This document shows, piece by piece, positions 1-64,000 of a stretch of 64,000 nucleotides of DNA (its first letter is position 1; each line of letters begins with the position of its first letter). The translations under genes were made by a program, and so were the position numbers. A model generated the notes under the pieces. It made no database searches. It had not been told where the DNA came from and saw only the letters and a list, made by a program, of their open reading frames with translations. This stretch comes from Candidatus Omnitrophota bacterium. Its GTDB lineage: Bacteria > Omnitrophota > Gorgyraeia > Gygaellales > Profunditerraquicolaceae. The stretch covers positions 309,324-373,323 of the forward strand of contig JAQUOD010000001.1 of the NCBI GenBank assembly GCA_028717245.1, given 5' to 3'.

Positions 1-614
1 GTCGCGGTCAATGAAGGGGAGTGAATTCAAATCGTGGTTGAGTTGAAACTTACCGGTATTTCGGATTTGGCCATCCTGGCGGTAATAAATACCCGGCTCT
101 AATAGCTGTAAGCTGCAGGCGGTAAGCGGTAAGCTTTTAAGATTATTGCATAGATTCAGTAATAAAAAGTCGTAATCGCCGCCGGTTAGGACAAAATCTA
201 CCTGGGAATTTTGGAATGATTCTTCGGGCAGGGCCGTAACGTGGTCGCCGAATAATACTATTTTAGGGACAGTCCCCTTGGTTACCCCGGGATTAGCTAT
301 CTGCGGGGACAGTCCCTTAATTTCATTAATTATCTTCCAGTGTTGTTTGATAACCGGTGTCTTGGTTTCAAAGGCAATTAAATCAGGCTCTTCCTTTTGA
401 ATAAAATCCAGGAATTGCTTGTAAGTCCAACCTTCAGCAATACCATCCAACCAGATGACTTCATGCCCGGCCTGTTTTAAAAGCGTAGCTGCCGTGGCAG
501 GGACAACCGGATAGATATAAGTAGGTTCTTTAAAGAACTGGAACTGGCGGTTTTGCCCCAGGGTCGGGTAACCCTTATGGCTATCTAACGGCGGATAAGC
601 AATTATTACTTTCA
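1..614 (-). CDS. B12-binding-domain radical SAM protein, N-terminal part (gene runs off the window start)
   Basis: Reverse-strand translation from ATG at 614: MKVIIAYPPLDSHKGYPTLGQNR...IWLDGIAEGW...FVLTGGDYDF. This resembles the cobalamin-binding N-domain of class B radical SAM enzymes. It overlaps the stop codon of the next gene. Confidence 0.55.
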
Positions 615-1592
615 TTCTTCCCTAAGCCTTATGGATAACAAACCTTTTAGGAAATTAAAACCGTAAGTCAGGTGCGTCAAGATTATGCCTGAGAATACCA
701 AAGGAAGCATACGTAATTCATTACTAATACTAAAGACAAAAGCTAATGATAAATACAGGATTAAAATAAAAATATAGGTTGTCCTTAATGGGGCTAAAAA
801 ACAGGCTAAGATACCTCCTGATAAAACATACAATAAAAACAGGCTGGGAACAAAATAAGCCAATTTAAACGAAGTCTGCGGATACTTTTTGACAAAATAC
901 CCCCGATGCAGGGCGTAACTGGCTACTTGCTTAAGGTGCGCTAAAAATAAAGGCCGGCGATGGTGGTAAACTAAAACATCAGGGTCATAAATTATTTTTC
1001 TGCCTAACTTTTGGATTATGTCCAGGCAGAATTTTGTATCTTCTCCCGGCCAAAAATTTGTCTTAAAGCCGCCTAATTCCTGCATTACGGATTTACGCAC
1101 CAAAAAATTACAACTGGGATAATCATTAACTTCCCTTCTCTTTTTAGGCAAATACCTATAGGTAAAGTTAGCGCTGACTAAAAAGGAAGAATAGACCATG
1201 CCGCTGGCCCTCTGTCTCAGAGTATCTTCCTGCGGGGTTATCGCCGGCCCTCCCACTGCTCCTACCTGCGGATCCTCAAAGTTTATTACGGCATTCTTTA
1301 ACCAGTCTTTTCGCGGATAGGCGTCATCATCAATAAAAGCGAAGATTTCGCCCTCAGCATGGCCTATTGCCATATCCCTCTTTTGCGCAGGCGTAGCCCT
1401 GCCAGAAGGGACAATCCTGACAGGGACAGCCCCTTTAGTGTTCAATATATTAGATGAGGCAAGGACAGCTCCTGCCTCATCCGGAAAAACCAGGATCTCA
1501 AAATTACTATAATCCAATTCCCGGCATCTTTGGATGCACTCTTCTAAATTACTTTGCCAGGTTTTTACGGGGATAATAATCGATACGGTCAT
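612..1592 (-). CDS. family 2 glycosyltransferase with C-terminal TM segments
   Basis: 326 aa. GT2 fold signature IIIPVKT...DDDAYP, then hydrophobic C-terminus. Confidence 0.8.
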   Translation of the reverse strand: MTVSIIIPVKTWQSNLEECIQRCRELDYSNFEILVFPDEAGAVLASSNILNTKGAVPVRIVPSGRATPAQKRDMAIGHAEGEIFAFIDDDAYPRKDWLKNAVINFEDPQVGAVGGPAITPQEDTLRQRASGMVYSSFLVSANFTYRYLPKKRREVNDYPSCNFLVRKSVMQELGGFKTNFWPGEDTKFCLDIIQKLGRKIIYDPDVLVYHHRRPLFLAHLKQVASYALHRGYFVKKYPQTSFKLAYFVPSLFLLYVLSGGILACFLAPLRTTYIFILILYLSLAFVFSISNELRMLPLVFSGIILTHLTYGFNFLKGLLSIRLREE

Positions 1593-2319
1593 AGTATTTT
1601 AATATGTACATCCGGTAAAATATGGCCAAGGTGTCCCATCCGGTAGTATAAAGAGCCCGGTAACCGATCCTGCCGTATGGCCTTTGCGGCTTAAGGATGA
1701 TGGGCGCCTCGGCAATCTTATAGCCCAGGCGATGGGCATTCACCAAAACCTCTAAATCAAAGGCAAATTCTTTTACTAACACCCGGGGCAATACATCCCT
1801 TAAGACTTCAGTCTTGAATAATTTCAGGCCGGTCTGCGTGTCATGGCAAGGCAGGTTAAAGAGTAACCTTACTAATATATAATAAACAAAACTGATTATC
1901 TTACGCTGGATGGGATAATCTACTATAGAATTCGGGTGCAATTTAGAACCTATCACTATGTCTGCATTATCCAAACGCATAATATCAAAGAGGGTCTGAA
2001 ACTGAAGGGGATGCAAATCCATATCCGCATCTATAAAAAGCGTATAATCTCCGGTTATGTAATGCAGCGCCTTCTTAATGGCCCTGCCCTTGCCCGTATT
2101 CGCAGGATTCCTCCTCACAACAAGCTGGGGGTATTTCTGTGTTAAAGCCGCTGCCCTCTCATATGTCTGGTCAGTTGAGCCGTCATCCATGATAATGAGC
2201 TCCCAGGGGTGGCCAAAACTATTAAAGGCCCGCGCCGTTTCTTCAATGCTGGAGGCAATACGCCCTGCCTCGTTATAAGCAGGCATGACTATGGAAATTT
2301 TCTCTTTTATATCTTGCAT
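1549..2319 (-). CDS. family 2 glycosyltransferase (dolichyl-phosphate mannose synthase-like)
   Basis: 256 aa. SIVMPAYNEAGRI, MDDGSTD and IDADMD motifs. 44-nt overlap with the downstream GT2. Confidence 0.85.
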   Translation of the reverse strand: MQDIKEKISIVMPAYNEAGRIASSIEETARAFNSFGHPWELIIMDDGSTDQTYERAAALTQKYPQLVVRRNPANTGKGRAIKKALHYITGDYTLFIDADMDLHPLQFQTLFDIMRLDNADIVIGSKLHPNSIVDYPIQRKIISFVYYILVRLLFNLPCHDTQTGLKLFKTEVLRDVLPRVLVKEFAFDLEVLVNAHRLGYKIAEAPIILKPQRPYGRIGYRALYTTGWDTLAIFYRMYILKYYDRIDYYPRKNLAK

Positions 2320-2322
2320 ATA

Positions 2323-3576
2323 TTATGCGTGAATGGCCCTTTTCTTATAACTCAAAGCTAAATGTATAAAAAACAGTAAAATTGAATTTATGCATAAGGT
2401 TAACTGAACCTGTAAAAGGTTTGTGTGAAATAAAATAATGGCAAAGAATTGCAATAAGGTAAATAAAATTAAATATTTTATAAAACGCATGTCTTTTAGA
2501 GAAAGGAAATAGGTAATTAAAATAAATGAAAACGAAAAGAAACTCATGGAGAGCCCGAATAACCTGCCTAATATAACAGATTCGCCGAACGTTTTTCCGG
2601 TAAGTATCTTTAAAACGGAAACAGGGAAAAAATTATAAACTATGTTAGCGATAATACAAAGCACAGCGGCATACAAGAGGGAACGCCTTAATGCCGGACG
2701 GGTATCCATATTCCTGGCATTTAACCCTGCGGAGCGCGGAAACATTACCAGGCTTATTGCCCCCGGTAAAAAAAGAAAAATCTTGCCTACCATCTGCGCC
2801 AAAGAATAGAAACCCGCTTCAGCCGGGTTAAAAAAGTATTTTACCAACACCATATCGTAATTTACTAAAGCGGTAAAGCAAAAGAGGCTCACTGCCACGG
2901 GAAATAAGTAAGAAAAAAATTCTTTAAAATTTATATCCTCCTGCACAGGCCCCCGAGAAAAGAAATTGCGCAGAGGAAAAATAAAAATAATAATTCCTAT
3001 CAAATTAGCTGCCAGGAATGCGCCTAATGCCCCGCAGATATTAAACCCTAAACCAATAAATATAAAAGCAAGGCCCAGTTTTAATATTCCTGAGATAAGC
3101 GCGGAAGACACAAGCCAGTTAAATAACTCTAATCCCTGCAAGGCACCTGAAAAAACCGGCATAAACCAGGATAAAGCCAATAAGGCGGCTAAAATATAAC
3201 CGCAATTAAGAGAGGGAATTTTTAATTTATCCGTTACATAAGAAGCGGCCAAGAGAAAAATAAGGAACGTAAACACCGCAGGAAATAATACCTTCCTGCC
3301 AAGCCCCCTTAGTAAGGCCCTGGCTTTATCAGCTCTATTCTGCGCGCTGAATTCCGCGCTATATTTAGCTACTCCTGTCTGAATAGTTGCCAGGGGCGCT
3401 GAGATTAGCAAGAAGATAGAAAGTAAGGAATTAAAAGCAGCGAAGTCCGCTCCGGACATACGATGGGCAAGCAGGAGCTGATAAAAAAGATTAAAGATAT
3501 TAATCAAAGAGGTACCGAGGAATACAAGGATGATATTTTTATGAAAATTATCCAGCTTTTTTATCAGCCTCAACAT
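2323..3576 (-). CDS. polysaccharide flippase (MOP/Wzx-like polytopic membrane protein)
   Basis: 417 aa, about 12 hydrophobic helices. Sits in a glycosyltransferase cluster. Confidence 0.7.
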   Translation of the reverse strand: MLRLIKKLDNFHKNIILVFLGTSLINIFNLFYQLLLAHRMSGADFAAFNSLLSIFLLISAPLATIQTGVAKYSAEFSAQNRADKARALLRGLGRKVLFPAVFTFLIFLLAASYVTDKLKIPSLNCGYILAALLALSWFMPVFSGALQGLELFNWLVSSALISGILKLGLAFIFIGLGFNICGALGAFLAANLIGIIIFIFPLRNFFSRGPVQEDINFKEFFSYLFPVAVSLFCFTALVNYDMVLVKYFFNPAEAGFYSLAQMVGKIFLFLPGAISLVMFPRSAGLNARNMDTRPALRRSLLYAAVLCIIANIVYNFFPVSVLKILTGKTFGESVILGRLFGLSMSFFSFSFILITYFLSLKDMRFIKYLILFTLLQFFAIILFHTNLLQVQLTLCINSILLFFIHLALSYKKRAIHA

Positions 3577-3580
3577 TATT

Positions 3581-4750
3581 TTATTTTTCCAGTCTTAAGA
3601 AACGCTTCTTACCCACCTTTAGGATACCTTCCTGATCAAGGATAGAGTCTTCGCTGTCTAAACGTTTATCCGCAAAGGAAACGCCCCCCTGTTTTATCAG
3701 GCGCCGCGCTTCGTTTTTTGATTCCATTAAACCGCTATCCAAGAGCACGTCGATTAGACTAACTCCTCCTTCTTTTAATTTATAAACCGGGGCATCCTCA
3801 GGAAGCTCACCCTGGCTAAAAACGCGCTCAAAGCCTGCCCTGGCCTCCTTAGCCAAACGGCTGCCGTGATACTGAGAGGTTATCTTCTCTGCCAGGTTCA
3901 ATTTGGCTTGCTTAGGATGCATCTTCTTTACTGTTTCCAAATCCTCGTCCGTAAGCAGGGTGTAATACTTAAACATCAATTCATCGGACACCGACATAGT
4001 CTTCCCAAACATCTCCTTCGGTGCCTCATTAATACCAATATAATTACCCAGCGATTTACTCATCTTATTCACTCCGTCGGTGCCTTCAAGCAACGGTAGA
4101 GTAACGATTACCTGCGGGGACTGGCCAAAATCCTTTTGGAGTTCCCTGCCTACAATCAAATTGAATTTCTGGTCATTACCCCCAATCTCAATATCTGCCT
4201 TCAGGACTACCGAATCATACCCCTGAAGGATAGGATAAATAAATTCTGACATATATAGCGGCTTTTGCTCTTTAATCCTCAAGGAAAAATCATCCCGCTC
4301 TAATAACCTAGTTGCTGTGTAGTGGGTAAGCAGCCTGCCGAATTCAAGCCCCTTCAACCTGTTGAGCCAGCTGCTGTTAAAAACAATTTTTGTCTTTCTG
4401 GAATCAAGAATCTTAAAAACCTGTTTTTTATACGTCGCGCTATTAGCTTTTATTTCTTTTGCGCTGGGGACTCTTCTGGCTTTATTCTGTCCGGAGGGGT
4501 CGCCGATACGCGCGGTAAAATCACCGATGAGAAAAATCACCTGATGGCCTAAGTCCTGAAACTGGCGCAGTTTCCTCAAGAGGACAGTATGGCCCAAATG
4601 GATATCGGCGCTAGTTGGGTCAAAACCTGCCTTTACCCTCAAAGACCGGCCTTCTTTCAAGCTCTTTTCTAGCTTCAGCTTTAATTCTTCCTCGGAGATT
4701 ATCTCTACAGCCCCGCGCCTGATAATTTCCAGCTGTTTATTGATATCCAT
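3581..4750 (-). CDS. tyrS: tyrosine--tRNA ligase
   Basis: HLGH (HIGH-class) and KMSKS motifs; C-terminal S4-like domain. Confidence 0.93.
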   Translation of the reverse strand: MDINKQLEIIRRGAVEIISEEELKLKLEKSLKEGRSLRVKAGFDPTSADIHLGHTVLLRKLRQFQDLGHQVIFLIGDFTARIGDPSGQNKARRVPSAKEIKANSATYKKQVFKILDSRKTKIVFNSSWLNRLKGLEFGRLLTHYTATRLLERDDFSLRIKEQKPLYMSEFIYPILQGYDSVVLKADIEIGGNDQKFNLIVGRELQKDFGQSPQVIVTLPLLEGTDGVNKMSKSLGNYIGINEAPKEMFGKTMSVSDELMFKYYTLLTDEDLETVKKMHPKQAKLNLAEKITSQYHGSRLAKEARAGFERVFSQGELPEDAPVYKLKEGGVSLIDVLLDSGLMESKNEARRLIKQGGVSFADKRLDSEDSILDQEGILKVGKKRFLRLEK

Positions 4751-4762
4751 TTCCCACCTCTT

Positions 4763-6304
4763 TTATATTTTTGCGCTCAGGCCAACTTTCGCCTGCTCCA
4801 CATCCACCTTAATTACCTTTACTTTCAGTTTATCCTGAGGCTTCAACTGTGCCAGTATATCTTTTTCTATCTCGCTGGCATAAACCAAGCCCTCCAATTC
4901 CTCATCAATCTTCACAAATACCCCAAAATCAGTCAGGCTGACGACCTCTGTTTCCAGAAGAGTATCTAAAGGATACTTAGCGGCAATATCCGGCCAGGGG
5001 TTGGGCTGCAATTGTTTTAAACCCAAAGCAATGCGCCTGTTTGTAGCATCTACGGAGAGAACCACTACTTCTACTTTTTGCCCCTTCTTTAACACATCCT
5101 GGGGATGGGTTATTCTTTTTGTCCAGGACATATCTGAGATGTGGATCATCCCCTCTAGGTTACTATCCAGCTCTACAAATACGCCGTAGGTGGTAAAACC
5201 CCTTACCTTACCCGAAACCTTAGTGCCCGCCGGGTATTTGAATTCAGCATCTAACCAGGGGTTCTGTTCCAGCTGCTTAAGGCTTAAAGAAATCTTGCGC
5301 GATTCTTTATCAATATTCAACACCTGGACCTCCACCATATCCTGGATAGCGAACATCTCGCCCGGATTATTAATCCTCTTGGTCCAGGACATCTCTGATA
5401 CGTGGATCAAACCCTCTATCCCTTTTTCTAATTCTACAAATACGCCGTAAGGAAGGATATTTACGACTTTGCCCTTTATTTTGGAACCCACGCTATATTT
5501 TTTCTCGATATCCTGCCAGGGATCGGGAAACCTCTGCTTCAGGCCTAATGAGATCTTCCCTGCCTCTTTGTCCAAATTCAGGATTACGACATCAATTTTA
5601 TCTCCCAATGCCACGACTTCAGAAGGATGGCTGACCTTAGACCAGGACATATCAGTGATGTATAATAGCCCGTCTACCCCGCCTAAATCCACAAAAGCGC
5701 CGAAATCGGTGATGGCCTTGACGGTCCCGGAATGAATCATGCCTGCTTTTAGGTTCTGCCAGATCTTTTCTTTCGCCTCTTCCTTTTCTTTCTGCATAGC
5801 CTCGCGGTGAGATAAGATAATACTGTGCCTTAAGTTATTTATTTTAATGATCTTGAACTTAAATGTCTTATATAAAATATTTTTGTCAGGGACACCCCTA
5901 AAGGCAGAAAGCGATGCCGGCAGGAATCCTTCTATCCCCGTAACATCGATCAGAAAACCGCCTTTTACCTTTTTTATGGGCTTACCCTCAATGAGGCCGC
6001 CGTCTTTGGCATGCTGGACAATCTTATCCCAACCCTGTACGCGTATGGCCTTCTCCCGCGAGAGCCCAATCATGCCCGAGTCATCCTCGATGCAATCGAT
6101 AAAGAAATCAAGCTCTTTGCCCGCCTCCAGGTCCTCCCTGCTGAATTGGGTTATGGGCACAATACCTTCGGATTTAAAGCCCACGTCCACCAGCACCTCT
6201 TTCGTTTTTATGGAAACTATCTTGCCTTTTATAATCTGCCCTTCACGCAGTATTTTTATACTTTGGTTGTAAAGCTCCTCCATTATGGATTTTTCTTCTG
6301 TCAT
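4763..6304 (-). CDS. rpsA: 30S ribosomal protein S1
   Basis: 513 aa with repeated S1 domains (GxV...G.V.....FGAFV). Confidence 0.92.
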   Translation of the reverse strand: MTEEKSIMEELYNQSIKILREGQIIKGKIVSIKTKEVLVDVGFKSEGIVPITQFSREDLEAGKELDFFIDCIEDDSGMIGLSREKAIRVQGWDKIVQHAKDGGLIEGKPIKKVKGGFLIDVTGIEGFLPASLSAFRGVPDKNILYKTFKFKIIKINNLRHSIILSHREAMQKEKEEAKEKIWQNLKAGMIHSGTVKAITDFGAFVDLGGVDGLLYITDMSWSKVSHPSEVVALGDKIDVVILNLDKEAGKISLGLKQRFPDPWQDIEKKYSVGSKIKGKVVNILPYGVFVELEKGIEGLIHVSEMSWTKRINNPGEMFAIQDMVEVQVLNIDKESRKISLSLKQLEQNPWLDAEFKYPAGTKVSGKVRGFTTYGVFVELDSNLEGMIHISDMSWTKRITHPQDVLKKGQKVEVVVLSVDATNRRIALGLKQLQPNPWPDIAAKYPLDTLLETEVVSLTDFGVFVKIDEELEGLVYASEIEKDILAQLKPQDKLKVKVIKVDVEQAKVGLSAKI

Positions 6305-6306
6305 TT

Positions 6307-7164
6307 TTATTTCTCCTTTCGCGAACTTATTTTTTTAACGATATCCCCAACTAACCATTCCGGCGTGGAAGCGCCGCTGATCAAACCGACCCTATCGGCC
6401 TTTTTTAATATACCGGATAACGGCGTTCCTTTATTTTCCACCAGATACGTTCTTTTATTAATTTTGCGGCCTATGGAAAAGAGCCTCTTAGTGTTGGCGC
6501 TTAGGCGCGAACCAACAACCAAAAGGACATCTACGGACTTAGCCAGTTTTCCAGCTTCATCCTGCCTGCGGGCCGTATCCAAACATATGGTGTTATAAAT
6601 ATGCACCTCCTTTACCAAAGGATTTTTCTCTAGAATTTTATTGACTATCTTAAAAAACATGTCCTGCGCCTGCGTAGTCTGGGAAATAATCCCTATTTTC
6701 CTATATGAGAACCAGCCCTGTTTTATATCTTTTATCCTATCGATAGTATGCGCTCCTATAGCCAAATCCAATAACGCCTTTATCTCAGGATGCCTGCGTT
6801 CGCCGATAATGATAACTTCTAGCCCCTGTTCGTGGAGCATGGCGCAGGTCTTCTGCACCAAGGAGACATAAGGACAAGTTACGTCTATAAGCCTTAATTT
6901 TTTCTTTTTTGCGGTTTTTAATATATTGCGCGCAGTGCCGTGGGAGGGTAATATAAGGACGGATGATTCCTTTAGATTATCTAACGATTTTACTACGCAC
7001 AGGCCCCTTCTTTCCAGGCGTTTTATTACCTCGGGGTTATGTATGACCGGCCCCAGCGAATAAATAATGCCTTTATTTCTATTAAGCGCCCCTTCAACAA
7101 TATCTATTGCCCGCTTAACCCCTAAACAGAAACCAATATTCTTCGCTAATTTGATTCCTCGCAT
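6307..7164 (-). CDS. ispH: 4-hydroxy-3-methylbut-2-enyl diphosphate reductase
   Basis: GFCLGVKRAI...HNPEV motif. Adjacent to rpsA, a known ispH-rpsA association. Confidence 0.9.
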   Translation of the reverse strand: MRGIKLAKNIGFCLGVKRAIDIVEGALNRNKGIIYSLGPVIHNPEVIKRLERRGLCVVKSLDNLKESSVLILPSHGTARNILKTAKKKKLRLIDVTCPYVSLVQKTCAMLHEQGLEVIIIGERRHPEIKALLDLAIGAHTIDRIKDIKQGWFSYRKIGIISQTTQAQDMFFKIVNKILEKNPLVKEVHIYNTICLDTARRQDEAGKLAKSVDVLLVVGSRLSANTKRLFSIGRKINKRTYLVENKGTPLSGILKKADRVGLISGASTPEWLVGDIVKKISSRKEK

Positions 7165-7742
7165 GAAAGATGCCTAATATTATCCATTATTTGTTTTGCG
7201 GTTTCTTGATAAGGCACCCTCCTTTCTATGGGAATTTGTTCTCCGAAACGTACTGAAATACTCGCTGCCTTCAGAAACTTAACGCCGCGAGGCAATGCCT
7301 TTTCTGTCCCTGATATAAAAGCCGGTATCACCGGCACGTCCAGTTTTGCGCTTAAAAAACCGATGCCCGCATAAGGTTCGCTCGATTTACCGTCGAATCT
7401 ACGGCTGCCTTCGGGAAATAAAGCCAGGCCTTTACCGTTTTTTACGCGGCGCATAGCTTCTTTAATCGCGGATAAATCCGCAGAATCCCTCTTTACGGGA
7501 AAGGCGTAGACCGCATGCAGGAGCCGCGAAATCCAGGGACGGCAAAATAATTCTTCTTTAGCCATATAATTCAATTTACGCGAACAGGCAGCCCCTAAGA
7601 CCCCAGGGTCTAAGTAACTGACGTGGTTACTGACCAAAATAAACCCGCCTTTCCTGGGGATATGCTTTACCCCACGTACCTCAAAATGGAAAAATATTTT
7701 TAAAATAATGATTATTAGAAACCTGAAGAAACTATAGAGCAT
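7146..7742 (-). CDS. plsC: 1-acyl-sn-glycerol-3-phosphate acyltransferase family protein
   Basis: NHVSYLD (HX4D) and FPEGSR acyltransferase motifs. Confidence 0.8.
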   Translation of the reverse strand: MLYSFFRFLIIIILKIFFHFEVRGVKHIPRKGGFILVSNHVSYLDPGVLGAACSRKLNYMAKEELFCRPWISRLLHAVYAFPVKRDSADLSAIKEAMRRVKNGKGLALFPEGSRRFDGKSSEPYAGIGFLSAKLDVPVIPAFISGTEKALPRGVKFLKAASISVRFGEQIPIERRVPYQETAKQIMDNIRHLSCEESN

Positions 7743-9120
7743 CCTTTAAAATTAATTCCCTGCCGTAGGCTAATAATTTTTTGGCATCGCTTAAATTCTT
7801 TGACTCCGCATAGATACGCATCAGAGGCTCGGTCCCTGAGGCCCGAAACATCAGCCAGCTTTCGTCTGCACAAATCAATTTTATACCATCGTAATCCTTT
7901 ACCTGCGTCACCTTTTTTCCTAAAAGTTGCCCCGGCAGCATTTCTTTCCTGGGTTCTACGCGTTTAGAAAGACGCAAATCCTGGCGTAAATAATAATAAC
8001 GGCCAAATTGTTTTTCGGTTTCATTCAAAATCTTCAGGATATCCTTATTACGGTAGGCCATCATCTCCAGGAGCAAGAGCCCTGCCACTGTCCCGTCGCG
8101 TTCAGGTATATACCCTTTGACGCCCATGCCGCCTGCCTCTTCTCCGCCGGCTAAGATATCTTCTGTCTCCATAAGGTTAGAGATATATTTAAAACCTACC
8201 GGGGTCTCGTAAAGCTTGGCCTTTAAAAATCCGGCTATATGGTCAATCATAGTCGTGCCTGCGATCGTCTTGACAATACCGCCGCGCCAGGACCTATCCT
8301 GATGCAGGTGCAACGCCAAAAGGCCCAATATTTTCTGTGGATGGATAAATATGCCGCCTGGCGCAACTGCGGCAATCCTGTCTGCATCGCCATCTAAGGC
8401 TATCCCCAAATCAAACTTCTCTTTTTTAACCCTGGATTTTAAACCTCCCAGGTTCTCTTCAACCGGTTCGGGGTTTATGCCCATAAAAGAAGGGTTGATG
8501 CTGTTACGCATAAACTCTAATCTTATATCTGTCCCTTTAAGTACCTGGGCGATAAAACTGTCTCCTGAACCATACATGACATCGACTAAAACCTTGAATC
8601 TTTTTTTCTTAACTTTCTTTAAATCAAGGTAAGAACGGATGAATTTAACGTAGGCTCCGGTTAAGTCTTCTTTCTTTATTAAATCCGCGCTGCCGCTATC
8701 AGGCTTAACAGGAGTTTTCCCTAAGCGTTTTTCTATATCCTCTGTGACCTCCTCACCTGCTGCCCCTCCTGAAGGTATCTTAATCTTAAAACCGTTATAT
8801 TGCGCGGGATTATGGGATGCGGTAATCATAATGCCTAAATCCAGTTTCCTTGACCTGACGGCAAAACTTAAAGCAGGAGTAGGGACAGCCCTGTCCGAAA
8901 GCAAAACCTTAATGCCGTTATTTTCCAGCACTCCCGCTGCTGCCTCGGCAAAATCTGCGGACATAAAACGCGTGTCATAACCTACTGCCGCATCCTTCCC
9001 GGAACCCAGATAATCTGCCACCGCCTGCGAAACAATCTTTAAGTTTTTAAAGGTGTAGTTCTTGGCAATGATACCTCTCCAGCCGTCTGTGCCGAATTTA
9101 ATCTCATGGTTATCTTGCAT
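7732..9120 (-). CDS. phosphoglucomutase/phosphomannomutase family protein
   Basis: TASHNP active-site Ser loop; GDGDADR metal site. Confidence 0.88.
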   Translation of the reverse strand: MQDNHEIKFGTDGWRGIIAKNYTFKNLKIVSQAVADYLGSGKDAAVGYDTRFMSADFAEAAAGVLENNGIKVLLSDRAVPTPALSFAVRSRKLDLGIMITASHNPAQYNGFKIKIPSGGAAGEEVTEDIEKRLGKTPVKPDSGSADLIKKEDLTGAYVKFIRSYLDLKKVKKKRFKVLVDVMYGSGDSFIAQVLKGTDIRLEFMRNSINPSFMGINPEPVEENLGGLKSRVKKEKFDLGIALDGDADRIAAVAPGGIFIHPQKILGLLALHLHQDRSWRGGIVKTIAGTTMIDHIAGFLKAKLYETPVGFKYISNLMETEDILAGGEEAGGMGVKGYIPERDGTVAGLLLLEMMAYRNKDILKILNETEKQFGRYYYLRQDLRLSKRVEPRKEMLPGQLLGKKVTQVKDYDGIKLICADESWLMFRASGTEPLMRIYAESKNLSDAKKLLAYGRELILKDAL

Positions 9121-9754
9121 TTCTTATCCTTTCAATTGCTAACCTGGTATTCTTTGCGCCGAATATATAAGAACCCGCGGCTAAAATATCAGCCCCTGAT
9201 TTTATAATCCTGGCTGCTACCTTATCGTTTACTCCCCCGTCTACAGAAATATCCCCTTTAAAAATAGAGCGTAACTGCCTTATTTTTGGCAATACTGCAG
9301 GTATAAAAGATTGGCCGCTAAAGCCGGGGTTGACTGACATAACTAAAACAAAATCTACAAACCCCAGCGTTTCCTTAATTTTTGTTAAGGGTGTAGCAGG
9401 ATTCAAGGATATACCGAGCTTTATTCCCTTTTTTTTAAGCTTTACGCTTTGCGCTTTAAGCTTTGCGCTTGATATGGCTTCAATATGCACGGTAATCATA
9501 TCGCTTCCGGCACTTATAAATTCATCAATGAATTTCTGCGGGTTTTCAATCATTAAATGCACGTCTAAAGGGAGCTTTGTCACCCGGCGTATATATTTAA
9601 CCACTACCGGCCCGATGGTAATATTAGGCACAAAGTGTCCGTCCATAACATCTATGTGCAGCATATCTGCACCCGCTGACTCCACCTTTTTTATTTCCCG
9701 GGCAAGGCAGCTAAAATCCGCAGATAATATGGATGGTGCGATTTTGATTTTCAT
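9110..9754 (-). CDS. rpe: ribulose-phosphate 3-epimerase
   Basis: MKIKIAPSILSADF...HIDVMDGHFVPN. Confidence 0.92.
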   Translation of the reverse strand: MKIKIAPSILSADFSCLAREIKKVESAGADMLHIDVMDGHFVPNITIGPVVVKYIRRVTKLPLDVHLMIENPQKFIDEFISAGSDMITVHIEAISSAKLKAQSVKLKKKGIKLGISLNPATPLTKIKETLGFVDFVLVMSVNPGFSGQSFIPAVLPKIRQLRSIFKGDISVDGGVNDKVAARIIKSGADILAAGSYIFGAKNTRLAIERIRNAR

Positions 9755-10317
9755 TTGTAGAGCCTCTTTTTATTAATATACCTGGATACTGCCTCGGGGA
9801 CCAGATAACGAAATGACCTCTCTTCTTTGATCGCCTGGCGTACTTCAAACCCGGAGACATCCACTGCCCTGATCGGTATGGTAGAAATGTGGGAAGGTAT
9901 CTCCTCCAGCGGATAACCCGGCCGCGTCGCTACCACAAACTTGACCATTTTAATGATTTCATCTAAATCCTTCCACTCTTTTAGATACTTAAGCAGGTCT
10001 GAACCGATTATAAAATATAGCTCATCCTGCGGGTATATTTCCTTTAATGCCCTCAAGGTGTCTATCGTATAAGAACGGCCGTCTCTTTTGATTTCAATAT
10101 CGGAAGCTAAAAAATGCCTGTTGCCTTTTATGGCCAGCTTCACCATAGTAAGGCGCGTAGCAGCGCAGGCAATATCAGAATTATCTTTATGCGGCGGCAG
10201 GTATGCCGGCACAAAAATAACCTTATCTAATTTTAACTTTTCCCTGACCTCCTCAGCTAAAATGAGGTGGCCGATATGTATAGGGTTAAAAGTACCGCCT
10301 AATATTCCTATTTTCAT
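9751..10317 (-). CDS. nadD: nicotinate-nucleotide adenylyltransferase
   Basis: GILGGTFNPIHIGHL (HxGH nucleotidyltransferase). Confidence 0.9.
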   Translation of the reverse strand: MKIGILGGTFNPIHIGHLILAEEVREKLKLDKVIFVPAYLPPHKDNSDIACAATRLTMVKLAIKGNRHFLASDIEIKRDGRSYTIDTLRALKEIYPQDELYFIIGSDLLKYLKEWKDLDEIIKMVKFVVATRPGYPLEEIPSHISTIPIRAVDVSGFEVRQAIKEERSFRYLVPEAVSRYINKKRLYK

Positions 10318-10342
10318 ACTGATTATTGTTAAAATTAGTTCA

Positions 10343-10420
10343 TTGAGTTTATTGAGTTCATAGAGTTATTGAGTTATACATGGTTTAACTCAAAAAACTC
10401 AACAAACTCAAGTAACTCAA
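10343..10420. repeat. phased heptamer array: 4 x TTGAGTT then 4 x AACTCAA (long imperfect palindrome) between proA and nadD
   Basis: TTGAGTT at 10343, 10352, 10361 (TAGAGTT) and 10369. AACTCAA at 10387, 10396, 10405 and 10414. Spacing is 8-9 bp in both arms. Confidence 0.8.
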
Positions 10421-10424
10421 CAAA

Positions 10425-11684
10425 CTATTTTCTAATTTGTCCCTTCCCGAATATCGTATATTTATATGTCGTTAATTCTTCTAATGCCATAGGCCCCCGC
10501 GCATGCAGTTTATCCGTAGAGATACCTATCTCAGCACCCATGCCGAATTGATAACCGTCAGTAAAACGCGTGGAGGCGTTCAGATAAACACAGGCAGAAT
10601 CCACCTGCTTTAAAAAAACTTCTGCGTTCTCTTTATTATCGGTAACAATAGCATCGGAATGATGCGAACCATAATGATTAATGTGCCTGATTGCCTCTTC
10701 TAAACTATCTACGACCTTAACCGATAGGATCAAATCCAGATACTCCGTATGGTAATCTGCATCTTTTGCCTTTTTAATATTTTTCACGATTTTGCAGGTT
10801 ATAGGGCAACCGCGGATTTCCACGCCGGCTTCTTTAAATTTCTTAATCATCCCGGGTAAAAATCTTATGGCAACATCTTTATGCACGAGCATGCTCTCCA
10901 TGGCATTGCAGACTCCAGGCCGCTGAACTTTAGCGTTGTAACATAAATTTTGGGCCATATTCAGGTCTGCCCAATCGTCAACATATACATGGCAGATACC
11001 CTTGTAATGTTTTATTACCGGGATACGCGAAGTTTTGACTACGCGGTTAATCAGGCTTTCGCCGCCGCGGGGAATCACTAGGTCAATATAATCGTTTAAT
11101 TTCAGTAATATATCCACGGCCTGCCTGTCGGCAGTAGTAACCATATTAACGATGCCCGGCGAGATACCTGATCTCTTTATTACCTCTTTGAGTATCTGGT
11201 ATATGGCCAGGTTAGAATTCAGGGCCTCGCTGCCCCCTCTTAAGATAACTGCATTTGCGGATTTAAAACATAACCCGATACAATCCGCAGTCACATTAGG
11301 CCGCGACTCATAAATAATCGCGATTACGCCGATAGGCACGCGCACTTTATTTATCAGGAGGCCGCAAGGCCTGCGCCAAGCCCTCATTACTTCACCCACC
11401 GGGTCATCTAATCCGGCTATTTCTAATAAAGAGCCTGACATCTCTTCTATCCTCTTTTGGTTAAGAACGAGCCTGTCGATAAATGCAGCCGATGAGCCAT
11501 TGGCAAGAGACTTCTGTATATCCTTCTTGTTTGCTTTGAGGATAATGTTTTTATTTTTCTTTAAGGCCATGGCCATGCCCTTGAGAACTTTATTCTTCAA
11601 CGCAGAGGATACGTTAAGCATGCCTAATGATGCCTCACGGGCATTCCTGGCTATACGGATAAATTCTTCTTTCAGCTGCGCCAT
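10425..11684 (-). CDS. proA: glutamate-5-semialdehyde dehydrogenase
   Basis: 419 aa, aldehyde dehydrogenase fold; gene order proB-proA. Confidence 0.9.
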   Translation of the reverse strand: MAQLKEEFIRIARNAREASLGMLNVSSALKNKVLKGMAMALKKNKNIILKANKKDIQKSLANGSSAAFIDRLVLNQKRIEEMSGSLLEIAGLDDPVGEVMRAWRRPCGLLINKVRVPIGVIAIIYESRPNVTADCIGLCFKSANAVILRGGSEALNSNLAIYQILKEVIKRSGISPGIVNMVTTADRQAVDILLKLNDYIDLVIPRGGESLINRVVKTSRIPVIKHYKGICHVYVDDWADLNMAQNLCYNAKVQRPGVCNAMESMLVHKDVAIRFLPGMIKKFKEAGVEIRGCPITCKIVKNIKKAKDADYHTEYLDLILSVKVVDSLEEAIRHINHYGSHHSDAIVTDNKENAEVFLKQVDSACVYLNASTRFTDGYQFGMGAEIGISTDKLHARGPMALEELTTYKYTIFGKGQIRK

Positions 11685-11685
11685 A

Positions 11686-12777
11686 CTATTTCTCCTGCAG
11701 TATCACTATATTATCGCGGTGGATTACTTCTCTGTCGTGACGAGTGCCTTTAACCTTATCTAAATGCCTGCTGGAAAGATTAACTTTACCCCTGGCAAAT
11801 TCGCAATTTTCTTTATCTGCCACGCTGACAATGTCCGCTGACTCAAAGACACCATGGGTAGCAAGAATCCCTACGGCAAGCAGGCTCTTTTTATTCATAA
11901 GCGCCTTTTTCGCCCCGTCGTCAACAGTAATACTCCCTTTGGCTTTTGTGCCAAAGGCGATCCAGCGTTCTCTTGCCGCTAAGCCCTTTTTAGGAGAAAA
12001 CAGTGTTCCATACTTTTCTGGTTCCTTGATTACCGATAAAATTATATCCTTCGTGCGCCCGTTGGCTATAACGCAAGGTATCCCAGAATCCATGCATATC
12101 TTTGCCGCCTCAATCTTTGTAATCATCCCACCGACGCAAATCTTCTTATCTGTCGGACAGGCAAGTGCCTTTATTTGAGAATTAATCTCATCTACAACAG
12201 GAATGACTTTCTTATCCTTATCTAAAAGCCCGTCTACATCAGAAAGAATAATTAAAAGGTCAGCGGAAATCAAACTGGAAACTAAAGCAGAAAGCCTATC
12301 ATTATCTCCAAATTTAATCTCATCAGTAGATATTGTATCGTTTTCATTAATTATAGGAACGATGTGCTGAAGGCAATGCTTTTGTTTTTTTAATAATGCC
12401 TGCAACGTATTTCGGGCATTTAAGTAACGTTTTCTATTTGCAAAATCTTCATTGGTTAAAAGGATCTGAGCGCTAAAATAACCCTTCCCGAAGAAACCCC
12501 GATAACCATCCATCAATTTATTTTGACCAATGGCTGCCGTTGCCTGTAAATCCTCCAACTTCCTGGGGCGTTCTTTTAAGCCAAGCGTACGCATGCCAAA
12601 AGCAATTGCCCCAGAAGAAACAACTATTACTTCGTTGCCTTCTTTAACTAAACTGGCAATTTGACGGTGAGCGATATCATAAACGAAAGAATCATCCCAG
12701 ACTTTATTCGCCGAATATAAAAGGCTTGAGCCTATTTTTACGACAATCCTCTTATATTTTTTTTCCGATTGCTTCAA
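11686..12777 (-). CDS. proB: glutamate 5-kinase (with PUA domain)
   Basis: IVVKIGSSLL...amino-acid kinase fold, C-terminal PUA. Confidence 0.9.
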   Translation of the reverse strand: MKQSEKKYKRIVVKIGSSLLYSANKVWDDSFVYDIAHRQIASLVKEGNEVIVVSSGAIAFGMRTLGLKERPRKLEDLQATAAIGQNKLMDGYRGFFGKGYFSAQILLTNEDFANRKRYLNARNTLQALLKKQKHCLQHIVPIINENDTISTDEIKFGDNDRLSALVSSLISADLLIILSDVDGLLDKDKKVIPVVDEINSQIKALACPTDKKICVGGMITKIEAAKICMDSGIPCVIANGRTKDIILSVIKEPEKYGTLFSPKKGLAARERWIAFGTKAKGSITVDDGAKKALMNKKSLLAVGILATHGVFESADIVSVADKENCEFARGKVNLSSRHLDKVKGTRHDREVIHRDNIVILQEK

Positions 12778-13708
12778 TTAATTCCTCCAGGCCTTCTTTT
12801 TTTAATGCCGATATGGGATAAACCTTCTTCTTTTTTATTGCCTTTCTAAATTTCTCCAGATTAACGGTTGCCCCTTCTAAATCCATTTTGTTGGCTGCGA
12901 TAATCTGAGGTTTTTTGTAAACTTCTTTGCTGTAATTTTTTAGTTCCCTGTTTATGACTTTATAATCTTCTAGGGGGTTGCGGCCTTCATATCCGGACAT
13001 ATCTATAAGATGGATAAGGATCCTCGTGCGCTCAACATGCCTGAGAAACTCATCGCCCAAACCCCTGCCCCTGGATGAACCCTCAATCAGCCCCGGGATG
13101 TCAGCGATAACAAAAGAGCCGCCTGCATAATTTACCGCCCCTAATACCGGGGCCTTGGTGGTAAAGGGATAAGGGGCAATTTTAGGATGGGCATGGGAAA
13201 TACCGCTAATCAAAGTGGATTTCCCTACATTAGGAAAACCCACCACTCCCACATCGGCAATAAGCTTTAAATCCAGGATTAATTCTTTTTCTTCCCCTGG
13301 CTCGCCGTCTGTAGCAATCTGACGATGCTGGTTACCTAAACCTCCCCTGCCTGCGTGCGCTATAATAATTTCTTCCTGGTCTTTACCTAAGTCGCGCAGG
13401 ATACAGCCTGTTTTGGCATCCTTGATAGCCGTGCCGCAAGGGACCCGGATAAGAACCGGGTGGGCGTCTTTACCTTTTTTGTTTTTACTGGACCCGTTTC
13501 CTCCGGCAGGGCCAAAGAAATGCCTATTGTAGCGAAAATCTAAAAGGGTGCGTAGATTCCTGTCTGCCCTTACGACGATATCCGCGCCCCTGCCCCCATT
13601 ACCGCCATTGGGGATACCCCTACGGGTATATTTATCGCGATATAAACTGCTACAGCCTCCTCCGCCGTGGCCGGCCTTTACATAAATTTTTGCGCTGTCA
13701 ATGAACAT
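12752..13708 (-). CDS. obg: GTPase Obg (short form without long C-terminal extension)
   Basis: MFIDSAKIYVKAGHGGGGCSS...Gly-rich Obg fold plus GFPNVGKST G-domain. Confidence 0.9.
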   Translation of the reverse strand: MFIDSAKIYVKAGHGGGGCSSLYRDKYTRRGIPNGGNGGRGADIVVRADRNLRTLLDFRYNRHFFGPAGGNGSSKNKKGKDAHPVLIRVPCGTAIKDAKTGCILRDLGKDQEEIIIAHAGRGGLGNQHRQIATDGEPGEEKELILDLKLIADVGVVGFPNVGKSTLISGISHAHPKIAPYPFTTKAPVLGAVNYAGGSFVIADIPGLIEGSSRGRGLGDEFLRHVERTRILIHLIDMSGYEGRNPLEDYKVINRELKNYSKEVYKKPQIIAANKMDLEGATVNLEKFRKAIKKKKVYPISALKKEGLEELIEAIGKKI

Positions 13709-13745
13709 TTATACCGTTTTAGTCTGTTTTATCCGTTAAACGGAC

Positions 13746-14060
13746 TTAACCAATAGATATCTCTTTTATCTTCAGGCGGGTCAGCTGCTGACGGTGCCCC
13801 TTTTTCCAGTGGGAGGACTTACGGCGGCGGTATTTAAAGGAAACGACTTTCTCGCCCTTTATTTGTCCTAAGACCGTTGCCTCTACTTTTGCGCCTTTCA
13901 GGTAAGGCTGGCCTATTTCGGCCTTTTTATCTTTGGAAACAAAGAGTACTCTATTCAGGGTAATCTCGCTTCCATCTTTACCGGACTGCTTTTCTACCTC
14001 AATAATATCGCCTTTTTTTACACTATACTGTTTTGCCCCAACTTCAACTATTGCATACAT
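13746..14060 (-). CDS. rplU: 50S ribosomal protein L21
   Basis: MYAIVEVGAKQYSVKKGD. Confidence 0.92.
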   Translation of the reverse strand: MYAIVEVGAKQYSVKKGDIIEVEKQSGKDGSEITLNRVLFVSKDKKAEIGQPYLKGAKVEATVLGQIKGEKVVSFKYRRRKSSHWKKGHRQQLTRLKIKEISIG

Positions 14061-14166
14061 TTGTCGCTCTCCTTTAAGTTTATTTTTCTTATTTTATATA
14101 GAGTTATAATAATAACATATGGAACAAAGAGGGTCAAGGGAAAAAATGGGATGGATTAAGGCTGGC

Positions 14167-15609
14167 TTAAGATATTCTTATATCCTCTATATTGAGGCTG
14201 GGGTCAGCTACGGTATTAACTTTCACCCTGAATTTACGCTCAATAAAACGCAGGTGCTCTTTATCTCTTAGAACCTCATCAGCCACGGCAGGATTCAATA
14301 TAATCTTAGCCTCTTTTATAGACTTACCTTTGAGGAATCTCCTTAGCTCTTTAAGCGCGTAAATGGACATGGTCACTGGGGATTTAATCCTGCCCTTTCC
14401 CTGGCAGTAATGGCAGGCCTGATAAGAAAGCATCTGGACAGTCCTGTGTATGCGTTCACGGGTCATCTCTATCAGCCCGAATTTGGAAATACCCTCAATA
14501 TCGTATTTTGCCTTATCATTACTTAATTCTTTTTTGAGCACGTTTAAGACTTCCCGGCGGTGAGATTCCTTTAACATATCAATAAAATCTATGACGATTA
14601 TCCCTCCGAGGTCGCGCAATCTTAATTGGTGGGCAACCTCAATGGCTGCTTCGCAGTTTACCTTAAACGCCGTCTCTTCCTGTTCGGTTTTCTTCCTGAA
14701 ACCTCCGCTATTTACATCGATAACCACCAGGCCCTCGGTAGGCTCGATTATAATATATGCCTTTGATTTTAAATAGATCTTATTCTCAAAAATCCTGCTT
14801 ACCTGTCTTTCAATATCCTTATCTTCAAAGAGGCTATCTCCCCGGTATAATTCTACCCTGTTAGAGAGGTATCTTAAGAACGTGCTGATAAAACGGTGTA
14901 TCCGGCGGTATTCTTCTTTGGAATCTACAATTAATTTAGTAACGTCTTCGGTAAAAGAATCGCGTATCGCCCGCAGGGTCAAATCGTACTCCTCATAGAC
15001 AAGGGAAGGCGCTTTCTTCGCGCGGATTATTTTCTCAATCCTCTTCCATAACTTAATCAGAAAATTAGCATCCCTGAGCAATTCTTTCTTAGATTTACCC
15101 TGCGCAGCTGTGCGCACAATAAAACCCATATCCGTAGGCAGTTTTAATTCATGGAATATTGTTTTAAGGCGCATCCTCTCAACATCATCCTCTATCTTAC
15201 GCGATATCCCTACCTGATGGTCTTGGGGCATAAGCACCAGGTACCTTCCCGGAAGGCCGATATGGGTAGAAAGGCGCGGGCCTTTTGTGCCGAATGATTC
15301 TTTCACTACCTGCACCAGGACTTCCTGGCCCTTCTTGACTTCACGGGGGATATTCTCTTGTGGCGTTTCCACGAATTCAAAAGCAGATTCTATCTCGGTT
15401 AAGTATAAGAAACCTTTCTTGGGTAAGCCTATATCGACAAAGGCGGCGCCGATATTGGCAAGGGCTGCTTCGATTTTACCCTTATAGATATTACCGACTA
15501 TAGTCTTATCCTGCGGCCGTTCGATATAAAATTCTTCCAGGCGGCCGTCATTAACTATGGCTACCCGCTTTTCCTGCGGTTCAATATTAATCAATATCTC
15601 TTTAGGCAT
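14167..15609 (-). CDS. rng: ribonuclease E/G family (RNase G-like)
   Basis: N-terminal S1 domain plus RNase E/G catalytic core (DIDGGxxxxKK-like region), 480 aa. Confidence 0.85.
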   Translation of the reverse strand: MPKEILINIEPQEKRVAIVNDGRLEEFYIERPQDKTIVGNIYKGKIEAALANIGAAFVDIGLPKKGFLYLTEIESAFEFVETPQENIPREVKKGQEVLVQVVKESFGTKGPRLSTHIGLPGRYLVLMPQDHQVGISRKIEDDVERMRLKTIFHELKLPTDMGFIVRTAAQGKSKKELLRDANFLIKLWKRIEKIIRAKKAPSLVYEEYDLTLRAIRDSFTEDVTKLIVDSKEEYRRIHRFISTFLRYLSNRVELYRGDSLFEDKDIERQVSRIFENKIYLKSKAYIIIEPTEGLVVIDVNSGGFRKKTEQEETAFKVNCEAAIEVAHQLRLRDLGGIIVIDFIDMLKESHRREVLNVLKKELSNDKAKYDIEGISKFGLIEMTRERIHRTVQMLSYQACHYCQGKGRIKSPVTMSIYALKELRRFLKGKSIKEAKIILNPAVADEVLRDKEHLRFIERKFRVKVNTVADPSLNIEDIRIS

Positions 15610-15919
15610 ATTCTCTGGTTTCTTTTATAAAAATTCCTTCTGGTAACTGTTTTTGCAGCCTTTCCTGAAAATCCCGGGGGTCAACTGGCTCCCTTAAAGT
15701 AAAGGTCGCTTCTTCGCAATCGCTTTCTATCCCTAATTTCAAAGCGCGTTTAATGCTGATTTTAGGATGCGGGCTGAAGCCTTCGGTAATTTTAATCGGC
15801 AGTTCTGCCCGGCGTAATGCCCGCATAAATAAACGCATCAGGTCCAGATGCGATATGTATTTCATCGGGCCTTTTTTGCTGAATACGATATTCGCCTTAG
15901 GTATAATCCTATTTTTCAT
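15602..15919 (-). CDS. DUF2344/TIGR03936-like protein, N-terminal half only
   Basis: 105 aa. KGPMKYISHLDLMRLFMRALRRAELP matches the start of the radical-SAM-associated DUF2344 family. Overlaps the rng start. Confidence 0.6.
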   Translation of the reverse strand: MKNRIIPKANIVFSKKGPMKYISHLDLMRLFMRALRRAELPIKITEGFSPHPKISIKRALKLGIESDCEEATFTLREPVDPRDFQERLQKQLPEGIFIKETREYA

Positions 15920-16032
15920 ATCTCTAAGCGCTATTGTAAGTTACTGTAACTTAATAGTCAAGGAAAAACAAAGCGGCTGCCTTGTCTTGCTTTCTCATAA
16001 GCACCGCTTTAGTTTTCACTTAATAAGAAGCA

Positions 16033-16413
16033 GCGGGTCCTGCCGTGGGGGCGCCTCTCGTCAAATTTTCCTCGAGGCATCCCCCGCGTCACCCGCTGGA
16101 CATATTTAACCAGACAGTCTAAGTCCGTTCGTATCTTAAAGATGCTGTTCGAAAACACCCAAGCCACCCGCTAAATATGAATCTGACGAGTCACAATAAA
16201 TGAATCTGGCGGTTTTCGAGCGAATGGAGGTTTTAGCCAATGGAGCTTGAGCATTGAGGGAATCCCCGTGGAGCGAAGCGACAAAACGGGGATGGCGAAG
16301 CTGTTTGAGCAGCATTTGTTAGAACAAATGCTGCGAGTTCTGCAGCCACCGAAAATGCGAAAGATCATTGGCGTTAAAAAACCGACTTGAGCGAGAAAAC
16401 TGACAGATTCATT
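16033..16413. repeat. modular intergenic element, copy A (candidate structured ncRNA or MITE-like repeat)
   Basis: Shares a 5' module with copy B: GCGGGTCCTGCCG...GAGGCATCNCCCGCGTCACCCGCT. Carries the core AAATGAATCTGGCGGTTTTCGAGCGAATGGAGGTTTTAGCCAA and a 3' CAGATTCATT that pairs with the core. A/B differences are compensatory in stems. Confidence 0.7.
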
Positions 16414-16447
16414 GAATTGTTGCTTATGTTTATGGATAATATAAAAT

Positions 16448-16486
16448 AAAAAGGGCGAAGTGTTTTTTTTGCTTCGCCCTTTTATC
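16448..16486. terminator. bidirectional intrinsic terminator (GGGCGAAG-loop-CTTCGCCC flanked by A-run and T-run)
   Basis: 8-bp GC-rich stem 16453-16460/16472-16479 with T8 loop. TTTTAT follows on plus; TTTTTATTTTAT follows on minus. Terminates the pilin gene, and possibly a plus-strand transcript of copy A. Confidence 0.8.
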
Positions 16487-16508
16487 AAAACCTTCTTAAT
16501 TAACTAAT

Positions 16509-16940
16509 CTAACCGCCGGCTGCGGTACATGTAGCGTCCGTAGAAAGCACTCCGCCCGTACTTACGGTAAAACTCTTGGTCCCGGAGGTAGTACAACTAA
16601 CAGGCCTTGCGGTTATAGTATAACCGGCAGCCAAAGGAGTACCCACGCTATATGCATAGCCCTGGCAAGGCGAGGTAGCGGTACATTTTGTAAAGTAATT
16701 TTCATTTATATACGGCGGGGTGACATTTACCAGCTGCGCGGCAATATCCGTAGGGTATAAACCGTCATGAGATGCGGAATATGTCTCAAAGGCCGTAGAA
16801 ATAGTCCTTAAGGTCGCCTGGGCCGCTGATTCATTAGCGGTAATTCTCTGCCTTAACAAATTAGGTATGGCTATGGCCGCCAATAAGGCAATAATCGCGA
16901 CAACAATCATGATTTCGACTAACGTAAACCCTCTTTTCAT
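16509..16940 (-). CDS. type IV pilin / pseudopilin (prepilin-type N-terminal methylation domain)
   Basis: MKRGFTLVEIMIVVAIIALLAAIAIPN class III signal peptide. Cys pair in the C-terminal domain. Confidence 0.88.
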   Translation of the reverse strand: MKRGFTLVEIMIVVAIIALLAAIAIPNLLRQRITANESAAQATLRTISTAFETYSASHDGLYPTDIAAQLVNVTPPYINENYFTKCTATSPCQGYAYSVGTPLAAGYTITARPVSCTTSGTKSFTVSTGGVLSTDATCTAAGG

Positions 16941-17009
16941 TTAACACTGCCTCCTTTCTTAAATTACAGTTACCCTATGTTTAAACGCAAGTTATCTTGT
17001 ATTTTACTT

Positions 17010-17038
17010 TTTATATCACTTCCTTAAATACTTGTCAA
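17010..17038 (-). promoter_or_regulatory. sigma70-type promoter for pilin gene (TTGACA-17-TATAAA) with about 70-nt leader and AAGGAGG SD
   Basis: Minus-strand TTGACA at 17033-17038 and TATAAA at 17010-17015. Confidence 0.55.
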
Positions 17039-17085
17039 CACATTTGTATACCATAATAACATTATCGCCGAATGCGCCAGGTTAT

Positions 17086-18018
17086 TTATCCTGAAAACCA
17101 ATCTATCGTGCTTTTAAGGCCTTCCCTAAGCTCTATCCGGGGCTGCCATTTAAGGGCCTGTTTTGCCCGCGAGATATCCGGCTGCCTCTGCTTGGGGTCA
17201 TCTTCCGGTAAAGGCCTAAAAACAACCTTACTTTTAGTTTTGATCATTTTTAAGACCAGCTTTGCAAATTCTAAGATACTGAATTCATGAGGGTTGCCTA
17301 AATTTACCGGCTCATTTATACGGGACAACATAAGCTTGTATATACCTTCTATTAAATCGCTGATATAGCAAAATGAACGGCTCTGCCTTCCGCTGCCATA
17401 TATGGTAATGGGCTTATTATTTATTGCCTGATAGATAAAATTAGGCACCACCCGGCCGTCATTTATGCGCATGCGCGGGCCGTAGGTATTGAAAATCCTG
17501 GCGATCCTTGTATCTATGTTATGTATCCTATGGTATGCCATAGTGAGGGCCTCGGCAAAACGTTTGGATTCATCATAACAACCCCTCACCCCTACCGGAT
17601 TGACATTACCCCAATATTTTTCCGGCTGCGGATGCATTAACGGATCGCCGTAGACCTCCGAAGTAGAAGCTAATAAGAATACGGCGCGTTTCCTTTTAGC
17701 TAACCCCAGCGCATTATGCGTACCCAGGGACCCTACCTTCAGGGTCTGGATAGGGAATTTCAGATAATCTACCGGCGAGGCAAGAGAAGCCAAATGCAAG
17801 ACATAATCTACTTTTCCTGCAATATCAATGTATCCGGTAACGTTGTATCTTATAAACCTGAAATTCCTATCTTTCGTAAGATGCCTTATATTTTCTGTCT
17901 TGCCCGTAATAAGGTTGTCCAAACAGATAACTTTATAATCTTCTTTAATGAGCTTGTCGCATAAATGCGAACCGATAAAACCTGCACCACCCGTAATCAC
18001 TACGGTCTTTTTATGCAT
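17086..18018 (-). CDS. UDP-glucuronate decarboxylase (UDP-xylose synthase)-like SDR
   Basis: [12 protein letters not shown] Rossmann motif, YxxxK; UXS-like length of 310 aa. Confidence 0.8.
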
Positions 18019-18943
18019 TTCTAAAATACTCCGCTGTTAATTCCAGGCCGCGAAGAAAATCTATCCTGGGCCTGTAAGATAAAAGTTTTTGTATCTTAGT
18101 AATATCCGCCTTTGTCTTAAATACATCTCCCGGCCGCGGCGTGAGGAAAACAGGTTTTATATCTTTGCGCATGATTTTATTCAAGGACTTCAGCAGCTCT
18201 AAAACAGTGTAATCCCTGCCAAAGGCTACATTAAAAACCTCTCCCCTGAATTTTTGTTTCTGGCTTGCCAGGATATTCGCTTCTACTACATTGGCCACAT
18301 AAGTGAAATCCCGGGACTGCCTGCCTGTCCCGTATACGGGCGCGGGCTTGCCATTTAATATACAATGAATAAACTTAGGTATGACTACCGCATATTCATC
18401 ATCCAGGCCCTGGCGGGGGCCAAAGACATTAAAATAACGTAGAGATACCGTCGGCAAGCCATAATACCGGCTGAATATCCGGCAATAATGCTCCCCGGCT
18501 AATTTAGTCAGGGCATAGGGCGAAATAGGCGCAGGCGAAAACCCCTCTTTCTGTGGGAAATCTTTTACATCGCCATAGACTGAACTTGAAGAAGCAAAGA
18601 CAAAAGACTTAACTTTATTTTTTAATGCCGCCTCCAGTATATTCAAAGTGCCGTTTATATTTACTTCATTGTACTCTTTAGGATTGTTCATGGACTTAGG
18701 CACGCTCCTTAAGGCTGCCTGATGCAGGATAAAATCCATGCCTTTAGCTGCTTTTAAACACGTATCCTTCGAACGGATATCGCCCCTCACCAACTCTATC
18801 TTAGCCATTACCCCTTCGATATTTTTTTTCTTGCCGCTGGAGAAATTATCCAATACCCGTATAAAATGTTTTTTTTGTACGAGGGCCTCGACAAGGTGAG
18901 AACCGATAAAACCCGCGCCGCCGGTTACTAAGAATTTACTCAT
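18011..18943 (-). CDS. NAD-dependent nucleotide-sugar epimerase/dehydratase
   Basis: [17 protein letters not shown] catalytic Tyr-Lys. Confidence 0.8.
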
Positions 18944-20250
18944 AGTTTAATCACCTTATTGCTTTTGATGCCTTCATAGACATTACGCGTATCGAATATA
19001 ATACGGGAATTCTTCAACAAGGACTGATAGTCTATCGCTGAATGTTCGGTAGCAATAACTACGCAGTCAAACTTCTTCAAGTTAAGTACGGTTAAATCTA
19101 CGGACTTAAGGTCGGTATGGTTAAATTTTAAATAAGGGATAAGCGGGTCATGATAGCATACGCAGGCATTTTCTTTCTCTAAAATTTCGATGATGTCTAA
19201 AGAAGGGGATTTCCTTAGGTCTTTGATGTCTTTTTTATAAGTAACGCCGATAAGCAGGACTTTAGCCTTACTCAACGCAATACCTTGTTTACCTAAAATC
19301 TGCCGCAGCCTTTCTACTACATATTTGGGCATATAAGTAATAATATCCGAAGCAAGTTTAATAAAACGCGGCTTAAAGCCTTGTAGCCCGGCCTTCCAAT
19401 ATAAGTATAAAGGGTCCTTTGGTATGCAGTGGCCGCCCACGCCCGGCCCCGGATAAAAAGGCATAAAACCGAACGGCTTGGTCTTAGCTGCTTCAATAAC
19501 CTCCCAGATATCGATACCCATCTTATGCGCCATCATCGCCAACTCATCTATAAGCCCGATATTAATCAGGCGAAAAGTATTCTCCAGTAATTTTACCGCC
19601 TCCGCAACCCTGCTGGAAGAAACCGGGACGACTTTATGAATTATATTCTTGTAAAGCGCCACGGTTAAATCTGTAGCTTCTTTTGTTATTCCCCCGACGA
19701 CCTTAGGAATTTTATTGACCGGGTATTTGGCATTGCCGGGGTCTATGCGTTCCGGAGAGAATGCCAGATAAAAATCCTCGCCGCATTTTAAGCCTTTTGA
19801 TTCCAGAAGCGGCAGGATCACATCTTCGGTTGTGCCGGGATAAGTAGTGCTCTCCAAAATAATCAGGCTCCCTTTTTTTATATTTTTCGCTATGGAATTC
19901 ACCGCCTGCTTAATATAGGAGATATCAGGATGGTATTTTCTCTTCAAGGGCGTGGGCACACATATAATCACTGCATCCGCTCCTTTTAAGGCCTGGAAAT
20001 TAGCGCTAGCCCTGAATTTTCCGGAGGCTATAATTTTCCTTAATTCCGCTGTGGGGATATCGCTGATATAGGACTCCTTCTTACTGATATGCGCCAACCT
20101 ATCTTTATCTATATCTATGCCTAAAACATAAAAGCCCTTTTTAGCAAACTCCAAAGCCAGAGGCAAACCTACATAACCTAAGCCCACAACGCAAATCCTG
20201 GCTTTCTTTTTATTGATTCTTTCTTTAAACCCCTGTATAGAATTTCCCAT
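18940..20250 (-). CDS. UDP-sugar dehydrogenase (UDP-ManNAc/UDP-GlcNAc dehydrogenase family)
   Basis: VVGLGYVGLPLA N-terminal Rossmann; catalytic Cys region GGHCIPKD. Confidence 0.85.
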   Translation of the reverse strand: MGNSIQGFKERINKKKARICVVGLGYVGLPLALEFAKKGFYVLGIDIDKDRLAHISKKESYISDIPTAELRKIIASGKFRASANFQALKGADAVIICVPTPLKRKYHPDISYIKQAVNSIAKNIKKGSLIILESTTYPGTTEDVILPLLESKGLKCGEDFYLAFSPERIDPGNAKYPVNKIPKVVGGITKEATDLTVALYKNIIHKVVPVSSSRVAEAVKLLENTFRLINIGLIDELAMMAHKMGIDIWEVIEAAKTKPFGFMPFYPGPGVGGHCIPKDPLYLYWKAGLQGFKPRFIKLASDIITYMPKYVVERLRQILGKQGIALSKAKVLLIGVTYKKDIKDLRKSPSLDIIEILEKENACVCYHDPLIPYLKFNHTDLKSVDLTVLNLKKFDCVVIATEHSAIDYQSLLKNSRIIFDTRNVYEGIKSNKVIKL

Positions 20251-20259
20251 TTTTATCCG

Positions 20260-21567
20260 TTATTTTTTAGAGGCTCCTGCCCTGCCAATACCGATATAGT
20301 TAAAGCCTAATTTAGTCAACCCCTGGGGGTCGTAGATATTACGCCCGTCTATGATAAAAGGCCTCTTGAGTAACTTCTTAACCTTAACAAAATCTAACTC
20401 CTTGAATTCATCCCATTCCGTAAGGACCAATAAACAATCGCTGCCCCGGCAAACTTCGTAGGAATCCTTACAGAATGTTACCGCCTTCAATACCTCCTTC
20501 GCCTTCTGCGTTGCGCAAGGGTCATAGACCTTTACTCTTGCGCCTTCTGATTGCAGGGTCTTAATTATATCTATGGCCGGGGCGCTACGGATATCGTCGG
20601 TGTTTGGCTTAAAAGACAGGCCTAATATCCCGATAGTCTTATCTTTAATTATCCATAAGGCATCCTTAACCTTGTTTAAGAATAATTCTTTTTGCTGCTG
20701 GTTAATAACCCTGACTGCCTTAAGCAAATCAAAACTACAGCCTAATTTTTCCGAGATATTTACAAAGGCATCTACGTCCTTAGGAAAACATGACCCGCCG
20801 TATCCTATGCCGGCATTCAAAAATCCCGGTCCAATCCGTTTATCCAAACCCATGCCTTGCGCTACCTCTGCTACATCCGCCCCTACTTTATCGCAAACCT
20901 GGGAGACGGCATTGATAAAAGAAATCTTAGTGGCTAGAAAAGAGTTAGAAGCATGTTTTATCAATTCCGCGGACTTAATATCCGTTACCACCAGCGGTAC
21001 ATTCAGGGGTTTATATAAAGCGGCCAGTATATCCCTTGCCTTTTTTGATTCTACGCCGATAACAATCCTGTCCGGATGCATAAAATCATTGATGGCCTGG
21101 CCTTCCCTTAAGAATTCCGGGTTGGAGGCGATATCAAATTTTACTTTTCGTTTCACATAGGCCGAGATAGTCTGTTTTACCCATTTACCCGTTTCCACCG
21201 GCACGGTAGATTTCTCAACGATAAGACGGTAACCGGAAAGATTCAGCGCTATATTACGCGCTACATTCTCAACACCGGTAAGGTCGGCTTCGCCGTTATC
21301 CAAAGAAGGCGTGCCTACGGCAATAAATATTACCTCAGATTTAGAGAGCGCTTCCTTAATGCTAGTTGTAAAGAAAAGCCTCTTTTTTTTGACATTAATC
21401 TTCACCAGCTCCTCAAGGCCCGGCTCATATATGGGTATGCTGCCTTTTTTCAGGTTGGCAATCTTTTTACGGTCATTGTCCGCGCAGATAACCTTGTTTC
21501 CCAACTCAGCAAAGCAGGCACCCGTAACTAATCCTACATAACCTGTACCAATAATAGCAATATTCAT
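20260..21567 (-). CDS. ugd: UDP-glucose 6-dehydrogenase
   Basis: IIGTGYVGLVTGACFA; GGSCFPKD catalytic Cys. Confidence 0.9.
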   Translation of the reverse strand: MNIAIIGTGYVGLVTGACFAELGNKVICADNDRKKIANLKKGSIPIYEPGLEELVKINVKKKRLFFTTSIKEALSKSEVIFIAVGTPSLDNGEADLTGVENVARNIALNLSGYRLIVEKSTVPVETGKWVKQTISAYVKRKVKFDIASNPEFLREGQAINDFMHPDRIVIGVESKKARDILAALYKPLNVPLVVTDIKSAELIKHASNSFLATKISFINAVSQVCDKVGADVAEVAQGMGLDKRIGPGFLNAGIGYGGSCFPKDVDAFVNISEKLGCSFDLLKAVRVINQQQKELFLNKVKDALWIIKDKTIGILGLSFKPNTDDIRSAPAIDIIKTLQSEGARVKVYDPCATQKAKEVLKAVTFCKDSYEVCRGSDCLLVLTEWDEFKELDFVKVKKLLKRPFIIDGRNIYDPQGLTKLGFNYIGIGRAGASKK

Positions 21568-21584
21568 ACTTCTACCTTCTCCTT

Positions 21585-23849
21585 TTATCGCACTACAGAA
21601 GCTGATTGCGAGCCGGGCTTAGGCGCATGATAATCTTGATTAAAATTAAACTCCAGCTCAGGAAATGCCTTTAGCCTAAAAACAAACCAGATGCTTTCGC
21701 CGTAGCCTCTTTTAACATTGTAGGTAACATCCCAAGTCCAACAGTGTAAATCTCTGGATATGGTATATTCCTGTTCTCTTAAACCCCTGGCCCTATTCGT
21801 TTCGTGCCCCCTATAGTATCTCTGATAAGCCGAGAACTTCCATTTAGGAGTCAAGCGCCACTTTAGATCATAGGTTATTTCATTGCCGCCTTTTATCTCA
21901 TAACGCTGCCCTACCCCGAATGAGCGTTCATTCCCAAAATCAAAATTAATATCATAATTACCGTTAGAGAAATGGTTGTATTTAGGGTCAGAGCGGGCCC
22001 CGGAATGCGTATAGGTGGCATCAGCATCTATATGCATCCATGAATATGGCAAGATTCGCAAATCAAAGAGGACATCAGAGAAGCCGCTGCCCCGCTTACT
22101 CCTTCCTTCCGAGATAGATTTAGGTTTATATACATAGGAGGTATTGATGCGTAAATCCGCAAAATCCACGCTTTTATTATTACGTTTTGTCTGCAGTTTA
22201 TTGGATATTTCAAAAGCCGGAGAGTTGCTGCTGGTATCAATCGTATCTACATCATCTATCTGCCTAAGCTTAGCGCTTCCTATGGTAGGCTCGTGACGAT
22301 AGGTATAACTTACGGTAGGCGTAATGATATGCCTTAAGCCGTTTATATCTAACCCTAAAAAGTTGCTCTTTATATCAAATATACGGTAAAATTTAGTGCT
22401 CATATCCGCCCCGCCATAAAAAATAGTGCGCGGGGCTTCGTCGGAAGCGCTAACCGCCTTTTTATCGTAAAAGGTCAGGCGGTCCATAACAAAAGGAGTG
22501 AAATTGATAAAAGCTACCTTCATAGGTATGGACAGCTTATTACTGGTATCCAGCCTGTCCACGTGGGCATCAGGATTAGTATCGTTTGCCGTAGGCGTCA
22601 TGGTGCTGGTGTTCTTCTTATTATAACTGCCCGCAGAAGTAGTATCTTCAAAATAAAATGGGCTGTCTAAAATCTGGTAACTGGGCAGGCTATATTTTAC
22701 TTCGGGGAGCTTTTCCAAATAACCCGGGTCATACCAACGGTTAGTACGTTTCTGCACAAGTATATCTAAGCTGGAATAATTGAAACTGTGGTGCAATAAG
22801 GCATAACTCAGCGGTTGGCTATCCTTTTCGTATTCACGATAGAAATAATCTTTCAGAAAATTATATGTAGGGCCCTTGATCGCCATCTTAGAATCCGTAA
22901 TTTTATAATATTCTGAGGTAAAATCTGTTCTTTCGTCTATAGTCCACTTGTGCCGCCAACGGATAAGGTATCTTTGGAATATTCTGGGATTGCTATTGTC
23001 TTTGGGAAGGGTATGGTCTCTTTCCTGGGTATAATAATATTTGAAATCGCCTCTTCCGAAATTTTCACTTTTATAATTAGCCCCAAAACCTTCTGCTACG
23101 CCGAGTTTAGTGCGATAATCCAGGTAAATCCTGCCGTTGATATTATCGGTAAAGCTGTATCTCCAGGCGCTGAGCATATAAGGGCCCCATTCTTTTTTCT
23201 TACCGGGCGTTAACTGCACGTGCGCCATCGGGTCCTTCAGGTTATGGTTGTATCGGGGAAGATACAATATGGGCACCTTACCTATGTAGAAAGCATTATC
23301 CTTAGCCTGGATCTTGTCATTCGGAAAAACATCTATCTTTCCGGATTTAATACGGTAATGGGGATTATCATAACTACAAGTGGTAAAATATCCCCGGTTA
23401 GCTATAAATTCGCTATCGCTCACCTTCTCTACGTTCTCTGCCCTGCCGAAATAGGGATTAGCCCGAAAACCTGAATCAATAATAATGCCTTTCTTGGTCT
23501 GGAAATTATATTTTATTTTTTTTCCCTCTACTATCCCTTCCTTATCTTCCAGCCTGACATCGCCTTCGGCCTGTGCATCCTTAGTCTGGGTGTTTACGCT
23601 CAACTTATGGCAGGTCAGCTTGCTGCCTTTATAGATTACCGATACGTTTCCCGTAGCAGTCACTTCTTTGGCATCGGTAGAATATTCAACCGTATCGCCG
23701 TTCACAATAATAGCTTCGTCTTTTTTCTCTTGGGCGTATAAGCTGTAAGCTGTAAGCTGTAAGCTGTAAGCGAAAATAAAAAAGGACAGTGAAATCATCC
23801 TAAGAAATTTCAACTTTTGAACTGTGATTTCTAATTTATGACTTATCAC
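21585..23849 (-). CDS. lptD: LPS-assembly protein LptD (OstA family)
   Basis: 754 aa with OstA N-domain and large beta-barrel region. The annotated GTG start is doubtful; an internal ATG (MISLSFFIF...) about 16 codons downstream fits a signal peptide better. Confidence 0.8.
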   Translation of the reverse strand: MISHKLEITVQKLKFLRMISLSFFIFAYSLQLTAYSLYAQEKKDEAIIVNGDTVEYSTDAKEVTATGNVSVIYKGSKLTCHKLSVNTQTKDAQAEGDVRLEDKEGIVEGKKIKYNFQTKKGIIIDSGFRANPYFGRAENVEKVSDSEFIANRGYFTTCSYDNPHYRIKSGKIDVFPNDKIQAKDNAFYIGKVPILYLPRYNHNLKDPMAHVQLTPGKKKEWGPYMLSAWRYSFTDNINGRIYLDYRTKLGVAEGFGANYKSENFGRGDFKYYYTQERDHTLPKDNSNPRIFQRYLIRWRHKWTIDERTDFTSEYYKITDSKMAIKGPTYNFLKDYFYREYEKDSQPLSYALLHHSFNYSSLDILVQKRTNRWYDPGYLEKLPEVKYSLPSYQILDSPFYFEDTTSAGSYNKKNTSTMTPTANDTNPDAHVDRLDTSNKLSIPMKVAFINFTPFVMDRLTFYDKKAVSASDEAPRTIFYGGADMSTKFYRIFDIKSNFLGLDINGLRHIITPTVSYTYRHEPTIGSAKLRQIDDVDTIDTSSNSPAFEISNKLQTKRNNKSVDFADLRINTSYVYKPKSISEGRSKRGSGFSDVLFDLRILPYSWMHIDADATYTHSGARSDPKYNHFSNGNYDINFDFGNERSFGVGQRYEIKGGNEITYDLKWRLTPKWKFSAYQRYYRGHETNRARGLREQEYTISRDLHCWTWDVTYNVKRGYGESIWFVFRLKAFPELEFNFNQDYHAPKPGSQSASVVR

Positions 23850-23892
23850 TTATAGCTTATAGCTTATAACTTATAGCTTATAACTTATAACT
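23736..23892. repeat. two tandem short-repeat blocks at the lptD 5' end: (GCTGTAAG)x4.5 at 23740-23771 inside the coding region, and (CTTATAR)x7 at 23841-23892 across the start
   Basis: Read directly from the sequence. The in-frame octamer block encodes AYSLQLTAYSLYA in the LptD signal-peptide region. Confidence 0.9.
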
Positions 23893-24537
23893 TCACTTGG
23901 GGATTTTCTTATAATCCTCCAGGAACCTCTGGACGCCTATGTCCGTCAAGGGGTGTTTTATCAGCTGTTCGATGACGGCAAAAGGTATGGTGGCGATATC
24001 TGAGCCGATCTTTGCCGCCTCTACTACATGCAAAGGATTACGGATAGAAGCTACGATTATCTGGGTCTTAAAATTATAATTGGAGTAGACCTGTTTTATA
24101 TCGCGGATCAAATCCATTCCTACCTGGCTTATATCATCCAGCCGGCCGATAAAGGGCGATATATAGTCTGCCCCGGCCTTGGCCGCGAGTATTGCCTGTG
24201 AAGGAGAAAAACAAAGCGTAACATTTGTTTTTATTCCTTTTTCGGAAAGAATTTTTACTGCCTTAAGTCCCTCCTTAACCAGGGGAACCTTAATCACGAT
24301 ATTCTTGGCAATCTTAGAAAGCTCTAAGGCCTCAGCGACCATGCCGTTAGCTTCCAAAGATATAACCTCTGCGCTTACCGGGCCATTTACCAATGAACAT
24401 ATCTCTTTTAATAATTCGCCTGCCTTACGGTTTTCTTTTGCGATTAGGCTGGGATTGGTGGTAACCCCGTCTATGACACCTAAAGCTACTGCCTCTTTTA
24501 TATCTTTTACATTCGCGGTATCAATGAATATTTTCAC
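23893..24537 (-). CDS. tal: transaldolase (fructose-6-phosphate aldolase-like short form)
   Basis: [16 protein letters not shown]...TTNPSL; GTG start. Confidence 0.9.
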
Positions 24538-24589
24538 CCCGCTCTTCCTTTCTTATTTATACCCCTGCCCTTATTAGGAAGGGCGGGGT

Positions 24590-25516
24590 TCATTGCCTTA
24601 TCCCCTCTTTTACTAATATAGCGGCCCCGATTAAACCTGCATCAGCGCCTAATTTTGCCTTAAATATATTTACGCGCCTTGCCTGCACGCTCATTGCGCG
24701 TTTTAAGGTAATCTTTTTTAAATTATCGAACAAGACTCTACCGGCATTTGCTACTCCCCCTCCGATAACGATACAATCCGGATTAAGTATATTTATTATA
24801 CCCGTAAGCGCAACTGATAACCTTTCAGCGAATTGCCTCCAGATTGCTTTGGCCTTGGGATTTCCTTTTCTTGCCAAAGAACTCAATTCCTCCAGGGTTA
24901 TGCTGCTGCTAAAGATCTTCCTTGCTTCTTCCAAAACCCTGTTATTACCGATATAACTTTCAAGGCAGGCCCTGCCGCCGCAATTACACCGCGGCCCATT
25001 TTCATTAATCGGCAAATGCCCTATTTCGCCTGCGGCGTTACTTAATCCGCGGTAGAGCTTCCCGTTAATAATGATGCTTCCGCCGATGCCGGTTCCTAAA
25101 GTAAGGCATACGGCATTAGTTGCACCTCTGGCTGCGCCGAGTTTATATTCTGCAAGGCACATGGCCTTGGCATCATTATCCACGAATACCGGTAACCTTA
25201 ATTTATTTTGGAGAATAATTTTTAGTTTTACTTCTTTCCAGCCGGGAATATTAGGGAAGAAATGGACTATTCCTTTTTCAAAATCTATAGGGCCGGGCAA
25301 ACCTAAACCGACACCTAAGAGGTTCGCCCTGTTTAACTTATTATCCTTTAAGATTTTATCTACGGAATGGACGATTGCCGAAATCAAGGCTTCTTTTTTA
25401 CTAAACCTTTGTGTATCTAAGACTTCCTTGTGCCTAATCCTGAACTTTAAATCTAATAATGCAATCTTTAAATTCGTCCCCCCTAAATCAATAGCCGCTA
25501 TAAATCTCTTCGCCAT
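24590..25516 (-). CDS. ROK family sugar kinase (glucokinase-like)
   Basis: AIDLGGTNLK ATP-binding region and CNCGxxGCLE zinc motif. Confidence 0.88.
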   Translation of the reverse strand: MAKRFIAAIDLGGTNLKIALLDLKFRIRHKEVLDTQRFSKKEALISAIVHSVDKILKDNKLNRANLLGVGLGLPGPIDFEKGIVHFFPNIPGWKEVKLKIILQNKLRLPVFVDNDAKAMCLAEYKLGAARGATNAVCLTLGTGIGGSIIINGKLYRGLSNAAGEIGHLPINENGPRCNCGGRACLESYIGNNRVLEEARKIFSSSITLEELSSLARKGNPKAKAIWRQFAERLSVALTGIINILNPDCIVIGGGVANAGRVLFDNLKKITLKRAMSVQARRVNIFKAKLGADAGLIGAAILVKEGIRQ

Positions 25517-25563
25517 AGTTATTTATTCTATATGAAAGTTACGATAATTTCAATAGATAATAT

Positions 25564-25874
25564 TTTAGCGGGTCCTGCCGCGTGAGCGCCTCTCGCCAAA
25601 TTTGGCTCGAGGCATCTCCCGCGTCACCCGCTAAAGATAAATATGTCAACTTGCAACAAATGAATCTGGCGGTTTTCGAGCGAATGGAGGTTTTAGCCAA
25701 AGCAGCTTGAGTGAACGAGGGAATCCGAACGCGGAAGCATTCGGACAGCGAGGATGTTTGAGCCCGTCCTGGCGAAGCCGACGGGCGAGTTCCGCAGCTG
25801 CCGAGTTCACGAAAGACCTTTGGCGTGCCCGATAGGGCAAAACCGACTTGAGCGAGAAAATCGACAGATTCATT
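25564..25874. repeat. modular intergenic element, copy B
   Basis: Begins TTTAGCGGGTCCTGCCG and ends CAGATTCATT. Has the same core as copies A and C, plus the conserved TTTGAGC-hairpin-CGAGTTC module with a different stem sequence than A. Confidence 0.7.
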
Positions 25875-25889
25875 TGTACGGTAGGCTTG

Positions 25890-26873
25890 CTAATAAAGGC
25901 AAACCTTGTTCCTGCCTCCTTCTTTGGCGCGGTATAAAGCCGTATCAGCTTTATCAATAAGCGTCTTCATATCCTTGCCGTCACCGGGAAAAACAGAGAT
26001 ACCTATACTGACCGTAACTTTTAATTCTTCATCATAGGCCTTTATACGCTTCTCTTCTATGGCCTGGCGGATACGCTCTGCCGCAAACCCCGCTGCTTCT
26101 TTATCCGTCTGGCTCAGAATAACGGAGAATTCTTCTCCGCCGTAGCGGCCCATTAAATCTATCTGCCTGATATTCTGCTGGATTATCTTAGAAAGCTCCC
26201 TGAGTATGGTATCTCCCACAATATGGCCGTAACGGTCATTATATTCTTTAAAATAGTCTATATCTATCATTAAACAACAAAACCGATAGTTGAATTTTTG
26301 TGAACGCTCCAATTCTTCTTTAAACCTCTCCAGATAATACCGGCGGTTAAAAACCTTAGTAAGGCTGTCTATGATAGCCAGCTCCTGGACGTCCTGATAC
26401 AAGATGGCTCTTTTAATCCCCAGAAGAAACTGCTGGGATAAGATATAAAATTTATCCCTCTCCTCCTCCTTTAATCCTTCTACCACCAGATGGCCGATAA
26501 GCTCCCCGCTTATGCTTAAGGGAAAGGTTAAGCAGTCTTTATAAACCGACAGATCTTGATTACCTTTCAAAAATTTACAATCATTTACCGTAACATATTC
26601 CCTGACCTTTTCCTTAAAACAAGCGAACACCTTATCCGCATCCAGTGTTTTAGAGATCTGTTTGGTTATATCGTAAAGGGCCATTGTACTATCGAGTTTA
26701 TCCTGCAATCTATGGTTGGCTTCTTTAATCATCTTGTTTTCTGCCGATAGGTTATCATATTCATTTTTCAGGCTTTTATGCATATGGGCCTCAATGGGGC
26801 TCTTAGACAATTTCTTCCTAAGCCAAAGGAATAAAAAGAAAGTAGCCAGGACTAAAATTATTATGTAATACAT
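25890..26873 (-). CDS. GGDEF-domain diguanylate cyclase with N-terminal TM helix and coiled coil
   Basis: RYGGEEFSVIL active-site motif. Confidence 0.88.
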   Translation of the reverse strand: MYYIIILVLATFFLFLWLRKKLSKSPIEAHMHKSLKNEYDNLSAENKMIKEANHRLQDKLDSTMALYDITKQISKTLDADKVFACFKEKVREYVTVNDCKFLKGNQDLSVYKDCLTFPLSISGELIGHLVVEGLKEEERDKFYILSQQFLLGIKRAILYQDVQELAIIDSLTKVFNRRYYLERFKEELERSQKFNYRFCCLMIDIDYFKEYNDRYGHIVGDTILRELSKIIQQNIRQIDLMGRYGGEEFSVILSQTDKEAAGFAAERIRQAIEEKRIKAYDEELKVTVSIGISVFPGDGKDMKTLIDKADTALYRAKEGGRNKVCLY

Positions 26874-28096
26874 ACCCTGTTCCGTCCTTTTTGTTTCGCT
26901 TCGTACATCGCCTTATCTACTTTCAAGATCAGCTCATCGGCGTTATTTCCGTCCAGAGGAAAAGAAACTACGCCGATAGATACCGTAATATGAGTTTCCT
27001 GTTTACGCAAGGTTACTTTTGCTTTTTCTATCTTTACCCTTAGCTCCTCCGCGACTTGATGGGCCTTGGCCTTACCCAGAGAAGGCAGGATTACGCAGAA
27101 TTCTTCTCCCCCGAAACGGCTGATCACCGCATCGAGGCCTTTTAAAAAATCAGTTATATTGTGGCTTAGGTTCTTTAATACGATATCGCCTGAGATATGG
27201 CCGAATTTATCGTTATAATTCTTAAAATAATCTATATCAAGCATCAGTAATGAAAAAGATGTACCCTGCCTGAGCCCCTTAAGGCATTCATTCTTTAAAC
27301 CGTCTAAAAAATAATGCCTGGTAAAAAGCGAGGTCAGCTCGTCATGTATGGCTAAATCCCTCATCCTCTGGAAGAGCTCTCCGTTTTCTAAAGCTAGTGC
27401 CCCTAAATTGCATATGGCGTCAAGGTAGCGCAGGTCATCCTGGGAATAAAAGCTGCTTAAAGGGCTATCCAGCCTAAACACACCTAAAAACTTATGCTCG
27501 CTGATGAGGGGTGAGCTGATTAAAGAAGAGACAGGCCTGGTATATGCCTGGGCCCCTATTTTTTCCAGATCAAAGCGGAAATCCTTCCTGATATCTTCTA
27601 CTAATAAAGGGCTTGAATGCCTTAATACCCAAAAATCGAATATATCGCCTTCCTTGGCCTTGACGATCAATCCCTCTTCTTCTTTTTTTGTCTTAAAAAG
27701 ATTCAGTTTCTGCGTCTGGCTATCCAATAAATACAAAATACACGTACCCTTACCGCGGGCAATGACGGAAAAGGCAGATGAGGTGAGGCTATCGCCTATA
27801 GTTTCTAAATCCAGGCTCTGGTCTATCTCTTCGGTAATCTCTTTTAATTTATTGTAACGTTTTATTTTATCTTCCAGGGCAATTTTGTTTTCGGCCTCCT
27901 TGGCGTTTTCGGCGTTCAGGATATTTATTTTTTCTTCAAGGCCCTGGCTCTGGATAGTAAGGCAGTTCTTTCTGACGAAATACCTGCGGATAAGATAAAA
28001 TATGGCGAGGATATTAACAAAGAGGAGCACGGCTAATAAACGAAAGAGCAAAATATCCATATGAAGCGCCGGTGGCTTTAAGGAAGGATAAAGCAT
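26861..28096 (-). CDS. GAF-GGDEF diguanylate cyclase with N-terminal TM helix
   Basis: RFGGEEFCVIL motif. 13-nt overlap with the downstream GGDEF gene. Confidence 0.85.
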   Translation of the reverse strand: MLYPSLKPPALHMDILLFRLLAVLLFVNILAIFYLIRRYFVRKNCLTIQSQGLEEKINILNAENAKEAENKIALEDKIKRYNKLKEITEEIDQSLDLETIGDSLTSSAFSVIARGKGTCILYLLDSQTQKLNLFKTKKEEEGLIVKAKEGDIFDFWVLRHSSPLLVEDIRKDFRFDLEKIGAQAYTRPVSSLISSPLISEHKFLGVFRLDSPLSSFYSQDDLRYLDAICNLGALALENGELFQRMRDLAIHDELTSLFTRHYFLDGLKNECLKGLRQGTSFSLLMLDIDYFKNYNDKFGHISGDIVLKNLSHNITDFLKGLDAVISRFGGEEFCVILPSLGKAKAHQVAEELRVKIEKAKVTLRKQETHITVSIGVVSFPLDGNNADELILKVDKAMYEAKQKGRNRVCIT

Positions 28097-28152
28097 GGGT
28101 TAACTATTCCCTGCTTGAGAAGAGTCTTTGCGAGAGGGTATGGAAATTAAGT

Positions 28153-29256
28153 TTATACGATTGTTTCCTCGGTCTTCTTATCGAAAAAATGCGCCTTACT
28201 CATGTCGAAAACTACGTCCATATTCTGGTTGACCGCAGGCCTATCGTGTGCCCCTGCGCGTGCGATAAAAGTGTGTTTTCCTGTGTTCAGATAAAGGTAG
28301 ACCTCTGAACCCATCGGTTCAACCACCTCGCAGTTAACCCTGACGATATTTTCCGGCGGGGCTTCAGAAACGAATAATTTATCGTATATATCTTCGGAGC
28401 GGATGCCAAAAATGACTTCCTGGCCTATGTGGGGGTAGAGTTTCGCATACATCTCCTCTACTATCTTTACTGCGGCCCTGCCCTCATCAAAATACATGCG
28501 CCCGTTTTTTTTGATAAGCTCACCCTGCATAAAATTCATCGGCGGAGAACCGATAAATCCGGCTACGAATTTATTCCGCGGATGGTCATAAACCGTCATC
28601 GGGTCTGCCACCTGCTGCAGGAGGCCGTCTTTCATGACCGCAATCCTGTCGCCCATAGTCATAGCCTCTACCTGGTCATGGGTAACGTATATTATCGTTG
28701 ACTGCAGCCTGATATGGAGCTTGTGTATTTCTGTACGCATCTGAACCCTTAGTTTTGCATCCAGGTTGCTGAGGGGTTCGTCAAATAGAAACACTAAAGG
28801 CTTCCTCACGATTGTCCTGCCTACGGCAACGCGCTGCCTTTCGCCGCCGGAGAGCTCCCGGGGCTTACGGTTCAGCAGGTGTTTTATGCCTAAAATATCC
28901 GCTGCCTCATTAACCCGCCGGACAATCTCATTTTTAGGATAACCCCTTAGTTTCAAACCAAAGGCCATATTCTCAAATACGCTAAAATGCGGATAAATGG
29001 CATAGTTCTGGAAGACCATGGCGATATCGCGGTCTTTTGCCGGAATATCATTTACCAGTTTATCGCCTATATATACCTCGCCTTCACTTATTTCCTCTAA
29101 ACCGGCAATCATCCTCAAGGTCGTAGATTTCCCGCAGCCGGATGGCCCTACCAATATCATAAATTCCTTATTCTCCACCCCTAAATCTATGCTGTCCACT
29201 ACCTTTACGCCGTTACTAAAGACCTTAGAAACTCTTTTCAGGCTCACTTGCGCCAT
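28153..29256 (-). CDS. ABC transporter ATP-binding protein (MalK/UgpC/MsiK-type with TOBE domain)
   Basis: GPSGCGKST Walker A, LSGGERQRVAV signature, Walker B DEPLSNLD. Confidence 0.9.
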   Translation of the reverse strand: MAQVSLKRVSKVFSNGVKVVDSIDLGVENKEFMILVGPSGCGKSTTLRMIAGLEEISEGEVYIGDKLVNDIPAKDRDIAMVFQNYAIYPHFSVFENMAFGLKLRGYPKNEIVRRVNEAADILGIKHLLNRKPRELSGGERQRVAVGRTIVRKPLVFLFDEPLSNLDAKLRVQMRTEIHKLHIRLQSTIIYVTHDQVEAMTMGDRIAVMKDGLLQQVADPMTVYDHPRNKFVAGFIGSPPMNFMQGELIKKNGRMYFDEGRAAVKIVEEMYAKLYPHIGQEVIFGIRSEDIYDKLFVSEAPPENIVRVNCEVVEPMGSEVYLYLNTGKHTFIARAGAHDRPAVNQNMDVVFDMSKAHFFDKKTEETIV

Positions 29257-29279
29257 TTGTCCTCGCTTCGCTCAGTATG

Positions 29280-30119
29280 TCAACTTAAATAATCCAGTAA
29301 TTGGCCGAGCGTCGCCTTTAAACTCTTACGTTGCACTATCATATCAATTAAACCGTGCTGCAGGAGGAACTCCGAACGCTGGAACCCCGCAGGCAATTTC
29401 TGCCTGATAGTCTGTTCAATGACCCGGGGGCCGGTAAAACCTATCAGGGCTTTTGGCTCGGCAATAATTATATCCCCTAATCCCGCAAATGACGCCATAA
29501 CCCCGGCCATAGTAGGGTCAGTGAGGACGGAAATATAAGGTAATTTCTCCTGATGGTGATAATAGAGCGCGGCTGAGGTCTTGGCCATCTGCATCAGGCT
29601 AAACATCCCTTCATACATCCGAGCTCCGCCGCCTGAACCGGAAACAATAATCAAGGGGAGCCTGTTTTTTGTTGCCGCTTCAATGGCGCGGGTTATCTTT
29701 TCTCCCACAACCGTGCCCATCGAACCCATAATAAAACGGGAATCCGTGACGGCAAGGATTGCTTTTTTATTTTCCAAGAGGCCCTCGCCGGTTATTACCG
29801 CCTCTTTTAATCCTGTCGCGGCTTTATCCTGCTCTAATTTCTCCGGGTAAGTCTTTGGCCCTTTAAAATCCAGCGGGTCAGAAGATAGCATATCTTTATC
29901 ATACTCCTGGAACGTATCTTTATCTAAAAGCATGTTTATTCTCTCATAAGCGCCCAGCACAAAATGATAATTACATTTCGGGCAGACTTTCAGGTTCTCG
30001 TCCAGGGTCTTATTATATAAAGCCTCTGAGCAGGCCTCGCATTTTGTCCAGAGCCCGTCAGGGATCTCTTTCTTCTTAAGCCTTACGATTGTGTATTTGG
30101 GTTTACCAAAGAGTGCCAT
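29280..30119 (-). CDS. accD: acetyl-CoA carboxylase carboxyltransferase subunit beta
   Basis: N-terminal zinc ribbon CEACSEALYNK...CPKCNYH plus carboxyltransferase domain. Confidence 0.9.
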   Translation of the reverse strand: MALFGKPKYTIVRLKKKEIPDGLWTKCEACSEALYNKTLDENLKVCPKCNYHFVLGAYERINMLLDKDTFQEYDKDMLSSDPLDFKGPKTYPEKLEQDKAATGLKEAVITGEGLLENKKAILAVTDSRFIMGSMGTVVGEKITRAIEAATKNRLPLIIVSGSGGGARMYEGMFSLMQMAKTSAALYYHHQEKLPYISVLTDPTMAGVMASFAGLGDIIIAEPKALIGFTGPRVIEQTIRQKLPAGFQRSEFLLQHGLIDMIVQRKSLKATLGQLLDYLS

Positions 30120-30144
30120 TTTCCCGTATTGTGTATCGCGTTAT

Positions 30145-30162
30145 GCGTATTGCGCAATACGC
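30145..30162. promoter_or_regulatory. perfect 18-bp palindrome GCGTATTGCGCAATACGC upstream of accD, embedded in CGCAATAC/GTATTGCG repeats
   Basis: The sequence reads identically on both strands. Extra copies of the 8-mer lie at 30166-30174 and, degenerate, at 30125-30140. Confidence 0.75.
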
Positions 30163-30180
30163 CATACGCAATACTCGCTC

Positions 30181-31458
30181 CTAATCACCATGTTTATTAA
30201 TTACCAGCCCCGATAATACCTTCGGATAGAAATAAGTAGATTTAGGCGGCATCTTCTGGCCGGTTAAGGCCACGGAAATTATCTGCTGGATTTTCACCGG
30301 GTTCAAAAAGAAGGCAATATATGTATTATCACTATCTACTCTATCAATCAATTCCTGTGCATGGGGACTATAGGCGATATTCTCCTGATCACCCGCGCCC
30401 ATCCCCATGGCCTTTTTAAAAATCAGGTGGTTTAATATAGAAACGTCCAATGACCTCACCGAGTGGGGTTTATCGCTGATTATCTTATCCAGGATCTTGA
30501 TATTCTTTAAACGCAGGAGCCAGTATTTCTTATCATAATACATACCCAAGGCATGTTCGCTCTGCCCGCCTTTTGCCAGAAGGAAGAAGAAACGCGTTCT
30601 ATCCTTAATCTCCTCCATCTCAAAGAAGTCTTTGATATTCTCTCTAAAATTTTCCATATCCAGCCTATGGTCTAATTTTATCAGGCGGTGGATAGGTAAT
30701 ATAGTAAGGCCGCCGGGGTTTGTATTGGTAAAATAAGCCAGGGTATAATCGAAATCCGCTTCCTGCGCGCTGCCACCTAACTTTTTCCTCATCTCGTCCC
30801 TGTAAATACAGGATACTTCATAACGGTGGTGGCCATCCGCGATAAAGATGCTTTCGTTTTGCATCTTGGATTTTATGCTATCCAAAATATCAGGAGAATC
30901 CAGCCTCCATAGCCTATGGTTGACTTTTTCTTTATCTACTATATCAATAAAAGGCTTCTCATCCTGAATATGTTGATTGATACCAGAGATAATACGTTTT
31001 TTATCGGAGAAAATCACAAATATGGGGCTTAGATTCGCCTTAACGCTTTTAAGCAATTTCAGCCTATCTTCCTTGGGTTCAAGGCGGGTATGTTCATGCC
31101 CGTATATAGCTGTTTTTTTATCCTCCAGGTACAAACGCGCGATAAACCCCAGGCGGGTCTTTTTCTCTCCCTTAATATTATACTGCTGGCTATAAAAATA
31201 TATTGCCGGCGACCTGTCTGGGTTGAGTATCTTATTCTTTTGCCACTCCTTAAAAAGATACGCCGCGCGCCGATACTTATCTTCACCGGGGATATCTTTA
31301 CCTAAAAGTATATGAATGAAGTTATGGGGATTAAGATCGTGATAGTATTGCTGTTGCGCAGGCGAGATGACATCATAGGGCGGGCAGACAACAGAAGAAA
31401 GGTCATTGGTCTCTCCCGGATTATAAATAAGCGCTCTAAAAGGCTCTATCTTTGCCAT
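30181..31458 (-). CDS. DUF1015 family protein
   Basis: MAKIEPFRALIYNPGE is a typical DUF1015 N-terminus; 425 aa. Confidence 0.7.
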   Translation of the reverse strand: MAKIEPFRALIYNPGETNDLSSVVCPPYDVISPAQQQYYHDLNPHNFIHILLGKDIPGEDKYRRAAYLFKEWQKNKILNPDRSPAIYFYSQQYNIKGEKKTRLGFIARLYLEDKKTAIYGHEHTRLEPKEDRLKLLKSVKANLSPIFVIFSDKKRIISGINQHIQDEKPFIDIVDKEKVNHRLWRLDSPDILDSIKSKMQNESIFIADGHHRYEVSCIYRDEMRKKLGGSAQEADFDYTLAYFTNTNPGGLTILPIHRLIKLDHRLDMENFRENIKDFFEMEEIKDRTRFFFLLAKGGQSEHALGMYYDKKYWLLRLKNIKILDKIISDKPHSVRSLDVSILNHLIFKKAMGMGAGDQENIAYSPHAQELIDRVDSDNTYIAFFLNPVKIQQIISVALTGQKMPPKSTYFYPKVLSGLVINKHGD

Positions 31459-31476
31459 AGTTTAGCTAGAGAGTTC

Positions 31477-31737
31477 TTATTTGTGCGGACAGGACTTACA
31501 ACCGTCTTTGGCTTGCGCGCAGGCCTTGCTCGGATTATGTCCGGAGGCAGGCGGATTTTTACGGTAATCCGTCGCATAAAATCCTTTACCCTTAAAGATT
31601 ACGCCCGAACCCGAACCTATAAGCCGCCTGATTTTTTGATTACATTTAGGGCATTTAGTTAATGCCGCTGCGGTCATTTTCTGGAAAAGCTCAAATTGGT
31701 GCCCGCAATGCGTACATTCGTATTCGTAGGTTGGCAC
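31477..31737 (-). CDS. FmdB-family zinc-ribbon protein
   Basis: YECTHCGHQFE...CPKCNQ dual CxxC; 86 aa. Confidence 0.75.
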   Translation of the reverse strand: MPTYEYECTHCGHQFELFQKMTAAALTKCPKCNQKIRRLIGSGSGVIFKGKGFYATDYRKNPPASGHNPSKACAQAKDGCKSCPHK

Positions 31738-31760
31738 TTGTTCATTCCTTTTTTATAATA

Positions 31761-31834
31761 AAGTATCAAGGTGTCAATGTGTCAGAGTATCAAAGTAAAA
31801 CTTTGACACTTTGATACCTTGACACTCTGATACA
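31761..31834. repeat. phased heptamer array: 4 x GTRTCAR then 4 x YTGAYAC (imperfect palindrome) between dnaJ stop and FmdB start
   Basis: GTATCAA 31763, GTGTCAA 31771, GTGTCAG 31780, GTATCAA 31787. TTGACAC 31802, TTGATAC 31811, TTGACAC 31819, CTGATAC 31827. Confidence 0.75.
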
Positions 31835-32998
31835 TTATTTAAATGCTTTCTTTATCCTATCGACAACGCCTTCCCTGTTTATGTCTTCACCCGACGATCT
31901 GGCAAAATCTTCTATGAGCCGGCGTTGCTCTAAAGTTAAACGCGTAGGGATTTCAACCGTTACTCTAACCAGTTCATCGCCTATATCCCTGCTATGTACA
32001 TCGGGTATGCCTTTCTCCCTAAGCCGGAAAATTTTTCCGCTTTGCGTGCCAGGGGGTATCTTCATTTCAACATGGCCATTGAGCGTAGGAACCTCTATCT
32101 CAGAGCCTAATATCGCTTTCGTTAAGCTGATAGTTACTCCAGTTAATATATCATTATTGTGCCTTTGAAAAACCGGATGCGGCCTTACCTCAATAACTAC
32201 ATATAAATCGCCTCTGCCGGCAGTGCCGGATTCTCCCTCTCCCCGTATCCTCAAATGCGAATCCGTATCTACTCCGGCGGGGATCTTCACTTTAATCTTA
32301 CGCGTTACCTTAGTCCTGCCTTGCCCGCGGCATTGCGGGCAGGGCGCTTGTATAATCGAACCTTCTCCGCCGCAGCGCGAACAGGCCTGGGCCAGCTGAA
32401 AAAAACCGTTAGAGACTACTGTACGGCCCGAACCTTTACACTGAGAACAGGTAACCTTTTTAGTGCCCGGTTTTGCTCCGCTGCCCGCGCATACCTGACA
32501 TGTTTCATAGCGGGGCACATTAATAGTCTTTTCCGTACCGCTGGCTGCTTCTTCCAAAGTTATATTCAATGCAATCTCTAAATCTCTCCCGCGGCGCGCA
32601 GCACGTCCTGTGCCCTGACGGCCCCTGCCGCCGAAAATATCATAGCCTAAATCGCTGAATATTTCGTCAAATAACCCGCCTCCTACGCCAAAGTCTCCCA
32701 GGTCCTGGAATACGCTGTTAAAATCTGCCCCCTTAAAAATATCTTCATAGGCATATTTCTGATCTATCCCGGAATGGCCATACTGGTCATAAAGGGCCCG
32801 CTTTTGAGAATCAGAAAGTACCGCATAAGCTTCGGAAATTTCTTTGAACTTCTCTTCTGCTTCTTTTTTTTGCTCGTGAGGCACCCTGTCCGGATGATAA
32901 CGCAGGGCCATCTCCCGATAGGCCTTCTTTATTTCATCCAGACTGGCACTCTTTTTGACTCCCAGGATTTCGTAATAATCACGTTTTGTAGTCGGCAT
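31835..32998 (-). CDS. dnaJ: molecular chaperone DnaJ
   Basis: J-domain HPD, G/F region, four CxxCxGxG zinc repeats. Confidence 0.95.
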
Positions 32999-33007
32999 TC
33001 TTAGTTT

Positions 33008-33046
33008 TAAGCTGTAAGCTTTAAGCTTACGGCTTACTGCTTAAGA
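33008..33046. repeat. GTAAG-family heptamer tandem repeat / hairpin in the dnaK-dnaJ intergenic region
   Basis: AGCTGTAAGCTTTAAGCTTACGGCTTACTGCTTAAGACTTACC. Contains a 9-bp stem GCTGTAAGC/GCTTACGGC with loop TTTAA. Confidence 0.7.
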
Positions 33047-34960
33047 CTTACCACTTTTATCATCTTCTTCCTTAAAATCCGCGTCTATAATATCTTCGTC
33101 TTTTCCGCCGGAGGCGGATCCGCCTTCGGCGGACTTCTTATCCTCTGGCTCTTCAGTTTGCTCCTGGCCTCTTGCACCTTGCGCCTGGCCCTGTTGCTGC
33201 TGTTTCTGCGCTGCCTGCTTATATATTTCTTCTGCTAATTTATGCGAGGCCTTGGTTAAATCCTCTGAGCCCCTTTTGATCCTATCAACGTTCTTATCTT
33301 TTATAGCTGCCTTAAGGTCATTGAGCTTTGCTTCTATATCTAAGCGCTCTGCCTGGGAGACTTTATCGCCGAATTCTTTCAGGGATTTCTCCGTAGCGTA
33401 AACAAGATTGTCTGCCTGGTTAATGACTTCTACTTCTTCTTTCTTCTTTGTGTCTTCGGCGGCAAACTTTTCCGCATCCCTGACCATCTTATCGATTTCT
33501 TCTTTAGAGAGCTTCTTGGGTGCGGTAATGCGTATGGATTGTTCTTTGCCTGTGCCTAAATCCTTGGCAGAAACGTGCACAATCCCGTCACGGTCAATAT
33601 CAAATTTTACCTCTATCTGCGGAACGCCGCGCGGAGCCGCGGGAATACCTACCAGGTCAAACCTGCCCAATTCCACGTTATCATCGGCCATCTGGCGTTC
33701 GCCCTGAAGCACGCGGATAGTCACCGCCGTCTGATTATCGGCAGCTGTGGAAAATATCTGGCTCTTTTGCGTAGGGATAGATGCGTTTCTTTCAATCAAT
33801 TTTGTATCTACTCCGCCTAAGGTTTCAATACCGAGGGATAGCGGGGTAACATCCAAAAGCAATACATCTTTAACATCCCCCTTTATAATCGCTGCCTGTA
33901 TTGCAGCGCCTAAGGCAACGCACTCCATGGGGTCGACTCCGCGCTCTATTTTCTTGCCGACATAATCCTCGACAAATTTCTGCACGATAGGCATACGCGT
34001 AGGCCCGCCGACCATGATAATCCTGTCTATATCTTTGGGCGTCAATTTGGCATCGCTGATTGCCTGCTCCATGGGGTGGCGGCACCGGTCAATTATAGGC
34101 GAAATCAAATCCTCTAATTTTGCGCGGGTGATGGTCATGGTTAAATGCTTAGGGCCGGTGGCGTCTGCCGTGATAAAAGGTAAATTGATATCCGTGCTTA
34201 CCGTAGAGGATAATTCTATCTTGGCCTTCTCCGCTGCCTCGCGTAACCTCTGCACAGCCATCTTGTCATTCATCAGGTCTATCCCGGTTTCGCGTTTAAA
34301 TTGCCCGGCAATATGTTCAAGTAATACCTTATCCATATCTGTGCCGCCTAATTGCGTATCGCCTGATGTTGACTGCACATGGAATACGCCTTGAGCCATT
34401 TCCATTATAGTGACATCCAGGGTTCCGCCGCCTAAATCAAAGACCATGATCTTCTGCTCTTTCTGCGCTTTTTCAAGGCCATAAGCCAGGCAGGCTGCGG
34501 TCGGTTCGTTTATAATCCTTAATACTCTTAAACCCGCTATTTCACCGGCATCCTTAGTAGCTGTCCTCTGGTTATCATCAAAATATGCGGGGCAGGTAAT
34601 TACCACTTCCTCAACTTTATCTCCGAGATACGCCTCCGCATCCTGCTTTATCTTTTGCAGGATAAAAGCGGAGATCTGTTGCGGCGTATATTCCTTGCCG
34701 AAAACTTTAAACTTAAAGTCAGTACCCATCTTACGTTTAGCAGCTTGTATAGTACCTTCTGCGTTAATTGCTGCCTGGCGCCTAGCCGGCTCGCCGACTA
34801 AACGCTGGCCGTCTTTGGTAAAAGCAACGTAAGAAGGGAATGCCTTGCCTGATGCCACGCCCGCGCCTTCGGCAGACGGGATTATTACGGGCCTGCCGCC
34901 TTCCATCACTGCTGCTGCCGAGTTAGATGTCCCTAAGTCAATACCTATCACTTTAGCCAT
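33041..34960 (-). CDS. dnaK: molecular chaperone DnaK
   Basis: [16 protein letters not shown] and VGGPTRMP Hsp70 signatures. Confidence 0.97.
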
Positions 34961-34987
34961 ATTGCACCTCCGTAAATTTTAAATTAT

Positions 34988-35080
34988 CCAATTGCTAAAT
35001 CCCAATTAATTTCCAATTATTCAATTACCAATTGTAGAATTGGGCATTGGTAATTTATTGGACATTGGAAATTGGGAATT
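34988..35080. repeat. CCAATT/AATTGG palindromic element, copy 1, in the dnaK leader
   Basis: 4-5 x CCAATT, then 5 x ATTGG inverted. About 93 percent identical over about 95 nt to the copy at 51105-51210. Confidence 0.85.
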
Positions 35081-35087
35081 ATAAAAT

Positions 35088-35639
35088 TTATTTCTGTTTA
35101 CTAACCTTCACTTTCGCCGTCCTGATAATCCGGTCATTCAATAAATAACCTTTTTGTAATTCCTCTATAACGGTGTGCTCCGGCACATCAATGTCTTCTG
35201 CCTGCATCAGCGCTTCGTGGTAATGCGGGTCAAATAACTTACCCTCTGCCTCGATGGGTTTAACCCCGTATTCTTTCAGCATTTCGTAAAGATGCGCCAG
35301 GATCATTTCTACGCCTTTTAAAAAAACCGGCAGGTCCTGGTGTTTAGACTGGGCTAATTCCACAGTGCGCTCTAAATCATCCAGTATATTTAATAATTCT
35401 AGAATAATGCCTTCGTTAGCAAATTTTACAAAATCCTGCTTTTCCTTCTCTAAACGCTTACGCGTATTATCAAAATCAGCCTGCAGCCGCAGCAACCTGT
35501 CCCAGTATTCCTTAGCTTTTTCTGCCTCTTCCTTTAACTTCAGGTATTCGGATTCTGGCAAAGAAACGGTCTTTTCTTCTTTTGCGGGCGCTTCGGTGTG
35601 CTTTTTATCCTCTTGCTGATTTTGTTTCTGGGGCTGCAT
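35088..35639 (-). CDS. grpE: nucleotide exchange factor GrpE (start placed at internal ATG with SD)
   Basis: The ORF track extends to 35798, but AAGGATGACGATG gives an SD plus ATG at 35639. GrpE coiled-coil and beta domain follow. Confidence 0.85.
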   Translation of the reverse strand: MQPQKQNQQEDKKHTEAPAKEEKTVSLPESEYLKLKEEAEKAKEYWDRLLRLQADFDNTRKRLEKEKQDFVKFANEGIILELLNILDDLERTVELAQSKHQDLPVFLKGVEMILAHLYEMLKEYGVKPIEAEGKLFDPHYHEALMQAEDIDVPEHTVIEELQKGYLLNDRIIRTAKVKVSKQK

Positions 35640-35647
35640 CGTCATCC

Positions 35648-36385
35648 TTAAATGCTGTCGATAACCTCTGTTAAAACATCCGATATGTAACCTAATGCGG
35701 GAATAGCGTGTTCGTATTCCATGCGCATCGGCCCTAAAACCGCAAGCCTGCCTGCGCTTTTGTCCTTTAGACGGTAAGTAGAAACGACCAGGGAACAACC
35801 GTTCATTTCAGGGCACTCTAATTCTTCGCCGATATAGACCTTTACCTTATCATTAAAGTCACGGTTGATAATATCCAGTAAGTACTGCCTGTCTTCGATA
35901 GTCTTGATTAAAAGGCGTATCCTCCGGGAATCCTGAAATTCCGGCTGTTTTAAAACAAGGCTTATGCCTTTATAAAAAAACTTATCCTGCCACTCTGGGA
36001 AATAAGCTATCCCCGTATAATGCGTGATTTCAGATATAATCTGTGAAGTCTTATCCAGGATATCCTCTAACCGGTTTATTTTTTTCTTATATTCCCTGCT
36101 AATATGTTCTTTTTCTTCTGCCACAAGCTCTATTTGCGAAAGCAGAAAATCTACATAGTAACGGTACCCCTTAACCGTAGGTATCCTTCCTCCGGAAGTA
36201 TAAAGGTGCGTAAGGTAATTTGCCTCCTCCAGCTCAGCTAATATACTTCTTATAGTAGCCGGGCTTAAGTCAAAATCCCTGGCAATATCCTCCGAGGCTA
36301 CCGGTTCTGCGTCCTGGATATACTTATTAATAGTTGCGGCAAGAATCGCCCTTCTTCTAGACTCGTAATCAACTGTCTTAACCAT
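35648..36385 (-). CDS. hrcA: heat-inducible transcription repressor HrcA
   Basis: N-terminal wHTH RRRAILAATINKYIQDAEPVAS...SPATIRSILAELE. CIRCE operators lie upstream. Confidence 0.88.
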   Translation of the reverse strand: MVKTVDYESRRRAILAATINKYIQDAEPVASEDIARDFDLSPATIRSILAELEEANYLTHLYTSGGRIPTVKGYRYYVDFLLSQIELVAEEKEHISREYKKKINRLEDILDKTSQIISEITHYTGIAYFPEWQDKFFYKGISLVLKQPEFQDSRRIRLLIKTIEDRQYLLDIINRDFNDKVKVYIGEELECPEMNGCSLVVSTYRLKDKSAGRLAVLGPMRMEYEHAIPALGYISDVLTEVIDSI

Positions 36386-36400
36386 AGATCACCCCACCTT

Positions 36401-36427
36401 TTAGCGCTTCCACCATAAGAATGCTAA
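36401..36427. promoter_or_regulatory. CIRCE operator 2 (TTAGCGCTT-N9-GAATGCTAA), immediately downstream of the hrcA promoter -10
   Basis: Matches the CIRCE consensus TTAGCACTC-N9-GAGTGCTAA at 14/18 arm positions. Promoter TTGACA (36456-36461) -16- TAGAAT (36434-36439) on the minus strand. Confidence 0.8.
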
Positions 36428-36492
36428 AAGTTAATTCTAACATAATTTTCCGCTTTGTCAATCCAGCTCTTTATCGAGATATACTATATAAT

Positions 36493-36519
36493 TTAGCGCC
36501 CTCAACCATAGAGTGCTAA
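36493..36519. promoter_or_regulatory. CIRCE operator 1 (TTAGCGCCC-N9-GAGTGCTAA)
   Basis: 15/18 arm matches to the CIRCE consensus. Located upstream of the -35 element. Confidence 0.8.
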
Positions 36520-36536
36520 TGACAATTTAAAAAAAA

Positions 36537-36800
36537 TTATTCCTCTGTTTCTTTTTCTAGGATTATCCTTATACCATGAATATTCACGCGTTTTTCTTCC
36601 ATGAGATAATGCACATACTCTAATTTCTTTACATCCTTTAAAGAATAAAGCCGGTTCTTTTTACCTATTCTCTTGGGGCAAACCAGCCCTGCCTTATCCA
36701 GCTGGCGTAAAGTCCACGCCGGCAGGTCCACTAATTTGCTGACCACGCTGATTACATAAACAGGCTCATCAGGACTAATACGGATATCAAATAAAGGCAT
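36537..36800 (-). CDS. MerR-family regulator, HspR-like
   Basis: 87 aa. VYVISVVSKLVDLPAWTLRQLDKAGLV...YSLKDVKKLEYVHYLMEEKRVNIHGIRIILE aligns by eye with HspR/MerR HTH plus the conserved GV(N)LAG(I/V)(R/K)(I/R)(I/V)LEL region. Confidence 0.65.
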   Translation of the reverse strand: MPLFDIRISPDEPVYVISVVSKLVDLPAWTLRQLDKAGLVCPKRIGKKNRLYSLKDVKKLEYVHYLMEEKRVNIHGIRIILEKETEE

Positions 36801-36887
36801 TCTTCTCTCCCTTTGCTTCTTTGATTATTATGTATAACATAAAATAATAATTTTGTCAAGGAAAATTAATAAAATTTATTAGATATT

Positions 36888-38147
36888 CTAATTGATTTTC
36901 TCTATTTCTTTGTTATGCAATAACTTATGTGCTATAATTATAGGTAGATTTACTCTAATTTTTATACCTTTTTGCAGATATTTTACCTCTTCTACTTTAC
37001 CCTCCCGATAACAAAAATCTATCAGATCCATGCGGGAATGCGGGATATTTAATTCCAGGTAAGTCATCCTATCCGAAAAATTATCCTCTATCTTTTTTAA
37101 TAATAAACTTAGGTTTTCTCCGGACCGCGCAGAAATAGCTATAGAATTAGGGAAATCTGCCTTCTGTTTCTCTAACCAACTCTTATCTTCTAATAAATCA
37201 ACTTTATTTAAAGCAGTGATTATGGGCTTGTCCTCTGCCCCTAATTCTTTCAATACGCCAAACACAGCCTGATTGTGTTGATATGCGCGCGGGTGGCTTA
37301 TATCTAAAACATGGATTAATAAATCTGCTTCTGTGGCTTCTTCTAACGTAGCCTTAAATGCCTCGATGAGATGATGAGGAAGGTCGTGCAAAAATCCTAC
37401 GGTGTCTGAGATGATCACCTGTTCTGCGTTAGGTAATTTCAGGCTCTTTGAGAGAGGGTCTAAAGTAGTAAACAAACTATCGGCTACCACTTGTCCGGCA
37501 GATGTCAACGCATTAAGCAGCGTCGATTTACCGGCATTGGTATAACCTATTAAAGCCACGCTGGGTATAGCTTTATCTTTTCTTTTTTTACGCAGAGTCA
37601 GGCGGTGCTGGGTAAGATACCTTAAATCAGCCTTAAGGTTATCAATCTTTTTTCTGATACGCCTGCGGTCTGTCTCAAGCTTCTGTTCTCCCGGGCCGCT
37701 TGTACCGATACCGCCTCCTAAACGCGAAAGGATTATCCCCTTACCTATTAACCTGGGCATAATATACTGTAACTGCGCCAGCTCTACCTGCATCTTCCCT
37801 TGCGGGCTCTTAGCGTGCTGGGCAAAGATATCCAGGATCAACTGCGTGCGGTCAATGGTCTTTTTATTGATGACCTCTTCTAAATTCCGCTGCTGCGTTC
37901 CGGATAAATCATGGCTGAAAATTACCGTATCTACGCCTTCCTCATCGGCTAACAAAGCTATCTCTTCTGTTTTTCCTTTACCGATAAAAAAATTAGGCGT
38001 GGGTTTATCGCAGACGCAGGTAATATTATCCACTGCTTCTACGCCGCAGGTTTGAGCCAGCTCTTCTAGCTCCTCAGCCGTATCTTCCATCCGCCAGCTG
38101 TCCTTCTCTGACCTCAATTTTATCGTGACTAACAGCGCCCGTTCCAT
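36888..38147 (-). CDS. hflX: GTPase HflX
   Basis: HflX N-domain plus G-domain GYTNAGKSTLLNAL, DTVGF. Confidence 0.9.
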   Translation of the reverse strand: MERALLVTIKLRSEKDSWRMEDTAEELEELAQTCGVEAVDNITCVCDKPTPNFFIGKGKTEEIALLADEEGVDTVIFSHDLSGTQQRNLEEVINKKTIDRTQLILDIFAQHAKSPQGKMQVELAQLQYIMPRLIGKGIILSRLGGGIGTSGPGEQKLETDRRRIRKKIDNLKADLRYLTQHRLTLRKKRKDKAIPSVALIGYTNAGKSTLLNALTSAGQVVADSLFTTLDPLSKSLKLPNAEQVIISDTVGFLHDLPHHLIEAFKATLEEATEADLLIHVLDISHPRAYQHNQAVFGVLKELGAEDKPIITALNKVDLLEDKSWLEKQKADFPNSIAISARSGENLSLLLKKIEDNFSDRMTYLELNIPHSRMDLIDFCYREGKVEEVKYLQKGIKIRVNLPIIIAHKLLHNKEIEKIN

Positions 38148-38171
38148 AATTATTCCTCTATAACTATAACA

Positions 38172-39086
38172 TTAAAACATTCTAACAATTCTATTAACTA
38201 TATGTTGTGGCTTTTGTTTTTCGCTAATTTCAATCCACTGAATACGTTTATCCTTCCTGAACCAGGTAAGTTGCCTCTTGGCGTAATTACGGGTATTTTT
38301 TTTGAGTAAACGTTTTGCTTCTTCTAAATCATATAAACCATCCAAATAACCCTTTATCTCCCTTATGCCTAAGGCGTACCCGGCGGTCCTGCTTAGTTTT
38401 AATTTAAGCAGCTTCTTTGCCTCGGAAACCGCGCCTTGAATAAACATCTTATCTACACGCCCATCTATTCTACGATAAAGTTTATCGCGCTCCATATTCA
38501 GGCAAAAAATCTTTACATCATATTCATCCTTTAAGCCCTGCCTCTGTCTTTGTAAAGAAGATATGGGCTTACCCGTGGCTGCATAGACTTCCAGTGCACG
38601 TATGATGCGTTTAGTATCATGGGGATGTATTTTTAGCGCTGCGTCAGGGTCTATGCCTTTGAGTTTACTATATAAATATCCGCTCCCCTTTGTTTCTGCT
38701 TCTTTATAAAAACGGCTGCGCCTAACTTTGCAAATGGGCCTGCTTTTAAATATACCGTCAATGAGTATGGACATATAAAGGCCGGTCCCGCCTACAATAA
38801 GCGGAATCTTACCGCGCCCTATAATCTCTTTAACCTTTGCTGCTACGTCTTTATAGTATCTGGAGACATTATATTCTTTATCCGCGGAAACCATGTTTAT
38901 TAAATGGTGGGGAATGGCTTTTCTTAATGCCGCAGGCGGCTTAGAAGTAAGGATATCCGCGCCCCTATAAACCTGCATGGAATCGCAGGAGATGATTTCT
39001 GCTTTGATTTTTTTCGCTAACGCCAGCGCAATATCGGTTTTACCTATGGCGGTGGGGCCGACCAGGAATACTATTTTTGGCTTCAT
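38172..39086 (-). CDS. miaA: tRNA dimethylallyltransferase
   Basis: GPTAIGKT P-loop; MiaA core. Confidence 0.9.
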   Translation of the reverse strand: MKPKIVFLVGPTAIGKTDIALALAKKIKAEIISCDSMQVYRGADILTSKPPAALRKAIPHHLINMVSADKEYNVSRYYKDVAAKVKEIIGRGKIPLIVGGTGLYMSILIDGIFKSRPICKVRRSRFYKEAETKGSGYLYSKLKGIDPDAALKIHPHDTKRIIRALEVYAATGKPISSLQRQRQGLKDEYDVKIFCLNMERDKLYRRIDGRVDKMFIQGAVSEAKKLLKLKLSRTAGYALGIREIKGYLDGLYDLEEAKRLLKKNTRNYAKRQLTWFRKDKRIQWIEISEKQKPQHIVNRIVRMF

Positions 39087-39094
39087 AAAAAGCT

Positions 39095-39895
39095 TTAAGG
39101 AATGATCTTTGTGGGATAACCTTCGCCTGAAAGTCGATTTTCTAATTGCGTTGCTTCCGAGCGTAACTTTAATCTTCCGACCTTAACCCGGTAGACCCTG
39201 GCATCATTCATCTGGGCCTCTTCGGTATAGGCATCGTATCCTCTCTTGATTAATTTATCGCGTAGATTCCCGGCATTTGAGGCCTTTGCAAACGAGCCTA
39301 CCTGTACGGTATAGTATATATCCGTAAGAGAATACAGTTCCTTATCTAATTTTACTTCAAGGCTGGAAGGAAAATTTTTCTTTAGTTTGTCCAGGTATTC
39401 TTTTGCCTGCTGGGTATCCCCTGTCTTGAATCCGATCTGGCTGAGCCGGTAATAAAGCGAAGCGGTAAATCTTGTGCGGGGGTCAACATTTAAGAGTTCT
39501 TTGTAGTAATCTTGCGCCTTAACGTATTCGCCTCTTAGGAAATAAGTGTCGCCTAACCCTACCTGCGCGCCTTCCGTAAAAGGGCTATTTTTGAATTCTT
39601 TAAGTAATATTTCAAATATATCCGAAGCACGCAGATAATTACCGTCCTTAAGATAACTTAAGGCCAGTATATAATACAGCTCTTCCAGGCCAGAATGGCT
39701 GCCGCTATAATTAGCTAAGGCCTTTTCGCCTGCTGATATAGCGGACTTGTAATCGCCGTTTAAAAAGGAAACCTTAACCTTATCAATATCTAAGGCATAA
39801 GCACTGTTACAAATCACAATACACAATACACAAATTATAAATAATACCCATTTCCGTAAGCTGTAAGTGGTAAGCTGTAAGCCGTAATTTAACAT
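39095..39895 (-). CDS. TPR-repeat protein with C-terminal SPOR (peptidoglycan-binding) domain
   Basis: TPR motifs. C-terminal YTVQVGSF...YRVKVGRL matches SPOR. The N-terminus is encoded by a GTAAG heptamer repeat. Confidence 0.7.
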   Translation of the reverse strand: MLNYGLQLTTYSLRKWVLFIICVLCIVICNSAYALDIDKVKVSFLNGDYKSAISAGEKALANYSGSHSGLEELYYILALSYLKDGNYLRASDIFEILLKEFKNSPFTEGAQVGLGDTYFLRGEYVKAQDYYKELLNVDPRTRFTASLYYRLSQIGFKTGDTQQAKEYLDKLKKNFPSSLEVKLDKELYSLTDIYYTVQVGSFAKASNAGNLRDKLIKRGYDAYTEEAQMNDARVYRVKVGRLKLRSEATQLENRLSGEGYPTKIIP

Positions 39896-41028
39896 TGCTT
39901 CTTCCTAGATATTTCTTTCTGTAACTCCAGAATCAACCGATGCCTTTTTTCCTTCTCCTGTTTATCTACGTCATCAAGAAAATTCTCGGCTTGCGTATGC
40001 GGACGCGGCGAATATTTAAATATATACGCGGCGTTGAATCCTACATCCTTTACTAAATCGTAAGTATCCTGGAAGTCCTGTAATGCCTCCGTAGGAAAGC
40101 CTACGATAATATCCGTAGTCAGGGCCGCACCCTTTACAATTTTACGATAATTACCTGCTAATTCCAAATAAAAATTTCTGGTGTAGCCGCGGTTCATCAG
40201 CTTCAAAATCCTGTCCGAGCCTGACTGGATGGGTAGATGCAGGTATTTTTTTAACTTTTCTAAATCTGCCATTGCCTTAAATAATTCCAGGGACGTGTCC
40301 TTAGGATGCGAGGTAATAAAACTGAATTCTTTTAACCCTTTAACGGAATTAACCGATTCAATAAGCTTAACGAAATTAATACCATTGTATTTATAGGCAT
40401 TTACATTCTGGCCTAAAAGCGTAATTTTGTCTCTACCGCGGCCGACCGCCTCTTTTATTTCTTTCAGGATATCTTTGTCATTACGGTTACGTAACTGCCC
40501 TCTGACATAAGGCACGACGCAATAAGAACAATAATTGGAGCAACCTTCTGAAATAACCACATAGGCGTGTTTTTTATCTGCGTAAAAACCGCTGTGATAA
40601 ATCCCTTCCGGCCTGCCATCGCCGTCAGTCTCCCAAACCTTTCTCTCGAATAAATCTTTTTGTGCTGATAATTTTTTTATAATTTCGGGTATCTTATCTA
40701 TATCTTGCGGCCCCACCACAAAATTTACATTAGCTGCTTTTTGAAAAATATCTTCTTTATAATTCTGGGCCATACATCCGACGACACCGATAATTACCTT
40801 TTTATTCTTATACCTGCCGATCTCTGACCAAACCTTATCTTCGGCGTGCCGGCGCACCGAACAAGTATTAAAAATAATGATGCCGGATTTCTTGGGCTCT
40901 TGAGTTATTTTATAACCTTCTTTTTTCAGCAGCCCGCAGATTACCTCCGAATCCCGCACATTCATCTGGCAACCGAAGGTAACAATGTAGAGACGCTTGC
41001 CTAACTCTTTTTTGGTTGTTACACCCAT
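39889..41028 (-). CDS. miaB: radical SAM methylthiotransferase (MiaB-like, no TRAM domain)
   Basis: MTTase N-domain, CSNYCSYC radical SAM motif; next to miaA. Confidence 0.8.
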   Translation of the reverse strand: MGVTTKKELGKRLYIVTFGCQMNVRDSEVICGLLKKEGYKITQEPKKSGIIIFNTCSVRRHAEDKVWSEIGRYKNKKVIIGVVGCMAQNYKEDIFQKAANVNFVVGPQDIDKIPEIIKKLSAQKDLFERKVWETDGDGRPEGIYHSGFYADKKHAYVVISEGCSNYCSYCVVPYVRGQLRNRNDKDILKEIKEAVGRGRDKITLLGQNVNAYKYNGINFVKLIESVNSVKGLKEFSFITSHPKDTSLELFKAMADLEKLKKYLHLPIQSGSDRILKLMNRGYTRNFYLELAGNYRKIVKGAALTTDIIVGFPTEALQDFQDTYDLVKDVGFNAAYIFKYSPRPHTQAENFLDDVDKQEKEKRHRLILELQKEISRKKQC

Positions 41029-41151
41029 ATTTGTTAAATAGAAAACCTTATTTAAAATTTATCTTGCCTAGGATATTACGGACATCCCAATCAACATAGT
41101 CTAACGTCTTAGAAATATGCCACAATTGAATAATTATAATAACTAGCAAAA

Positions 41152-41841
41152 TTATGAGAATATATTTAAGATATCTTTTTCTCTTGCTTCTTCCAATCCT
41201 TTTATAACTTTCTTCTGCCATTTCGGTAACATGGAATTAAAAACGTGTTTAATGGTTGCTGCTTCGCCCTTATTTATCAAAGCCTTAATAATTTCTATAG
41301 CAGCATTCCTGTCTTTTGCGGCTTTATCTTCCTTGAATCTACGCTGGAAAATGATTAATTTGTGGAGGGCAAAATTGATAGGATGAGGTAATAAAACTTC
41401 AAAATCTTCAACTTTAGCCTTAATTACATTGTCGGTAAGCAAACTCAAAAACCTCAGAGCAACCGCATTAACGCCTAATTTTGGTAAGGGGATTGGCTTG
41501 TCGCTGCCTTTTCCTTTTTCTGGAGATAAAAATTCTACTACCAAATCAGGATGTTCTAATTTAATATATCCTTTTGCTCCCCTATAACCAATGATAAATC
41601 CTAAGTCTTTTAATAATTCTGGAATATTCACATTAACGCTGATTCCGTGTGGGTTGGGAATCAAGAAATCTACGTCTCTTGTTTTAATGGTCGAGATATA
41701 CTTTATACCTACAAAATATTCTTTATAGAATGGAATACACCAACTACCTATAAGAATAACGTCTTTTAGAACTCCGGCCTTCTCTAATCTTTTTAGAACT
41801 TTAACGCATAGTTCATATTGATTCTTTTCCACGCAAAGCAC
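41152..41841 (-). CDS. nucleotidyltransferase-fold protein (AbiEii/MNT-like, candidate toxin/effector)
   Basis: 229 aa. LIGSW...RDVDFLI resembles the GS...DxD minimal nucleotidyltransferase motif. Overlaps the upstream small gene by 29 nt. Confidence 0.5.
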   Translation of the reverse strand: MLCVEKNQYELCVKVLKRLEKAGVLKDVILIGSWCIPFYKEYFVGIKYISTIKTRDVDFLIPNPHGISVNVNIPELLKDLGFIIGYRGAKGYIKLEHPDLVVEFLSPEKGKGSDKPIPLPKLGVNAVALRFLSLLTDNVIKAKVEDFEVLLPHPINFALHKLIIFQRRFKEDKAAKDRNAAIEIIKALINKGEAATIKHVFNSMLPKWQKKVIKGLEEAREKDILNIFS

Positions 41842-42130
41842 TCCTTAAGAATCTGATTTGTTTTTTTACTTGAGATAATAATTTCCTATACTTGGCCCTG
41901 TATTCTTTTACTTCTCTATATTTCTTTATTTCTTCGTCAGATACTTTCCCCTTGTAGATAAATTTAACCTTACCCTTCTCCCGTAACAGAATATAGTAAT
42001 ATTCGTGCCCCTTGACCTTCTTCTTAATAAGGCTGCCTTTAGGCAATTTTGCCAATTCTCTCTCATAATCGCTTTTCATCCGTATAGAATTCTCAAGTTC
42101 TTCTTTAAGTACCCCTTTTATCACTCCCAT
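41813..42130 (-). CDS. small Lys/Tyr-rich protein, candidate partner (antitoxin or regulator) of the nucleotidyltransferase
   Basis: 105 aa, highly basic, no recognisable family. First gene of the two-gene unit, downstream of the operator-laden promoter. Confidence 0.45.
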   Translation of the reverse strand: MGVIKGVLKEELENSIRMKSDYERELAKLPKGSLIKKKVKGHEYYYILLREKGKVKFIYKGKVSDEEIKKYREVKEYRAKYRKLLSQVKKQIRFLRSALRGKESI

Positions 42131-42156
42131 ATTATCTCTCCATTTAATATAAGATA

Positions 42157-42226
42157 GTTACCATACAAACTACTGAATAGTATATATTGTATGGTAACTA
42201 TTGTCAAACAAAAAAGTTACCATACA
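42157..42226 (-). promoter_or_regulatory. consensus sigma70 promoter (TTGACA-17-TATACT) embedded in three copies of the 11-mer GTTACCATACA (two inverted), a candidate autoregulatory operator
   Basis: Minus-strand -35 at 42202-42207 and -10 at 42179-42184. 11-mer copies at 42157-42167, 42188-42198 (inverted) and 42216-42226. Confidence 0.7.
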
Positions 42227-42430
42227 TTTTTTGTAATTCATGCTTTTGTAGGGTAACTGGCGGCTGAGATTAAAAAAGTCTCTCCGTAACTTTAGTTTCT
42301 AAAATTATGGCCTGTATAACCTAACCCATTTATTCCAAAACACTTATCCTCTTTAATACTTCAAGCGCCATCCCGAGCCACTGTAACCAACGGCCAGCCG
42401 AAAGTCCAGATAGATATTCTTCTTATCCAT

Positions 42431-44446
42431 TTAATGTTTCAACAGCGCCACGGGTCTATATTTTACTGAATAAATCGCTGCGATTATATATAAACCTAAG
42501 GCTATCAGGTAGAGGGCGTTTAAACCCCAGATCATAGAGGTGTACTCCAGGAAACCCCCGATTACCGCACCCAAAAGGTTTGAACCCAGGGCAATACCCG
42601 TATCCTTTGTATGTTTAAGTATAACCGCAAATATCAAAGACGTAAAGAATATAGGTAAGGCCAATAATATGCCGGCAGAAAGAATTTTAGCTAAAAACCC
42701 CAGCCTCAATAAATTAGTAACGGGAAAAAAGTAAAGAAAAAATAAAGATAATATCAGACCTACCAGGAACCAGCGCGGGTTTTCTAATTGCCTCGCCTGC
42801 ACAAACCAATTAGCCAGCAATGCAATAGTTAAAATAGCCGAAAATACCACCGCGTTCACTATCCAGGTAGAGCCGAAAAGCAGGGAAAAAGTAGTCACGC
42901 TTTTTGTCTCAAGCAGGAGAAAACCGCACCCCAATAAGAAAAATAAAGGGTCTATTTTTCCGGGCTTAAGGGGTGAAAAGACCAATACCGCCATAATAGA
43001 AAAACAGATAAGGAAAATGAGCGTAGTCAGATAAAGATGAGGAATGCCGCGCTGGGTAAGATATAAATAAGGCCAGTCATCTTTAGGGAGAGTAGTATTT
43101 AATTTTTCAGGCGGGGCAGATAGAATTTTAGATAGATCCGCATTCTCTGAAAGCGCCTGCCTGACTCCTGGCCCTGCCACTATCACCAGATTAAATAAAT
43201 AGCCGTCCATAATAACATAGCGCGTATCCTGCGCGCCAAAGACAGAACGTACTGTCTCCAGGAGCCTATTAGCTAACCAATCCGTAGGGACAGAGAAAAG
43301 CAGGACCATGACTCCTTGGGTGCTGAGTAATTGCTTTGCCTCCGTAAGCGCTTCCTGGGTATAAACGTAATTATCTAAACGTATGGAAGAAGTCACGGAA
43401 AGAGTAGCATGAGAATCCAGGGTCCCATAGATAATCATATCGTATTTTTCCCTGGCTTTATGCATAAATGAACGGGCATCATCTACAAAGACCCTTACCC
43501 TTTTAGCCTCATAAGGACGCTGGGGATGTTTTTGGTAACCCACCTTCAGGATAATCGGGTCTATTTCCACTGCATCGATGGATTCAACCCCGGCGTTGCG
43601 CGCAATCCAGACGTCATTGCCCGTGCCCGAACCTATGATCAATACCCGCTTAGGATGAAACCACTTATAAGGAAACATATATTTTTCATACGTCGTTTTT
43701 TCCTGTTCAAAGTTTACCGCCTTTTGATGAGCGAGTTTATTTATGTAGACAAGTATACCTTTATTATCGGTTTCTCTTAAATCAATAGCATAATAAGGTG
43801 ACCATAAGGTGCCTTTTTCCGCGAATCCTATGGTAAGGACGATCGCTACCATAGCCATTAGTCTTATAACAAAGCCCTGTTTTTTATAATTTATTGCCGC
43901 AACCGCTAATCCTGTAATGATAAACCAGAGATAGGCCGGGGCGCAAAAAAGGGCAAGCAATCCGAAGCCAATAACACCCAGCAGGCTCCCTAAAATATTC
44001 AAGGTGTAAGCGCGTAAAGGGATAAGCCCCTGCATAAGCTTACCTATCTTCTGCCCGACAGGAACAAGAATAACCACCGTTAAGGCAAAAATTAACCCTA
44101 TAAGCTGCGCAATAGTAAGTTTTAAGGAAGATAAATTATAGAGCCTATTTTCCTGATAATAACTCCAGATCCAGGTCTGGGCATTGGCAGGCAGCGCTAC
44201 CTGGATATCCCGTAAAAACAAAACCAGGCATACGCCAGCCAAAAGGATATATGGAAAGAAATTGAAGAAATCGCGTTTGTAGTGCGAAAGAAGTAACCCT
44301 AAACCTAATCCTAAAAACGAGGCAATCAAAACAATATTAGAAAAGAAGGCGATAGAGAAAATATGCGCGGGAAACCAGCGGATAAGGCTAAGCTCAAGAA
44401 AAAGGCCTAAAAAACTCACTAAAACCAATTCTATCTTCTGCCTCAT
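42431..44446 (-). CDS. polytopic membrane protein with spermidine synthase-like (aminopropyltransferase-fold) domain
   Basis: VLIIGSGTGND...DAVEIDP...DMIIYGTLDSH methyltransferase-fold motifs, flanked by many TM helices. Confidence 0.7.
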   Translation of the reverse strand: MRQKIELVLVSFLGLFLELSLIRWFPAHIFSIAFFSNIVLIASFLGLGLGLLLSHYKRDFFNFFPYILLAGVCLVLFLRDIQVALPANAQTWIWSYYQENRLYNLSSLKLTIAQLIGLIFALTVVILVPVGQKIGKLMQGLIPLRAYTLNILGSLLGVIGFGLLALFCAPAYLWFIITGLAVAAINYKKQGFVIRLMAMVAIVLTIGFAEKGTLWSPYYAIDLRETDNKGILVYINKLAHQKAVNFEQEKTTYEKYMFPYKWFHPKRVLIIGSGTGNDVWIARNAGVESIDAVEIDPIILKVGYQKHPQRPYEAKRVRVFVDDARSFMHKAREKYDMIIYGTLDSHATLSVTSSIRLDNYVYTQEALTEAKQLLSTQGVMVLLFSVPTDWLANRLLETVRSVFGAQDTRYVIMDGYLFNLVIVAGPGVRQALSENADLSKILSAPPEKLNTTLPKDDWPYLYLTQRGIPHLYLTTLIFLICFSIMAVLVFSPLKPGKIDPLFFLLGCGFLLLETKSVTTFSLLFGSTWIVNAVVFSAILTIALLANWFVQARQLENPRWFLVGLILSLFFLYFFPVTNLLRLGFLAKILSAGILLALPIFFTSLIFAVILKHTKDTGIALGSNLLGAVIGGFLEYTSMIWGLNALYLIALGLYIIAAIYSVKYRPVALLKH

Positions 44447-44469
44447 AATATCTTCCCGCGCCTTATATA

Positions 44470-44516
44470 CATATAAAGATTAACCCCGCACCTTAACAGT
44501 AAGATGCGGGGTTAAT
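44470..44516 (-). terminator. intrinsic terminator (11-bp stem TTAACCCCGCA/TGCGGGGTTAA) after the TM-helix protein gene
   Basis: Stem 44480-44490/44505-44515, followed on the minus strand by a U-rich tract. Confidence 0.7.
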
Positions 44517-44538
44517 TTATGCGTGCTCAAAAACTATA

Positions 44539-45225
44539 TTATTTTTTTGACTTTACACTATCAACTAAATCTGAAAGGGACTTTGCAGCCATATCTTTGC
44601 ATCCTAAGCCAAAGGCTAAAGCCAAACCTAGCCCTAAAGAACCCAGGATTATGGTTATGCCTAACTTAATTATATCGGTGCTGATACCCAGTTGTTCCAG
44701 GGACATAACCGCAGCAAAGATAATTACCGCAATCTCTACCACCTTACCCAGCAACTTCGCCTGAATTAAACCGGCGTTATTAGCCGCTGTGCGGATGATA
44801 TTGCTTAATAACGTAGCCACGAACATACCCAATACCAGAATGAATATCGCGGCGATGACGCTGGGTATGTAAAGGATGACCTTGTTCAAAAGGTCAGCGG
44901 CAATCGTCAGGCCTATAGCATTGACGGCAACTACAAAGGTCACTAATAGCCCCAACCAATAGCATATCACCCCGATGAGCTCGGAAAGTGAATAATTGAT
45001 ACCGCCCTTCGCCAGCACATTGTCTAACTCAATACGTTCGGATAACTCATCCAACTTTATCGTCCGCAAGAGCTTTGTAACCACTGTCCTGATGAGTTTA
45101 GCGATAACCCAGCCAACGATGAGAATAACCACCACCAGCAGCACGTTAACGAGGAACTTGCCGATTTCAGAAAGGACTGCCTTGGCTGGTTCCATTAAAA
45201 CTGTTTGCCAATCGCTCATGCCCAC
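44539..45225 (-). CDS. conserved TM-helix repeat membrane protein (MscS-like N-terminal region)
   Basis: Repeated hydrophobic helices. Likely true start is ATG at 45219, preceded by AAGGAGG. Confidence 0.6.
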   Translation of the reverse strand: MGMSDWQTVLMEPAKAVLSEIGKFLVNVLLVVVILIVGWVIAKLIRTVVTKLLRTIKLDELSERIELDNVLAKGGINYSLSELIGVICYWLGLLVTFVVAVNAIGLTIAADLLNKVILYIPSVIAAIFILVLGMFVATLLSNIIRTAANNAGLIQAKLLGKVVEIAVIIFAAVMSLEQLGISTDIIKLGITIILGSLGLGLALAFGLGCKDMAAKSLSDLVDSVKSKK

Positions 45226-45255
45226 CTCCTTTGGTTTTTGAGCTTATTTCCCATA

Positions 45256-45284
45256 ACATTATCATAATTATCGGGTTATGTCAA
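45256..45284 (-). promoter_or_regulatory. sigma70-type promoter TTGACA-17-TAATGT
   Basis: Minus-strand -35 at 45279-45284 and -10 at 45256-45261. Confidence 0.55.
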
Positions 45285-45325
45285 GTGAAAGTTTTATTAA
45301 GTGAAGGGCATAAGTTATGCGCTCA

Positions 45326-46111
45326 TTAAAAGTCAAGCGCCATTCCGTCATAGGCTGCCAATACCTCTATCCCCAGCTTTTTGGATAATTCCTCTGCCTG
45401 TATATGGGGTTTTGCCTTAAGCATGGTCATGCCAAAATGCGTAAGTATAGCTTTCCTGGGCCGGATATCCCTGATTAAAGTTTCAGCATCCAAAAGGCTC
45501 AAATGGTCTATCTCCGCGCGGGGTTCAAAAAATACTACGCAGATAATTAATATGTCTGTCTTATAAAAATCTGACAGCTCTTTAAAATACCGGGTGTCCG
45601 TGAGCAGGGACACGCTTGTATTTTTAAGCTTGAATTTTAAACCATAGGTCGAAACAGGATGGATGTGTTTCATCGAAGTCTGAAAGGAAAAATCGCCCAC
45701 GCTATATGTCTTATCGGCTTCCAATATTTCTATCTTCTCCAGAAAAGCCCTGGTGTGCCTCAACAATACAGGGTCTTCGCCTATGGCGTCACCCGGACAA
45801 AATAATACGCCTCTCTTTTTAAATCCGCCTTCTGTCATGGCTTCAATCATCACGTTTACATCATTAGCGTGGTCGAGGTGGCGGTGCGTCAATATAATGC
45901 CGTCTAATTTTCCCGGGTCTAACCTGGGCCGGCTAGAAGCGCAGCGCACTATGCTGCCAGGGCCCGGGTCAATAAGGACGTTCGTCCCCTTATACGAAAC
46001 CCACAGGCCTCCTGATGCACGTAACTGCCTGATCATTACAAAGCGCGCCCCGGCAGTGCCTAAAAATTTTATAAAGTCCCCCTGGCTTGGTTTATCTAAT
46101 CTTTTAACCAT
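45326..46111 (-). CDS. MBL-fold metallo-hydrolase
   Basis: THRHLDHAND (HxHxDH) motif. Confidence 0.8.
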   Translation of the reverse strand: MVKRLDKPSQGDFIKFLGTAGARFVMIRQLRASGGLWVSYKGTNVLIDPGPGSIVRCASSRPRLDPGKLDGIILTHRHLDHANDVNVMIEAMTEGGFKKRGVLFCPGDAIGEDPVLLRHTRAFLEKIEILEADKTYSVGDFSFQTSMKHIHPVSTYGLKFKLKNTSVSLLTDTRYFKELSDFYKTDILIICVVFFEPRAEIDHLSLLDAETLIRDIRPRKAILTHFGMTMLKAKPHIQAEELSKKLGIEVLAAYDGMALDF

Positions 46112-46578
46112 ATCTTTTTTAATTCCTGGTTTATCGCATCCATCTGGGTATAGGTTAATTCGGTCTTGAGCAGATCCTTCTGCCGGGCCTGCGATTTATC
46201 CTTCGGGCAGATAAATTCTTCAACGCTAATCGGCCGCGCCCCCAGCGCCCTGATAAAAAATTTTATCTCTTTATCATCGGAAACTACCACGACGTTCTTA
46301 GGGTTACTGTGTACTTCAACCATCTTCTTAATCCTGCTATCTGCCGATTCTTTACAGGAAAAAACAACGCGGATATCGGAACCATTCAATTCCTGTCCGG
46401 ATGAACCCGCGTAGCCGTCAAAGACTACGGTAATCTTATTGTTAGGGCTACCGCATAATTTTTTGGCCTTAATTAATTCCAAAAGCGCCTCTCTGGGGTC
46501 TTTTATCTTTTTATGGGCAGGGGTGAACTTGCTGTGGCTTGTGATATTGCATCCGTCTATGATGTATGTTAAGGACAT
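46096..46578 (-). CDS. NYN-domain (YacP-like) protein
   Basis: YIIDGCNI...VVFDG pattern of the PIN-like NYN/YacP nucleases. Confidence 0.65.
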   Translation of the reverse strand: MSLTYIIDGCNITSHSKFTPAHKKIKDPREALLELIKAKKLCGSPNNKITVVFDGYAGSSGQELNGSDIRVVFSCKESADSRIKKMVEVHSNPKNVVVVSDDKEIKFFIRALGARPISVEEFICPKDKSQARQKDLLKTELTYTQMDAINQELKKIWLKD

Positions 46579-47503
46579 AAATGAGTCCTCCTATAAGGGC
46601 ATATACCAGGATAAAGGAAAAGTTTATCAGGGACATGGCAAAAGCCAGATCCTTGCTCATGCCTGCCTTGGAAAAAAAGTATATAGTCGTAGCATCCCGT
46701 AAGCCCAGGCCGCCTATAGAAATGGGCAAGAGCGTAATGGCTCCTATAATAGGGATATAGACAAAAAAGTAGGCGATATTTATCTTAACCCCCAGGGAAA
46801 GGGCAATGATATAAAAAGTGAGGGGAGTAATAGACTGTATAAGGATAGATAAAATAAGGTTATTTACGATTATATTTTTCCGGTGCCTGAAAATATGGAT
46901 CTCCTGGTGCAGGTTTTTGATGGCCTCTCTCATCCTGCCGGCAGTAGGCGAATGCAGGATTTGATTTATCTTAGAATACAGGAAACTATTAAATAATATT
47001 AATAATGCCACCACCAATACGCCGGTGATGACAGCCACAGACCAGAAGACGCTTTTTTCCTCCACTAATCCCCAGCCAAAAACCAGAGCCAATAATGTTA
47101 CTGTTACCAAACCTATATAACCGCTTAACCTGTCTAATAATACCGTAGTCACAACTTCCCGGGGCCTTTTTGTATGCGTAGCCAGATCAATACTGCGGAT
47201 AAGGTCCCCCCCGATGCTGGAGGGCAGAAAAATATTAAAAAAATTCCCTCCGGCAAAAGATATAATTACCCTTTTTAAGGGTAGGTAAACTTTAGCGCCC
47301 TTAAGCAGCATCTCCCAGCGAAAGAGAGCCAGGATATATAGAGAAAAATAAATAAACGCCGCAAGGAGCACAAGGCCTATATCGGCATTGCTGACTACTT
47401 TCCATAAGGCCTTGGCATCTACGTGCCTGAATAAAAAAATCAGCAAGACAATGCTGATACCGACTCTCAAGAATACAGGCAAAATTTGTTTTAGTATTTT
47501 CAT
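46511..47503 (-). CDS. UPF0104 / lysylphosphatidylglycerol-synthase-TM-region-like membrane protein
   Basis: 330 aa, about 8 TM helices. Confidence 0.6.
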   Translation of the reverse strand: MKILKQILPVFLRVGISIVLLIFLFRHVDAKALWKVVSNADIGLVLLAAFIYFSLYILALFRWEMLLKGAKVYLPLKRVIISFAGGNFFNIFLPSSIGGDLIRSIDLATHTKRPREVVTTVLLDRLSGYIGLVTVTLLALVFGWGLVEEKSVFWSVAVITGVLVVALLILFNSFLYSKINQILHSPTAGRMREAIKNLHQEIHIFRHRKNIIVNNLILSILIQSITPLTFYIIALSLGVKINIAYFFVYIPIIGAITLLPISIGGLGLRDATTIYFFSKAGMSKDLAFAMSLINFSFILVYALIGGLIYVLNIHHRRMQYHKPQQVHPCP

Positions 47504-47513
47504 TTATTTTTCC

Positions 47514-48434
47514 TTAAAGTTCTTTGCCGGTCAATCTCTTATATGCCTCAAGGTATTTTTGGCTCGTCTTCTCAATAATCTCCGGGGGCAGTTTTGGCGC
47601 AGGCGGAGTCTTGTCCCAATCTAAACTCTCCAGATAATCCCGCACAAACTGCTTATCAAAACTATGCTGAGGCTTACCCGGCTGATACTGGTCCGAGGGC
47701 CAGAAACGCGAAGAATCCGGGGTGAGCGCTTCATCGATTAAAATAAGCTTATCTTCCTCTATACCGAATTCGAATTTTGTATCCGCGATAATAATCCCCT
47801 TATTAAGCGCATAATCGCTGGCTTTTTTATAAATAGCTATGCTTATCCTTTTTAATTTATCGGCAATATCCCCGCCTATTGCGCTTGCCACTTCTTTTTG
47901 GGTAATATTCATATCGTGGCCCGTGTCTGCTTTGGTAGAAGGGGTGAAGATAACCTCCGGCAGCTTATCCGATTCACGCAAGTCCACAGGCAACTTTATC
48001 CCGCATACTGACCCGCTCCGCTGGTACTCTTTCCAGCCTGAACCCGAGAGATAACCCCTGACCACACACTCTACAGGCAGGGGTTTTGTTTTTACCACCA
48101 ACATCGAGCGGCCGGGGAGTTTGCCCTTATATTTCTGTAACTCTTTAGGATACCGGTTTATATCTGAAGTGATAAAGTGATGCGGAATAATTTCCCGGAT
48201 AAAATCAAACCAGAAACAGGATAAGCCGGTTAAGACCTGGCCCTTACAGGGTATGCCGGAAGGTAAAACCACATCAAAACAAGAGATCCTATCCGTGGAA
48301 ACAACCAGCAATTTATCGCCTAAATCATAAACGTCCCTTACTTTGCCGCGCTTGTAAAGTTTCAGGTCTTTAAAATCAGTAGTCAATAAAATGTCTCTAG
48401 TCATGGGATCCCAGGCGTATGCGTAAGGCCTCAT
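47514..48434 (-). CDS. purC: phosphoribosylaminoimidazole-succinocarboxamide synthase
   Basis: [12 protein letters not shown]...SAICAR synthetase core. Confidence 0.9.
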
Positions 48435-50190
48435 ATTCCTGCCACAATTCCTGCGGCAGGCTTCTTTTGAATTGTTTAAAGAACGCCTTGATGCCTTTTA
48501 ATTCCTCAAGCCAGGCCTGTTTATCTATCGCCAGGAGTTTCTCCATGGCCCCGGCGGATAATTGCAGGCCGGTCATATCTATATCAGAATTGCTGGGGAT
48601 ATAGCCGATAGGCGTTTTTACTGCCTCTACCTTATTGTTGCAACGGTCTAATATCCATTCTAAAATTCTTAAGTTCTCTCCAAAACCCGGCCAGAGGAAT
48701 TTATTTTCCGCATCGACCCTGAACCAGTTTACATGGAAAATTTTAGGGGGCTTAACCATGCGCCTGCCCATTTCTAACCAATGCCGGAAATAATCCGCCA
48801 TATTATAACCGCAGAAAGGCAGCATAGCCATGGGGTCGCGGCGTACCTGGCCGATCTTTCCGACTTGCGCAGCAGTCAATTCAGAGGCCATAGCCGCTCC
48901 TAAAAATACGCCGTGCTGCCAGCTAAATGATTCCTGGACTAAAGGCGCAAGATGCGCCCGGCGCCCGCCAAAAATAATAGCGGAAATAGGTACGCCATGA
49001 TGTTGCTCTATCCTGAATGAAGCAGTAGGGCAATTAGTAATGGGGGTAGTAAAACGGCTATTAGGATGTGCGCCTAAAACAACTTTCCCATGAGCATCAA
49101 CTATACCCGGTTTCCAGGCCCTACCCTGCCAGTCAATGCCTCCGGAAGGAACTTCACCGTCAGCCCCCTCCCACCATACTGTGCCGTCTGGTTTTAAAAG
49201 AACATTGGTATAAATAGTATCTTTCTTGATAGTCTCAACCATATTAGGGTTGGTTTTAGAATTCGTCCCCAAGGCAACCCCAAAAAAACCCGTCTCCGGA
49301 TTAACTGCCCAGAGCGAGCCGTCAGAATCAATGCGCATCCAGGCAATATCATCGCCTACTGTCCAAATACGGTAACCTTTTTTCTTCAGGCCTTCAGGGG
49401 GAACGAGCATCGCCAGGTTTGTTTTACCGCAAGCGCTGGGGAATGCTGCGGCAATATATTCGACATGGCCGCTAGGCTCTTCAATACCCATAATCAACAT
49501 ATGCTCGGCAAACCATTTTTCTTTTCTGGCCAGAAAACTGGCGATACGTAATGAAAGGCATTTTTTACCCAGCAGTACATTCCCGCCATATCCGGAACCC
49601 ACGCTCCAGATAGTATTATCCTGGGGGAAGTGCAATATCAATCTCTTATTTATATCCAACTGGGCCTTGGAGTGAAGGCATTTGGTAAACTCAATATCCT
49701 TATCCAGCTGCTTAAGGACTGCTTCTCCGGCGCGGGTCATGATTAACATATTCAGCACTACGTAGCGCGAATCGGTTAATTCTATGCCGATCTTGCTAAA
49801 GGTAGAGCCCACCGGCCCCATGGAGAAAGGAATAACATACATCGTCCTTCCTTTCATCGCACCCTGAAAAATTACTTTCGCTTTTCTATAAGCTACCCCG
49901 GGAGACATCCAGTTATTTGTTACTCCGGCGTCGCGTTTTCTCTTTGTGCAGATAAAGGTAAGGTGTTCTGTACGCGCTACGTCATCAGTACTGGTGCGGT
50001 GCAGAAAACAACCCGGGAGTTTATCCTGATTTAAAGGAATAATCTCCCCCTGGGCAATGGCTTCTTCTTCTATTTTCTTTCTCTGGGCCTCTGAACCGTC
50101 TATCCAGGCTATCTCATCCGGCTGACAGAGTTTGGCCATTTTATTGACCCACTTAACCAATTTTTTATTACGGGTGGGGAATTTAATCAT
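48397..50190 (-). CDS. pckG: phosphoenolpyruvate carboxykinase (GTP)
   Basis: 597 aa, GTP-PEPCK kinase-1a/P-loop region [10 protein letters not shown]. Confidence 0.92.
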
Positions 50191-51095
50191 TTATTTAATA
50201 GGTATTTATGCGCGGAATCAGCGGCTTGCGCGCCTTCTGCGCAGGCGGTAATGACCTGATATAAACCTTTTTTACGGCAGTCTCCGCAGGCAAATACGCC
50301 CTCACAAGAAGCCTTCATGTCCTGGTCAGTCATTATAAAGCCGGCTTCGTCCATATTCAATTGATTTTTTAGGAAAATAGTATTCGGCTCTATGCCCACG
50401 AATATGAATACCCCCTGCGTAGAAAGTTCGCTCGTAGAACCTGTTTTAACATCTTTAAGCTTCACTGACTCTGCCTTATCCTTGCCTTTGATTTCTTCTA
50501 TAACGGTATCCAAAATAAAATTTATCTTAGGATTCTGCCGCGCCTTCTCTTCTAATATTTTTGATGCCCGCAGGGCCTGGCGGCGATGAATAACATTAAC
50601 TTTTTTGGCATAGCTGCTTAAAAAAAGCGCATCTTCTATAGCCCTGTCTCCCCCTCCGACGACTATGATATCTTTATCTCTGAATAATGGCCCGTCGCAG
50701 GTACCGCAATAAGAAACGCCCCGTCCGGTAAGCCTTTCTTCACCTGCTACACCCAGGCGCTTAGGTTTAGCTCCGCTGGCAATAACCACTGTCTTGGCCC
50801 GATATTCCTCCTCTCTACCGGATATTTTAGATTCGGGGCCAAAAATTATTTTCTGCGCTTCGTCGATTTTTATTTCCACATCTAATTCTTCAACTTGTTT
50901 CTGCATTGAAGAAATAAGCTTGTCGGTAATCACCCCCCCGGAGAAACCGGGAAAATTTTCAATAGTAGGAGTCAAAATAACTTGCCCTCCTAAACTCATC
51001 TTCTCCAAAAGCAGGGTCTTCATACGGAACCTGCCTGCATACAGGGCGCAAGTCAATCCTGCAGGCCCGCCTCCGATAATAATCAAATCATACAT
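50187..51095 (-). CDS. trxB: thioredoxin-disulfide reductase
   Basis: IIGGGPAG FAD motif; redox CGTCD-like CxxC (CGTCDG). Confidence 0.92.
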   Translation of the reverse strand: MYDLIIIGGGPAGLTCALYAGRFRMKTLLLEKMSLGGQVILTPTIENFPGFSGGVITDKLISSMQKQVEELDVEIKIDEAQKIIFGPESKISGREEEYRAKTVVIASGAKPKRLGVAGEERLTGRGVSYCGTCDGPLFRDKDIIVVGGGDRAIEDALFLSSYAKKVNVIHRRQALRASKILEEKARQNPKINFILDTVIEEIKGKDKAESVKLKDVKTGSTSELSTQGVFIFVGIEPNTIFLKNQLNMDEAGFIMTDQDMKASCEGVFACGDCRKKGLYQVITACAEGAQAADSAHKYLLNK

Positions 51096-51104
51096 AATTC
51101 AATT

Positions 51105-51210
51105 TCCAATTAGCCAATTGCCAAATCCCAATTAATTTCCAATTATTCAATTACCAATTGTAAAATCGGTCATTGGTAATTTATTTGACATTGGAAATTG
51201 GTAATTGGCC
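51105..51210. repeat. CCAATT/AATTGG palindromic element, copy 2; its right arm encodes the last 10 codons and the stop of lipA
   Basis: Near-identical to copy 1. The lipA frame reads through ATTGG repeats to TAA at 51181. Confidence 0.85.
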
Positions 51211-52137
51211 ATTATTGTGTAATAATGCTAGTTCGTTATAAATCTTCCCTGCCTGATAAGAACTGCGTACTTTCGGCCCGGATAATACTGCCTTAAATCC
51301 TAAATCAAGGCCGACCTCTTTATAACGCCTGAATTGCTCAATATTAATGAATTCCTGGACAGGATAGTGTTCTTTAGAAGGCGCCAGGTACTGGCCCAGC
51401 GTCAGAATATCGCATTGGCAATATCTTAAGTCCGCCATAGCCTCTATAATTTCTTCTTCAGTCTCGCCTAAACCCAGCATCAACGAGGACTTGGTGATTA
51501 AGGCACGATTTACACTCTTTATTCTGGCCAGTAATTCTAAAGAACGCAGATAACCTGCCTGCGGCCTTAATTGCGGGTACAACCTGGAGATGGTCTCCAG
51601 ATTATGCGCCAAGACAGCGGGCTTAGACATAATCACAGTTTTGAGGCTGTCAAAATGCCCTGAGAAATCCGGAATCAACGCCTCTATCTTGGTATTTTTA
51701 TTTATCCGGCGGATTAATCCTATTGTCCTGGCAAACTCTCCCGCGCCGCCATCGTTTAAGTCATCCCTGGTAACCGAAGTAATCACCACATAACTTAAAT
51801 CCAATAATTTAATTATCCGGCCGACCTTCCCTGGTTCGTTTTGGTCAATCGGTAAAGTTTTTTTGCTGGTTTTTGTTACGGCGCAGAACCTGCAATCCCT
51901 GGTGCAGGTATCCCCTAAAATCATAAAAGTAAATTCCAGGTTCTTAAAACAACGGCTAAGGTTAGGGCATCTGGCTTCCTGACATACGGTATGCACATTA
52001 AGCCCGGAAAACAAACGCATGCCAGCTTTGGCTTCGGCATCCGGTATATCCTGTCTAAACCACGCAGGCAATCTGTTTTTCACCCCGCTCTTCCTTGATA
52101 TATTTAATTCGTTTATTTTAGGAAGAGCAGGGTTCAT
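51181..52137 (-). CDS. lipA: lipoyl synthase
   Basis: CPNLSRC and CTRDCRFC Fe-S cluster motifs. Confidence 0.93.
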   Translation of the reverse strand: MNPALPKINELNISRKSGVKNRLPAWFRQDIPDAEAKAGMRLFSGLNVHTVCQEARCPNLSRCFKNLEFTFMILGDTCTRDCRFCAVTKTSKKTLPIDQNEPGKVGRIIKLLDLSYVVITSVTRDDLNDGGAGEFARTIGLIRRINKNTKIEALIPDFSGHFDSLKTVIMSKPAVLAHNLETISRLYPQLRPQAGYLRSLELLARIKSVNRALITKSSLMLGLGETEEEIIEAMADLRYCQCDILTLGQYLAPSKEHYPVQEFINIEQFRRYKEVGLDLGFKAVLSGPKVRSSYQAGKIYNELALLHNNGQLPISNVK

Positions 52138-52331
52138 TTATTTGTTCTGATAAAATTGGCGATGGAGCGGTCATAAGTTTTTTCTATATCGGCGGGGAAA
52201 AAACAGGCAGGTATCTGGCTGTTCTTACGATGATAAAGAACGCATTCGCAACAGACCCCTTTCCTGGAGCAAGGATCATAACTACAATTGCAATTAGCGA
52301 GATTCCTTTTTTGATTCGGGCAATCCTTCAT
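52134..52331 (-). CDS. small Cys-rich protein of unknown function (9 Cys in 65 aa)
   Basis: C-x8-C-x-C-x4-C-x5-CC-x-C pattern. Translationally coupled to def upstream and lipA downstream. Confidence 0.5.
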   Translation of the reverse strand: MKDCPNQKRNLANCNCSYDPCSRKGVCCECVLYHRKNSQIPACFFPADIEKTYDRSIANFIRTNK

Positions 52332-52830
52332 CTTTTGACCTCTTTTTGATTTGCGCTAATTTCCTCTTTATCTTTAACTTATCAAGTAACGAGGCGTAAT
52401 CGACAATAAGCTTGCCTTTTAAATGGTCTATCTCATGCTGAAAAACACAGGCCAATAAGTCTTCTGCTTCTATGCTCACATCCTTGGCGGATTCATCCTG
52501 CGCCTGGAGTAAAACTTTTTTAGCGCGCTTAACCTTTATACAAACACCGGGAATACTCAGACAACCCTCTTCCGTAATCTGCTGGCCCTCTTTTTTCACG
52601 ATTCTGGGATTAATCAATTTATAGAGGCCGCTGCCGATATCCACGACAATTATCGCTTCGTTAATGCCTACCTGGGGCGCTGCCAGGCCTACGCCTGAAT
52701 TAGCATACATTAACTGAACCATGCGGCTTAATATATCGCTATGGCTAGGCGTTATTTTCTTTACCAGACAGGACTTTTTCCTTAATCCGGGTTCACCCAA
52801 CAACCTAATCTCTAATGCGGTTTCTTTCAT
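52294..52830 (-). CDS. def: peptide deformylase
   Basis: [15 protein letters not shown] and HEIDHL motifs. Confidence 0.93.
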
Positions 52831-53155
52831 TAACGGTAATTATCTTTGGTTTGATAGCCTTGGCATCCTTATCGTCAACTATGGCGTAAGAGACAATGAC
52901 GACCTCATCGCCTACGCATGAGCCCCGCGCGGCCGGGCCGTTAAGACAGATAACGCCGGAATCCCCCTTGCCTTTGATAGCGTAGGTCTCCAGGCGCTGG
53001 CCGTTATTCAGATTCAGCACTTCCACCTTTTCGCCCTCAATAATATCTGTTGCCTGCATCAGCCTTTCATCGATAGTGATGCTGCCTTCATAATAAAGAT
53101 TTGCTTCTGTAACATGCGCACGGTGTATCTTTGATTTTAAGAGTGTCCGTAACAT
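52805..53155 (-). CDS. panD: aspartate 1-decarboxylase
   Basis: [29 protein letters not shown]; Gly-Ser self-processing site. Confidence 0.92.
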
Positions 53156-53176
53156 ATTTCTCTCCTCATTTCTTCT

Positions 53177-53767
53177 TTATTTTAATGCCTTAACTAATTC
53201 CTGCGCGAATTCAGCTACCGCAGTGGGTCCAGAAGCGGTAATAATATTTCCGTCTTTTTCTACTGCCCTTGCGGTATAATTTGCGCCTTTTGATTTAAGC
53301 TCGCCTGCCTCGGAAGAAAAAACCGTAGCGCGCCTGCCTTTTAAAATGCCTGCCCTGGCTAAAGTAACCGGGGCAATGCAAATCGCAGCTACAATTTTAT
53401 TCTGGGTAAGCGCCTCCTGGGCTAATTTGTGCGCCAACGGGTCATCGTAGTATTGAATGGCGCCTGAGCCGCCTACGAATATTATCGCGGAAAAATCCCC
53501 TATCTTTATGTCGGTAAGCAAAATATCAGGCCGGGCTTTTGCGCCCAACATGCCTTCTATCTGGTTAATGGTCGTAGAAGCAACTTTAACCTCTATGCCG
53601 TTTCTTTCCAGGATATTTTTAGTCTCTATGAGTTCCTCGTCTCTAAACTCAGTTGAAGGGATAATCATTACTACTTTTTTCATATCTACCGCCCTCTCTT
53701 GGGCATAACCCATTGCTAACAATCCATAATTCACAACTAATAATAAAGCTAATAAGGTTCTTTTCAC
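53177..53767 (-). CDS. DJ-1/PfpI family protein with signal peptide
   Basis: AICIAP nucleophile-elbow Cys; N-terminal signal sequence. Confidence 0.8.
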   Translation of the reverse strand: MKRTLLALLLVVNYGLLAMGYAQERAVDMKKVVMIIPSTEFRDEELIETKNILERNGIEVKVASTTINQIEGMLGAKARPDILLTDIKIGDFSAIIFVGGSGAIQYYDDPLAHKLAQEALTQNKIVAAICIAPVTLARAGILKGRRATVFSSEAGELKSKGANYTARAVEKDGNIITASGPTAVAEFAQELVKALK

Positions 53768-53771
53768 TCTA

Positions 53772-54827
53772 TTAACTTTTTATCAGCCGATAGGCCTGCC
53801 GGGCAATAAAGAGCTCTTCGTTGGTAGGAATAACCAGGATCTTTGGTTTCTTCTTAAGATACGAGAATAAACCCCGGGAAATTTCTCCCCTGATCCTTTT
53901 CTGATTTTCGCCGATACCTCCCGTAAACACCAGGGCATCGCAGCCGGACATAATAGCGGTGTAGGCCCCGATATATTTTTTGATCCGGTAGATAAAAATA
54001 TCAACGGCCAGCCTGGCGCGTTTATTTTGTTTTTTTGCCCTCTCTTCCAATATTCTCATATCATTGCTTATACCGGAGATGCCTTTGAGGCCGCTGGCTT
54101 TATTGAGAAGATCCTCCGCCTGAGAGATATTAAATTTTTCTTTGTGCATGATATAGGTGACCAGGGCCGGATCAATATCTCCGCAGCGCGTACCCATGAT
54201 TAAACCTTCTAAAGGAGTAAAACCCATACTGGTATCAATGGATCTACCCCTGTCTATTGCCGTAATACTGCAGCCATTGCCTAAATGACAGGTAATCATC
54301 TTTAATCGCGCAATCGGTTTTTTTAAACGCCTGGCTGCTTCATGGGCTACGTATTGGTGGCTGGTGCCATGAAAACCGTATTTTCTGATACCGAATCTTT
54401 TATAATATTCATAAGGCAGGCCGTAGATGTAAGCGTAGTCGGGTAACGTCTGATGAAAGGCAGTATCAAAAACGGCGACCTGTCTTATACCCGGTAATAA
54501 TTTCTTACAGGCCAGGATACCGGCTAAATTGGCAGGGTTGTGTAAAGGTGCTAATTCACAACACTCCTTTATCTCTTTGATTACCGCGGCATTGATTAAT
54601 ATTGGTTTTTTAAATTTTTCTGCTCCGTGCACCACACGATGCCCCACTAGGTCCACGTGCCTGACCTTTCCTAAAACCATCTTCAGGCCCGTATAATGGT
54701 CTTCTATTTTAGAGCCTTTTTCACCGATATGCTCAATTATGCCGTGCGTTGAATTCTTTTCGGTAGGCATATCAAACAGCTTATATTTTATGGAAGAACT
54801 GCCGCAGTTTATAACTAATATATTCAT
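53772..54827 (-). CDS. ackA: acetate kinase (short form)
   Basis: ILVINCGSSSIKY...HLGNG motifs. Confidence 0.85.
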   Translation of the reverse strand: MNILVINCGSSSIKYKLFDMPTEKNSTHGIIEHIGEKGSKIEDHYTGLKMVLGKVRHVDLVGHRVVHGAEKFKKPILINAAVIKEIKECCELAPLHNPANLAGILACKKLLPGIRQVAVFDTAFHQTLPDYAYIYGLPYEYYKRFGIRKYGFHGTSHQYVAHEAARRLKKPIARLKMITCHLGNGCSITAIDRGRSIDTSMGFTPLEGLIMGTRCGDIDPALVTYIMHKEKFNISQAEDLLNKASGLKGISGISNDMRILEERAKKQNKRARLAVDIFIYRIKKYIGAYTAIMSGCDALVFTGGIGENQKRIRGEISRGLFSYLKKKPKILVIPTNEELFIARQAYRLIKS

Positions 54828-54830
54828 ATT

Positions 54831-55760
54831 TTATTGTGCCCTGATTGCAGTCACTGCTACACAATCTACAATATCCTCGGCAGAACAACCGCGCGATAAA
54901 TCACTGCAGGGCTTATTCAAACCCACGATTAACGGCCCTATTGCGCGGGCCTTAGCCAGCCTCTCTACCAGTTTATAACCGATATTCCCCGCCTCTAAAT
55001 TAGGAAAGATCAAAACATTTGCCCGGCCCTTAAGCAGGCTGTCAGGGTATTTGATCTCTGCTACTTCCGGGACAATGGCAGCGTCTACCTGTAATTCTCC
55101 GTCAATAAGAAGGTCTGGCCGCATTTTCTTCGCCAGGGCTAATGCATCCAGTGTCTTATCTATAACCCTGCCCTTCGCAGACCCTTTAGTGGAATAACTC
55201 AAAAACGCCACTTTTGGAGTAACACCCAGCACCTGTTGTGCTAAACCGGCATTGGCAATGGCAATAGAGGCTAACTGCCTGGAATTAGGGTCAGGGACAA
55301 TACCGCAGTCCGCAAAAACAAATGCCCCTGCTTCCCCGTAAGGAGAATCCGGAACAACCATCAAAAAACAGCTGGAGGCGATATTTATCTCTTTTTCTAC
55401 CCCCAGGCAGTGTATCGCAGCCCTGGCCACATCCGGGGTAGTATGGCTTGCCCCGGCCACAAAACCGTCGATTTCTCCGTTATGCGCCATCATTGCGGCA
55501 TAATAAAGAGGGTCCTCTAAAGTTTTTTTCGCCTCTTCTAAGCTGATTCCTTTTATTTTACGCAATTCGTAATAACTTTTTGCGTATTCATCCTGCCTGG
55601 CCTTATCCAACATCCCCCTGCCGAATAATAAAACCTTAGCAAAACCTTCTTTTTCTATAATTCCTGCTGCTTCCTTGACCCGCTTGTCTTCGATTTCGGG
55701 CAAGGCGATAGTTTTTATTTTTAGTTTTGCGCGCGCCCTGATTTTATTAATAATATCCAT
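54831..55760 (-). CDS. pta: phosphate acetyltransferase (PTA_PTB catalytic domain only)
   Basis: 309 aa, PTA_PTB fold. Confidence 0.85.
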   Translation of the reverse strand: MDIINKIRARAKLKIKTIALPEIEDKRVKEAAGIIEKEGFAKVLLFGRGMLDKARQDEYAKSYYELRKIKGISLEEAKKTLEDPLYYAAMMAHNGEIDGFVAGASHTTPDVARAAIHCLGVEKEINIASSCFLMVVPDSPYGEAGAFVFADCGIVPDPNSRQLASIAIANAGLAQQVLGVTPKVAFLSYSTKGSAKGRVIDKTLDALALAKKMRPDLLIDGELQVDAAIVPEVAEIKYPDSLLKGRANVLIFPNLEAGNIGYKLVERLAKARAIGPLIVGLNKPCSDLSRGCSAEDIVDCVAVTAIRAQ

Positions 55761-55761
55761 A

Positions 55762-56853
55762 TTATAACCCCTTTGTAATCATGTCCAGGTCCACATAATC
55801 ATGAATTATTTTTTTTACTATCTCTATTTTCTCCCTGTCAGCCGGCCTGATCTTTACGGTCAGGTCATGCACTATTGCAGCTGCGGCATAGGTATCTGAC
55901 CTGGCTAATAATACGGGTATAGAGGCTGCCTTTGTCTGTTCTATAACCTCATCAGATGGCATCAAATCTCCGGTCAGGACTATCCCGGCAATCTTACAGC
56001 CTTTACCTGAAAGTTCCAGGGCAAGCTTAATCATGTCCTCCCGGTCTCCGGGAGTAATCATCAGGCTGTGTCCGGTAATATATTTTACGGCATCTTTTAC
56101 CTGCATTGCCCCGATTACCACCTTGGAGACATGGTTATCTAACGCCGTATCAGCGCATTCAAATAATAATTCATATTCCGTCTCTTCCAACAGCTGCCTG
56201 ACAGTAGGACAGGAAAGCACGGGGTTGTAGGGTACGACGCCTAATACCTTGATTCCCTTGCGGCGTAAGCCCTTTCTGATTAAATTATTTATCTTGCCGA
56301 ATTTTTCCGGTATAACCTTATTGACAATTACACCTAAAAGTTTTACGCCCTCCCGGTCAAAGAGCGCCTTATTCAAAATAATTTCGTCAATGGGCCTGCC
56401 GATGCCTCCGGAAGAAATCATAATGACTTTTGAACCGAGTAATTTTGCCACTACGGCATTGGAATGGTCAAAGACCGAACCTACTCCGGCATGGCCGGTA
56501 CCTTCGATAACTACCAGGTCTTCTTTTTTAGAAACGCGCTTAAAGGCATATTTAATTTGCCTGGTAATGTTTTTCCGTTCAGGGTTGGCAATATATTTTT
56601 CGGTAAAACCCTTTTCTACGGCTACCGGACTCATATCTTTCAACTTAGCCTTTATCCCGTATAACTTCAAGGATTCCTCAATCAATATAGAATCCTCGTC
56701 CACCTTTAAGCCGTCTTCCTCCAAATACCTCTGGCCTACCGGTTTAATAAATCCTATTTTCTTAAAATGCTTCTGTAAGTTGGATATCAACCCCAAGGCG
56801 ACGGTAGTCTTGCCGTCATTCTGTTTTGTAGCGGCGATAAATATCTTCTTCAT
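55762..56853 (-). CDS. Pta N-terminal-like AAA/DRTGG domain protein (split pta)
   Basis: KQNDGKTTVALGL P-loop-like region and DRTGG-type C-domain, encoded separately from the catalytic domain. Confidence 0.7.
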   Translation of the reverse strand: MKKIFIAATKQNDGKTTVALGLISNLQKHFKKIGFIKPVGQRYLEEDGLKVDEDSILIEESLKLYGIKAKLKDMSPVAVEKGFTEKYIANPERKNITRQIKYAFKRVSKKEDLVVIEGTGHAGVGSVFDHSNAVVAKLLGSKVIMISSGGIGRPIDEIILNKALFDREGVKLLGVIVNKVIPEKFGKINNLIRKGLRRKGIKVLGVVPYNPVLSCPTVRQLLEETEYELLFECADTALDNHVSKVVIGAMQVKDAVKYITGHSLMITPGDREDMIKLALELSGKGCKIAGIVLTGDLMPSDEVIEQTKAASIPVLLARSDTYAAAAIVHDLTVKIRPADREKIEIVKKIIHDYVDLDMITKGL

Positions 56854-56862
56854 CCTAGGGCC

Positions 56863-57186
56863 CTAAAGAAGGTTCTCTTCTATCCTCTTTTTTAATTCAG
56901 CCTTACTCAAAGCGCCGACAGCCTGGTCCATGACGCGGCCTTGTTTAAAAAACATCAGTGTAGGTATGGACATTACTCCATAATGGGTGGGAGTTTTGGG
57001 GTTTTCATCTATATTGATTTTGCCGATTTTTATCCTGTGGCCGTATTCCTTGGCCAGTTCCTCGATAAAAGGCGCGATCATCTTGCAGGGCCCGCACCAG
57101 GTGGCCCAAAAATCCACCAAAACCGTCAGGTCCGCTTCCAAAACTTCCTTCTTAAAATTAGTATCGGTTAAATGTAATAAGGCCAT
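56863..57186 (-). CDS. trxA: thioredoxin
   Basis: WCGPCK active site. Confidence 0.93.
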   Translation of the reverse strand: MALLHLTDTNFKKEVLEADLTVLVDFWATWCGPCKMIAPFIEELAKEYGHRIKIGKINIDENPKTPTHYGVMSIPTLMFFKQGRVMDQAVGALSKAELKKRIEENLL

Positions 57187-57302
57187 CTGGTAATAAAATT
57201 ATTAAATAGACGGAATGAATTTATAAAATATCACAAACAGTGGGAGAATGCAAGAGATTTTAGGCTTCCGCTAAAATCCGTAGATATATATAGCAGTTTA
57301 AC

Positions 57303-57675
57303 GGGTCCTGTCTTGGCTTGTTCTCGCAGCATCGCTCGAAATTCCCAGCGTGAATTTCTCGCTTCGTGAAACTTCTCGCTCTCGATACTAAGCAGGGGCG
57401 AAACGAACCTTGCCCGCTCGAACTTTCAAGATGCTGCTGAAAAACATGCCTCGTTACCCGCTAAAGATAAATATGCTAATTTACAAATGAATCTGGCAGT
57501 TTTCGAGCGAACGTTAGCATTTAGTGGGTGGCTTGGGTGTTTTCGACAGCATGTAGTTTGTGCGAACGGCCAGGGTTCACCCGCTACCACAAATATCAGT
57601 GAGAGTGAGCACAAACTCCAAGCGATCCGCCGTAGGCGGAGAGCGGTGCTGGAGAAAATACCCAAGACAGGACCC
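57303..57675. repeat. modular intergenic element, copy C, bounded by perfect 14-bp terminal inverted repeats GGGTCCTGTCTTGG / CCAAGACAGGACCC
   Basis: Shares with A/B the core TTACCCGCTAAAGATAAATATG...CAAATGAATCTGGCAGTTTTCGAGCGAA. Shares with A the AAGATGCTG.T..GAAAAACA module. Confidence 0.75.
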
Positions 57676-57683
57676 ACTACCTC

Positions 57684-59261
57684 TCAAGTTCCTTGACTCT
57701 CATGAATTTGGCGGGAGAAATAGCCACCGGTTAAGGCATCTATGGAGGCGGTGAGTTCCTGCAGTTTTAACTCCTTCTCAAACCTTTTCTTCCTGTCTTC
57801 TATACTAAGATTATCCATCTCCGCCTTAGTGCGGATACGCTCAAAATATAATTTGGTCACCTCATCTAAGATCTCATCGCGTAACTCTACCATTAACCGC
57901 GAACGCACATCAATGGAGGTCTGGTCGTCGTTCCAGATGAGTTCGCCTAAATCCCAGCTTAAAGTCACATCCCAACCTATGCCATCGTTGCCCTTACGCA
58001 GTATATCGTCTTCGGTCTTGGTGCTGGAACCTGTCTCCCAATGCCAGAGGTCAGTAATATTCCTATCCAGGCCTATGTTCACTTGAGGCAGAAACGCTCT
58101 CTTGGCTGCCTGTTTTCTCCAACGCATAATCTTCTGAGGTTCTACTTCAGCATACTTAATTGCCGCCTGCTGCACTTCATTAATCTTAGGTTCGCCCTGG
58201 CAATACAGGAAAAAGGTATTGCCACCCCCATTGTTACTAAAACCTGTTAAATTTGCCTTAAATAATCCTTTATCACAAGCCGCATAAAGATTATTCAGGT
58301 TATCTAAAACCAGAAACCTGATATCATCTGCTGGCAGGCTAAACGATAATTCCTGCCAACGCCCCATGCTATATTTAAATATACCGGATTTGGTAAGCGC
58401 GTAGATGTCGGATCTATCGGAAACTAATAAAAATTTTATACCTTGGCTCAACAGGCCGTAGTTAGAAACTGCATCCCAACTCTTACCTTTATCCTGGCTC
58501 TTATAAAGGCCTTTTGCGGTAGCCAGATAAAGATAATTTAAGTTATTAAGGTCGCAACTTATATGGCTTACTTGCGAAAAACGCTGCTCTTCATCCCGAT
58601 CCCCCTTCTCTTGCCCGTTATCGCTATCTCCATTTTCTACGGGCTTAGCTACAAAAACCCTCTCCCAGGATTGGCCTCCATCTTGCGTCTGGAAAACCCC
58701 GTCTACACAAGCCAGAGAAATATAGCCCGATTTTTTGGGATGAACGGCAATAGCGAGAATATTACTGTTAGCTAATGTGCCTGATGCCCTTTGCCAACTG
58801 CGGCCCTTATCTTTACTCACGAAAAACCCGGACCTGGTGCCTAAGTAAATGGCCTCGGATAAAACCGCGATGCTTGTGCAGTCACTTTCTAAATAGTTCT
58901 TACCCTGAAAAATCCTCCTCCAGCCCTGGCCTTGATTATGGCTATAGAAAAGGCCGTTGCCGGTTGCCGCATATAGATAATTTCTGTTCTGATGATCAAA
59001 TAAAAGGAAATTTACTGCCTTGTTTTGGCCTTTTGCCAAAAAGATATTCCTCCAACTCTCTCCTGCATCCTCTGTCTTAAATATCCCCTTATCAGAACCG
59101 ATATAGATAATGCGCGGATTTTTCGAATCGATTAAAACACACCTTAAATCCAGGATTTCCCTGCTTATGTTCTGCCAGATGAACTCATCAGCTAGGGATC
59201 TTGTCCTAAGGCCTAAAATAAATAAACCTGCAGCTGCCAGAATTACAATATATTTTTTCAT
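57684..59261 (-). CDS. secreted BNR/Asp-box repeat (beta-propeller-like) protein with C-terminal coiled-coil region
   Basis: Signal peptide MKKYIVILAAAGLFILG. Five or more S/T-x-D-x-G-x-S-W-like repeats (DAGESW, GQGW, KGRSW, DGGQSW, DKGKSW). Confidence 0.7.
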   Translation of the reverse strand: MKKYIVILAAAGLFILGLRTRSLADEFIWQNISREILDLRCVLIDSKNPRIIYIGSDKGIFKTEDAGESWRNIFLAKGQNKAVNFLLFDHQNRNYLYAATGNGLFYSHNQGQGWRRIFQGKNYLESDCTSIAVLSEAIYLGTRSGFFVSKDKGRSWQRASGTLANSNILAIAVHPKKSGYISLACVDGVFQTQDGGQSWERVFVAKPVENGDSDNGQEKGDRDEEQRFSQVSHISCDLNNLNYLYLATAKGLYKSQDKGKSWDAVSNYGLLSQGIKFLLVSDRSDIYALTKSGIFKYSMGRWQELSFSLPADDIRFLVLDNLNNLYAACDKGLFKANLTGFSNNGGGNTFFLYCQGEPKINEVQQAAIKYAEVEPQKIMRWRKQAAKRAFLPQVNIGLDRNITDLWHWETGSSTKTEDDILRKGNDGIGWDVTLSWDLGELIWNDDQTSIDVRSRLMVELRDEILDEVTKLYFERIRTKAEMDNLSIEDRKKRFEKELKLQELTASIDALTGGYFSRQIHESQGT

Positions 59262-59282
59262 TTTGCCCTCCTTTTATATTAA

Positions 59283-59309
59283 TAGACGCAGGAAGGCAGT
59301 AAATCTAAC
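59283..59309 (-). promoter_or_regulatory. conserved promoter-like motif GTTAGATT-N11-TGCGTCTATTA upstream of the BNR gene
   Basis: Near-identical bipartite motif also at 62276-62302. The CGTCTA resembles an ECF -10 element. Confidence 0.55.
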
Positions 59310-59330
59310 AGGATTTTTTTAACGGCGGGC

Positions 59331-61541
59331 CTAGTTGGTGCTGGGATTATCGAATTCCGAGAGTTTCTCCTTTATTTCCTGGTATTCAGGCGTACCCATC
59401 TGCCCATAAATCTCCTGGGCCTGCCGGAGATAGTCTTTGGCTTTATTCCTCCGGCCCCTTTTTTCGTATAAAACCCCCAGGCTGTAAAAAGCAGAAGCAA
59501 GTTCCGGGCGCGCGTTTATTTCTTTGCCGGCTAAAACCGATTGCTTAAGAAACCTTTCGGCATCAGCAAAATTATCCATCTCCATATATAATTCGCCGAT
59601 CATGCCATAATCACCGGCGATATTGGGTTTATTCTGCTGCCTCTGATCAATTGCTAACCCTTTAAAGTAATAAGCTATGGCCTTTTGGTATTGTTTCTCA
59701 AAGGCATATATCTCACCCAGGTTAAAATAATAATCGCTCAGCTCTCCTTTTAATTTTAATTTTTCGAATAGCTTCAGGCCCTTATGATAAAAATCCCTGG
59801 CTGCGGCAAAATCATCCTTATTAGTAAAAACCAGCCCTATATCGAAATAATCGCAGGCTAAATTATACCTATGCTCATACAGATATTTCCTCTCCCGGTT
59901 GATTTCCGAACTCTTCATTAATAATTCCAGGGCCTTATCATTATCCTCCTTATCGATGTACCAGACCGCCAGTTTCCTAAGGGCGATTGCTTCATTCAGC
60001 TTGTCCCCGCCTTCGCTGCTTAGGCGGATAGCTTTATTATAGAAATCAAACGCCTTAGAATATTCTCCCTGCAGGTGATAAATCCAGCCGATCCCGATAT
60101 AAGCACAAGAGAGATGTTTTTTATTATTCTTCTTTTCACTATAAAGGGCATAATCAAAATAATATTTAAGCGCCTTCTCCCTATCGCCTTGCCTCTGATA
60201 AGTATCTGCTAAAAGAGGATAAGCCTGCAGAAAAAGTGGCTCCTTTTCAATGATTTGTCCGCAGAGTAAAATAACTTTCTGGTTATCGCCTTTAAGATAC
60301 AATTTATGCGATTTAGCAAAAGAAAGGTAAGTATTGGGATTTATGGTCGGCAGCCAGGCATATAAAGGTATGCAAAGAGATACTATAAGGGCTACTGAGG
60401 CAATCGCTAAAGCCGGTTTTTTATATAAAGAGGCCTTTCTTTTAAACTTTAGCGCCTGCGGTTTATGCTTAGGTTTAAATAATATAAAGCTGGGATTTCC
60501 GTAGAGAAGATAACTCATCCAGGATACGCCGGCAATGCCATATTCTTTGATTAATTTTAGGCGCCCCAGGCGCACGCATTCTCCTACGCAGGAGCCCCTA
60601 ATTAACTGGGTATAGAATTCCTTGGCAAATATCAGGCTTACGGGGTCTTCGATCTTGCGCGTGGTGCCGATATAATGCCGCACGCCGGAAAATAAAAATG
60701 CCGAGGCCAAGCTGTAATTTTTCTCTTGATAATCTGCATCCGTTAAACCGGATGCGGCCCTTGCAGAATGGCAGGCATTGGAAAAAATCAGACTCGGCAA
60801 AGGCGAACTCTGCGCCAGCTTAAGGATATCCGAAGGCGTAAACTTCCCGTCGTTTAACAACCATCCCATATTTTTCTGGTTATCCGTATCATATTCGCAG
60901 TGTCCGGCAAAATGCACGATATCATAATCGCGCAGATTTTTCTTTACATAGAGCGTATCGATAGAGGTAGATTTAAAATTGATGCTAATCTCGTTTCTTC
61001 TGCGGTCAAACTGATTTTTGATATACACGCCCTCTAGATACGCGGACCTTAGGTCATTGGTAGGGTTAGCCAGTATCAACATCCTGGGAGTACCCATGTG
61101 GCTTCGGTATTGCGGCAGGCGTATTTCATCCTTGGTCCGGATTAACCTGCCTAAATTAAATTTGAGGCACAGGAAATTTTCTGCGTCGTATAAGAGTTCC
61201 CAGGGAATATGGACTAATTTTTCATCTATGGAAAGGATTAAATCCTTAATGATCGTGGACTTTAATCTGTCTTTAACTATCCTCGTAAGCAACTGGTCCC
61301 AGAGTAGCTGGCCTATTTTCCTAAGGTTTTGCAGGGCATCGGACTCTAAAATACCTCCTGGGGTAGCTTTATTCAATATAGCTATCATTTCCTGGCATAA
61401 TTTATCTATTTCGGGAAAGGATACGGCTAGCTGGCTATAATGCCTTAAGGTCGAGGCAAGCTCTTTTTGTTCAAAAATGCTCATCGCCAGCGTCTCTTCT
61501 TGCCGCGATATCTCTAAAACCAGGGCATTCGATTCTTCCAT
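59331..61541 (-). CDS. CHAT-domain (caspase-like protease) protein with one TM helix and C-terminal TPR repeats
   Basis: IVHFAGHCEY (His) and LIFSNACHSA (Cys) CHAT dyad. TM helix KPALAIASVALIVSLCIPLYAWL near residue 375. About 330 aa of TPR-like repeats follow. Confidence 0.8.
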   Translation of the reverse strand: MEESNALVLEISRQEETLAMSIFEQKELASTLRHYSQLAVSFPEIDKLCQEMIAILNKATPGGILESDALQNLRKIGQLLWDQLLTRIVKDRLKSTIIKDLILSIDEKLVHIPWELLYDAENFLCLKFNLGRLIRTKDEIRLPQYRSHMGTPRMLILANPTNDLRSAYLEGVYIKNQFDRRRNEISINFKSTSIDTLYVKKNLRDYDIVHFAGHCEYDTDNQKNMGWLLNDGKFTPSDILKLAQSSPLPSLIFSNACHSARAASGLTDADYQEKNYSLASAFLFSGVRHYIGTTRKIEDPVSLIFAKEFYTQLIRGSCVGECVRLGRLKLIKEYGIAGVSWMSYLLYGNPSFILFKPKHKPQALKFKRKASLYKKPALAIASVALIVSLCIPLYAWLPTINPNTYLSFAKSHKLYLKGDNQKVILLCGQIIEKEPLFLQAYPLLADTYQRQGDREKALKYYFDYALYSEKKNNKKHLSCAYIGIGWIYHLQGEYSKAFDFYNKAIRLSSEGGDKLNEAIALRKLAVWYIDKEDNDKALELLMKSSEINRERKYLYEHRYNLACDYFDIGLVFTNKDDFAAARDFYHKGLKLFEKLKLKGELSDYYFNLGEIYAFEKQYQKAIAYYFKGLAIDQRQQNKPNIAGDYGMIGELYMEMDNFADAERFLKQSVLAGKEINARPELASAFYSLGVLYEKRGRRNKAKDYLRQAQEIYGQMGTPEYQEIKEKLSEFDNPSTN

Positions 61542-61547
61542 CTGTTA

Positions 61548-62252
61548 TTATTTTTTTATATCCAATAATACGGAGGCGATTTTGCTTTCGGGATTAGATA
61601 TCTCAATGGTATATTTGCCCGCTAATACATGCTCGAAAATCACCTTTTCGGAATCGCTAAGGTAGGACTCTAGTTCCAGATCTTCTTTGAAGAGGGTAAC
61701 CCTTAAATCTTTTATGACGCGATGGGTTTGCTTATCTTTTACAAAAACGCTCAAATCAAAAACCTCACCCACCTTCCTTTCTAATTTTAACTCTACCCTA
61801 ATATTCTTAAAATCCTTTAATATGGTCACTTCGTCTTTAAAATCTTTTATCTGACGGCTGCGCAATACGGGCGCAGGCACAAATTCCTGGCCCACCAGTA
61901 TATCTCCGGTAGTATGGATTATCTCTAACGCCTTTTCTTTAAAGGCAATACAAATCTCTAAAATAGGGGCCTTACCTTGCCCGATAACTAAATTTTTCAT
62001 ACGTTCCAACAATTCTTTAGGCACGTTTTTACCCTGCTCGGGCCCTAGCCTCAGCTGAATAGCAAAGGCCTCGGCACAGATATCGCAACTGAGCAAATGT
62101 TCTTCTAAATCCCGGCTTTCTTGCTGGCCTAGCCTTCCTTCCAGAAAACAGGCCCAAGCCTCCTCATCAGGATGCGTGTCATGAACCCTGACGTGACCGG
62201 ATCTCCATCTCTTATAAACTGCCTTAATTAATCTCTCTAATCGATCTGCCAT
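61548..62252 (-). CDS. anti-sigma factor, ZAS (zf-HC2) type, cytoplasmic
   Basis: HLLSCDICAE H-x3-C-x2-C zinc motif. No TM segment. Immediately downstream of the ECF sigma gene. Confidence 0.65.
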   Translation of the reverse strand: MADRLERLIKAVYKRWRSGHVRVHDTHPDEEAWACFLEGRLGQQESRDLEEHLLSCDICAEAFAIQLRLGPEQGKNVPKELLERMKNLVIGQGKAPILEICIAFKEKALEIIHTTGDILVGQEFVPAPVLRSRQIKDFKDEVTILKDFKNIRVELKLERKVGEVFDLSVFVKDKQTHRVIKDLRVTLFKEDLELESYLSDSEKVIFEHVLAGKYTIEISNPESKIASVLLDIKK

Positions 62253-62275
62253 TTTTAAACCCTCTCCTGCTATAA

Positions 62276-62302
62276 TAGACGCAAATACTTCAGCAATCTA
62301 AC
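62276..62302 (-). promoter_or_regulatory. conserved promoter-like motif GTTAGATT-N11-TGCGTCTATTA upstream of the anti-sigma gene (overlaps sigma stop codon)
   Basis: Same motif and spacing as at 59283-59309; followed by an SD and ATG. Confidence 0.55.
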
Positions 62303-62895
62303 ATAAAACCTTTGTCTCTAAAACACTCTCTTAACCGTTCTAAAATCCGCGACTTACGCATATCTATGGCCCCGCGAGAGACTTTAAAATAGGCCCTTAG
62401 TTCTTCGAGGTTTAACCCCCTATGGATATGTAGCTCCAAGAAATATTTATCATTATTCTCCAGTTTATCAATGCAGTCTTTAAGGTGCACCAGCCTCTCC
62501 TGTTGATTGTAGGTATCAGCTGCAGACGGAGAATTAGAAGAAAGTATCTCTGTAAGGCTAAAGCCCTTATCGTCTTCCTCATCAATAGAGATAACTGACT
62601 TAAGCCGGCGCGTGTAACTAATGGTAAAATTAACCGTAACTTGTCTTAACCAGCTGGCGAGGCTTGCGCCATTTCTGGCTTTAAAACTGCTTAATTTTCT
62701 AAAATTATCTTTGACTAAGGAGAGGATTATTTCCTGAAAGATATCGTTAAGGTTTTCCTGCGTAAAGCTAGAACCCTGGATTTTTAAAACGCTGTGTATA
62801 TAGTTATATATCAGGCGGGAATACTTATCTATGAATTCATCCCAGGCGCGTTTGTCCCCTTTGGCACACTTTTGGACAAACTCTAGATCATCCAT
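62290..62895 (-). CDS. RNA polymerase ECF-type sigma-70 family factor
   Basis: Region 2 (FIDKYSRLIYNYIHSVL) and region 4 HTH (LELHIHRGLNLEELRAYFKVSRGAIDMRKSRILERLR). Confidence 0.85.
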   Translation of the reverse strand: MDDLEFVQKCAKGDKRAWDEFIDKYSRLIYNYIHSVLKIQGSSFTQENLNDIFQEIILSLVKDNFRKLSSFKARNGASLASWLRQVTVNFTISYTRRLKSVISIDEEDDKGFSLTEILSSNSPSAADTYNQQERLVHLKDCIDKLENNDKYFLELHIHRGLNLEELRAYFKVSRGAIDMRKSRILERLRECFRDKGFMLDC

Positions 62896-62904
62896 AGTGG
62901 TAAA

Positions 62905-62934
62905 ATTATACCACTAAATATTCCCCTTTATCAA
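62905..62934 (-). promoter_or_regulatory. sigma70-type promoter TTGATA-18-TATAAT for the ECF sigma gene; -10 sits in a GTGGTA/TACCAC mini-palindrome 9 nt before the ATG (leaderless-like)
   Basis: Minus-strand -35 at 62929-62934 and -10 at 62905-62910. No SD before the ATG at 62895. Confidence 0.45.
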
Positions 62935-62982
62935 TCTTTTTTAGTAATTAGAACTTGGGGGGGGACAGGTACAATCTTAAGT

Positions 62983-63020
62983 TTGCACCAGGTGCCCGAT
63001 TAGTTTCGCACCTGGTGCAA
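62983..63020. promoter_or_regulatory. perfect 13-bp inverted repeat TTGCACCAGGTGC-N12-GCACCTGGTGCAA between hppA stop and the sigma promoter; G8 homopolymer at 62957-62964
   Basis: Read directly from the sequence. No U-tract follows on the coding strand, so operator or hppA 3' hairpin are both possible. Confidence 0.6.
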
Positions 63021-63024
63021 AAAT

Positions 63025-63966
63025 TTATTTGAAGAGGGTATGGGAGATAATAAAGGAAGCAAAAACAATAGAGACCATAGACATAAGTTTAATCAGGATA
63101 TTCAGGCTGGGGCCGGAAGTATCCTTAAAAGGGTCGCCAACGGTATCGCCGACAACCCCTGCCTTATGCGCCAGAGAGCCTTTTCCGCCGTGATGGCCTT
63201 CTTCTATATATTTCTTGGCATTATCCCAGGCGCCTCCGGAATTAGCCATCATTATTGCCAGGACAAAACCGGATACGGTCGCGCCGGTCAAAAGCCCTAC
63301 TTCTGCTTCAATGCCCACAAAAAGCCCCACGGCAATAGGAACAATTATGGCCATAAGCGAGGGTATGATCATCTCTTTCTGCGCGGCTGCAGTAGCTATA
63401 TCCACGCAACGCGCATAATCCGGCTTAGCTTTACCTTCCATCAGGCCGGTTATCTCCTTGAATTGCCTGCGCACCTCTACTACGATTTTACCCGCTGCCC
63501 TGCCTACCGCGCGCATAGTCATAGAACAGAATAAAAACGGCAGCATCCCTCCAAGAAATAAGCCTACCAGGATATTGGGGTTCATCATGCTCAAGTTCAT
63601 CTCTTTACCGTATAGGGCTATCTGGTCGCGATAAGCGGCAATTAAAGCTAAGGCGGTTAAGGCGGCTGAGCCAATGGCAAATCCTTTTCCTGTCGCAGCG
63701 GTAGTATTACCTAAGGCATCCAAAGCATCCGTCCTTTTTCTTACTTGCGGGTCCAGATTAGCCATCTGGGCGTTACCGCCGGCATTATCCGCTACCGGCC
63801 CATAGGCATCAGTAGCCAGGGTTATACCTAACGTAGAAAGCATACCCACCGCAGAGATAGCCACGCCGTAGAGCCCGGAATTAAAATTTGCCGCGCCTCC
63901 GGATAAGAAATAGCTGGTCAATATAGCAATCCCTACCACGATAACCGGTATAGCAGTTGACATCAT
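63025..63966 (-). CDS. hppA: membrane-bound proton-translocating pyrophosphatase, C-terminal part (gene continues past window end)
   Basis: [23 protein letters not shown] and DNAGG motifs of H+-PPase. Confidence 0.9.
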
Positions 63967-64000
63967 GCCTACGGAGATACCGCCGATAATTACGGTTGCC

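Follow-up and report, generated by a model that had tools for sequence, protein, structure and literature searches.

The ECF sigma factor SigW recognises promoters with the consensus TGAAAC-N16-CGTA. Competence is served by other alternative sigma factors, namely streptococcal ComX/SigX with its cin-box TACGAATA and SigH of staphylococci and Listeria. A different kind of control is the fold-back inhibition of IS10/IS50, where the ribosome-binding site of the transposase mRNA is paired with a sequence lying just 5' of the element's own transcription start. In Craspase, the substrate Csx30 is said to bind an RpoE-like sigma factor. The type III-E Craspase itself is composed of Cas7-11 and the TPR-CHAT protease Csx29 (PMC10028731). 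In Myxococcus xanthus, the DdvS-DdvA pair consists of an ECF sigma factor and a transmembrane anti-sigma factor with a periplasmic TPR-CHAT domain (PMC11506125). ECF promoters are marked by CGT in the -10 box; AAC in the -35 box is a hallmark that was later abandoned as a defining feature. Autoregulation is predicted for about 55% of ECFs (PMC8103513) and is hence not obligatory for an ECF. The main text of the ECF classification paper (PMC7826278) mentions neither CHAT nor Omnitrophica.

Here we analysed a stretch of 64,000 nucleotides of an Omnitrophota genome (hereafter the window), in which an ECF-type sigma gene lies next to genes for an anti-sigma factor, a CHAT-TPR protein and a BNR protein. 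The Omnitrophota, ultra-small bacteria that may depend on a host, have not been cultivated, and to our knowledge almost nothing is known about their gene regulation; a literature search for an Omnitrophota sigma factor or a link to competence found nothing relevant. Our main reading, to which we give a probability of about 0.75, is that a bipartite motif present twice in this locus is the cognate promoter of the adjacent sigma factor. Recognition is inferred from adjacency and conservation; there are no data on transcription start, binding or expression.

The two motif copies and the genes around them

The original prediction had described a bipartite motif, with the same spacing, in front of the BNR and the anti-sigma genes. 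This was borne out: the pattern GTTAGATT-N11-TGCGTCTATTA has exactly two matches in the window, both on the minus strand (59309..59280 and 62302..62273), and all 19 specified bases are the same in both. The identity between the two copies runs one base further 5' (TGTTAGATT). A search tolerating up to three mismatches still returned just two matches; the chance expectation is 0.02 for the window, and two or more matches were obtained in 0 of 100 shuffles. The motif is indeed located at the predicted 59283-59309 and 62276-62302, but these spans stop at CGTCTA and the full motif is longer. The copy in front of the anti-sigma gene (P-antisigma) extends into the 3' end of the sigma gene, where it overlaps the stop codon and the four codons before it, and the copy in front of the BNR gene (P-BNR) is preceded on its 5' side by an A/T tract, AAAAAAATCCT. 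Downstream of each copy lie an SD and a start codon, as had also been claimed: AAGGAGGG stands 5' of the BNR ATG at 59261 and GGAGAGGG 5' of the anti-sigma ATG at 62252.

Table 1. Positions in the window of the genes, putative promoters, predicted starts and hairpin
Feature	Position	Strand	Basis or remark
ECF-type sigma factor gene, 201 aa, sigma2 + sigma4 only	62290..62895	-	TIGR02937
Sigma70-type promoter of sigma gene	62905..62934	-	TTGATA(62934-62929)-N18-TGG-TATAAT(62910-62905)
P-antisigma, putative promoter copy	62273..62302	-	exact match and sequence
P-antisigma -35 box GTTAGATT	62302..62295	-	exact match
P-antisigma spacer, 13 nt	62294..62282	-	includes sigma stop codon TGA 62292..62290
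P-antisigma -10 box CGTCTATT	62281..62274	-	exact match
Predicted transcription start, anti-sigma/CHAT operon	62268	-	motif position 35, A after C; inferred, no experimental data
Anti-sigma factor gene, 234 aa	61548..62252	-	zinc-binding motif H27-x24-H52xxxC56xxC59
CHAT - transmembrane helix - TPR protein gene, 736 aa	59331..61541	-	Pfam CHAT 94 bits, TPR_12 109 bits
P-BNR, putative promoter copy	59280..59309	-	exact match and sequence
P-BNR -35 box GTTAGATT	59309..59302	-	exact match
P-BNR spacer	59301..59289	-	sequence
P-BNR -10 box CGTCTATT	59288..59281	-	exact match
Predicted transcription start, BNR	59275	-	motif position 35, A after T; inferred from conserved pyrimidine-purine step
Hairpin at BNR copy	59264..59298	-	fold energy and shuffles
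Hairpin 5' arm UGCCUUCCU	59298..59290	-	inside promoter spacer
Hairpin 3' arm AGGAGGGCA = SD	59272..59264	-	pairs with 5' arm
BNR/Asp-box (Sortilin-Vps10 / Ycf48-like) beta-propeller gene, 525 aa, signal peptide	57684..59261	-	Pfam

The sigma protein reached 65.1 bits against the sigma70-ECF model TIGR02937 (cutoff 42.9) and gave weak Pfam matches to Sigma70_r2 (residues 22-99) and Sigma70_r4 (142-190), in keeping with a group IV (ECF) factor that has just these two domains and a short linker. Its closest solved structure in the PDB is B. subtilis SigW, and the top matches are all ECFs; none of the NCBIfam ECF subfamily models reached its cutoff. Those of its 918 homologues that have a named source are labelled Candidatus Omnitrophica or Omnitrophota, and the protein identity across the phylum is 52-80%.

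As had been proposed, the sigma gene has a different promoter of the sigma70 type, and this promoter is conserved across loci. With its 18-nt spacer and TG extension, it agrees with the consensus at 11 of 12 positions; no better match of this type exists in the region. In the window the TATAAT ends 9 nt before the sigma ATG and no SD is present. Of 81 loci, 78 have a -10 box whose end is 6-10 nt from the ATG, 65 have the TGn extension, and only 3 have an SD-like sequence in front of the sigma gene. Because the gene has an extended -10 promoter of the sigma70 type without an SD, its mRNA is probably leaderless or nearly leaderless and the gene is probably not autoregulated, both being predictions from the DNA. 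An ECF-type motif facing the sigma gene was found in none of the 81 loci, which gives no support for positive autoregulation.

The anti-sigma gene lies directly downstream of the sigma gene in all loci. Because neither Pfam nor NCBIfam gave a match to its product, the identification draws on synteny and on the conservation of HxxxCxxC; a PDB sequence search returned only a meaningless coiled-coil match. H27, H52, C56 and C59 are each at least 95% conserved in 77 orthologues, with a ligand spacing equal to that of ChrR. The protein would be a soluble anti-sigma factor of the zinc type: no hydrophobic segment was noted, no transmembrane predictor was used, and there are no binding data. In the same operon, the CHAT-TPR gene starts 6 nt past the anti-sigma stop codon. 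The catalytic dyad H214/C257 of its CHAT domain is at least 95% conserved in 63 orthologues. Since the flank on the N-terminal side of the helix is rich in K/R, the CHAT domain may be cytoplasmic and the TPR domain periplasmic, which is pure inference. PADLOC matched no defence-system model, apart from generic TPR-repeat matches to this protein.

The BNR product matches Sortilin-Vps10 (56.4 bits) and PSII_BNR (36.1 bits) in Pfam. Wherever a locus is long enough, the sigma, anti-sigma and CHAT-TPR genes are syntenic, and no other genes are universally so; BNR orthologues carry the promoter whether they adjoin the sigma cluster or lie several kb off. The BNR gene, adjacent in about one third of the species, is a regulon member by its shared promoter and not necessarily a part of the signalling module.

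Conservation and distribution of the motif in Omnitrophota

The motif was compared in about 0.99 Mb of sequence from 80 Omnitrophota species plus the window. The core GTTAGATT-N13-CGTCTATT is nearly invariant in the 80 species and its spacer is variable. A PWM scan above 14 bits gave 112 matches in the 0.99 Mb versus 0.2 in Markov controls. Conservation extends to positions outside the selection pattern (T7 in 99, T8 in 96, T26 in 100, A27 in 105, and T28 and T29 in all of 106 core matches), and spacer positions 10-19 vary. Two conserved blocks separated by a variable spacer are the pattern typical of two boxes contacted by protein. The block CGTCTATT is invariant or nearly so at more than 200 sites.

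All 106 core matches face a gene, whose start lies about 10-30 nt downstream or beyond a longer leader. Of the 78 loci that extend to the sigma/anti-sigma junction, about 77 have the motif at it. There the -35 box occurs in two codon phases and at five offsets within the sigma coding sequence, or past the stop codon, and in 10 loci the whole motif follows the stop; coding constraint thus cannot explain the conservation of the -35 box. In front of BNR orthologues the motif was found in 28 loci, and nearly every BNR orthologue found nearby has it. An upstream tract, AAAwwTTy, is common to sites of all classes. At 231 sites, a pyrimidine occupies position 34 in 77%, and a purine occupies position 35, 8 nt past CGTCTA, in 83%. 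In an unbiased metagenome sample, an SD, a start codon and an ORF were present within 45 nt at 72 of the 119 sites listed, compared with 6.9% of random positions, and the distances from motif to start cluster at 20-24 nt. A motif that was frequent without association to gene starts would have refuted the original prediction; the opposite was obtained, the motif being frequent and tightly associated with them.

The resemblance of the CGTCTA block to ECF -10 elements, suggested at the outset, also holds: the -10 box has CGTC at a spacing typical of ECF promoters. The distance G-N20-CGT is the same as in the SigW consensus. The -35 box GTTAGATT has no AAC, and this feature of ECF promoters is therefore lacking.

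The regulon beyond the locus was surveyed by an unbiased metagenome scan with the exact 16-base pattern, so that all counts are lower bounds; about 5% of the matches look like chance (L104, L131, L181, L190). The only pointers to an Omnitrophota origin of the metagenome and viral contigs are the gene families they share and their REP-like palindromes. At least 15 further gene families have this promoter in front of them, and its targets comprise genes for ComEA, ComM, DprA, RecA, REP-associated transposases (RAYT), ORF6N proteins and tRNA-Val as well as prophage genes. Among the matches listed there are at least 11 ComEA-like, at least 11 ComM and at least one DprA gene, and at least two RecA genes that have it in tandem with a sigma70 promoter; no ComEC, ComF or pilus gene with the promoter was found among them. 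In five loci the -10 box is followed at 31-32 nt by the start of a tRNA-Val, and neither an SD nor an ORF is present. RAYT-like genes are frequent neighbours of the sites. A tblastn search with regulon proteins detected no copies in the sigma-flanking loci or the window, and there is consequently no motif-less negative control. In loci with long structured leaders or non-coding sequence past the motif, no Rfam family matched the leaders; the only Rfam matches past the motif were tRNA-Val, tRNA-Lys, rRNA ends and one c-di-GMP-I-GGC riboswitch. The idea that the four genes form a single system is too narrow, since at least 15 other families share the promoter.

Spacer/SD hairpin and proposed mode of action

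A hairpin was found at the BNR copy, with the -10 box in its loop; the predicted BNR start is 3 nt upstream of the 3' arm. Its fold energy is -14.2 kcal/mol (z = -3.8), and a fold as good was obtained in 1 of 200 shuffles. Because the register of the stem in the MAFFT alignment shifts with loop length, the hairpin was assessed by duplex energies with shuffles and partner swaps, not by a single consensus structure. At the short-leader sites of BNR orthologues the spacer/SD duplex reaches -10 kcal/mol or stronger in 19 of 19 cases, and the observed duplex energy of -14.25 compares with -11.74 when the partners are swapped between sites (z = -5.9). The non-anti-sigma sites taken together gave -11.08 observed and -9.00 after partner swap (z = -8.2, none of 200 as good), while the anti-sigma sites gave -4.04 and -4.39, respectively; these sites, the window copy included, have no hairpin. 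The stems, of 9-15 bp at most non-anti-sigma sites, are specific to each site, with flank and loop conserved. These experiments in silico establish the hairpin and its covariation; that it would block translation of read-through transcripts is inferred. A hairpin after the H+-PPase gene was also considered as a member of a REP family, and this was rejected because it does not recur as a family in the window.

Several other explanations can be proposed for the conserved boxes. The repeat in the window might have arisen by chance or as a by-product of coding conservation at the end of the sigma gene, as P-antisigma overlaps the last sigma codons; we rejected this, and regard it as practically negligible, on the basis of the expectation of 0.02 matches, the PWM controls, the two codon phases and five offsets (wholly after the stop in 10 loci), and the equal conservation in non-coding DNA in front of BNR and many other genes. 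The boxes could instead be the operator of a DNA-binding regulator that overlaps an unrecognised promoter. Both end in ATT, and the distance between them, about two helical turns, might accommodate a dimer; fixed spacing alone cannot separate a sigma factor from a regulator. We nevertheless give this view very little credence: there is no dyad symmetry, the direct-repeat similarity is just 4/8, no other conserved -10/-35 pair exists near the sites, and no regulator gene co-occurs except the sigma/anti-sigma pair. Furthermore, the element is strictly directional with a fixed distance to gene, tRNA or SD, and CGTC at -10 distance is an ECF signature.

The site-specific complementarity between spacer and SD, with its long stems at most non-anti-sigma sites, and the RAYT-like genes that often adjoin the sites would be accommodated if the element acted mainly as an RNA or ssDNA hairpin, either a translational operator whose conserved loop is CGTCTATT and whose 5' flank is GTTAGATT, or a hairpin recognised by RAYT. 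This is nonetheless very unlikely because about 80 anti-sigma sites hold both boxes without a hairpin, the tRNA-Val sites have no SD, and a promoter fits the location of the sites relative to starts as well as the pyrimidine-purine step and the A/T tract upstream. The conserved boxes are moreover outside the stem, and stems that vary from site to site are unlike REP elements, whose palindrome recurs with its stem conserved and comes with a GTAG-type tetranucleotide for the transposase; with flank and loop conserved and anti-sigma sites without a stem, the REP/RAYT element was rejected. Finally, the motif may be a true alternative-sigma promoter read by a sigma factor encoded elsewhere, the adjacent sigma/anti-sigma pair being merely a target. 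The sigma gene itself is without the motif, the regulon is large and dispersed, as for a general alternative sigma factor, and direct evidence for sigma-DNA contact is missing. We consider this possibility unlikely, given that the motif sits exactly between this sigma gene and its anti-sigma gene in about 77 of 78 species loci, that its CGTC and spacing are of the ECF type, like the adjacent sigma protein, and that sigma protein (52-80% identity) and motif are both unusually invariant, as a co-evolving pair would be.

We therefore retain the motif as the cognate promoter of the adjacent sigma factor. Because the sigma gene itself lacks the motif, this assignment rests on the adjacency to the anti-sigma gene, and the signal is taken as transcriptional rather than translational because the tRNA-Val sites have neither SD nor ORF and the anti-sigma sites have no hairpin. 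The claim that the adjacent ECF sigma factor drives the anti-sigma, CHAT-TPR and BNR genes has thus gained strong comparative support, but recognition by this particular sigma factor is still only inferred.

The proposed promoter has the consensus AAAwwTTy-nn-GTTAGATT-N13-CGTCTATT, and transcription would start about 8 nt past CGTCTA. The housekeeping polymerase would produce a leaderless sigma mRNA from the extended -10 promoter, whose features are observed and whose function is inferred. As no terminator is present 3' of the sigma gene, read-through would supply a basal level of anti-sigma factor, a function likewise inferred. This soluble zinc-type protein is presumed to keep the sigma factor inactive. 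As Craspase and DdvA suggest by analogy, the periplasmic TPR domain may sense a signal that causes the cytoplasmic CHAT protease to remove the anti-sigma factor; alternatively, release may follow a redox change at the zinc site. Free sigma factor would then bring RNA polymerase to the motif, with sigma4 putatively reading GTTAGATT and sigma2 reading CGTCTATT. P-antisigma, placed in the 3' end of the sigma gene, would boost anti-sigma and CHAT but not sigma, resulting in a self-resetting negative feedback. The other copies would turn on a dispersed regulon (BNR, ComEA, ComM, DprA, RecA, REP-associated transposases, ORF6N, tRNA-Val and prophage genes). At BNR and most targets the spacer may act as an anti-SD, so that transcripts coming from upstream would fold over the SD and remain untranslated, and those initiated by the sigma factor would begin within the hairpin loop and leave the SD free.

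A much wider reading is possible but remains tentative: a phylum-wide master ECF-type sigma factor that runs a competence/recombination and mobilome programme, with CRISPR-independent, Craspase-like release, anti-SD promoters and phages that copy the promoter. Its members would be ComEA, ComM, DprA, RecA, REP transposases, prophage genes and a dedicated tRNA-Val. In such a programme the soluble zinc anti-sigma factor would be cleaved by a CHAT protease that is anchored in the membrane and senses through its periplasmic TPR domain, and the anti-SD in the spacer would let only sigma-initiated transcripts be translated. Temperate phages would have copied the promoter, coupling their own genes to the host programme.

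With the near-invariant 16-base signal, the entire regulon can be read out from any Omnitrophota genome or metagenome and from any associated phage, and the targets of the signal suggest that one sigma factor co-ordinates DNA uptake and recombination, REP-transposase activity and prophage genes. The arrangement inferred here would add new wiring to the ECF repertoire, namely a constitutive leaderless sigma factor, a promoter in the sigma 3' end that drives inhibitor and CHAT, and anti-SD spacers. It would also be a CRISPR-free natural counterpart to the logic of Craspase and DdvA, in which a protease frees a sigma factor. A sigma/promoter pair so stringent and unusual could become an orthogonal part for synthetic biology.

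Comparison with known systems

The locus resembles canonical ECF modules (SigW-RsiW; RpoE-ChrR of R. sphaeroides) in a sigma factor with sigma2 and sigma4 only, an adjacent H-x24-HxxxCxxC anti-sigma factor, and a bipartite, highly stringent promoter with CGT(C) in its -10 box. It differs from them in that the -35 box GTTAGATT is without AAC, the sigma gene is probably not autoregulated, the putative cognate promoter lies within the sigma 3' end and drives the anti-sigma side only, and the anti-sigma factor, predicted to be soluble, has a CHAT protease as its partner.

With DdvS-DdvA it shares an ECF sigma factor, a class I zinc anti-sigma domain (inferred here), a membrane span and a TPR plus CHAT caspase-like module, and proteolytic release of the sigma factor has been proposed there as well. 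However, DdvA is one polypeptide whose TPR-CHAT is periplasmic and has an incomplete active site, and DdvS acts on its own promoter, whereas the sigma gene of the window is probably not autoregulated. In the window, anti-sigma and CHAT-TM-TPR are separate genes and not a fusion, the domain order is CHAT-TM-TPR, and the CHAT domain is predicted to be cytoplasmic with its His/Cys dyad conserved. The DdvS regulon is a CBASS/CRISPR island, whereas no defence system was recognised here by PADLOC beyond the generic TPR matches.

A cytoplasmic CHAT protease (predicted here), a small sigma-binding inhibitor and an ECF-like sigma factor encoded together recall Craspase. The sigma protein of the window gave E = 6e-7 and 29.6 bits with the III-E sigma model NF041236, far under the cutoff of 100, and the four genes and the annotated genes next to them showed neither Cas7-11 nor, in the absence of a dedicated array scan, a CRISPR array. 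Unlike in Craspase, CHAT is N-terminal, TPR is C-terminal and a transmembrane helix is present, so that the locus does not qualify as a III-E module, and the inhibitor is of the zinc anti-sigma type, not Csx30-like.

As with the competence sigma factors (PMC4754846), a very stringent alternative-sigma promoter precedes genes of the comEA, dprA, recA and comM type. The -10 region of the Omnitrophota motif reads TACGTCTATT. Control would be exerted here by an anti-sigma factor and a protease and not by a peptide pheromone or adaptor, and the regulon also contains many mobile-element genes and a tRNA. Lastly, the spacer/SD hairpin is comparable to the IS10/IS50 fold-back in that only transcripts from the own promoter would be translated and read-through would be silent. 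In contrast to those elements, it is the spacer of an ECF-type promoter that holds the anti-SD arm, the loop encloses the -10 box, and the arrangement recurs with compensatory variation at dozens of unrelated chromosomal and phage genes.

Motif copies and their conservation

The sequence GTTAGATT-N11-TGCGTCTATTA occurs at only two places in the 64 kb, before the BNR gene and before the anti-sigma gene, with up to three mismatches tolerated (chance expectation 0.02). This confirms that the copies named in the original prediction are real. As also claimed there, a Shine-Dalgarno (SD) sequence and a start codon follow either copy, the ATG lying 21 nt (BNR) or 23 nt (anti-sigma) past CGTCTA. The likening of CGTCTA to an ECF -10 element is supported by its CGT, a hallmark of ECF -10 boxes (PMC8103513). 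The anti-sigma copy overlaps the final four codons and the stop of the sigma gene.

Features of the window (bare coordinates), of sigma-flanking loci (L001-L080) and of metagenome contigs (L081-L200)
Feature	Location	Strand	Remark
Sigma gene	62895..62290	minus	
Anti-sigma gene	62252..61548	minus	
CHAT-TM-TPR gene	61541..59331	minus	
BNR gene	59261..57684	minus	
Motif copy, BNR side	59309..59280	minus	GTTAGATT-N11-TGCGTCTATTA
Motif copy, anti-sigma side	62302..62273	minus	GTTAGATT-N11-TGCGTCTATTA
recA tandem promoters	L148:9651-9930		
recA tandem promoters	L156 about 5790-5819	minus	
tRNA-Val after motif	L120:2505-2638, L127:868-1001, L155:605-737, L158:2535-2667, L164:344-476		
RAYT gene with promoter	L001, L002, L003, L004, L006, L007, L019 (~120 nt 5′ of sigma)	opposite	
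RAYT gene with promoter, further cases	L031:5647; many of L081-L200		
Structured leader	L008:6190-6374, L009:10026-10232, L010:3983-4281 and 8392-8615		
Structured leader, more contigs	L022, L032, L047, L087, L123, L132, L149		
Non-coding AGAGGGTTGCTCAAAACTCAGGTTTTTGTAATTTTAGACCCGC	L109:132-; L159; L189:1669-1893		
Non-coding AGAGGGTTGCTCAAAACTCAGGTTTTTGTAATTTTAGACCCGC	L008 about 8750	minus	

The comparative set comprised 80 loci from 80 GTDB species, found by alignment of sigma homologues, plus the window. This set contains 106 occurrences of the core GTTAGA-N15-CGTC, every one oriented toward a downstream gene. Outside the search pattern, T7, T8, T26, A27, T28 and T29 are each conserved in 96-106 of the 106 sites, while the spacer is variable; the sites share the consensus GTTAGATT-N13-CGTCTATT. 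Searching 0.99 Mb with a 29-nt position-weight matrix (PWM; >14 bits) retrieved 112 sites, compared with 0.2 in Markov controls. The sigma/anti-sigma junction accounts for about 77 sites and the region before BNR orthologues for 22-28; several precede a RAYT-like (REP-associated tyrosine transposase) gene divergent from sigma. Synteny of sigma, anti-sigma and CHAT-TPR genes is found in all loci of sufficient length, with BNR close by in about one third. Coding constraint was considered as the cause of the -35 conservation. The box stands in two codon phases and at five offsets relative to the sigma coding sequence, and after the stop in 10 loci; its conservation is therefore not accounted for by protein coding.

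An A-then-T tract, AAAwwTTy, is conserved at -10 to -3 from GTTAGATT in all site classes, coding and non-coding (59319-59312 and 62312-62305 in the window), and has the form AAAGGTTTT at coding anti-sigma sites. It possibly serves as an extended -35 or as a UP-like contact. One sigma/anti-sigma interval (L042:8596-8784) holds two tandem promoter copies with a palindromic insert between them, and one junction motif (L012:6880-6950) has a spacer longer by 1 nt.

The four genes and the promoter of sigma

The sigma protein scores 65.1 bits against TIGR02937 (sigma70-ECF; cutoff 42.9), and its closest solved relatives are SigW, AlgU and RpoE. Among the best 120 of its 918 homologues (at least 64% identity), all named ones carry the label Candidatus Omnitrophica/Omnitrophota; the DNA itself comes from a metagenome-assembled genome of Candidatus Omnitrophota. 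The anti-sigma had no match in Pfam, NCBIfam or PDB sequence searches. Its H27-x24-H52xxxC56xxC59 pattern is kept at 95% or more in 77 orthologues, and the ligand spacing is that of the zinc anti-sigma ChrR. The CHAT protein has an N-terminal CHAT domain and C-terminal TPRs (Pfam), a His214/Cys257 dyad conserved among orthologues, and a K/R-rich stretch N-terminal of its single hydrophobic helix; we infer that the protease domain is cytoplasmic and the TPR domain periplasmic. The BNR protein carries a signal peptide and Sortilin/Ycf48-type repeats.

The separate sigma70-like promoter proposed for the sigma gene was recovered as TTGATA-N18-TGG-TATAAT, the top such match of the region, ending 9 nt 5′ of the ATG. 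The gene has no SD, the TGnTATAAT stretch being at 62905-62913 and the ATG at 62895. A TATAAT-like box ends 6-10 nt 5′ of the sigma ATG in 78 of 81 loci (TGn extension in 65 of these, SD-like sequence in 3), and in neither the 80 loci nor the window is an ECF-type motif directed at the sigma gene. A sigma70-type box near the ATG, few SDs and no facing motif make it most likely, on sequence grounds, that sigma is constitutive, leaderless and not autoregulated. They point to a leaderless mRNA, conserved across species, for an alternative sigma factor. The promoter that this sigma reads, if the cognate assignment we infer is right, drives inhibitor and protease only, not sigma. No terminator-like site was found on the gene strand inside the window cluster. 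Just 3′ of the H+-pyrophosphatase stop, a perfect 11-bp inverted repeat without T-tract (GCACCAGGTGC ... GCACCTGGTGC; 62985-63018), which belongs to no repeated family within the window, is probably a terminator or insulator between that gene and the sigma promoter.

Downstream targets and spacer pairing

Scanning public metagenome contigs with the exact 16-base pattern gave at least 120 stretches and at least about 126 sites. Among the matches listed, the motif stands at sigma/anti-sigma junctions in only 11 cases, before BNR in 6, before RAYT-like genes in 10 and before other genes in about 91. The association with gene starts extends beyond the window: SD, start and ORF follow within 45 nt at 72/119 sites with enough downstream sequence, compared with 6.9% of random positions, and motif-to-start distances in the matches listed cluster at 20-24 nt. 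Pyrimidines occupy position 34 in 77% of sites and purines position 35 in 83%, a step as expected of a transcription start. Clustering and Pfam searches of the matches listed identified ORF6N (16 sites), ComEA-like (TM + HHH_3; 11), ComM/YifB (11), a 53-aa peptide (7), DNA methylase (5), SpoVG (3), a 23S-rRNA-IVP protein (3), RecA (2), DprA (1), YhcG nuclease (1) and, at a few sites, toxin-antitoxin genes. At recA the promoters are in tandem, an ECF-type motif with an SD-like hairpin arm preceding a sigma70-like promoter, TTGACA-N17-TATAAT, behind which recA begins; in L148 the two promoters are set apart by an inserted REP-like palindrome.

A tRNA-Val starts 31-32 nt past the -10 box in five contigs, without SD or ORF, which argues for a transcriptional and against a translational signal; such a tRNA would be expressed from an ECF-type promoter. 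Its anticodon is GAC or AAC, in an unusual position (ARAGORN). The same pattern gave 18 matches in IMG/VR viral contigs, 16 of them with the full architecture before small genes, whose proteins include MISxxTWxWN... and M..KKLIxE.... One such contig, L209 (motif 3541-3569), is clearly a temperate phage, with integrase, RecT, YqaJ-like exonuclease, SSB and a DGR-type reverse transcriptase, and Omnitrophota phages or prophages appear to use this host promoter. A few metagenome matches stand in no gene context and appear to be fortuitous. The 0.8 Mb of metagenome-contig flanks yielded only five additional PWM sites, a density that points to roughly ten or more sites in each genome.

Apart from anti-sigma, most targets have a pyrimidine-rich spacer with complementarity to the SD region that follows. 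In the window, UGCCUUCCU (59298-59290) of the BNR copy pairs with AGGAGGGCA (59272-59264; -14.2 kcal/mol, z = -3.8); the anti-sigma copy has no comparable fold (z = +0.9). At all 19 short-leader BNR orthologue sites the duplex is at least as strong as -10 kcal/mol (mean -14.3 versus -9.4 with shuffled spacers). Swapping partners between sites weakened pairing from -14.25 to -11.74 at BNR sites (z = -5.9) and from -11.08 to -9.00 at all non-anti-sigma sites (z = -8.2; 0/200 swaps as good), and anti-sigma sites had no excess in this test. The pairing is site-specific; the stem sequence varies from site to site and the -10 box is always within the loop. The predicted start lies between the hairpin arms, which would leave sigma-initiated mRNAs without the 5′ arm. 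The simplest reading of the hairpin is insulation, the SD being sequestered in read-through transcripts, a function inferred and not shown; it resembles the fold-back inhibition of IS10 and IS50. By the same inference, anti-sigma is the sole target expected to be translated from sigma read-through, and it lacks the hairpin.

Other elements accompany the promoter. A RAYT homologue of 160-196 aa (NF047646, 80 bits, exactly the cutoff) carries it, in some sites as the variants GTTAGAAA or GTGAGAAA, and REP-like palindromes (GGGGACnnTTCT...AGAAnnGTCCCC) are frequent upstream of sigma genes in RAYT-bearing loci. In some species a structured leader of 100-300 nt, starting AAGTGAGGGCAyAACTTAyGG and containing nested hairpins, separates the promoter from BNR, anti-sigma, ComM or ComEA; it matches no Rfam family and may represent either a novel cis-regulatory RNA or a palindromic insertion. 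At L016:4403-4484, the stretch from the CHAT gene to the BNR promoter contains a c-di-GMP-I-GGC riboswitch (59.3 bits; gathering score 59). The conserved non-coding AGAGGGTTGCTCAAAACTCAGGTTTTTGTAATTTTAGACCCGC, without Rfam match, is found in four contigs, immediately 3′ of the promoter; L189 has a tRNA-Lys 226 nt downstream.

Proposed circuit and known systems

The original proposal that the adjacent ECF sigma drives a regulon is upheld in its core by the comparative loci. Its limit of four genes is not, since the regulon far exceeds them. Recognition by the adjacent sigma, like the start sites, CHAT cleavage and hairpin function, is predicted only and awaits experiment. In the circuit we propose, housekeeping polymerase would make the leaderless sigma mRNA and, by read-through, some anti-sigma, whose zinc form would sequester sigma. 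A signal sensed by the periplasmic TPRs would activate the cytoplasmic CHAT protease and remove anti-sigma; oxidation of the zinc site may be an alternative release route. Free sigma would contact GTTAGATT through sigma4 and CGTCTATT through sigma2. The internal promoter would then replenish anti-sigma, a negative feedback, and yield more protease, while dispersed promoters would turn on BNR, DNA-uptake/recombination genes, REP transposases and phage genes. Sequestration, CHAT-driven release and sigma reading of the motif are inferences from domain content, conservation and two precedents, M. xanthus DdvS-DdvA (PMC11506125) and the Craspase TPR-CHAT protease (PMC10028731).

A DdvA-type fusion was ruled out for the window module, as was a type III-E module (NF041236 29.6 bits versus cutoff 100, reversed domain order). 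PADLOC gave no defence-system match beyond generic TPR-repeat models. The ECF classification paper (PMC7826278) names neither CHAT nor Omnitrophica in its main text, and our literature search turned up no account of this sigma or promoter. Judged by domain content, the module is of the ECF sigma/anti-sigma kind. Unlike canonical ECF systems, however, its -35 box lacks AAC, its sigma is without autoregulation and has a predicted leaderless mRNA, its soluble anti-sigma has a CHAT-TM-TPR partner encoded separately, and many of its promoters carry an anti-SD spacer.
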